Source of the DNA: Lachnospiraceae bacterium MD308 | GTDB taxonomy: Bacteria > Bacillota > Clostridia > Lachnospirales > Lachnospiraceae | Length of the DNA stretch: 31,317 nt | NCBI GenBank assembly: GCA_010206225.2 | Contig: VIQU02000005.1 | Span: 99,027-130,343, forward strand | Direction of reading: 5' to 3' | Shown: piece after piece, positions 1 to 31,317 of the stretch | Layout: the number at the start of each line of letters is the position of its first letter | Position numbering within the stretch: position 1 is the first letter of the stretch | Translations under genes and position numbers: made by a program | Notes under the pieces: model-generated | What the model was told of the DNA's origin: nothing | The model's input: only the letters and a program-made list of their open reading frames with translations | Databases searched by the model: none

Positions 1-147
1 CTTTCCGATATCTGCAGCCCGGATAATCTTGTCCAGCACGTGATTATCGATCAGGAAATTCTGCCCGAATTTCTTTTGAAAAGAAAAGCGATACTTCTGC
101 AAAATCTCAATTGTATTCTGTGGATTTCCAAGCGTTGCTCTGCCCAT
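1..147 (-). CDS. rsmA: 16S rRNA dimethyladenosine transferase RsmA/KsgA, first 49 codons only (gene runs off the left edge)
   Basis: Not in the ORF track because it is at the edge. Reverse-strand ATG at 147. My translation MGRATLGNPQNTIEILQKYRFSFQKKFGQNFLIDNHVLDKIIRAADIGK carries the KKxxGQNFLxD N-terminal signature of KsgA/RsmA. Confidence 0.75.
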   Translation of the reverse strand, partial: MGRATLGNPQNTIEILQKYRFSFQKKFGQNFLIDNHVLDKIIRAADIGK

Positions 148-263
148 ACATTCACTCCCGCAAAATAGTATTATGTTATTATACAATAAATTGAAGATTT
201 ATGATATAATAAAAAAATTAAATAATCATTAAGATGTTAGGATGATATACGGAGGATGATTGT

Positions 264-845
264 ATGAAGAAGATACATGTGATAACAGCGGTGGTTGCTT
301 CTATTGCATTAATTACCGTTGGATTTTTGGGGGCCAGACTTTTAGAAAAAGAAGATGATATTAAAGTCAGCGCCTCTTCTATCGAAGAGAAGCTGAGCAA
401 ATGCAGTGATCTAACTACTGCCAGACTCGACTATAGAGGAATGATCCGGTATGAGGACGGAGATATTCAGTATATCAACAAAAAAAGCTTTTCTATGATC
501 TATGATGCCCACATTAAGGCTGGCATTGATCTGTCACAGGCAAGGGCAGCTGTTAACGGCAAAAAAATTACCGTGACTATCCCCAGGCCAGAGATACAGG
601 ACATCGTTGTAGATCCGGATTCTTTGGAATTTTATGATGAAAAGCTGGCCTTGTTCAACTGGACGAAAAAAGAAGATACCGCAAAAGCAATGAAAGCGGC
701 CAAAGAGGATGCTGATAAAAAAGCCGCTCAGACCGAACTAATCAAACAGGCATCTGAGCAGGCAAGAACAGTCATTACAACACTGCTTGCTCCTGTAGCA
801 GAAGAAAGCAGCGAGGAATATATTTTTGAAATAATAGAACAATAA
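264..845 (+). CDS. DUF4230-like membrane-anchored protein
   Basis: 193 aa ORF with RBS ggagga upstream and an N-terminal TM helix (ITAVVASIALITVGFLG). The LDYRGMIRYE...AHIKAGIDL...ITVTIPRPEI pattern is typical of DUF4230. Recognised from memory. Confidence 0.6.
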   Translation: MKKIHVITAVVASIALITVGFLGARLLEKEDDIKVSASSIEEKLSKCSDLTTARLDYRGMIRYEDGDIQYINKKSFSMIYDAHIKAGIDLSQARAAVNGKKITVTIPRPEIQDIVVDPDSLEFYDEKLALFNWTKKEDTAKAMKAAKEDADKKAAQTELIKQASEQARTVITTLLAPVAEESSEEYIFEIIEQ

Positions 846-959
846 TGTTCTATTAGTCAACGGGCAAAACCCTTCTCTTTTATAAAGCGTCTAAACAGAG
901 CCATTGCGCCACATCTGTTTTGCAACGGCCCCGCTCACTTTCACAAGCTTTTTACTTTT

Positions 960-1721
960 TTAATTAATCGTCCACTTTAGAATATAATTTTTCAGCTTTT
1001 CAAAAAACGTCATCACAACTACCAGTACAAGGACCATGAAGATAAATCCGCCCCACATTCTCTGGTACAGGCCAAGGCTCGAATATCTCTTTACATAAAA
1101 CCCAAGACCATTCGATGCTCCGTACATCTCCGCATATACAAGCATTACGAACGAGCTGCGGAGCGAATTGACAAAGCCCGCCAGAATAGACGGACTTGCC
1201 GCTGGTATAATTACCTTGAAAAACCTTTTTGCCCCCTTTAATTCCAATGTCGCAGCATTTTCAAGATAACGCTTATCAATCGCCTGAATACCTGTGATGG
1301 TTGCGAACAATGTCGCCCATACCGTACCGTACACAATCAAGATTACTGATGCCCACCAAAATGTCGGCGCCAAAAGCACGACAAACGGCGACAGCAGAAT
1401 AGACGGCACACAACTGAACGCATAAATAATCGGATGCAGGATTTCACGGAGACGCTTATTCATACCCACAAGAAAGCCAAGTCCAAGCGCAATCACCAGT
1501 GTGATCGCTATAGACGGAACTAAAAGCTTAATTGACGAGATCAGATTGAGCACCGTAACATCCCTGTCTGCCACAAAATCCTTCCATATTCCTTCAAGCG
1601 GCGGGAACATCAATGCACTCAGCAATTTGTTGTCTGATATGTATTTATAGAGCAGAACAAATCCCACACAGATGAGAACTGTAATCCAGTATTTCTTTAT
1701 AAAATCAACTATATTTTTCAT
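960..1721 (-). CDS. ABC transporter permease, NitT/TauT (SsuC-like) family
   Basis: 253 aa polytopic membrane ORF with a BPD-transporter-like loop (ATLELKGAKRFFKVIIPAASPSILAG). It lies directly downstream of a binding-protein gene. Confidence 0.8.
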   Translation of the reverse strand: MKNIVDFIKKYWITVLICVGFVLLYKYISDNKLLSALMFPPLEGIWKDFVADRDVTVLNLISSIKLLVPSIAITLVIALGLGFLVGMNKRLREILHPIIYAFSCVPSILLSPFVVLLAPTFWWASVILIVYGTVWATLFATITGIQAIDKRYLENAATLELKGAKRFFKVIIPAASPSILAGFVNSLRSSFVMLVYAEMYGASNGLGFYVKRYSSLGLYQRMWGGFIFMVLVLVVVMTFFEKLKNYILKWTIN

Positions 1722-1754
1722 TTGCCATCCTCATTATTTATGCGTATGATTTGT

Positions 1755-2486
1755 CTACTCGTTGTTCTCCTGATAGAACTTCACCGCATTATCATAAAAT
1801 TCCTGATCCTCACTGCCCCATTTTTCAACAGCTTCATCAAGAGCCTCTTTGTAAATATCATTGTAGATCCAGTCTTCCATATTGACGCTTTCATTAAGAT
1901 TCTCGATCCCGCCTACCTTGACCATATAATCATAATTATCCATTACAATGTTCTTTACCGTATCCGGATTAATTCTGTAATGCTCGTTGAGCATATAAGC
2001 CTCTACATATTCCTTGTCCGCATTAAGCTGCTCTACCATCAAATCCACGCATTCTTCCCTGTGTGTCTCAAAATAGCACATCGCACGAATCAATGCCTCA
2101 TTAATGAGCTTTACTGTTTCCCTATTCTCTTTTACCCATGAATCACGCGCGACCATACGGCAACAAGAATAATTCGGTGTTACGTCACTGCAGTATGTTA
2201 CGATTTTGATACCTTCCGTGTTCAAAACCTCATACATTCTTCCAGTACCAATTGTCGCATAGTCAATCTCGCCCTTTAATACAGCCTGTATCTCTTCACT
2301 GTCACTTTCATACTCAGAAAATGTAATCTCTTTCTCTGCTGTTCCCTCAGATGAAGCTTCTTCTCCGGATGATTCTGTCTCTTTTGACGGCTCTGAACTC
2401 TCAGCTGATCCTGAACCTCCTTTGCATGCTACAAGGCTCAATGCCATTGTTGCGATCATTAGACTTGAAATGATTCGCCTTTTCAT
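1755..2486 (-). CDS. ABC substrate-binding lipoprotein (NMT1/SsuA-like), unusually short
   Basis: I place the start at MKRRIISS (ATG 2486, RBS aggagg). Lipobox LSLVAC is followed by a Ser/Glu-rich linker. The mature domain is only ~180 aa, which is short for this family. Confidence 0.6.
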   Translation of the reverse strand: MKRRIISSLMIATMALSLVACKGGSGSAESSEPSKETESSGEEASSEGTAEKEITFSEYESDSEEIQAVLKGEIDYATIGTGRMYEVLNTEGIKIVTYCSDVTPNYSCCRMVARDSWVKENRETVKLINEALIRAMCYFETHREECVDLMVEQLNADKEYVEAYMLNEHYRINPDTVKNIVMDNYDYMVKVGGIENLNESVNMEDWIYNDIYKEALDEAVEKWGSEDQEFYDNAVKFYQENNE

Positions 2487-2574
2487 GTTATTTCCTCCTT
2501 GATGTAAAATAATTTTGTCCGGCATCTTACCGGAAATATGTATAACGGACTATCCGTTTATACCTATTTCAATC

Positions 2575-2957
2575 CTATTCAACGTGGCTTAATACATCCT
2601 GATTGATCTGCCTGATCAATTCATTTCTCAGCTTTAACACATCCACGTTCTCAAACTGATTCTCCCTTGTGGCCTTTTTATCCTCCGGAATCTTGCAATC
2701 ATAAATTACATTACTGGGCGACTGTCCCAGAACGACAATCCTGTTCGCTAAAAGCAGTGCCTCATCCACGTCATGGGTTACAAAAAAGACTGTCTTTTTT
2801 ACTTCCTCTTTTGACCATAGATGCAAGATCAGATCCTGAAGTCTGGACCTCGTTACCGCATCCAACGCTCCAAAAGGTTCATCCATCAGAAAAACAGGCG
2901 CATCAACGCTCAAGGATCTCGCAATCGCACAGCGCTGTTTCATACCTCCCGACAATG
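2575..2957 (-). pseudogene. ABC transporter ATP-binding protein, 3' fragment only (starts at the LSGG signature; Walker A half missing)
   Basis: The ORF reads (L)SGGMKQRCAIARSL...FLMDEPFGALD...VTHD, i.e. signature, Walker B and H-loop. An in-frame stop lies two codons upstream of LSGG, and the upstream sequence is unrelated. Confidence 0.8.
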
Positions 2958-3044
2958 CTCATGTACGGTAAAGAAGCAAGCAACTGAAAACAACAGATAG
3001 ACCGCCAGCACCACACTATTCCGAACCAAAGAAAGCAAAGACCA

Positions 3045-3140
3045 AAAGACAAGCATTATGGAAATGTGCATAACAGGCTATGGAATCATGGATAACTCTA
3101 TTCACAGCACATGGAAAAGCTAAAGTGCAGCTTTCACACG
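3045..3140. repeat. Left copy of a ~90 bp imperfect direct repeat bracketing the cargo module
   Basis: aagcattatggaaatgtgcataacaggctatggaatcatggataactct...ggaaaagctaaagtgcagctttcacac aligns without gaps to 7135-7230. I counted 14 mismatches over 80 aligned bases; the offset is 4090 bp. Confidence 0.75.
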
Positions 3141-3197
3141 TCCTGCAAACAGAGTTACCCACAATTCCATGAGACAGCCAGTTATACACATTCCCAC

Positions 3198-3485
3198 AAA
3201 TCCAAACTTAGAAGAAATCCAAACTTTCCTCTGTAAATCCTTTATTCAAGGCATTTTCTGATATAAAAGTTTGGATTTTGTTTTGTACTTCTCTTGTCAG
3301 AAATGAGAATAAATTGATTGAAACAGAGCTAAATAGCAATGTTTTACGCATTTTATCATAATTGGAGTATTGTACTTTGTGAAACGAAATCCAAACTTTT
3401 TCCGGCAAGAATCCCCAATTATCAAGCTGTTTTCAGAAAAGTTTGGATTTTATATAAGTTTGGATTTGTGGAAAAATCTAAACTT
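3198..3485. promoter_or_regulatory. Array of 12-bp boxes AAATCCAAACTT arranged as two inverted three-box modules (putative operator, iteron or centromere-like site)
   Basis: Perfect boxes in forward orientation at 3198-3209, 3215-3226 and 3387-3398. Perfect boxes in reverse orientation at 3267-3278, 3439-3450 and 3456-3467. One-mismatch copy at 3474-3485. Spacings are 17/52 and 52/17. Confidence 0.6.
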
Positions 3486-3624
3486 TTGGATTTTACACAC
3501 AATGCCGATTACTACGAAATCCATATTATTCTTATATCTTCTTTCAAAACAAAAAAGCAAGTACAATAGCAACTTGTTTTTTTCGCTTAAACGAAATATA
3601 ATATCTTGCGAGGAGGAAACGATT

Positions 3625-3816
3625 ATGGATTTTATGACAACTAAAGAAGCCGCCTTGAAATGGGGGCTTACAAACAGAATGGTACAATATTACTGCAAAG
3701 AGGGTAAAATTCAAAAAGCGGAAAAAATAGGAAGCATGTGGCTGCTTCCAAAAGATGCAAAGAAGCCTATTGATAAAAGGACTATGGAGGGGAGGGCTAA
3801 GGAAAGTGGCCAGTAA
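3625..3816 (+). CDS. Small helix-turn-helix DNA-binding protein (MerR/excisionase-type HTH)
   Basis: ATG at 3625 lies 6 nt after aggagg. The 63 aa product MDFMTTKEAALKWGLTNRMVQYYCKEGKIQKAEKIGSMWLLPKD has a typical HTH_17-like pattern. The longer ORF-track N-terminus lies in low-complexity AT-rich DNA. Confidence 0.65.
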   Translation: MDFMTTKEAALKWGLTNRMVQYYCKEGKIQKAEKIGSMWLLPKDAKKPIDKRTMEGRAKESGQ

Positions 3817-4498
3817 AATTATTGTCGTTGAAGATGATATATCTATTTGTGAAATGGTTGATAATTATTTAGTTAGTGAAGATTTCAGGGTAAACGTTTT
3901 TCATAGCGGTTTTGAAGCAATAAGAGCTTTCCAGTTAAATACGGATTATGCACTTGCTCTGATTGATTTAATGTTGCCAGATACAAGTGGCATGGAAGTA
4001 ATCAAAGCCATTCGTCAAATCAGCAAAATCCCTATTATTATTATTACAGCGAAAGACAATGATACGGACAAATCAATGGGTTTGAATCTGGGAGCGGACG
4101 ATTATGTGGTAAAGCCATTTTCCTTAATTGAGCTTACTGCAAGAATCAAAGCCAATATCAGGCGTGCTACAAGCTATGACAACCAACAGGAAGAAACCGT
4201 CACAAGAATTAAGGATTTAGAAATTAACCAGACAACACATAGCGTAAAGGCTGCTGGAACCGTTTTGGAATTAACCCGCACAGAATTTGAAATTTTAAAT
4301 CTAATGGCTTCTCATCCGGGACAGGCTTTTTCTAAAGAAAGACTTTATGATTTGATTTGGAAAGAACCGTATTTTGGAAATGAAAACGTGTTGAACACGC
4401 ACATCAACAGGCTGAGGGCGAAATTAAAAATGGTTTCAAACAGTGATGCCACATATATTAAAACTTTATGGGGCATCGGATATAAAATGGAGGAATAA
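3806..4498 (+). CDS. OmpR/PhoB-family response regulator
   Basis: Receiver domain (IIVVEDD...DLMLPD...KPF) plus winged-helix C-terminus (LTRTEFEILNLM...NTHINRLRAKL). The probable GTG start at 3806 overlaps the HTH gene end. ATG 3755 is an alternative start. Confidence 0.85.
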   Translation: MASKIIVVEDDISICEMVDNYLVSEDFRVNVFHSGFEAIRAFQLNTDYALALIDLMLPDTSGMEVIKAIRQISKIPIIIITAKDNDTDKSMGLNLGADDYVVKPFSLIELTARIKANIRRATSYDNQQEETVTRIKDLEINQTTHSVKAAGTVLELTRTEFEILNLMASHPGQAFSKERLYDLIWKEPYFGNENVLNTHINRLRAKLKMVSNSDATYIKTLWGIGYKMEE

Positions 4499-4501
4499 CT
4501 G

Positions 4502-5422
4502 GTGTACACACTACTTATTGTTCTCATACTAATATTATTCGCAATGTTTTTATATGAATGGTCAAAAAACAGAAGAACATCCAAAGAAATCAAATATATC
4601 AGAGAATGGTTTACAATGGCTCCTTGCTTGAAAGAAAACCGACAGATTTTAATCCCGTCTGAAAATGCAGAAATTAAAGGGCTTTCAGTAGAATTGAATA
4701 AATTACTGGATGAACTTTATGCACAAAGAGTCAGTTATGAACATTCCATACAAGCTATGATGCAGGTGCTTACCAATATTTCACATGATTTAAGGACACC
4801 TCTCACTGTTCTAAAGGGATATAGCGAATTACTAAACAGAGAAGTATCAGATATGCCGGTAAAAGAGAAAATTACGGAAATGGCAATTAGAATTGATAGT
4901 AAAGCAAATGAATTAGTTGCAACTATAAATGAATATTTTACTCTGTCAAAAATAACGTCCGGGGATATGAACATGGAACCCAGCATGGTAAATGTTACAC
5001 AAATATGTCATGAAATAATATTGGATTATTATGATGTTTTGGATGAAAGAAAATACAAGGTTGAAATAGAAATCAGTCCTTTGCCGGAATATGCATATGC
5101 AGATACCCCCGCACTGAACAGAATACTGAAAAATCTAATTGATAATGCAATAAAACATGGCAATGAGGGGAAATATCTTGCGTTCCGCTTAAAAAGAATA
5201 TCAGATAAGGTCATGATAGAGGTGGAAGACCATGGCAAGGGCATAGCAGAAAAAGAGCGGGAACACATTTTTTACAGGAACTACACGACAGCGCATAAAA
5301 ACTATGGAAGTGGGCTGGGGCTTACGATTGCTAAAAATCTTGCGCTGCAAATGGGGGCTGATATACAAGTTGACAGTGAGCCAGGCCAGAAAACAGTTTT
5401 TACCTTGATTTTAAAAAGTTAG
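4502..5422 (+). CDS. Sensor histidine kinase (short N-terminal membrane anchor, HisKA + HATPase_c)
   Basis: H-box SHDLRTPLT, N-box LIDNAIKHG, G-boxes DHGKGI and GSGLGLTIA. GTG start lies 4 nt after the regulator stop. Confidence 0.85.
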   Translation: MYTLLIVLILILFAMFLYEWSKNRRTSKEIKYIREWFTMAPCLKENRQILIPSENAEIKGLSVELNKLLDELYAQRVSYEHSIQAMMQVLTNISHDLRTPLTVLKGYSELLNREVSDMPVKEKITEMAIRIDSKANELVATINEYFTLSKITSGDMNMEPSMVNVTQICHEIILDYYDVLDERKYKVEIEISPLPEYAYADTPALNRILKNLIDNAIKHGNEGKYLAFRLKRISDKVMIEVEDHGKGIAEKEREHIFYRNYTTAHKNYGSGLGLTIAKNLALQMGADIQVDSEPGQKTVFTLILKS

Positions 5423-5497
5423 AAAAAAGTTAGATTTCAGACAGATAAAGGAGAATTCTGTTTTGTATACTGTGGAATAGCAAAGGAGGCGTACAAA

Positions 5498-6412
5498 ATG
5501 GATTATATTATCGCAACATCAAATTTGACAAAATCCTATAAGGAAAAAGTTGTAGTTGACAAGGTAAATCTTCATGTTAAAAAGGGAGAAATCTATGGCT
5601 TTGTTGGGCCAAACGGCGCAGGAAAAAGCACTATCATGAAAATGCTTTTGAATTTAGTGCGCCCGGATTCCGGAGAAATATATATTTTTGGCGAAAAAAT
5701 GGACGATAAGAATTATGAATGTCTGAAACGGATTGGCTGTATCATAGAAAACCCTTATTTCTATGAAAAAATGACAGGACTACAAAATTTGGAATTGCAT
5801 TGTGATTATATGGGTTATCATAACCGCAGACGTATAAAAGATGTTTTGGAATTGGTCAATCTTCAAAACATTGAGGGAAAAGCAGTTTCGCAATATTCTT
5901 TAGGGATGAAACAGCGTCTTGCCATTGCAAGGGCAATTTTAGCAAAACCAGAATTGTTGATACTGGACGAACCTATCAATGCGCTTGACCCAGAGGGAAT
6001 AAAAGAAATGCGTCTTTTATTTGGGCGGCTACATCAGGATTACGGGGCAACTATTTTTATTTCCAGCCATATTCTTTCCGAAGTTGAACAGATTGCGGAC
6101 AGAATCGGCGTTATCGCAGGCGGAAAGCTCTTGAAAGAAATATCTATCCATGAAGTTCATGAATATCAGACAGAATACATTGAAATAGATACGGATAATG
6201 TGAAACAAGCCGCCTGCCTTTTGGAACAAGACGAGAGGCTGTCACATTTTGATGTAGTGGACGATACGATTATCAGGATTTATAACACCGTTGTTTCCGG
6301 AAAAGAAATCTCAGCGTTGCTTGTAAAAAATGGAGTTGGTTTGGAAAGCATAGGACGAAAGGAAAACAGTTTGGAGGATTATTTCTTCCAGCTTACAAAG
6401 GAGGGAAAATAG
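5498..6412 (+). CDS. ABC transporter ATP-binding protein (BcrA/lantibiotic-protection-like)
   Basis: Walker A GPNGAGKST, signature YSLGMKQR, Walker B LLILDEP, H-loop SSH. RBS aaggagg. Confidence 0.85.
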   Translation: MDYIIATSNLTKSYKEKVVVDKVNLHVKKGEIYGFVGPNGAGKSTIMKMLLNLVRPDSGEIYIFGEKMDDKNYECLKRIGCIIENPYFYEKMTGLQNLELHCDYMGYHNRRRIKDVLELVNLQNIEGKAVSQYSLGMKQRLAIARAILAKPELLILDEPINALDPEGIKEMRLLFGRLHQDYGATIFISSHILSEVEQIADRIGVIAGGKLLKEISIHEVHEYQTEYIEIDTDNVKQAACLLEQDERLSHFDVVDDTIIRIYNTVVSGKEISALLVKNGVGLESIGRKENSLEDYFFQLTKEGK

Positions 6413-6413
6413 A

Positions 6414-7106
6414 ATGGTTCATTTACTGAAACTTGAAATAAGAAAATTCAGACTGCCCCGCAAAATAATGACTGCTATTTTTGCAGTTGCTTTTTGTATA
6501 TTGTTTATTACGGTGTCTTTGGTTGACAGCATGACCGACCCAGAACAGACAAAAGACACATTTGAAAGCACATTTCTTGTAATAGGGCTTTTGGTATCAT
6601 TTATTTTTCTGATATATTCATCAATACTTACGTCTACATTGGTGATTAGTGAGTACAGCCAGCGAACCATTACAATCCTGTTTTCTTATCCTTTAAACAA
6701 GAAATTGCTTATCGTAATAAAAATGATGCTTATTATGGCTTTTACTGCTATTTCATTGCTGTTCGGATATGTTTGCTGTTGTGGATATATCGTCGGAATG
6801 GATTATGCTTTTGATATGTTGGAGGGTTCTTTTCAGATATCTTATTTATCAGAATGGGTGCCGATGGCAGTTACCAGCACTATCATTTGCAGCGCTTTAT
6901 CATGGTGGCCGTTTGTCATTGGGATGATAAAAAAGTCTGTTCCTGCAACGATTGTTACTTCTCTCATTGTTTTATTTGTCAGACAACTTATCATTACGAA
7001 GAACCCGACTAATCAAGAGAATTTGTTCCAAGCAGTTTTAGTGTTAATAGTTACGTTGGTAGCCGTAATGATTGTTTTTCGAGAAAAAGTAACAAAAATA
7101 GATTAG
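6414..7106 (+). CDS. ABC-2 type membrane permease (peptide-antibiotic immunity/export type)
   Basis: 230 aa with about six hydrophobic helices. It starts 2 nt after the ATPase stop. Confidence 0.7.
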   Translation: MVHLLKLEIRKFRLPRKIMTAIFAVAFCILFITVSLVDSMTDPEQTKDTFESTFLVIGLLVSFIFLIYSSILTSTLVISEYSQRTITILFSYPLNKKLLIVIKMMLIMAFTAISLLFGYVCCCGYIVGMDYAFDMLEGSFQISYLSEWVPMAVTSTIICSALSWWPFVIGMIKKSVPATIVTSLIVLFVRQLIITKNPTNQENLFQAVLVLIVTLVAVMIVFREKVTKID

Positions 7107-7134
7107 ATAAAGCAAGGGATGGAATTAAAGCCAC

Positions 7135-7230
7135 AAGGACAAGCATCGTGAAAGTGTGCATAACAAGCTATGGATTCATGGATAACTCTGTTTGTAGGAC
7201 GCGGAAAAGCTAAAGAGCAGCTTTACACCA
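7135..7230. repeat. Right copy of the ~90 bp imperfect direct repeat
   Basis: aagcatcgtgaaagtgtgcataacaagctatggattcatggataactct...ggaaaagctaaagagcagctttacac. See the left copy at 3045-3140. Confidence 0.75.
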
Positions 7231-7243
7231 CGCCCGTTGTTGA

Positions 7244-7627
7244 CAGACCATACACTATGCGGCAATCAACGCATGGCGTGACAGGGATAAGCGGCGGCAA
7301 AGGGGAATATCCTTTGAATACCTCACAGAAGAAAAGTTTTACCCATTCAGTACATCAGATAAATTTTTTACAGACCCCTATAAACAATACCCGGTTATGA
7401 TATGCAGTCCGAGGGTTATCCTCACAAACGGAAATCTTGCCACCGTTTTGTCCTCTCTGCCGGAGAAAAAGAGGGAAATCATCTATCTTTACTTTTTTGG
7501 GCGTTATACACAACAGGAAATCGGGGAACTATACGGACGCTGCCGGAGTACGGCGTGGCATCACATACACAGTGCCTTGCAAATGCTGCATGAAGAAATG
7601 GAGGTGCTTTTCCATGAGGAATCCTAA
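7244..7627 (+). pseudogene. Sigma-70 region-4 (ECF-like, conjugative-transposon orf7-like) protein, N-terminally truncated
   Basis: The open frame runs from 7244 with no plausible start: ...INAWRDRDKRRQRGISFEYL...LPEKKREIIYLYFFGRYTQQEIGELYGRCRSTAWHHIHSALQML. Only the region-4 HTH is present. Confidence 0.5.
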
Positions 7628-7789
7628 ACTTGTACCGTATGAAACCATTGTCAGAGCAACCAGCGGAGAGCCGGAAGCCATTGACGAGGTTTTACGGCAT
7701 TACAGCAAGCGAATCCGGCTTGCTTCCCTTGAAAACGGACAGGTCAACAAGGACACCGAGGACAACATTAAACGGCGGCTTATCGCACT
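7614..7789 (+). pseudogene. Small conjugative-transposon HTH protein (orf8-like), 3'-truncated at the junction with metC-like DNA
   Basis: MRNPKLVPYETIVRATSGEPEAIDEVLRHYSKRIRLASLENGQVNKDTEDNIKRRLIA, after which the frame reads antisense metC-like DNA to a stop at 7832. Confidence 0.5.
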
Positions 7790-8246
7790 CTATATCAGAA
7801 ACACACAAAAGAGGATTAGAAGGCGTCTCTAAAAATACCATTCTGACATCTTCCGGCGCCTCCTCAAAATCATAGTGGTTAAAATCCGTTACAACCTCGT
7901 ATAAAATATTTCTCTCTTCAAATACATGGGATACATAATTCCATGTTCCTCCATATACATTACTGTTGATCAGCACTCTGTCGCCCGGCTTAAGAAGGGC
8001 AAAAGCAAGCGCAGTCGCTGCCATTCCGCTGGCCATAGCCAAAGCGTACTTCGCCTCCTCCAACTGCGCGATCAACTGCTCCACATGATTCCTTGTCGGA
8101 TTGTTAGAACGGCTGTATACAAATTCTCCATACTCTCCTATTGAGCCCTGAACAAAAGTAGACGACAGGTATAGTGGATAATTTACTCCTTTTATATCCA
8201 CATCTTCCTGTCGTCCGCCGTGAATTGCCAATGATGCATACTTCAT
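7790..8246 (-). pseudogene. Cys/Met-metabolism PLP enzyme (cystathionine beta-lyase/gamma-synthase family), 5' ~150 codons only
   Basis: MKYASLAIHGG...YSRSNNPT...ASGMAA...ETPSNPLLCVSDI. The frame then runs into the element. The PLP-lysine region is absent. Confidence 0.75.
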
Positions 8247-8538
8247 GATATGTTTCCCCTTTCATTCGTAATTCTGCATTCAGAGAATACCCCATACTAT
8301 GTTCTCCGAAATTATCATTCTTGCACATGCGTTTTCTGTTTACGCACAAACGCACTTTATTTACGCATATTATTTTAATACCCCCCACCCGTAATTCAAA
8401 TTGATTTTTATAATATATAAATTGATATATTTGTTTTATCTATATAATTAGAAAGAAAGATAATGCTGTTTACGAATTATTATCTGACTACACAATTTGA
8501 ATATTCTCTGATTCAAACCCGCAGATAAAATATTATAA

Positions 8539-8563
8539 GCAGGGGACTCCGTATATCCCCTGC
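8539..8563 (-). terminator. Hairpin downstream of lrgB
   Basis: gcagggga-ctccgtata-tcccctgc forms an 8-bp stem. It is T-rich on the minus strand after the stem. Confidence 0.5.
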
Positions 8564-8582
8564 CTAAACAAACCATTTTCTG

Positions 8583-9275
8583 CTAATAAAAACTGGCAAA
8601 TACCGTCGCCCCAACGACAGTACACAACCCACTGAGCACGATCGCAAGACTGCTCATCGCACCTTCTACTTCTCCCATCTCCATCGCTTTCGCCGTTCCG
8701 ATCGCATGAGACGCCGTTCCGATAGCGATACCTCTCGACACAGCATGTCTGATCCGAAACACCCTGCACATCAGTTCTGCTATCATATTTCCAAGTACTC
8801 CGGTAATGATGATTACTGCCGTCGTGATCACTACATATCCGCCAAGCTCTTCTGACACACCCATTCCGATCGCTGTTGTGATAGACTTCGGGAGCAATGT
8901 CACATACTCCTCATGGGACAGATGAAAAAGGACTGCCAACGCAAGCACTGATCCAAGACTCGTCAGCACGCCCGCCAATATTCCTATACATATAGCTACG
9001 ACATTCTTTTTCAGAAGTTCCATCTGCTGATACAGCGGAATTGCCAGACTGACTGTCGCAGGAGTAAGAAGATAACTCAGATACTTTGCGCTATTATTAT
9101 ATGCATTATAATCCACTTTGAATATCAACAAAAATCCAATAACCAGAACGATAGAAATCAGAAGAGGATTCAGTATCGGCAACTTCCATCTTTTCTTAGC
9201 CTCCATTCCTATCAAATAGCTGATCAGGCTTATCACTACTCCTGCAGTTACAGAATCCTGAAAAAATTCATTCAT
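8583..9275 (-). CDS. lrgB: LrgB/CidB family murein-hydrolase modulator
   Basis: 230 aa polytopic membrane protein that overlaps lrgA by 8 nt. The pairing is typical of lrgAB. Confidence 0.85.
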
Positions 9276-9627
9276 GACCTTTTTTTCTCCTTTCGATCAG
9301 ATAATCTGTTACCTTGCCTGCCGCGATCATTACAAAACATGTGTTCAGAGGTATCATTACGCATAACGAAGCCAGAATCCCCTTTATCTGCGTCCATGAA
9401 GTCACCAATCCTGCCGCTGCCGGAATAAACATCAACGGCATGATCTCTATGAGAAATAATCCCGCCTCCTTTACTTGTTCAAGCTTCACTAATCTAAAGG
9501 TCAGCAGCAGAAATAACAGCAGAAGTCCATAGATACTTGCCGGAACCGGCAATGGTATCATGTACTTTAATACCTCTCCGGCAAATGTAACCGCCAGTAT
9601 AATCCCAAATTGCTTTATATACTTCAT
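9268..9627 (-). CDS. lrgA: LrgA/CidA holin-like protein
   Basis: 119 aa with four hydrophobic helices, directly upstream of lrgB. Confidence 0.8.
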   Translation of the reverse strand: MKYIKQFGIILAVTFAGEVLKYMIPLPVPASIYGLLLLFLLLTFRLVKLEQVKEAGLFLIEIMPLMFIPAAAGLVTSWTQIKGILASLCVMIPLNTCFVMIAAGKVTDYLIERRKKGHE

Positions 9628-9690
9628 GAAAATTCTCTCCTCACATTCTGTGCCTGTATTTTTTACGTACGCTTACCGGCATACATGCAT

Positions 9691-9723
9691 AAAAAGAGGC
9701 AAAGCTTTTATACTTTGTCTCTT
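9691..9723 (-). terminator. Rho-independent terminator after fruR
   Basis: On the minus strand: aagagacaaag-tataaaag-ctttgcctctt followed by TTTTT. Confidence 0.55.
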
Positions 9724-9730
9724 TTCCCTG

Positions 9731-10477
9731 TTATTCAACAACTAGTATATTCTCATATTCTTCATACCCGACACTGTATTTATCTGTTATGAATACCGTC
9801 CCGTAAAACGGAGCAAACGTCACAGAGCTTATGATATCAAACTTGGAGTTGTCACAAAGCACATAACAATTTTTACACTGCTCCATAGCTGTCTGCTTCA
9901 CCATCGCTTCATTGGCATCCGGCGTTGTGCAGCCGCTTTTTTTTGCCACTCCGTTAGTCCCAAAAAAGCCCTTCGTAAAATGATACCCCTGAAGCATCCG
10001 CATTGCCTGATTTCCGACAATCGCCTCTGTAGAGGCCTTCAATTCACCGCCTATCAGCAGAACCTTCATCCCTTTGGACACAAGACGCTGGGCATGAGCG
10101 AATGCATTTGTCACAAAAGTAGCCCTCTTTTCACCGATATAGTCTAACATGTATCCTGTCGTCGTACCTGCGTCCAGATAAATAAAATCCTCCGGTTCTA
10201 TGAGCGATGCCGCATACTTTGCGATTCTCTGCTTTTCCTCCCGGTTTAAGTCCAGCTTCTGAGCCACCGTATATTCGTGGGCAGTCACAGCATCGTTTCC
10301 TGCTGTGACTGCACCGCCAAATACTTTGACAAGCTTACCTTCACGGTCAAGCGCTGTGATGTCCCGGCGCACCGTAGATTCCGATGTGTCCAGCATATCC
10401 TTTACTTCCGTCACCGTGACACTTCCATTCTCCTCCAGAAGCTTTAGTATCAGTTCATGCCTTTGCTTTGTTAACAT
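9731..10477 (-). CDS. fruR: DeoR-family transcriptional repressor (fructose operon regulator type)
   Basis: N-terminal HTH (RHELILKLLEENGSVTVTEVKDMLDTSESTVRRDI) plus a DeoR C-terminal sensor domain. The ATG directly abuts the ptsI stop. Confidence 0.8.
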   Translation of the reverse strand: MLTKQRHELILKLLEENGSVTVTEVKDMLDTSESTVRRDITALDREGKLVKVFGGAVTAGNDAVTAHEYTVAQKLDLNREEKQRIAKYAASLIEPEDFIYLDAGTTTGYMLDYIGEKRATFVTNAFAHAQRLVSKGMKVLLIGGELKASTEAIVGNQAMRMLQGYHFTKGFFGTNGVAKKSGCTTPDANEAMVKQTAMEQCKNCYVLCDNSKFDIISSVTFAPFYGTVFITDKYSVGYEEYENILVVE

Positions 10478-12121
10478 CTATTTTCCCGCCTTGTACTCTT
10501 CTACATTCGTCTCCAGCACTATTTTCCGAATCGGGAGAATGCTTCCCGGTGATACAGACAGCTCGTCAACCCCCATTGCAAGAAACTCTTTTGTAAGTGT
10601 CTGGTCTGCGCCAAGCTCGCCGCAGATACCCGCCCAAATCCCTGCCTTGTGCGCATTTTCCACTACTCTGGAAATCATGCGCAGGATTGCCGGATGATGG
10701 GAATCATAAAATTCATCCAATTTCGTGTTCTGGCGGTCAATTGCAAGAGTATACTGTGTCAGATCATTTGTACCGATACTGAAGAAATCAACCTCCTTCG
10801 CCAGCTCATCACTCACGATTGCTGCTGCCGGAGTCTCGATCATAATGCCCTGTTCCGGTTCGCCATATTCGATTCCCTGATCTGTAAGCTCTGCCTTTAC
10901 AAGCGCCACGATCTCCTTTATCCGCTGCACTTCCTTCACACTTGTGATCATCGGATACATAATAGCAATCTTTCCATACGCACTGGCACGGAACAATGCG
11001 CGAAGCTGTGTCTTAAACACTTCCGGTCTTGTAAGACAGATACGGATTGCCCGATAGCCAAGCGCCGGGTTCTCCTCATGCTCCATCTCAAAATAATCAC
11101 ACTGCTTGTCAGCTCCGATATCCAGAGTACGTATGATAACACGCTTGCCTGCCATCGTCTCCGCCACTTGCTTATATACTTGAAACTGCTCTTCTTCTGT
11201 AGGATAATTATCCTTCTCAAGATAAATAAATTCACTTCTGAAAAGTCCGATTCCGCCGGCGTCATTCTGCAGAACTGTCGCAAGATCTTTTATATTGCCG
11301 ATATTCGCATACAGCATGACCTTTTTACCGTCAAGAGTAACATTCTCCCTGCCCTTCAGCGTCTGGAGAAGTTCTTTGCGCTCTTCATCCTCCTGCTTTC
11401 TCTTTTTCATCATCTCAAGAGTCTCTTCATCCGGATCAACATATATCTTTCCGGCTGCTCCGTCTACAATTCCAAGCTTTCCGTCTACCGACTCATCCAA
11501 AGGAATCGGGGTTCCCACAAGTGCCGGAATCGCCATGGTTCTTGCCAGAATCGCCGTATGCGAATTCAGCGAACCGTGAACTGTGACAAAGGAAAGCACC
11601 ATGTCCTTATCAAGCTGCACAGTCTCTGACGGTGCAAGGTCATCCGCCACGATAATAGACGGCTCATTCGTTCCGGCTCCCCGCCCGCTCTCTCCGTTTA
11701 ATATAGAAAGAACTCGCTCGGAAATATCTTTTACATCCGCAGCTCTCTCTCTCATATAATCGTCATCCATTGCCGCAAACATCTGGGCAAAATTATCTGC
11801 CGTTGATGCTACCGCATACTCAGCATTAATCCCCTGCGTACGCACCATATTTTCAATGGAATCGTTGTAATCATCATCATCCAGCATCATCTGGTGAACC
11901 TCAAAGATTGCAGCATTGGCCTCTCCCACTTCCCGGAGCGCCTTGTCATAAAGTCCCTGAAGCTGCCTTACAGCCTCAGCCTTCGCAGCTTCATAGCGTG
12001 TAATCTCAGTCTCTGCATCATCAACCTTCACTCGCTTAACCTGCTGCTCACCCTTTTTATATACACTGATCTTGCCGATCGCAACTCCATTAAAAACACT
12101 CTTGCCTTCATATATATTCAT
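10478..12121 (-). CDS. ptsI: Phosphoenolpyruvate-protein phosphotransferase (PTS Enzyme I)
   Basis: I place the start at MNIYEGKS (ATG 12121, RBS aaggag). Contains the phospho-His region GSLNSHTAILAR and a PEP-utilising C-terminal domain. The ORF-track N-terminal extension lies in GC-rich spacer DNA. Confidence 0.9.
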   Translation of the reverse strand: MNIYEGKSVFNGVAIGKISVYKKGEQQVKRVKVDDAETEITRYEAAKAEAVRQLQGLYDKALREVGEANAAIFEVHQMMLDDDDYNDSIENMVRTQGINAEYAVASTADNFAQMFAAMDDDYMRERAADVKDISERVLSILNGESGRGAGTNEPSIIVADDLAPSETVQLDKDMVLSFVTVHGSLNSHTAILARTMAIPALVGTPIPLDESVDGKLGIVDGAAGKIYVDPDEETLEMMKKRKQEDEERKELLQTLKGRENVTLDGKKVMLYANIGNIKDLATVLQNDAGGIGLFRSEFIYLEKDNYPTEEEQFQVYKQVAETMAGKRVIIRTLDIGADKQCDYFEMEHEENPALGYRAIRICLTRPEVFKTQLRALFRASAYGKIAIMYPMITSVKEVQRIKEIVALVKAELTDQGIEYGEPEQGIMIETPAAAIVSDELAKEVDFFSIGTNDLTQYTLAIDRQNTKLDEFYDSHHPAILRMISRVVENAHKAGIWAGICGELGADQTLTKEFLAMGVDELSVSPGSILPIRKIVLETNVEEYKAGK

Positions 12122-12372
12122 ATTTTGGTCTCCTTCTAATATAAGGGGGACACATCTTTTGCATCCCCCTTTGCGAGCACGATTTGCTGTCCGCCCGCAG
12201 TCCTTCCCAGACGTCCAGCCCACGCCTATTCGCAAAACGCACCTTCGGTGCTTTTCCGCTGCTTCGCAGCTCTTTTTGCTCATATTCTCGGCGCTCCCTC
12301 AGACCCGCGGTCTACTGCCAAATTCGTGCGAGCACGATTTGTCATCCGCCCTTGGTCTGGCTGAACTGGTTG

Positions 12373-12630
12373 TTATAGGTTTTCCTGCATGAATTTACTT
12401 ACTTCTTCGTATGCTTTCTCTTCATCTTCTCCGTCGAATGTAAGCGTTACTTCGTCACCTTTCTTTGCGCCGAGTCCCATTACTCCGAAGATCGCCTTTG
12501 CGTTCATTGCTTTTTGGCCTTTTGCGATCTTGATATCGCATGCAAATTCCTTAACTGTCTTTACAAGGATTCCTGCCGGACGTGCATGAATTCCTTCTGG
12601 ATCTGTGATTACATACTTAAATTCTTTCAT
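12373..12630 (-). CDS. ptsH: Phosphocarrier protein HPr (His15 present; position 46 is Ala)
   Basis: 85 aa with GIHARPAG at residues 13-20 and ...NAKAIFGVMGLG where canonical HPr has KSxMGVMSLG. Confidence 0.85.
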   Translation of the reverse strand: MKEFKYVITDPEGIHARPAGILVKTVKEFACDIKIAKGQKAMNAKAIFGVMGLGAKKGDEVTLTFDGEDEEKAYEEVSKFMQENL

Positions 12631-12662
12631 TGTTTAATTCCTCCGTTTTCTTTTTTATTAAC

Positions 12663-14573
12663 TTACTGTACTTTTTTCTTCAGAATTCCTAAAAGGAATG
12701 CCGAAATTACCGTTCCCACTACTAAAGCCACCAGATACATCACTGCGTTCTCCATTACCGGTACTACGAAGATCCCCCCGTGAGGCGCCATCAAGGTACA
12801 TCCAAATATCATGGAAAGTCCTCCTGCCGCTGCCGAACCAATAATACAGGACGGCAGTACGCGCGCCGGATCTGCTGCTGCAAAAGGAATCGCTCCCTCT
12901 GTTATAAATGCAAGTCCCATAATAAAGTTAGTCGGGCCAGACTCTCTTTCTTCTTTTGTAAATTTGTTTTTAAATAACATGGTTGCAAGTGCAATCGCAC
13001 ACGGAGGCGTCATACCGCCGATCATAACTGCTGCCATTACATCATAGTTTCCAGAAGCAATTGCCGCTGTACCGAATACATATGCTGCCTTGTTGAACGG
13101 GCCGCCCATATCAATTGCCATCATGCCTCCGAGGATCATTCCTAACACAAGCTTACTTGAACCGCCCATACTTGTCAATCCATTATTTAAGGCTGTGTTG
13201 ATTCCTCCCATGATGGGTTCTACAATAAATGTCATCAAAAGTCCCATGATCAGGATTCCAAGAACCGGGTACAAAAGAACCGGCGCAATCTTTTCAATCG
13301 CTTCCGGCAGCTTATCACATACAACCCGAAGCGCCTTGATAATGTAGCCTGCCGCAAATCCTGCAACCAAAGCGCCGAGAAAGCCTGACGTTCCGTTAGC
13401 AGCCATCATACCGCCTACGAATCCAACTGCAAGCGCCGGTCTGTCGCCAATCGCCATAGCGATAAATCCTGCCAGCACCGGGAGCATAAATCCGAATGCC
13501 ACGCCGCCGATATTTTTAAATAGCGCAGCTACTGGAGTGATCGTACCAAAGTTTGCTCTCTCCGCAGCCTCTAAAGCATTCATATCTACCAAAAGTCCGT
13601 CAATCAGGAAGGATATCGCGATCAGAATACCGCCACCTACTACAAATGGCAGCATGTGGGATACGCCGTTCATAAGCTGTGTATAAATCTGGTGCCCCAC
13701 GCTTCCCCCTGATTTTGCAGAAGATGTGCTTGCCGATGCATTCGCACTCTTAAAGACCGGCACATTCCCCGACATCGCAAGTTCAATCAGCTCATCTGCT
13801 TTATTGATACCGTCGGATACCTGACGCTCGATAACCTTTTTACCGTCAAAACGATCCATAGGAACCTGCGCGTCGGCCGCAACGATAATGCAGTCAGCCT
13901 CCGCGATTTCTTTCTCTGTAAGCATATTTTTCGCTCCGCCGGAACCTCTTGTTTCAACCTTGACAAAGCACCCTTTTGCTTTAGCGGCTTTCTCAATTCC
14001 CTCCGCCGCCATGTAAGTGTGGGCGATTCCTGTCGGGCAGGAGGTTACCGCAAGGATCTTAACCTGATCCGCAGCCGCCTCTCCCATATCTGCAAGACGC
14101 TCATCCACGCTCTTCTTCTCATCATCTGCCTTATCAATAATTGCAAGAAACTCTTCAGCAGAAGCAGCATTTCTTAAGTTAGAAGTAAATTCCTCATCCA
14201 TAAGCATCATCGACAGTTTACTTAAGACGTCCAGATGTATATTGTCCTCGGTGTTTGGCGCCGCGATCAAAAACATCAGTGTTACCGGCTCACCGTCAAG
14301 TGAGTCAAACTCCACCCCTTCTTTCACAACCATCGCTGCAAGTCCCGGTTTATCTACCGCATCACATTTTCCATGGGGAATCGCAATTCCTTCACCGATA
14401 CCGGTAGTGCTTTCTTCCTCTCTGGCATATACCTGTTTGCGGTAACCTTCCTCATCATTGATCTTCCCACTCTTAGCCATAAGTGCGACAATCTGGTCAA
14501 GAGCTTCATTCTTGCTCTTAGGCGCTCCGTCAAGCGCAACGCTTCGTACGTCCAGCAAATCCGTAATCCTCAT
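12663..14573 (-). CDS. fruA: PTS fructose-specific EIIABC component
   Basis: Contains IIA (IAIPHGK), IIB (VTSCPTGIAHTYMAAE) and a C-terminal polytopic IIC domain. 636 aa. Confidence 0.9.
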   Translation of the reverse strand: MRITDLLDVRSVALDGAPKSKNEALDQIVALMAKSGKINDEEGYRKQVYAREEESTTGIGEGIAIPHGKCDAVDKPGLAAMVVKEGVEFDSLDGEPVTLMFLIAAPNTEDNIHLDVLSKLSMMLMDEEFTSNLRNAASAEEFLAIIDKADDEKKSVDERLADMGEAAADQVKILAVTSCPTGIAHTYMAAEGIEKAAKAKGCFVKVETRGSGGAKNMLTEKEIAEADCIIVAADAQVPMDRFDGKKVIERQVSDGINKADELIELAMSGNVPVFKSANASASTSSAKSGGSVGHQIYTQLMNGVSHMLPFVVGGGILIAISFLIDGLLVDMNALEAAERANFGTITPVAALFKNIGGVAFGFMLPVLAGFIAMAIGDRPALAVGFVGGMMAANGTSGFLGALVAGFAAGYIIKALRVVCDKLPEAIEKIAPVLLYPVLGILIMGLLMTFIVEPIMGGINTALNNGLTSMGGSSKLVLGMILGGMMAIDMGGPFNKAAYVFGTAAIASGNYDVMAAVMIGGMTPPCAIALATMLFKNKFTKEERESGPTNFIMGLAFITEGAIPFAAADPARVLPSCIIGSAAAGGLSMIFGCTLMAPHGGIFVVPVMENAVMYLVALVVGTVISAFLLGILKKKVQ

Positions 14574-14637
14574 GTTACTTCCTCCTTAATTCCTAACTTA
14601 TTTTTTCCTTCTTATTGCTTTCTCCTGCTCTGCTTAT

Positions 14638-15549
14638 CTAATTCTCCTGCAGCTGTCGGTACACTGCTTCAATTTCCGGTTTTGTTGCAAGATTTTCTGA
14701 AAATGCACTTGCGCTTCCGGATGCCACTCCCATGTGAAACGCATGTTTATAATCCTGCTTTTCCATATAGCCCGCCATAAAGCCTGCAACCATGGAATCT
14801 CCCGCTCCTACACCGTTGATGAGCTTACCTTTAGGCGCCGGGGTGTCGTAGACGCTTCCGTCTTCTGCGACAAGCACTGCACCCTCGCCTGCCATGGATA
14901 CAAGAACATTCACCGCTCCCTTTTCCTGAAGCTTTTTCGCATACGGTACAACCGATTCTCTTGTTTTTAATTCCACCCCGAAGATCTCTCCCAGTTCATG
15001 GTTATTGGGTTTGATCAAAAATGGGTGATACGGCAGGACATTCAACAGCAGATCCTTTGTCGCGTCTACTGCGATCCGTACCCCTCTGCCGTCTAAGCGC
15101 TCCATGATCTTCTGATATGCGTCGTCCGGCATGGACGCCGGTATACTTCCTGACAGGAACAGTACGTCTCCCTCGCCCAATGTATCAAGCTTATCCATCA
15201 GCATCTGCACTTTCTCTTCGCTGATCTCGGGGCCCATACCGTTGATCTCCATCCCGTCAATGGACTTAAGCTTTAAGTTAATCCTTGTAAAGCCTTCGTC
15301 AATCCAGATAAAACCATTCTTAACGCCCATCTTCTCCAGACGTCTTACAACCTCTTCTCCTGTAAAACCTGCGATAAATCCCAGCGCCGTACTCTCAATC
15401 CCAAGATTCATAAGGACTGTCGATACATTGATGCCCTTTCCGCCCGGAAGCAGAAGTTCTGAGCTCGTGCGGTTCGTGAGACCAATCTTAAAATCATCAA
15501 CCGATACGATATAATCCAGTGACGGATTAAATGTCACCGTATAGATCAT
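14638..15549 (-). CDS. fruK: 1-phosphofructokinase (PfkB family)
   Basis: 303 aa starting MIYTVTFNPSLDY, with GKGINV and a C-terminal GAGDSMVAG motif. It sits upstream of fruA. Confidence 0.9.
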   Translation of the reverse strand: MIYTVTFNPSLDYIVSVDDFKIGLTNRTSSELLLPGGKGINVSTVLMNLGIESTALGFIAGFTGEEVVRRLEKMGVKNGFIWIDEGFTRINLKLKSIDGMEINGMGPEISEEKVQMLMDKLDTLGEGDVLFLSGSIPASMPDDAYQKIMERLDGRGVRIAVDATKDLLLNVLPYHPFLIKPNNHELGEIFGVELKTRESVVPYAKKLQEKGAVNVLVSMAGEGAVLVAEDGSVYDTPAPKGKLINGVGAGDSMVAGFMAGYMEKQDYKHAFHMGVASGSASAFSENLATKPEIEAVYRQLQEN

Positions 15550-15589
15550 TATGTCACCTCCTCATTTTTTCACGTATTTGCTCGTGTTT

Positions 15590-15632
15590 GACTTTCTGAA
15601 TTTAGTATATCGCCAAATTCATTCAAAGTCAA
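15590..15632 (-). promoter_or_regulatory. fru operon promoter (TTGACT-17-TATACT) overlapped by an imperfect palindrome (candidate FruR operator)
   Basis: On the minus strand the -35 TTGACT is at 15632-15627 and the -10 TATACT is at 15609-15604. The palindrome GACTTTgaatGAATTT...AAATTCagAAAGTC spans 15590-15630. Confidence 0.55.
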
Positions 15633-15702
15633 TCAAACTATTCCACAAATTTTGTGACCGATTTTGGTTGAATTTGCACAAAGCCTTTTTCTCTCTAACA
15701 AG

Positions 15703-15734
15703 AAACACCCGCCTGATCTTACAGGCGGGTGTTT
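15703..15734 (-). terminator. Strong hairpin after tatD
   Basis: aaacacccgcctg-atctta-caggcgggtgttt forms a 13-bp perfect stem. Confidence 0.7.
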
Positions 15735-15749
15735 CTACAATCTTTGATT

Positions 15750-16511
15750 TTACACTCGATACAGCTTCCTTGCATTCTCCTCTGTCTGATTCACGACTTC
15801 CTCGTAAGATACACCCTTCAGCCTTGCAATCTCCTCCGCCGCGTATTTTATATAGGAAGAATTATTGCGCTTTCCACGGTAAGGCTCCGGCGCAAGATAC
15901 GGGCAATCTGTCTCAAGCACAATGGAAGTAAGAGGAATCGCCTCCACTGTCTCTTTAATGCGTCTTCCGTTTTTGAACGTTACCACACCCCCGACTCCGA
16001 TATAATATCCCATCTTCACATACTCCTCTGCCATCTCCTTTGAATAGGAGTAACAGTGGATTACGCCACTAAGACCTTTTCCATGTTCCTTCATAATCTC
16101 CATCGTATCCTGCGCTGCCTCGCGGCTGTGAATATTTACCGGAAACTTAAGCTTCCTCGCCAGATCAAGCTGCCGGATGAACCATTCCTTCTGAAGCTCA
16201 TGGGATTCCTTGTCCCAGTAATAATCTAAACCAATCTCTCCCACCGCCACAACCTTGTCATTCCCAAAAAGCTCCTTCATACGGGCAAACCTCTCTTCAT
16301 CAAGGCTTCCAACCTCATCCGGATGAATTCCCACTGCTGCGTACATAAACGGATACTTCTGCGCCATATTCACAACCCTCTCGCAGGACTCATATGCAGC
16401 GCTGACGTTTACAATCGTACCGACACCTTTTTCCCGCATGGAATTCAGCAGCTCATCGCGGTCATTGTCAAATTGCTTATCATCATAATGTGCATGCGTA
16501 TCAAAAATCAT
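15750..16511 (-). CDS. tatD: TatD-family metal-dependent hydrolase/DNase
   Basis: 253 aa starting MIFDTHAHYDD, with further ...EIGLDY... and ...ETDCPYL motifs. Confidence 0.9.
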   Translation of the reverse strand: MIFDTHAHYDDKQFDNDRDELLNSMREKGVGTIVNVSAAYESCERVVNMAQKYPFMYAAVGIHPDEVGSLDEERFARMKELFGNDKVVAVGEIGLDYYWDKESHELQKEWFIRQLDLARKLKFPVNIHSREAAQDTMEIMKEHGKGLSGVIHCYSYSKEMAEEYVKMGYYIGVGGVVTFKNGRRIKETVEAIPLTSIVLETDCPYLAPEPYRGKRNNSSYIKYAAEEIARLKGVSYEEVVNQTEENARKLYRV

Positions 16512-16789
16512 TTTAAGTAATCCTCTCTTTCTCGTCGGCCCCAGTTCGGCGGTGAAAAGGGGATGCCAGTCCAGACTTCCCCTCTATCAAAATATCTATA
16601 GTTTTCTGCGATTATCCGCAGATCCACCCGGGCATCACCCCGGGTTATACCTGCCACGCACAAAAGAATGCCCGCCACGCGAACGTCTCCCACGCCAATT
16701 AGGGAAAGAATCACTAAAGCTAAGGCAAGGCAAAGCACCGTATAATGGTCAATCAGGCTCCCTAATCTCTGTTGAATCCCATAGACCAT
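16508..16789 (-). CDS. Small hypothetical membrane protein, translationally coupled to tatD
   Basis: 93 aa with RBS ggagga 9 nt upstream, an ATGA stop/start overlap with tatD and two hydrophobic segments. I recognise no family. Confidence 0.45.
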   Translation of the reverse strand: MVYGIQQRLGSLIDHYTVLCLALALVILSLIGVGDVRVAGILLCVAGITRGDARVDLRIIAENYRYFDRGEVWTGIPFSPPNWGRREREDYLK

Positions 16790-16854
16790 GTTCCGTTCTC
16801 CTCCGAATGGCTTGTGATATGAATAACTGGATAAAATTATGTTAAATCAAGAAA

Positions 16855-16880
16855 CCTGATCCCTCGCGGGAAGGATCAGG
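16855..16880 (-). terminator. Hairpin downstream of ddh
   Basis: cctgatcc...ggatcagg forms an 8-bp stem, followed on the minus strand by tttcttgattt. Confidence 0.5.
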
Positions 16881-17016
16881 AAAAGCAAATACTGCAAAAC
16901 AATAAATTTATTCAGTTAATAACGCGCAGATTATTTTTCACAAAAAATTTTTATAGCTATACATGAACATTATAAAACAGGATTTCAAACACTGTCAAGA
17001 AAACTGCGCGGCATTT

Positions 17017-18003
17017 TCACAGCATCTGCGCACGAAGCTCCTCCGGGGTTTTCCGCGACAACAATGCCGGCGCGATATCAAATACACTTCTTGCCCCGCT
17101 CTCGCCCGCTTTCGACAGCCTGTATGCCGCCCGCGCGTAACACACAAGCACGCTGGCCGTAAACTCCGGGTTAGAATCCAGTTTCAGAGAATACTCAATC
17201 ACATGCTTATTCCCCTCGCAGCCCGTTTCGCCGCTTCGGATAACGAACCCGCCGTGGGGCATCTTACTGTGATCCGCCTTTAGCTCTTCCTCTGTGACAA
17301 ACGTTACCGTCGTATCATACTCGTCAAAATAATTCGGCATCGTCTTGATCGCCTGCTCAATCGCCGCCTTATCCGCCCCGTCCTCGGCAACCACATAGCA
17401 CTCCCTCAAGTGCTTATCCCTTGTAGTAAACTCAGGTTCGCTGCCGCTCCTTACTTTGCCTACCGCCTCCTCAATGGGGACTGTATACTGGATGGCGTTC
17501 TTCACCCCGTCAATGCGGCGGATGGCATCAGAATGGCCTTGGCTCACGCCCTTGCCCCAGAATGTATACGTGCTGCCCTGCGCCAGAATAGACTCCGCGT
17601 ACAGGCGGTTCAAAGAGAACATCCCGGGATCCCAGCCCACGGAGATAATGCTCACATTACCGCCGGCCTTCGCCTCCTTGTCCACATTTGCAAAATACTC
17701 CGGAATCTTCGCATGAGTATCAAAGCTATCGATCGTATTAAAGTTCGCCGCAACCTCCGGCCCGATAGCCGGAAGGTCTGTAGCGGAACCACCGCAAAGC
17801 ACCATCACGTCAATCTCATCCTTCATCGAAAGCATGTCGTCAAAATGCTTTACCGCTGCACCTTCCGTCTTTATCGCCACTGCCGCCGGATCTCTTCTGG
17901 TGAAAACAGCTTTTAACTCCATATCCTCATTGCGAACGATCGCCTGCTCGACGCCGCGCCCGATATTGCCATATCCTACGATACCGATTCTAATTTTTTT
18001 CAT
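17017..18003 (-). CDS. ddh: meso-diaminopimelate D-dehydrogenase
   Basis: 328 aa with an N-terminal Rossmann motif IGIVGYGNIGRG and overall resemblance to Ddh (WDPGMFS, GVSQGHSDA). Confidence 0.85.
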   Translation of the reverse strand: MKKIRIGIVGYGNIGRGVEQAIVRNEDMELKAVFTRRDPAAVAIKTEGAAVKHFDDMLSMKDEIDVMVLCGGSATDLPAIGPEVAANFNTIDSFDTHAKIPEYFANVDKEAKAGGNVSIISVGWDPGMFSLNRLYAESILAQGSTYTFWGKGVSQGHSDAIRRIDGVKNAIQYTVPIEEAVGKVRSGSEPEFTTRDKHLRECYVVAEDGADKAAIEQAIKTMPNYFDEYDTTVTFVTEEELKADHSKMPHGGFVIRSGETGCEGNKHVIEYSLKLDSNPEFTASVLVCYARAAYRLSKAGESGARSVFDIAPALLSRKTPEELRAQML

Positions 18004-18035
18004 AAATTATATCTTCCTTTCCTAATTATTCCTGC

Positions 18036-19976
18036 TTAACAGATCTCCGCCCCTGCCGGCATCTCCTTCTCCGGCGTCACAAGCGCCAGATTCCCGTCAG
18101 CGTCTTCCGCGCACAGAAGCATACCTTCCGACAGCACTCCGGCCAATTTCGCAGGCTTTAAGTTCACAAGCACCATTACCTTCTTACCCACCATCTCTTC
18201 CGGCGTATAGTGCGCCTTGATCCCTGACACGATCTGCTTTACTTGGCTGCCGATCTTCACCTGAGAGCAAAGCAGTTTCCTCGACTTCTTCACTTCCTCG
18301 CAGGCAATGATCTCGCCCACCTGAAACTGCATCTTCCCAAATTCCTCAAAGGTAATCTCCGGCTTTGCCTCGATATCAATCACCGCATCCTCTCCCGATG
18401 CCCCATCGCTTCCCGCCGCATCTTCGGATTCTTCCACCGGCGGATGCAGTTCTTCCACTTTCTTAAGCACTTCCTCCATATCCAGCCTTGCAAATAATAT
18501 CTCCGGTTTTTCCGTTACTTTTCCGTCGCCAAGCTGCGCCAGAATCTTCTCCGAAGTCTCCGGCATAAACGGCGCTAACTGCCTTGCACCGGACTTGATA
18601 CTCTCAAGGAGATTGTAAAGCACGGTCTCAAGACGGTCTTTTTTCTCTTCCTCTTTCGCAAGCGCCCATGGCATCGTCTCGTCAATATATTTGTTGCATC
18701 GTTTAAACAGGTTGAAGATCTCTGTAATCGCATCTGCCACACGCAGTTCATCCATTTTCTTTTCTACAATCGGAGGTGTGCGCTCCACAACTGCCTTAAG
18801 GTCAGCGTCAACCGCTACGTCCTCATCATTTAAGGCCGCGCCCTTATCCATCACTGTGCCGCCGAAATATTTATTCGTCATGGAAATGGTTCTGTTCACA
18901 AGATTCCCCAGCGTATTGGCAAGCTCAGAATTGATCCGCTCCACCAAAAGCTCCCATGAGATCACTCCATCGTTGTCAAACGGCATCTCATGGAGCAGGA
19001 AAAAACGCACCGCATCCACGCCAAAGAAATCCACAAGTTCATCTGCGTAAAGCACATTTCCCTTAGACTTACTCATCTTCCCTTCGCCCTGAAGAAGCCA
19101 TGGATGTCCGAAGATCTGCTTCGGCAGCGGCAGATCAAGCGCCATCAAAAAAATCGGCCAGTAAATCGTATGGAAACGAATAATATCCTTTCCAATCAGA
19201 TGAAGTTGTGCCGGCCAGTTCTTCTTAAACTGCTCCGTACTCTCACCCTCTGCATCATAACCGATACCAGTAATATAGTTGGTCAGCGCATCCAGCCATA
19301 CATATACTACATGCCTGTCATCAAAATCAACCGGGATTCCCCACTTGAAAGAAGTTCTGGACACGCACAGGTCCTGCAGGCCCGGAAGAAGGAAATTGTT
19401 CATCATCTCATTTTTCCGGGACACCGGCTGGATAAACTCCGGATGGGTGTTGATATGCTCGATAAGGCGGTCCGCATATTTGCTCATCTTAAAGAAGTAA
19501 GCCTCCTCCTTGGCAGGCTTCACCTCACGTCCGCAATCCGGACACTTTCCATCCACAAGCTGGGATTCTGTCCAGAAAGATTCGCAGGGCGTACAGTAAA
19601 GTCCCTCGTAGGAGCCTTTGTAGATATCTCCCTGATCATATAATTTCTTAAAGATCTTTTGTACCTGTTTCTCATGGTCCTCATCCGTAGTACGGATGAA
19701 TTTATCGTGGGAGGAATTCATCATATTCCAGATATCCTTCACCTGCCCCGCCACGTTATCCACATACTCCTTCGGCGTGACGCCGGCCTCCTGAGCTTTA
19801 AGCTCAATTTTCTGTCCGTGTTCATCTGTTCCAGTCTGGAAAAACACATCATATCCTTGACTTCTTTTGTATCTGGCGATGGAATCCGCCAGAACAATCT
19901 CATACGTATTGCCGATATGCGGCTTGCCCGATGTATAGGCAATCGCAGTTGTCATATAAAACTTTTTCTTCTCCAT
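18036..19976 (-). CDS. metG: Methionine--tRNA ligase with C-terminal tRNA-binding domain
   Basis: 646 aa with HIGN (KPHIGNTYE), KMSKS, a zinc knuckle CPDCG and a C-terminal EMAP/Trbp111-like domain. Confidence 0.95.
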   Translation of the reverse strand: MEKKKFYMTTAIAYTSGKPHIGNTYEIVLADSIARYKRSQGYDVFFQTGTDEHGQKIELKAQEAGVTPKEYVDNVAGQVKDIWNMMNSSHDKFIRTTDEDHEKQVQKIFKKLYDQGDIYKGSYEGLYCTPCESFWTESQLVDGKCPDCGREVKPAKEEAYFFKMSKYADRLIEHINTHPEFIQPVSRKNEMMNNFLLPGLQDLCVSRTSFKWGIPVDFDDRHVVYVWLDALTNYITGIGYDAEGESTEQFKKNWPAQLHLIGKDIIRFHTIYWPIFLMALDLPLPKQIFGHPWLLQGEGKMSKSKGNVLYADELVDFFGVDAVRFFLLHEMPFDNDGVISWELLVERINSELANTLGNLVNRTISMTNKYFGGTVMDKGAALNDEDVAVDADLKAVVERTPPIVEKKMDELRVADAITEIFNLFKRCNKYIDETMPWALAKEEEKKDRLETVLYNLLESIKSGARQLAPFMPETSEKILAQLGDGKVTEKPEILFARLDMEEVLKKVEELHPPVEESEDAAGSDGASGEDAVIDIEAKPEITFEEFGKMQFQVGEIIACEEVKKSRKLLCSQVKIGSQVKQIVSGIKAHYTPEEMVGKKVMVLVNLKPAKLAGVLSEGMLLCAEDADGNLALVTPEKEMPAGAEIC

Positions 19977-20045
19977 GTTCCTTACCTCTCTTTTCTTTTT
20001 AAATATACACTTTTATGATACAGGAGACGAAATTACCTGTATCAC

Positions 20046-20420
20046 AAAAAAACTCCCCCGACTTTCTTACGAAAATCAGGGAAGACGAGCATACCCGTGT
20101 TACCACTTCCATTTATCCGCTGCCTCACGGCAGGAATCTCACCAGGTGCCTCTTTCTGACACCCTACCGCTGTAAAGGGCGGTCCCATTACGGCTTACAT
20201 CTGAAGTATCAATCGCCCATAATCCTTATGATCCCTCCGTCTGCTCACCGCACCGCTCAGAAGCCATCTTCCGCATATCTCCCTCTCATCCCTCTCAGCA
20301 GCCTCCCGGACACGGCAGCCTGACTCCATCATTACATAATGAATACTGACCTTCGCCGCCTTCAAGGATTCGGGACTTCTCTGTAAAGTCTTCAAAATGC
20401 GTACTCTCTTCCTCACTGCG
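20046..20420 (-). promoter_or_regulatory. T-box leader (tRNA-sensing riboswitch) controlling metG
   Basis: On the minus-strand RNA: GGAAGAGAGUA stem-I motif near 20410; T-box sequence AAUGGAAGUGGUAACACGGG (20114-20094); terminator CUUCCCUGAUUUUC-GUAA-GAAAGUCGGGGGAG plus U7 (20084-20046). GGAAG can pair alternatively with CUUCC to form the antiterminator. AUG triplets around 20330-20340 are specifier candidates. Confidence 0.7.
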
Positions 20421-20558
20421 TTTCCTTTATAATAGATATTGAGAATGGTAGCATATGAACCCTCAGGATGTCAAGGGAAACGCAAAAATTAAATCATCTA
20501 AAATCATTAACATCTTTGCTGCCGCATATAAATATTAAAAACCTTTTGAGGCTTAGGT

Positions 20559-22358
20559 ATGTCTATCTCTACTTCTAATAAGCGGTCTGCGATCATCGCC
20601 GCCATATTTGCCGCGACGCTATTCACTACAATTCTCGGAATGCATCATTTTTACAAAAATGAAAACCAGCAGTTCGAGGAATATACCCACAACCTTTTCT
20701 GCCAGGAGGTTTCCGGCAATACGATTTCTCTCCATTACACTTTGAAAAACCCTGCTGCCTACGGCATTACCGATACTCCTGTATCCATCGGTTCCTGCAC
20801 CTCTGATACAGGCTCAGTCTGTGCCGCTATCGAAAACGCACTTGCGCTTTTGAAATCCTATGACCGAAGACGTTTATCGTCTGAAAACAAACTGACTTAC
20901 GATGTCCTTGAAGATTATTACACAACGGCCTTCGAGCTTGCCCCCTACTCCTTATATGAAGAACCCCTCTCACCACTTACCGGCACCCAGTCACAGCTCC
21001 CGGTCATTTTGTCAGAATATCAGTTTTATGATACCTCTGATATTAATACATATCTGAAACTGCTGAAGAAAGTTCCTGATTATTTTGACTCTATACTTGA
21101 ATTTGAACAGGCAAGATCTGAAAAGGGCCTGTTCATGTCTGAAAACGCACTGGATGATCTTATGGAAGAATGCCGTGCCTTTGTAAAACTTCGCAAGGAC
21201 AATTACCTGTACACTTCGTTTGAAGAACGGCTCAACGAACTGGAAAAAGGCTTGTCCGAAAAAGAGAAAAAGTCGTTTAATCGTGGAAAATATGTCAAGA
21301 CCAATGATAAGTACATCCAAAAATACATCTTCCCGGCCTATAAACAGTTAATCAATGGACTTGACGCGCTCCGCGACGACTGTGCGGCTGACAAGACCTC
21401 CGGCGGTTTATGCGAGTTTCCGGGAGGCCGGCAGTATTACGAGCTGCTGGCTGGCAGCGAAACAGGCTCTGAGCGCAGCATTCCGAAGCTTCAGGAACTG
21501 GCAAGGCGGCAGATCATGGAAGATTTAGGTGCTATGCAGACCGCTCTGGCGCAGCTCGGCGCTTCCAACCTTTCCGCCGAGGATGCGGACTCACACACCT
21601 CTGACCTTTTTTCCTCTCAGGGTGCAATACTTGAAGATTCTAATCCAGTGTCTATTTTAAATACGCTGGAGGATAAGATGAAGGACGATTTTCCAAAACT
21701 CCCTGCTGTTGATGTGCAGGTAAAATATGTCCAAAAATCTCTGGAGGAATATTTGAGTCCGGCATTCTACATGATTCCTGCCCTTGATAACGCACAGTCC
21801 AATGTTATCTATATTAATGCAGGACATATTCCAGATGATCTGTCCCTGTTCACGACTCTTGCACATGAAGGGTATCCCGGACATCTCTATCAAAATGTAT
21901 ATTACATGAACCAAAATCCGGATCCCGTCCGCTGTCTGCTTGGATACGGCGGATATACAGAAGGATGGGCAACTTATTGTGAGATGCTAAGCTATTATTA
22001 TGCCCCCATCCCAAAGGCCGAGGCAACTATCATGCAGAAAAATGGTTCTATCATGCTGGGGCTTTATGCTCTGGCTGATATGGGAATCCATTATGACGGA
22101 TGGTCACTATCAGACACTGTATCCTTTTTTCGGGATTATGGTATTACAGACTCGCAGGCCATCAGTGAAGTCTATGACCTGATCGTTTCTGATCCGGCTA
22201 ATTATCTCAAATACTATATCGGTTATCTGGAATTTCTTGAGCTGAAAAAATATGCAATCGAAGAATGGGGCAATCGGTTCACCCAGCAGCGTTTTCACAG
22301 AATCGTTCTTGAGACCGGTCCTGCCCCCTTTAAGATACTGCGGCAACAGCTTGATTAA
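20559..22358 (+). CDS. DUF885-family protein (metallopeptidase-like HExxGH), N-terminal membrane anchor
   Basis: 599 aa with a TM helix at residues 10-28 and HEGYPGHLYQ near the C-terminal third, as in DUF885. Confidence 0.7.
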   Translation: MSISTSNKRSAIIAAIFAATLFTTILGMHHFYKNENQQFEEYTHNLFCQEVSGNTISLHYTLKNPAAYGITDTPVSIGSCTSDTGSVCAAIENALALLKSYDRRRLSSENKLTYDVLEDYYTTAFELAPYSLYEEPLSPLTGTQSQLPVILSEYQFYDTSDINTYLKLLKKVPDYFDSILEFEQARSEKGLFMSENALDDLMEECRAFVKLRKDNYLYTSFEERLNELEKGLSEKEKKSFNRGKYVKTNDKYIQKYIFPAYKQLINGLDALRDDCAADKTSGGLCEFPGGRQYYELLAGSETGSERSIPKLQELARRQIMEDLGAMQTALAQLGASNLSAEDADSHTSDLFSSQGAILEDSNPVSILNTLEDKMKDDFPKLPAVDVQVKYVQKSLEEYLSPAFYMIPALDNAQSNVIYINAGHIPDDLSLFTTLAHEGYPGHLYQNVYYMNQNPDPVRCLLGYGGYTEGWATYCEMLSYYYAPIPKAEATIMQKNGSIMLGLYALADMGIHYDGWSLSDTVSFFRDYGITDSQAISEVYDLIVSDPANYLKYYIGYLEFLELKKYAIEEWGNRFTQQRFHRIVLETGPAPFKILRQQLD

Positions 22359-22401
22359 AAGAAATTTTTCCCTAAATCTATGCAACTGAAGATAATTTTG
22401 A

Positions 22402-22435
22402 AAAAGGCTATGGAATTTTGTTTCCACAGCCTTTT
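22402..22435. terminator. Bidirectional hairpin between convergent DUF885 and spmB genes
   Basis: aaaaggctatgg-aattttgttt-ccacagcctttt forms a 12-bp stem with one mismatch. Confidence 0.5.
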
Positions 22436-22442
22436 CATGGAT

Positions 22443-22967
22443 TTACATTGCCCCCGCAAGTATTGCGCTTGCAACCAGTCCTGCAAATGTGGCAAGCAGC
22501 GCTCCCGTCAGCGTATATCTCGTCTTCGTTACCTTGGCCGTCATAAAATAAACGCTCATCGTATAAAATATTGTCTCTGTACACGACATACTGATCGATG
22601 CTACCAGACCGATATAAGAATCCGTCCCATACTCCTTATAGGCGTCAAGGAGCAGCCCTGTTGCCGCGGAAGACGAGAACATTTTTACTACAGTAAGAGG
22701 GACCAGTTCTCCCGGGAATCCAACATACTCTGTAAATCCGCTTATAAGCTCCGATAAAAAATCCAGAAACCCGGAAGCTCTCAAAATCCCCACTGCCACC
22801 ATAAGCCCGATCAGTGTAGGCATGATTTTGATCACAGTAAAAAATCCGCTTTTTGCTCCCTTTATAAATGTATCATATACATCTACCTTCATTAGTACTC
22901 CGTACCCCACGATCAGAAAAATTACAAGTGGCACGATAAGGTCTGCAATGTACAGCAGCATTTTCAC
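22443..22967 (-). CDS. spmB: Spore maturation protein B (nucleoside-recognition/Gate domain)
   Basis: 174 aa membrane protein with SpmB-like sequence (VKMFSSSAATGLLLD, CTETIFYTMSVYF). Confidence 0.75.
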   Translation of the reverse strand: MKMLLYIADLIVPLVIFLIVGYGVLMKVDVYDTFIKGAKSGFFTVIKIMPTLIGLMVAVGILRASGFLDFLSELISGFTEYVGFPGELVPLTVVKMFSSSAATGLLLDAYKEYGTDSYIGLVASISMSCTETIFYTMSVYFMTAKVTKTRYTLTGALLATFAGLVASAILAGAM

Positions 22968-23142
22968 GAAACCGCCTCATTTCCTCATGAAATCTATTTT
23001 CCATTATACGTTTGTGCATTGAAAATAATTCATGAAACACCTATACTGTATATTATGATGAAAGCGTCAGGAAACTTTCCGGCTACACAAGCGGAATACT
23101 TTTGACATCAGACTAAATTTCAAATGAGAAGGTGATAAATTT

Positions 23143-24552
23143 ATGAGGCATTCTGCAAAACAGGGAAAAGATTTTAGTCAGGGAAGTGTCTGTGTCAATA
23201 TTCTCCGGCTTGCAATTCCCATGACTTTAGCGCAGCTCATCAATGTGCTGTACAATGTCGTAGACCGTATTTACATTGGCCATATTCCTCATACATCTAC
23301 TGATGCGCTGACTGGCATCGGTCTGGCTTTGCCTGTCATTACTATCATCACTGCATTTGCCAACCTGTTCGGCATGGGCGGCGCGCCTCTCTTTTCAATT
23401 GCAAGAGGTGCAAATGAGCCTGAGAAAGCCGGACAGATCATGGGAAATTCTTTTTCCATGCTTCTCTTATCCGGAATGATTCTTTCCGTTGGCTGTTATA
23501 TATTTAAAAAACCTCTTTTGTACCTGTTCGGTGCAAGCGACGTGACATATCCTTATGCCAGCGCTTATATATCCCTGTACCTTCTGGGCACTTTGTTTGT
23601 TATGATCAACCTTGGCATGAACAATTTTATCAATGCACAGGGGTTCGGAGTGACCGGAATGCTCACAGTCTCTATCGGTGCCGTACTGAATCTGATTTTC
23701 GATCCTCTGTTTATCTTTGTATTTGACATGGGCATCAGGGGTGCCGCGATCGCAACGATCATCTCTCAGGGAATCTCTGCCCTGTGGGTACTTCGCTTTC
23801 TGACTGGCAAGGACGCACTGATCAGACTGACCGCAAAGACCTCCGCATTGCAGCCGGCACTCATAAAAGAGATTACTGCACTCGGCCTCTCTGGATTTGT
23901 TATGGCCATTACCAATGGGGCGGTACAGATTATATGCAATGCTACTCTGCAGCGCTACGGCGGCGACCTGTATGTAGGAATCATGACAGTTATCAATTCC
24001 GTCCGGGAGATTACAACTATCCCGGTGACGGGACTTTCTAACGGCGCGCAGCCTGTGATCAGCTTTAACTACGGCGCGAAAAAATACGACCGGGTAAAAT
24101 CCGCCATAAAGCTTACTACTGTCTTCGCTATCATATTTACATTTATAACATGGGCATTTATTTTCTTTTTTCCGCACTTTATCATCCGTCTGTTCAGCAG
24201 CGAACCGGATCTGCTGAGAGAAGGAATACCCGCTATGCATCTGTACTTTTTCGGAATCTTTATGATGGCGCTGCAGTTTTCCGGACAGTCCGCTTTCGTT
24301 GCTCTCGGCAAAGCAAAGCATGCCGTCTTTTTCTCCTTGCTTCGCAAAGCAATCATCGTGATTCCGCTCACTCTCTTCCTCCCAACAGTTGCCGGGTCTG
24401 GCACTGTGGGTGTGTTTTTAGCAGAACCGATCTCAAACTTTATCGGGGGAACAGCTTGTTTCACCACTATGGTTATAACCGTATGTAGGCAGCTTGAAAA
24501 CGAGAAAGATAAAAGTGCCGAAAGCCGCCCCAGAATTCCCCTCAAGCACTGA
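23143..24552 (+). CDS. MATE-family efflux transporter
   Basis: 469 aa with about 12 TM helices. N-terminal ILRLAIPMTLAQLINVLYNVVDRIYIGH is typical of MatE. Confidence 0.85.
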   Translation: MRHSAKQGKDFSQGSVCVNILRLAIPMTLAQLINVLYNVVDRIYIGHIPHTSTDALTGIGLALPVITIITAFANLFGMGGAPLFSIARGANEPEKAGQIMGNSFSMLLLSGMILSVGCYIFKKPLLYLFGASDVTYPYASAYISLYLLGTLFVMINLGMNNFINAQGFGVTGMLTVSIGAVLNLIFDPLFIFVFDMGIRGAAIATIISQGISALWVLRFLTGKDALIRLTAKTSALQPALIKEITALGLSGFVMAITNGAVQIICNATLQRYGGDLYVGIMTVINSVREITTIPVTGLSNGAQPVISFNYGAKKYDRVKSAIKLTTVFAIIFTFITWAFIFFFPHFIIRLFSSEPDLLREGIPAMHLYFFGIFMMALQFSGQSAFVALGKAKHAVFFSLLRKAIIVIPLTLFLPTVAGSGTVGVFLAEPISNFIGGTACFTTMVITVCRQLENEKDKSAESRPRIPLKH

Positions 24553-24611
24553 ATATACTCCCGGTCATCCGCATATCTTAATTTGAGAAGGCAACAAGGA
24601 GTGAACGATTT

Positions 24612-25229
24612 ATGCTGAATTATCTATGGGCTGGAATGATCGTGATCGGAATCATATTCGCCTCATTTACGGGGAAGATGCCTGATATCACAAATGCCGC
24701 ACTGGATTCTTCTAAGGAAGCTGTAGCTTTATGCATTACCATGATGGGAGTTATGGCATTCTGGGTAGGACTTATGGAAATCGCATCAAAAGCCGGAATC
24801 ATCGAAAGTGCTTCCAGAAAGATCCGTCCTCTTATCCGGTTTCTTTTTCCGAACCTCCCTGCAGGCCATTCCGCCGAAGAGCACATTACAACAAATATCA
24901 TAGCCAATGTACTGGGACTTGGATGGGCGGCGACCCCGGCGGGATTGCGTGCAATGGAAGAACTTGGTAAACTGGAAGAAGACAGAAGGAAAGGACGACT
25001 TCCCGAACCGGTTAGAAAGCGGGGGATCGCCAGTAATGAGATGTGTACGTTTTTAATCATCAATATCTCGTCGCTGCAGCTGATTCCGGTGAATGTGATC
25101 GCTTACCGGAGCCAGTACGGGAGCGTGAACCCGGCGGCAATCGTGGGGCCGGGGATCGCGGCGACGGCGGTGAGCACGATTGTGGCGGTGGTATATTGTA
25201 AGATGATGGACGGGAAGTGGAGGATATAA
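24612..25229 (+). CDS. spmA: Spore maturation protein A (nucleoside-recognition/Gate domain)
   Basis: 205 aa starting MLNYLWAGMIVIGI, with ...NVLGLGWAATPAGLRAMEEL. RBS aaggag. Confidence 0.8.
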   Translation: MLNYLWAGMIVIGIIFASFTGKMPDITNAALDSSKEAVALCITMMGVMAFWVGLMEIASKAGIIESASRKIRPLIRFLFPNLPAGHSAEEHITTNIIANVLGLGWAATPAGLRAMEELGKLEEDRRKGRLPEPVRKRGIASNEMCTFLIINISSLQLIPVNVIAYRSQYGSVNPAAIVGPGIAATAVSTIVAVVYCKMMDGKWRI

Positions 25230-25316
25230 TATCTTCCGCTTTCGTAGTATTCAAGAATAAACGAAAATGAGTTTTGAAAGTATATTGAGAGAAACTGATT
25301 TTTAGGGTATACTAAG
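25219..25316. repeat. Left copy of the direct repeat flanking the defence-like island (last codons of spmA plus downstream DNA)
   Basis: The 88 nt at 25219-25306 match 28450-28537 with 6 mismatches. The next 10 nt, gtatactaag, match 28600-28609. Confidence 0.85.
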
Positions 25317-25388
25317 TAATTAAGATGTAAAGCTAACAGATATCCGGTTTGTATAATATAAGTTAAAAAATCTGAGGAGGAAACGATA

Positions 25389-26522
25389 TTGAGCATGATG
25401 AGCGATTTGAAAGGAATTAGCATTCAACAATATAAGACGGATATTGGATTTCGTACTCTGGTAGAAGGTGTAAACGAAAATTTGTATATTATACCCAAAT
25501 ATCAGAGAAAATATCGTTGGAGTAAGGAACAGGTTATATCGTTAGTTGAATCATTGATTCGTGGTTTACCGATTCCGCCAATTTATACTTGCAGAAACAA
25601 GGAAAATCAATTGGAAATCCTGGATGGACAACAGCGCGTTTTGAGTTTATTTTTTTATTATATAGGTTATTATTTAGATAAAAGAAAAAATAATTCTGTA
25701 GATTTTTCAGAGATTCAAGTGGATAACGGTTCTTTTAAGGAAGCCTTGACAAGCCAACTGGCATTAGAAGAACTTCATATTCAATTAAAAAATGAAGATG
25801 AGAAAAATTTTAATGTAGATTATGCCGCGCTTCCCATGGAAATGAAAAGACGCATAGACTACACGTCAATGACTGTTATAGAGATAAAAATTGATGACGA
25901 AAAGCAGCGTACAAAAATATTAAGAAAAATTTTTGAAAATTTAAATGCAAAAGGATCTCTTTTGACGCAGCAGGAATTGAGGAATGGAATATATGTATGT
26001 GATTTTTATGCCATGCTGCAGGAATATAACAGGCATGATGATAAATGGCGAAAAATATGGGGGAAAGAGGATGCTGCGGAACGCGACATGGAAACTCTTT
26101 TGCGGTTTTGCGCATTGAAAAAGTATGTTAGGATTGAGCAGAAGGACTCAATAAATTTTAATTTTATTATAGAAAACTATCATAGTTCCTATACAAAATT
26201 GTTAGACAAGTTTTCAGAAGAATCCATGAAATTTGATAAAAAACAAATTAAAAAATATAGAAATAGTTTGAGTTGCTTTTTTGATTTGTTTAAAGTAAAT
26301 GTAACGCAGTCATCAAAGGTGGCCTTATTAGAGAGTTTCTATATTGTTTATGAGAAATTGGGTATCCATAAACCAGTTACATCTACAATATATAACAAAA
26401 TACTGCATGATCCAAGATATATATCCCATGCGCGGCAGGGAACAGTTAAAATGAAAAGCATGAATGAAAGGTGGAAAACAGTGTATGAAATTTGGTCTGG
26501 AGATGATAAATCATATCATTGA
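25389..26522 (+). CDS. Stand-alone DUF262 (GmrS/ParB-like NTPase) protein, no DUF1524/His-Me nuclease domain
   Basis: Motifs IPKYQRKYRW (from nt 25494), LDGQQR (from nt 25620) and FENLNAKGSLLTQQELRN. TTG 25389 lies 9 nt after gaggagg; ATG 25395 is an alternative start. TATAAT at 25352-25357. Confidence 0.8.
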   Translation: MSMMSDLKGISIQQYKTDIGFRTLVEGVNENLYIIPKYQRKYRWSKEQVISLVESLIRGLPIPPIYTCRNKENQLEILDGQQRVLSLFFYYIGYYLDKRKNNSVDFSEIQVDNGSFKEALTSQLALEELHIQLKNEDEKNFNVDYAALPMEMKRRIDYTSMTVIEIKIDDEKQRTKILRKIFENLNAKGSLLTQQELRNGIYVCDFYAMLQEYNRHDDKWRKIWGKEDAAERDMETLLRFCALKKYVRIEQKDSINFNFIIENYHSSYTKLLDKFSEESMKFDKKQIKKYRNSLSCFFDLFKVNVTQSSKVALLESFYIVYEKLGIHKPVTSTIYNKILHDPRYISHARQGTVKMKSMNERWKTVYEIWSGDDKSYH

Positions 26523-27432
26523 CAAAATATCTAACGAAGAATTACCTTATACAGACAACATTATCATAGGGGAAAATTCTAGCGGAAAAACATTGTTACT
26601 AAAACTATTTATAGAAAAAATAAAGGATGACAGAGCTGTATATTTTATTGATGCAGTTAACCGTGGATTTGATGTAAAAAAAGTATCTAAAACAAATAAA
26701 AGTCCAAAGTATAAAAAAACGATTTTAGACACAAGACTGCAAGACGAGAATTTTAATTTGGTTGATTCTTTTAATTGTTTTGGGACTTTAACAGAAAGGA
26801 TAGAAATTATTTATCAATTATATGAAAAAGAAGTCCAAGATTTATTTTGTGAATTAACAAACGACAGCTTTAAAATAGATTATGATGCTCCATTAGGGGA
26901 AGTAAATTTTGGAAATGGAAAGGGACTCTTATCAAGCGGTTATCAGGCAATAGTACGCATATTACTTGAATTACTGTATTATCAGGATATGGAAATTGAA
27001 ACGAAGGCATTGCAATATGCGTGGATTGTAATAGATGAATTGGACGAATATTTATCTCCCAGATATTCTGCTGCAATTTTAAAATTTTTGAAGAAAACAT
27101 TTCCGTGGGCAAGATGGATTGTAACAACACACTCTTGTGATTTAGTAGCATCCTCAAACGATTCTAATATAATAATTTTAGATAATGGCAGTTATGAAGT
27201 TGCGGATAGTAATGACTACACATCTATTTCAGAAGTGCAGATTATTTTTGACCGAATATTCGGAAATAATGAAGCCTTTGAATCAGAGATAGAAAATACA
27301 TTAAGAAGATTGCTGAATAATAAGATTAGTGGCGCATGGGGAAAAAAAGATGAAGAATGTCTTGAACAGATAGGAAACGGGAAATTGACTGCTTCACAGC
27401 AAATAATTTTACATCAAATACGAGAATGGTGA
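26485..27432 (+). CDS. ABC-like P-loop ATPase (AAA_15/AAA_21, PtuA/OLD-N-terminal type), short form
   Basis: Walker A GENSSGKT (26569-26592), signature-like LSSGYQ, Walker B IVIDELDEYL (~27025-27054) and H-loop VTTHS. Start ATG 26485 follows aaggtgg; ATG 26464 is an alternative. It overlaps the end of the DUF262 gene. Confidence 0.8.
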   Translation: MKFGLEMINHIIDKISNEELPYTDNIIIGENSSGKTLLLKLFIEKIKDDRAVYFIDAVNRGFDVKKVSKTNKSPKYKKTILDTRLQDENFNLVDSFNCFGTLTERIEIIYQLYEKEVQDLFCELTNDSFKIDYDAPLGEVNFGNGKGLLSSGYQAIVRILLELLYYQDMEIETKALQYAWIVIDELDEYLSPRYSAAILKFLKKTFPWARWIVTTHSCDLVASSNDSNIIILDNGSYEVADSNDYTSISEVQIIFDRIFGNNEAFESEIENTLRRLLNNKISGAWGKKDEECLEQIGNGKLTASQQIILHQIREW

Positions 27433-27439
27433 TTGCTAA

Positions 27440-28231
27440 ATGGAAGATTTTTTGTTACTTGAGATACCCGTATTTCAACCGCATTATAAAAAATGGAAAA
27501 AATATGGTTATGCAAATTCAATAGAAAGAAATAATTTAAAGGACACTTTGGAAGAAAGTACAGGTGGATATTGCATGTATTGTTATACACGGATTCGCGT
27601 AGATGGAAAACTATATGCTAATTTAGAACATGCAATTGAAAAAAGTAATTCAGATAAATTGATTGAATGTGTACCTAATATAGGGCTGTCTTGTCCGGTT
27701 TGTAACCAGACATTTAAACGTATTGGAGAAAAAAGGAGAAAAATACCCAAAAACGATATTACTCAATATGAGGAATCCAGTAAATGTTCAACAAGCTGCC
27801 GTAAACAATGTACCGTTCCTTGTAAATCATTAAGGAAATTACAAAAGAAGTACAGTAGTCTTACTGATGCGGAAATTATATTACAGCCTATAGGTATTCA
27901 AGGTACGGATTCAAATGAAACACTAGTTTTACAGTATAATGTTATGAATATGGAATTTGAACCCGCCAAAGATTCACATACATATTCTGATAGGGAACTT
28001 CGATTTATAGAAGCGCACATAAAAAGATTTCGATTAAACGACCCTCCATTCCGTACTCGGCAATTATTTGATTTTGTAAAAAATGTTATAGATAATAATG
28101 GGAACCTCCCTGAATACGAGTACAATAATTTAATCGTAAAGTTATTTTGTGAGAAACTGGCGAACAAATCATCAGAAGAAATACTCAAGATTTGTAAAAG
28201 TATCTTTATTATTACATTTGCTAAAATGTAG
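27440..28231 (+). CDS. HNH zinc-finger endonuclease (PtuB/TIGR02646-like) with extra Cx3Cx3Cx3C cluster and long C-terminal extension
   Basis: C45-x2-C48 ... E63-H64 ... N80 ... C85-x2-C88-N (nt 27572-27706). It starts 7 nt after the ATPase stop. Confidence 0.75.
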   Translation: MEDFLLLEIPVFQPHYKKWKKYGYANSIERNNLKDTLEESTGGYCMYCYTRIRVDGKLYANLEHAIEKSNSDKLIECVPNIGLSCPVCNQTFKRIGEKRRKIPKNDITQYEESSKCSTSCRKQCTVPCKSLRKLQKKYSSLTDAEIILQPIGIQGTDSNETLVLQYNVMNMEFEPAKDSHTYSDRELRFIEAHIKRFRLNDPPFRTRQLFDFVKNVIDNNGNLPEYEYNNLIVKLFCEKLANKSSEEILKICKSIFIITFAKM

Positions 28232-28367
28232 AGAGTGATTTCACAAGGATAGTCAACTATAAATTATCTTTAAATTTAAAGATAAACTGGAAAGTTTTCT
28301 TGAATCGACAAACAATTCCACGGTTCAAAAAAATATTTAAAAAATTCGTGTCACTACCTTGACACAA

Positions 28368-28460
28368 GGGGGATTGAAGGCGATGGAGGAATTGGAGAAG
28401 CTGGAGGAGCACAGGAGGGCCGGGCGGCTTCACGGACCAGTGAGGAAGGGGAGGATATAA
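28368..28460 (+). pseudogene. Diverged spmA fragment with internal deletion (mid-gene segment fused to the last codons)
   Basis: Translation MEELEKLEEHRRAGRLHGPVRKGRI* compares with spmA AMEELGKLEEDRRKGRLPEPVRK...GKWRI*. Nucleotide similarity to 24944-25020 is roughly 70-75% by eye. Confidence 0.65.
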
Positions 28461-28609
28461 TGTCTTCCGCTTTCGTATTATTCAAGAATAGACGAAAAAG
28501 TGTTTTGAAAGTATATTGAGAGGAACTGATTTTTAGGCACCTAACAACGAAATTTTGCGTATTTTGGCAAAATTTAGGTTCCGGTTTATCCGGGTTAGGG
28601 TATACTAAG
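28450..28609. repeat. Right copy of the island-flanking direct repeat, interrupted by a 62-nt insertion
   Basis: See 25219-25316. The insertion occupies 28538-28599. Confidence 0.85.
28538..28599. mobile_element. 57-bp insertion plus 5-bp TTAGG duplication (miniature element or indel) inside the right repeat
   Basis: The left copy reads gatttTTAGGgtatac. The right copy reads gatttTTAGG[cacctaac...tatccggg]TTAGGgtatac. Internal hairpins are aaattttgc/gcaaaattt and ccgg/ccgg. Confidence 0.45.
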
Positions 28610-28649
28610 AAAAGGAATATAGCTTAAGTAAGAAAGGTGGTAATTAGAC

Positions 28650-28882
28650 ATGTCAATTTTACAAAGACAAGTAATTCAATCCCTCGATGGCTTGTCGGAA
28701 TGGTAATTTACGCTTTTTACTTGAAATGATACAGCATTTTATGAAGCCTTCCGAAAACAAAGAAGAAAATGTTTACGGGCTGGCTATGAATAAAAAGATA
28801 GTTTCGAAGAATTGGCAGTTTAGAAGGCCAGGATCTTATTGATGCAGATTATGATATAGATGAGTGCAATGTGATTCACTAA
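28650..28882 (+). pseudogene. Frameshifted small gene (antitoxin-like, possibly DUF2281-type)
   Basis: aaaggtgg RBS with ATG at 28650. MSILQRQVIQSLDGLSE is followed by a stop; a +1 frame gives NLRFLLEMIQHFMKPSENKEENVYGLAMNKKIVS; a further +1 frame gives RIGSLEGQDLIDADYDIDECNVIH*. Two frameshifts are needed for a continuous product. Confidence 0.4.
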
Positions 28883-28978
28883 TTCCATATTATGAAGAAG
28901 AATTTATTATATCGGTTTAATGTATTAGATTTTACATAGGAGAACATGGCAGAAAGATTGTGAGGTGCTTTGATTAAC

Positions 28979-29296
28979 ATGAACAGATTTTCTGAGAGAG
29001 ACTGGAAATTATTTCGGCGTAAGATTGTTGATTGGCAAGAAGCATATATGGACAAGCTGAATAAAGAATATATTGAAATTCTTAGCGGGGAAGGAGATCC
29101 ATCAGATAAGTTTTGGAAACTAGAGGAACGGATTAAGACAGACAAAAAAGCTTGTGGTGTACAATGTGAGATGAGCAGATCGAATCAATTTTATATTATG
29201 ATGTCATTGTTGAACGATGGTGCAATCACGATGGATGATCTGAATGATTTTAGTGATGATTTGAAAGATACGATAGGGCATTTCGCTAAAATGTAA
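28979..29296 (+). CDS. Hypothetical protein (105 aa)
   Basis: ATG 28979 lies 10 nt after gaggtg. The sequence MNRFSERDWKLFRRKIVDWQEAYMDKLNKEY... is non-repetitive. I recognise no family. Confidence 0.5.
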   Translation: MNRFSERDWKLFRRKIVDWQEAYMDKLNKEYIEILSGEGDPSDKFWKLEERIKTDKKACGVQCEMSRSNQFYIMMSLLNDGAITMDDLNDFSDDLKDTIGHFAKM

Positions 29297-29365
29297 AAGA
29301 TGTATCACAGTTAAAACATATCTGAAAAGGATAAGGAATTTTTTAGTCTTAGCTTGACACAACCG

Positions 29366-29406
29366 TACCGGAGCCAGTATGGCAGTGTGAACCCGGCGGC
29401 AGTCGT
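29366..29406 (+). pseudogene. Second diverged spmA fragment (YRSQYGSVNPAAVV), cut by the IS66-family end
   Basis: taccggagccagtatggcagtgtgaacccggcggcagtcgtg compares with spmA 25096-25137 taccggagccagtacgggagcgtgaacccggcggcaatcgtg. Confidence 0.65.
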
Positions 29407-29456
29407 GTAAGTAGGTAATCATCCGTACCTTGACAAAATAAGAAATCCTCTGGCAC

Positions 29457-30016
29457 TTACCAGAGGAAGAACTGTCTCTTACTTTTTTAGTTTGCTGTGA
29501 CAATCAGCCGGCAGACTGGCGGACCAGGGGAGAAGTTCCAGCATGGCTCCCTTTTCTGGAAAAGGACCAAGATCTTTCATCCTTTCCATCACATAGGTGA
29601 GATAATTGTACGGTTTCTTCCCGTTCAGCATAGCTGTTTCTGTAATGCTGTACACTGTTGCGCTGGCCTGCGCTCCGCGGATACTCTTTGCAAAAAGCCA
29701 GTTCCTTCTCCCGGTCGCAAAGTTTTTCAACGCCCGTTACCAGAGGAAGAACTGTCTCTTACTTTTTTAGTTTGCTGTGACAATCAGCCGGCAGACTGGC
29801 GGACCAGGGGAGAAGTTCCAGCATGGCTCCCTTTTCTGGAAAAGGACCAAGATCTTTCATCCTTTCCATCACATAGGTGAGATAATTGTACGGTTTCTTC
29901 CCGTTCAGCATAGCTGTTTCTGTAATGCTGTACACTGTTGCGCTGGCCTGCGCTCCGCGGATACTCTTTGCAAAAAGCCAGTTCCTTCTCCCGGTCGCAA
30001 AGTTTTTCAACGCCCG
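29457..30016. repeat. Perfect 2 x 280 bp tandem duplication of the transposase 3' end plus half of its terminator hairpin
   Basis: 29457-29736 equals 29737-30016 with no mismatches. It creates a second copy of the last 83 codons (ORF 29479-29730). Confidence 0.9.
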
Positions 30017-31317
30017 TTCTGCCGCCAGATTATCGATATTTAAGCGGCCGTCCTCCAGATATCTCTTCAGATAAACTTCCTGGTTCAAAGCGTACAGGAC
30101 AGCCTCTCCGATCATCGAAGACCGGTCTACGGAATCCTCCGGTTTATGGAGCCACTCAAAGAAAGCCTCTAAAAGCGGTCTCGCCTGCTTTTGACGCTCT
30201 TTGTACCGTTCTTCCGGTGACTTGTCACGGATCATTTCTTCAATCTTATAGAGCATCCTGATCCGTGCCAGTGCCTGATATGCGGTTGTCTCCTTCAGCT
30301 CTTCTTTGGTGAAGTCCTTTTTCAGAACCGTCAGGGCTTCATCAAATCTGCGCCTCGCATGAGCCATGCAGCCTGTCGCAGCGATCCTTTCCGGAAGACT
30401 ATGGTATGCCTGATAACCATCACAGGTGAAATACCCCTCGAACTGATCTCCAAGGAATTCCACCGGATGGTATCCGGCCCGCGTCCTTTCATACTGAAAA
30501 AGGACCATCCGTGGTGAGCTTTCAGAACCGTCAGGGCTTCATCAAATCTGCGCCTCGCATGAGCCATGCAGCCTGTCGCAGCGATCCTTTCCGGAAGACT
30601 ATGGTATGCCTGATAACCATCACAGGTGAAATACCCCTCGAACTGATCTCCAAGGAATTCCACCGGATGGTATCCGGCCCGCGTCCTTTCATACTGAAAA
30701 AGGACCATCCGTGGTGAGCCGCTGTATTCGTCGGTGAGATAGACCCACATCCAGTTCTGGGTGGAACCCTTCTGGTCCGGCTCATCAATCACCTGAATTC
30801 TGGTTTCGTCCCCATGTAAATAGTTACTCCGGAGCAGTTCTTCCTTCATCAGATCGTAAAGCGGCTGCAGATACCGGCCGGCACACTGGATGATCCAGTT
30901 TGCCATGGTCTTTGTGGAAAGGTTCAGGTCATACCGGGCAAATTCCCTCTCCTGACGTGCAAGCGGCATCCCGTTTACATACTTGGCGTTCATGATGCCC
31001 GCCACCAGGGATGGGGTTGTCACACTGCCTTTCAGAAGGGACGGCGCTTTTTCCGGACGTTTCATGCCCCCGCATTTCGGGCAGTTGTATACGCAGGTAA
31101 CTTCCTCCACGACTTCAAACCGCGCGGGGATGAATTTCAGACGCTTTACGCTTTCCTTTGTGACAACCTTATATTTCGTATTGCAGTCCGGGCAGTAACG
31201 GTCGTCCCCCGTCAACTTGTATTCGATCACTTCGGTTGTCTCAAAGGAGGAAAGGTCTTCTTCTTTTTTGCCAGAACGTTTTTTCCTCTTATAAGAAGAT
31301 GGATGGACCTCTTCCAG
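29759..31317 (-). pseudogene. IS66-family transposase (TnpC), frameshifted by a 200-bp internal tandem duplication; N-terminus off the window
   Basis: The open frame continues to the window edge (LEEVHPSSYKRKKRSGKKEEDLSSFETTEVIEYKLTGDDRYCPDCN...). It has a zinc-finger CPDC...CPKCG and a DDE region (HGDETRIQV...). The frame is lost at 30520/30519 and resumes in ORF 29759-30508. Confidence 0.85.
30320..30719. repeat. Perfect 2 x 200 bp tandem duplication inside the transposase gene
   Basis: 30320-30519 equals 30520-30719. I found no mismatches on base-by-base comparison. Confidence 0.9.

Follow-up and report, generated by a model that had tools for sequence, protein, structure and literature searches.

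The operon of three genes at positions 25389-28231 of the window (the whole stretch of DNA analysed here, 31,317 nucleotides) is probably a Menshen-family operon (NsnA-NsnB-NsnC) directed against phages, and its subtype is marked by an ATPase and an effector that are predicted to resemble PtuA and PtuB of Septu. It is carried on a 4.3-kb mobile cassette in a gut Lachnospiraceae-type genome. The trio is a further, little studied form of this known family and not a new system. Menshen is a system reportedly described by Millman et al. 2022. The initial annotation had proposed an undescribed system, and had left Menshen membership open as a possibility. The former claim fails because profiles of this named system match all three genes (NsnA with an E-value of 3e-44, NsnC with 3e-74 and, over part of the profile, NsnB with 2e-10), and it is the latter that the matches in PADLOC-DB bear out. 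These profiles were taken from PADLOC-DB (2023), v2, and the assignments represent gene-by-gene profile matches, not a call by the PADLOC or DefenseFinder rule sets. The assignments to NsnA and NsnC hold also for trios with only about 40% identity to the present one.

Gene arrangement and predicted products

All three genes lie in the same direction on the plus strand. Gene 1 (25389-26522, NsnA-like, 377 aa) has a TTG start with the sequence GAGGAGG 8 nt on its 5' side. Gene 2 (26485-27432, a PtuA-like/NsnB-like ATPase) encodes 315 aa from the ATG at 26485, which is preceded at 10 nt by the Shine-Dalgarno-like AAAGGTGG and is the start chosen by gene callers on six public contigs; an alternative ATG at 26464 in the list of open reading frames would give 322 aa. 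With the start at 26485 gene 2 overlaps the end of gene 1 by 38 nt, and its stop is separated by 7 nt from the start of gene 3 (27440-28231, 263 aa), an HNH protein of the family covered by the NsnC profile PDLC03885. The tight coupling described earlier, with its coordinates, overlap and gap, is thereby upheld. The order of the three genes is colinear in 6/6 contigs with an identical gene 3. At loci with enough upstream sequence it persists down to about 40% identity, in 37 of 39 species genomes and 47 of 49 metagenome contigs, which answers positively the question raised by the initial annotation whether gene 1 co-occurs with the other two genes. The three proteins also diverge together, and their identities co-vary with r = 0.96-0.97 (32 loci). 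Gene layout and sequence comparisons thus indicate that the genes are translationally coupled and co-inherited. The HNH-type trio is common among the Lachnospiraceae of the gut: index entries for the exact gene 3 protein point to 199 blocks of the assembly collection, 45 species-level genomes carry relatives, and within the sampling made here every named genome with the trio belongs to Lachnospiraceae or to other Clostridia.

The only Pfam domain in the 377-aa product of gene 1 is GmrSD_N/DUF262 (2.8e-29, residues 23-202); DUF1524 was absent in the same search, and the C-terminal region is probably helical, with no nuclease domain. The motifs YQRKYRW, DGQQR and FENLN are present, and in relatives YQRKxxW, DGQQR and FxNLN are kept throughout; across 12 sequences, the most distant of which has 41% identity, Q39, R40, W44, D79-R83, F182 and N186 do not vary. 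The motifs QRxxxW, DGQQR and FxxxN being intact, gene 1 is predicted to encode a ParB-like DUF262 NTPase that lacks a nuclease of its own, and it is the proposed sensor. The match to NsnA (PDLC03877, 149.8 bits) extends over residues 11-369, aligned to positions 43-379 of 385 in the profile, and NsnA scores 98-159 bits in distant trios, the range being 146-159 bits in those at about 40% identity. The second-best relative over the whole protein is the PD-T4-2_A profile (7.7e-21, residues 29-312), and both alignments run through the C-terminal region. The profiles for SspE, HEC-05 (the BrxU-like candidate) and HEC-06 match only the first ~60-140 residues, and a search of NCBIfam gave no match for gene 1. 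PD-T4-2, Dazbog, GmrSD, BrxU and SspE were considered as assignments and rejected, NsnA being the best full-length profile in every trio tested.

Gene 2 is predicted from its motifs to be a complete ABC ATPase and is the proposed transducer or gate. GxNxxGK, LSSGYQ, DELDE and THS (Walker A, signature, Walker B and H-loop) are invariant in its relatives, the Walker B sequence is VIDELDE with the canonical pair D184 and E185, and the Pfam search found AAA_21 (1.3e-7) and no DUF3696. PADLOC profiles for PtuA match gene 2 with E-values down to 1.2e-19, and NsnB (PDLC03878, 38.9 bits) is outranked by 22 profiles of PtuA and by one of a retron I-A ATPase; the NsnB alignment (residues 156-231 on profile positions 217-284 of 345) spans the region from signature to Walker B only, about 20% of the profile. 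In one distant trio, that of [Clostridium] polysaccharolyticum (L048), NsnB is the top match for gene 2 (4e-18), and in the ATPases of sister-clade trios the NsnB match is weak or absent. The best matches in a sequence search of the PDB are ATPases of the PtuA family, and a Foldseek search of the PDB with the AF2 model (pLDDT 77.5) returned PtuA chains at all ranks 1-19 (E from 6e-8) and, in the top ~35, only PtuA of Septu or retron I-A except for an unrelated ABC ATPase at rank 20. The protein is, however, short, with 315 aa against 445-550 aa in the solved PtuA chains, which is 130-235 residues less.

The product of gene 3 is a predicted HNH (beta-beta-alpha-metal) nuclease whose catalytic and zinc-binding residues are intact, and it is the proposed effector. 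The invariant residues C45, C48, E63, H64, C85, C88 and N89 form the pattern CMYC...EH...N...CxxCN, to which three more invariant cysteines are added, and the AF2 model (pLDDT 79.6) together with the motifs points to an HNH beta-beta-alpha fold with a CxxC...CxxC finger in the N-terminal half, followed by a conserved C-terminal domain. The match to NsnC PDLC03885 (248 bits) covers residues 1-262 on positions 1-254 of 255 in the profile. The same profile matches 10/10 distant relatives tested (1e-30 to 1e-82) and reaches still higher scores, 282-292 bits, where the identity of the trio has fallen to about 40%, and it therefore covers the family to which gene 3 itself belongs. The family, which comprises 186 clusters at 50% identity in 1.84 billion, is a small group of its own and shows no gradual transition into PtuB at large. 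The PADLOC profile for PtuB matches residues 30-91 only (1e-9). In NCBIfam the best named matches are PtuA NF041760 for gene 2 (45.9 bits, equivalog cut-off 500) and PtuB NF041761 for gene 3 (2e-5, 24.6 bits, cut-off 150), both of which fall below the cut-off. Two PtuB chains were the top Foldseek matches of gene 3, and these were weak (E 0.028 with probability 0.90, and E 0.7 with probability 0.23; TM 0.36-0.43); the model has no PIN-like N-terminal domain, and its top folds are PtuB and not PIN. A search of PDB sequences with the gene 3 profile gave nothing meaningful, the best being topoisomerase II and xylanase at E >= 0.1.

These results are in line with most of what had been read from the letters at the outset. 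The DUF262 hallmarks of gene 1, the ATPase motifs of gene 2 and the HNH finger of gene 3 are all confirmed and are invariant in relatives, the suggested profile searches recovered GmrSD_N and AAA_21 and no DUF1524, and the idea of a nuclease-less DUF262 protein combined with a Septu-like ATPase/HNH pair agrees with the Foldseek matches (PtuA for gene 2 and, weakly, PtuB for gene 3) and with the PtuA and PtuB matches in PADLOC.

Comparison with described defence systems

The trio resembles Menshen in its layout, a DUF262 gene followed in the same direction by the genes for an ABC ATPase and an effector, and in its proposed sensor, transducer and effector logic, for which a model has been published together with a binding of NsnB to NsnC similar to that in Septu (PMC12065111). 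According to the domain analysis of Li et al. 2025 (PMC12065111), NsnA consists of a ParB-DUF262 domain (QRxxxW, DGxQR, FxxxN) and a C-terminal helical ParBDB domain that binds DNA; all three motifs are present in gene 1 and the NsnA match is near full length. NsnC is described as an inactive N-terminal PIN domain followed by a C-terminal effector (RNase, Toprim or PLD) drawn from 15 effector families, mostly RNases, and HNH is not among them (PMC12065111). Gene 3 differs from this architecture in spite of its full-length NsnC match, since its predicted effector is an N-terminal HNH/zinc-finger region like that of PtuB, and the target of the trio is likely to be DNA and not RNA. The NsnB match of gene 2 is weak, and gene 2 also differs from the NsnB of Solibacillus silvestris, which has EN in Walker B, GxG in place of SGG and a DUF3696 C-terminal helix or tail (PMC12065111), in that gene 2 has DE and LSSGYQ and no detectable DUF3696 tail. 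The description of these NsnB features comes from the S. silvestris protein, so that they may not be universal; the S. silvestris system, with an NsnC composed of an inactive PIN and a BECR RNase, is the only Menshen validated (PMC12065111). The survey of Li et al. 2025 comprised 1,997 systems and required association in at least two phyla (PMC12065111), a requirement that may have excluded the HNH-type loci of Lachnospiraceae.

The resemblance to Septu is in the ABC ATPase gene directly followed by an HNH nuclease gene, and in the nearest solved structures, which are those of PtuA in the case of gene 2 and of PtuB in that of gene 3. Septu is, however, a self-sufficient system of two genes, whereas here the pair is preceded by a DUF262 gene at almost all loci that extend far enough upstream, and the ATPase of the trio is far shorter, with NCBIfam scores far under the equivalog cut-offs for both proteins. 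Retron I-A systems add RT-msDNA to PtuAB, and the likeness to those of Ec78, Ec83 and Eco7 is that the third component of the trio could be a sensor controlling a PtuAB pair. The difference is that no reverse transcriptase was found with the trio. In an Rfam scan of 24500-29600 (E <= 1) no retron-like or other RNA appeared; the sole match was a sub-threshold Transposase-2 at 25120-25176 (21.8 bits against a gathering score of 42.7, E 0.39), and a retron-PtuAB design was therefore rejected.

GmrSD, BrxU and SspE are DUF262-DUF1524 type IV restriction enzymes, and gene 1 has in common with them an N-terminal DUF262 NTPase domain with DGQQR. It differs in having no fused DUF1524 His-Me nuclease, the trio having its nuclease in a protein of its own, the HNH protein encoded after the ABC ATPase. 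The likeness to PD-T4-2 is limited to the alignment of gene 1 with the component A profile noted above, which scores below NsnA in every trio tested, and no PD-T4-2 match was found for genes 2 and 3 among the matches listed (for gene 2 the best 25 of 72).

Proposed mechanism and alternative explanations

By analogy, the likely mode of action is that the DUF262 NTPase senses phage DNA, after which the ABC ATPase gates an HNH DNA nuclease. As in GmrSD, SspE and BrxU and in the published Menshen model, the gene 1 protein would bind the DNA of an invading phage, which may be modified, and would signal to the ATPase through its NTPase switch. By comparison with Septu and the PtuAB of retron I-A, an oligomer of the gene 2 protein may keep the HNH protein inactive in an ATP-dependent manner and license it after the signal from gene 1. 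The HNH domain would then cut DNA, either that of the phage, in a restriction-like manner, or all DNA, leading to abortive infection; such DNA cutting would differ from the action of the Menshen effectors, which are mostly RNases.

The PtuA and PtuB affinities also permit the reading that the locus is a Septu-family PtuA/PtuB system with an acquired third, sensor subunit, a lineage apart from Menshen with which the DUF262 protein is merely shared, in which case the NsnA and NsnC labels of PADLOC would lump two convergent three-gene designs. We find this unlikely, although it would account for the better PADLOC score of gene 2 with PtuA (1.2e-19) than with NsnB (2e-10), for its PtuA neighbours in sequence and fold in the PDB, for the canonical DE in place of the EN of NsnB and the missing DUF3696 match, and for a gene 3 that matches PtuB profiles and folds and has no PIN-like domain at its N-terminus. 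It is opposed by the NCBIfam scores so far under the PtuA and PtuB cut-offs, by the length of gene 2 relative to the solved PtuA chains and by the discreteness of the gene 3 family, and also by the ranking of the profiles, in which NsnB stands at the top for gene 2 in one distant trio and NsnA comes first for gene 1 throughout. A split type IV modification-dependent restriction enzyme, with a GmrS-like gene 1, gene 3 replacing DUF1524 in trans and gene 2 as a motor or accessory, would cut modified phage DNA directly, with no ATP-gated abortive module. It draws on the DUF262 domain with DGQQR common to GmrSD, BrxU and SspE, on the sensing of modified DNA by published DUF262 systems and on the presence of an HNH nuclease, and we nevertheless consider it improbable: SspE, HEC-05 and HEC-06 align only with the beginning of gene 1 and NsnA and PD-T4-2_A with nearly the whole of it, and an intact ABC ATPase is ever-present, the closest structures of which are nuclease-gating PtuA, which argues for gating. 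This alternative and the Menshen explanation differ mainly in outcome, direct restriction versus abortive infection, and sequence cannot decide between the two.

A role outside defence, as a maintenance or addiction module, for instance a ParB-like protein with a partition ATPase or an HNH toxin restrained by the other two proteins, is suggested by the small mobile cassette flanked by repeats and by the ParB-related DUF262 domain. It is nonetheless highly improbable, as ABC ATPases are not ParA-type partition ATPases, all three genes match PADLOC profiles of known or candidate defence systems, defence-type genes occupy neighbouring cassettes in related arrays, and no replicon or plasmid context was found. 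Neither the 72,556 plasmids nor the 50,697 phages searched by tblastn with gene 3 contained a match, so that no annotated record lends the protein a name and carriage by plasmid or phage is without support.

Returning to the Menshen explanation, it is tempting to speculate, though somewhat against the odds, that the HNH-type trio is a natural chimera of a Menshen-type NsnA sensor and a miniaturised Septu-type PtuA-PtuB module, built on a shared ATPase-gated chassis with interchangeable sensors. If this is true, Menshen, Septu and retron I-A would represent one effector chassis with, respectively, a DUF262 NTPase, none and RT-msDNA as sensor, and the HNH subtype would be a Menshen that cuts DNA, unlike the RNase-type effectors described so far. 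Through its ATPase-nuclease pair the trio forms a link between Menshen and Septu, both of them named defence families. The trio could also be a compact model for an open Menshen question, that of how a ParB-like DUF262 sensor signals to an ABC ATPase gate, because its effector is a simple predicted HNH DNase and its ATPase is minimal (315 aa). For annotation, the genes should be labelled as Menshen-family (NsnA, NsnB-like and NsnC-HNH) and not as hypothetical or as a 'novel system'.

The mobile cassette and its surroundings

The trio is considered mobile because of its low GC content, its flanking repeats and its near-identical copies in unrelated contexts, and such mobility is typical of defence cargo. 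In agreement with the AT-rich block noticed in the initial annotation, GC is about 0.31 in the block and about 0.47 in the flanks; by region it is 0.28-0.34 at 25200-28400, 0.44-0.54 upstream and 0.47-0.52 past 29400. The bracketing by duplicated DNA is likewise confirmed. One pair of direct repeats of 94 nt (25213-25306, covering the gene end and leader, and 28444-28537, both on the plus strand and 93% identical) brackets the trio, and a pair of 42 nt (25104-25145 and 29366-29407, plus strand, 90%), derived from the 3' end of the upstream 205-aa gene, brackets a larger unit. Immediately before the right 94-nt copy, 28380-28443 is a fragment similar to an internal part of the same upstream gene. 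It is the larger unit, 25104-29407, that moves between genomes and recurs with 99.6-99.7% identity in other contexts, as the claim of a horizontally mobile unit had implied: in L002 and L004, which lie in unrelated contexts, identity begins exactly at 25104, within the upstream gene 3' end that forms the left boundary (25104-25229, plus strand), and stops at 29400-29407, at the right copy of that gene end.

Two details of the earlier description need correction. The upstream gene had been called spmA, and this name is unconfirmed, its 205-aa membrane protein having a sub-threshold Pfam Gate match only and neither match nor name from NCBIfam. The statement that the island has no other cargo is inexact, as the mobile unit also holds a 105-aa open reading frame (28979-29296, plus strand) which accompanies the trio in L002-L006, the near-identical islands. 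Searches of Pfam, PADLOC and NCBIfam gave no match for it. It is missing beside every more distant trio, below about 97% nucleotide identity; it was on this ground rejected as a fourth component and lies outside the conserved system.

The best promoter-like site, TTGAGA-17-TATACT at 25285-25313, agrees with the consensus at 10/12 positions, as a consensus match only, and overlaps the left copy of the 94-nt repeat; an extended -10-like TGTATAAT is located at 25350-25357. In related loci, copies of a ~120-nt segment from the 3' end of the upstream gene divide the cassettes from each other, and the neighbouring cassettes of such arrays contain other defence-type genes (AAA_21, DEAD/ResIII, a second DUF262 and HipA).

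Organisation and domain content of the three genes

Gene 1 (25389-26522, plus strand, 377 aa) begins at a TTG with GAGGAGG 8 nt upstream and ends with a stop codon at 26520-26522. Gene 2 (26485-27432, plus strand) encodes 315 aa from the ATG at 26485; the ORF listing itself begins at the ATG at 26464. The start at 26485 has AAAGGTGG upstream at a suitable spacing, is that of the public gene calls on six contigs (315 aa), and results in a 38-nt overlap with the end of gene 1. Gene 3 (27440-28231, plus strand, 263 aa) starts 7 nt past the gene 2 stop, and the ORF listing with this overlap and gap confirmed the three reading frames described in the initial annotation. The GC content of the trio block is 0.28-0.34, with 0.44-0.54 in the upstream flank and about 0.5 beyond 29400.

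PADLOC-DB was far more informative than Pfam on the trio. The sole Pfam domain of gene 1 is GmrSD_N/DUF262 (2.8e-29, residues 23-202), no nuclease domain being found in the protein by Pfam, and residues 11-369 match positions 43-379 of the 385 in the PADLOC-DB NsnA profile (3e-44). Its three DUF262 motifs are invariant in the relatives aligned. At 90% identity the relatives of gene 1 form 642 clusters. Gene 2 lies barely over the Pfam cut-off for AAA_21 and barely under that for AAA_15. Many PtuA profiles of PADLOC-DB match it (best 1.2e-19), and a match to the NsnB profile (2e-10) is restricted to the signature-to-Walker B region. With its AF2 model (pLDDT 77.5) as query, Foldseek ranks 1-19 in the PDB were all PtuA chains (E from 6e-8), from E. 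coli Septu and the retron Ec78, Ec83 and Eco7 complexes, followed by generic ABC and SMC heads; the PDB matches by sequence were again of the PtuA family. Solved PtuA chains exceed it in length by 130-235 residues. Its Walker A, LSSGYQ signature, Walker B (DE) and H-loop are canonical and invariant in the relatives aligned, and C-terminal helices span about residues 248-314. At 90% identity the relatives of gene 2 form 579 clusters.

For gene 3, Pfam gave a sub-threshold HNH match and nothing else, while residues 1-262 match positions 1-254 of 255 in the NsnC profile PDLC03885 of PADLOC-DB (3e-74). The AF2 model (pLDDT 79.6) contains a beta-beta-alpha HNH core at about residues 61-96, with a CxxC...CxxC finger, followed by a conserved region that has three more invariant cysteines and a helical C-terminal domain. 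Foldseek places PtuB chains from retron complexes first and second for this model, each with weak scores (E 0.028, prob 0.90, TM 0.36-0.43; E 0.7, prob 0.23), and no PIN-like fold appeared in the same search. Relatives form 254 clusters at 90% identity, and searching 1.84 billion representative proteins with a profile returned 186 clusters at E <= 1e-3, which indicates a small, discrete family. Ten of the most distant full-length members all match PDLC03885 (1e-30 to 1e-82). Several distant members score much higher on it than on the search profile of gene 3 itself, which places the centre of the PADLOC profile in a sister clade within this family.

Linkage and distribution of the trio

Within the assembly collection, 199 blocks contain the identical gene 3 protein, and all six contigs examined among these hold the 377/315/263-aa trio, in several differing genomic contexts. 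An alignment scan with gene 3, one genome per species, gave 45 loci, whose named hosts are all Lachnospiraceae or other Clostridia, including Petralouisia muris, [Clostridium] polysaccharolyticum and Lachnoclostridium sp. An14. In metagenomes, a scan based on the aligned distant gene 3 members gave 79 loci. By tblastn, genes 1 and 2 lie immediately 5' of gene 3 with the spacing kept in distant relatives, where the lowest identities are 42-48%, 39-43% and 38-46% for genes 1, 2 and 3. Among loci with more than 2.3 kb of upstream sequence, HMMs of the three proteins found the colinear order in 37 of 39 from genomes and 47 of 49 from metagenomes, which bears out the linkage of gene 1 to genes 2 and 3 that the initial annotation had named as a check; where the full order is lacking, the copy is truncated or decayed. 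Across 32 complete loci, identity values of the three proteins co-vary (r = 0.96-0.97), and as judged from sequence the three genes evolve together as one unit. The PADLOC assignments persist in distant trios, at 146-159 bits for NsnA and 282-292 bits for NsnC, and in two of these trios the top profile of gene 2 is NsnB in one and PtuA in the other.

Decayed trios, with gene 1, 2 or 3 truncated or frameshifted, are seen in several genomes (loci L039, L042, L043, L045, L050, L051, L124 and L128, numbered among those from other genomes or metagenomes), and the trio is apparently lost through pseudogenisation as well as gained through transfer. A second NsnA-like or ABC-ATPase-like ORF is found shortly 3' of some trios (L095, 8744-9859; L098, 5765-6757; L101, 5765-7006), which suggests clustering with more DUF262 or ATPase defence genes. 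The NsnA-like open frame is far longer in some metagenomic trios, about 550-720 codons from stop to stop (L083, 1336-3027; L084 and L095, 2314-4005; L105, 2284-3930; L127, 420-2111; L129, 1880-4042). These lengths suggest an added N-terminal domain, like 'type II' Menshen NsnA with extra sensor domains.

Relation to Menshen and Septu

NsnA, NsnB and NsnC make up the Menshen anti-phage system (PMC12065111). A 2025 domain analysis divides NsnA into a ParB-DUF262 domain and one that binds DNA ('ParBDB'), describes NsnB as an ABC ATPase whose tail is a DUF3696, and gives NsnC an inactive PIN domain and a C-terminal effector that varies and is in most cases an RNase; its authors proposed a sensor, transducer and effector model and likened the predicted NsnB-NsnC complex to Septu PtuA-PtuB (PMC12065111). 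The present trio departs from this architecture, since gene 3 has an N-terminal HNH in place of the inactive PIN and C-terminal effector, and gene 2 is without the Walker B EN, GxG and DUF3696 of S. silvestris NsnB. HNH is not among the 15 NsnC effector families of the 2025 catalogue, a study that demanded associations in at least two phyla (PMC12065111), and this requirement may have excluded the HNH clade. An assignment to Septu would draw on the fold of gene 2, which is nearest PtuA, and on that of gene 3, weakly nearest PtuB; PtuA and PtuB are also the only relevant NCBIfam names for the trio, both far below their equivalog cut-offs.

From the Menshen profile matches taken together with these departures, the locus is probably a further Menshen member, of an HNH/PtuB-like subtype that is already catalogued as a PADLOC profile. 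The trio had been proposed as an undescribed system, which does not hold, as PADLOC profiles already file its family under Menshen (NsnA 3e-44, NsnC 3e-74), a possibility that the same proposal had flagged. The anatomy proposed there, a nuclease-less DUF262 NTPase joined to a Septu-like ATPase-gated HNH protein, is correct, the gating being by analogy. As a tentative possibility, the trio may be a natural chimera of Menshen and Septu whose effector targets DNA.

By analogy with DUF262 enzymes and PtuAB, the most likely mechanism would have the gene 1 protein sense phage DNA and switch via NTP hydrolysis. An ABC ATPase oligomer of gene 2 holding the HNH protein would then be licensed, and the HNH protein would cut DNA. 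The outcome would be direct restriction or abortive infection, between which the sequence cannot choose.

Mobile unit and neighbouring features

Copies of a 94-nt direct repeat at 25213-25306 and 28444-28537 (93%) flank the trio. A larger unit is flanked by a 42-nt repeat (25104-25145 and 29366-29407, 90%) that derives from the 3' end of the gene upstream, which encodes a putative Gate-domain membrane protein of 205 aa. This mobile unit (25104-29407) is 99.6-99.7% identical in L002 and L004, in unrelated contexts. It adjoins three consecutive large serine recombinases in L002, and in L004 a gene for a DEAD/ResIII helicase, the neighbouring downstream cassette there holding a second DUF262 gene. 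Direct repeats of the 3'-terminal ~120 nt of the upstream gene separate small cassettes in related genomes, with copies in the window (25104-25229, 28380-28537 and 29325-29407), L003 (5665-5790, 9927-10043, 11964-12062 and 14746-14779), L004 (1236-1383, 5636-5790 and 9886-10052) and L007 (1610-1726, 3647-3772 and 8094-8219). The cargo of defence or toxin type comprises the trio, an AAA_21 385-aa plus 172-aa pair and a DEAD/ResIII pair, and further a second DUF262 with PRiA4_ORF3, and HipA_C. The cassettes look like the serial insertion of integrase-less units at one attachment site. No copy of gene 3 was found by tblastn in plasmid and phage collections, and no RNA family near the trio in an Rfam scan.

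The 64 nt at 28380-28443 translate to MEELEKLEEHRRAGRLHGPVRK and resemble an internal stretch of the upstream gene (AMEELGKLEEDRRKGRLPEPVRK). This fragment, which runs straight into the second copy of the upstream gene 3' end and leader and is conserved in L002-L006, is a scar of earlier recombination.

Two exact tandem duplications, 29457-30016 (280 nt twice) and 30320-30719 (200 nt twice), lie inside an IS66-family transposase gene and break it into overlapping minus-strand ORFs (29759-30508 and 30331-31230). L006, otherwise 99-100% identical, is without both and has one intact 542-aa transposase ORF; the duplications may be artefacts of assembling or stitching the window. Between the trio and this gene lies a 105-aa ORF (28979-29296, plus strand) with no family match, which has a partial 5' leader copy of its own ahead of it (28463-28537). 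It accompanies the trio solely in the near-identical islands L002-L006, and a partial relative is present in L027 (14437-14577), distant from the trio.
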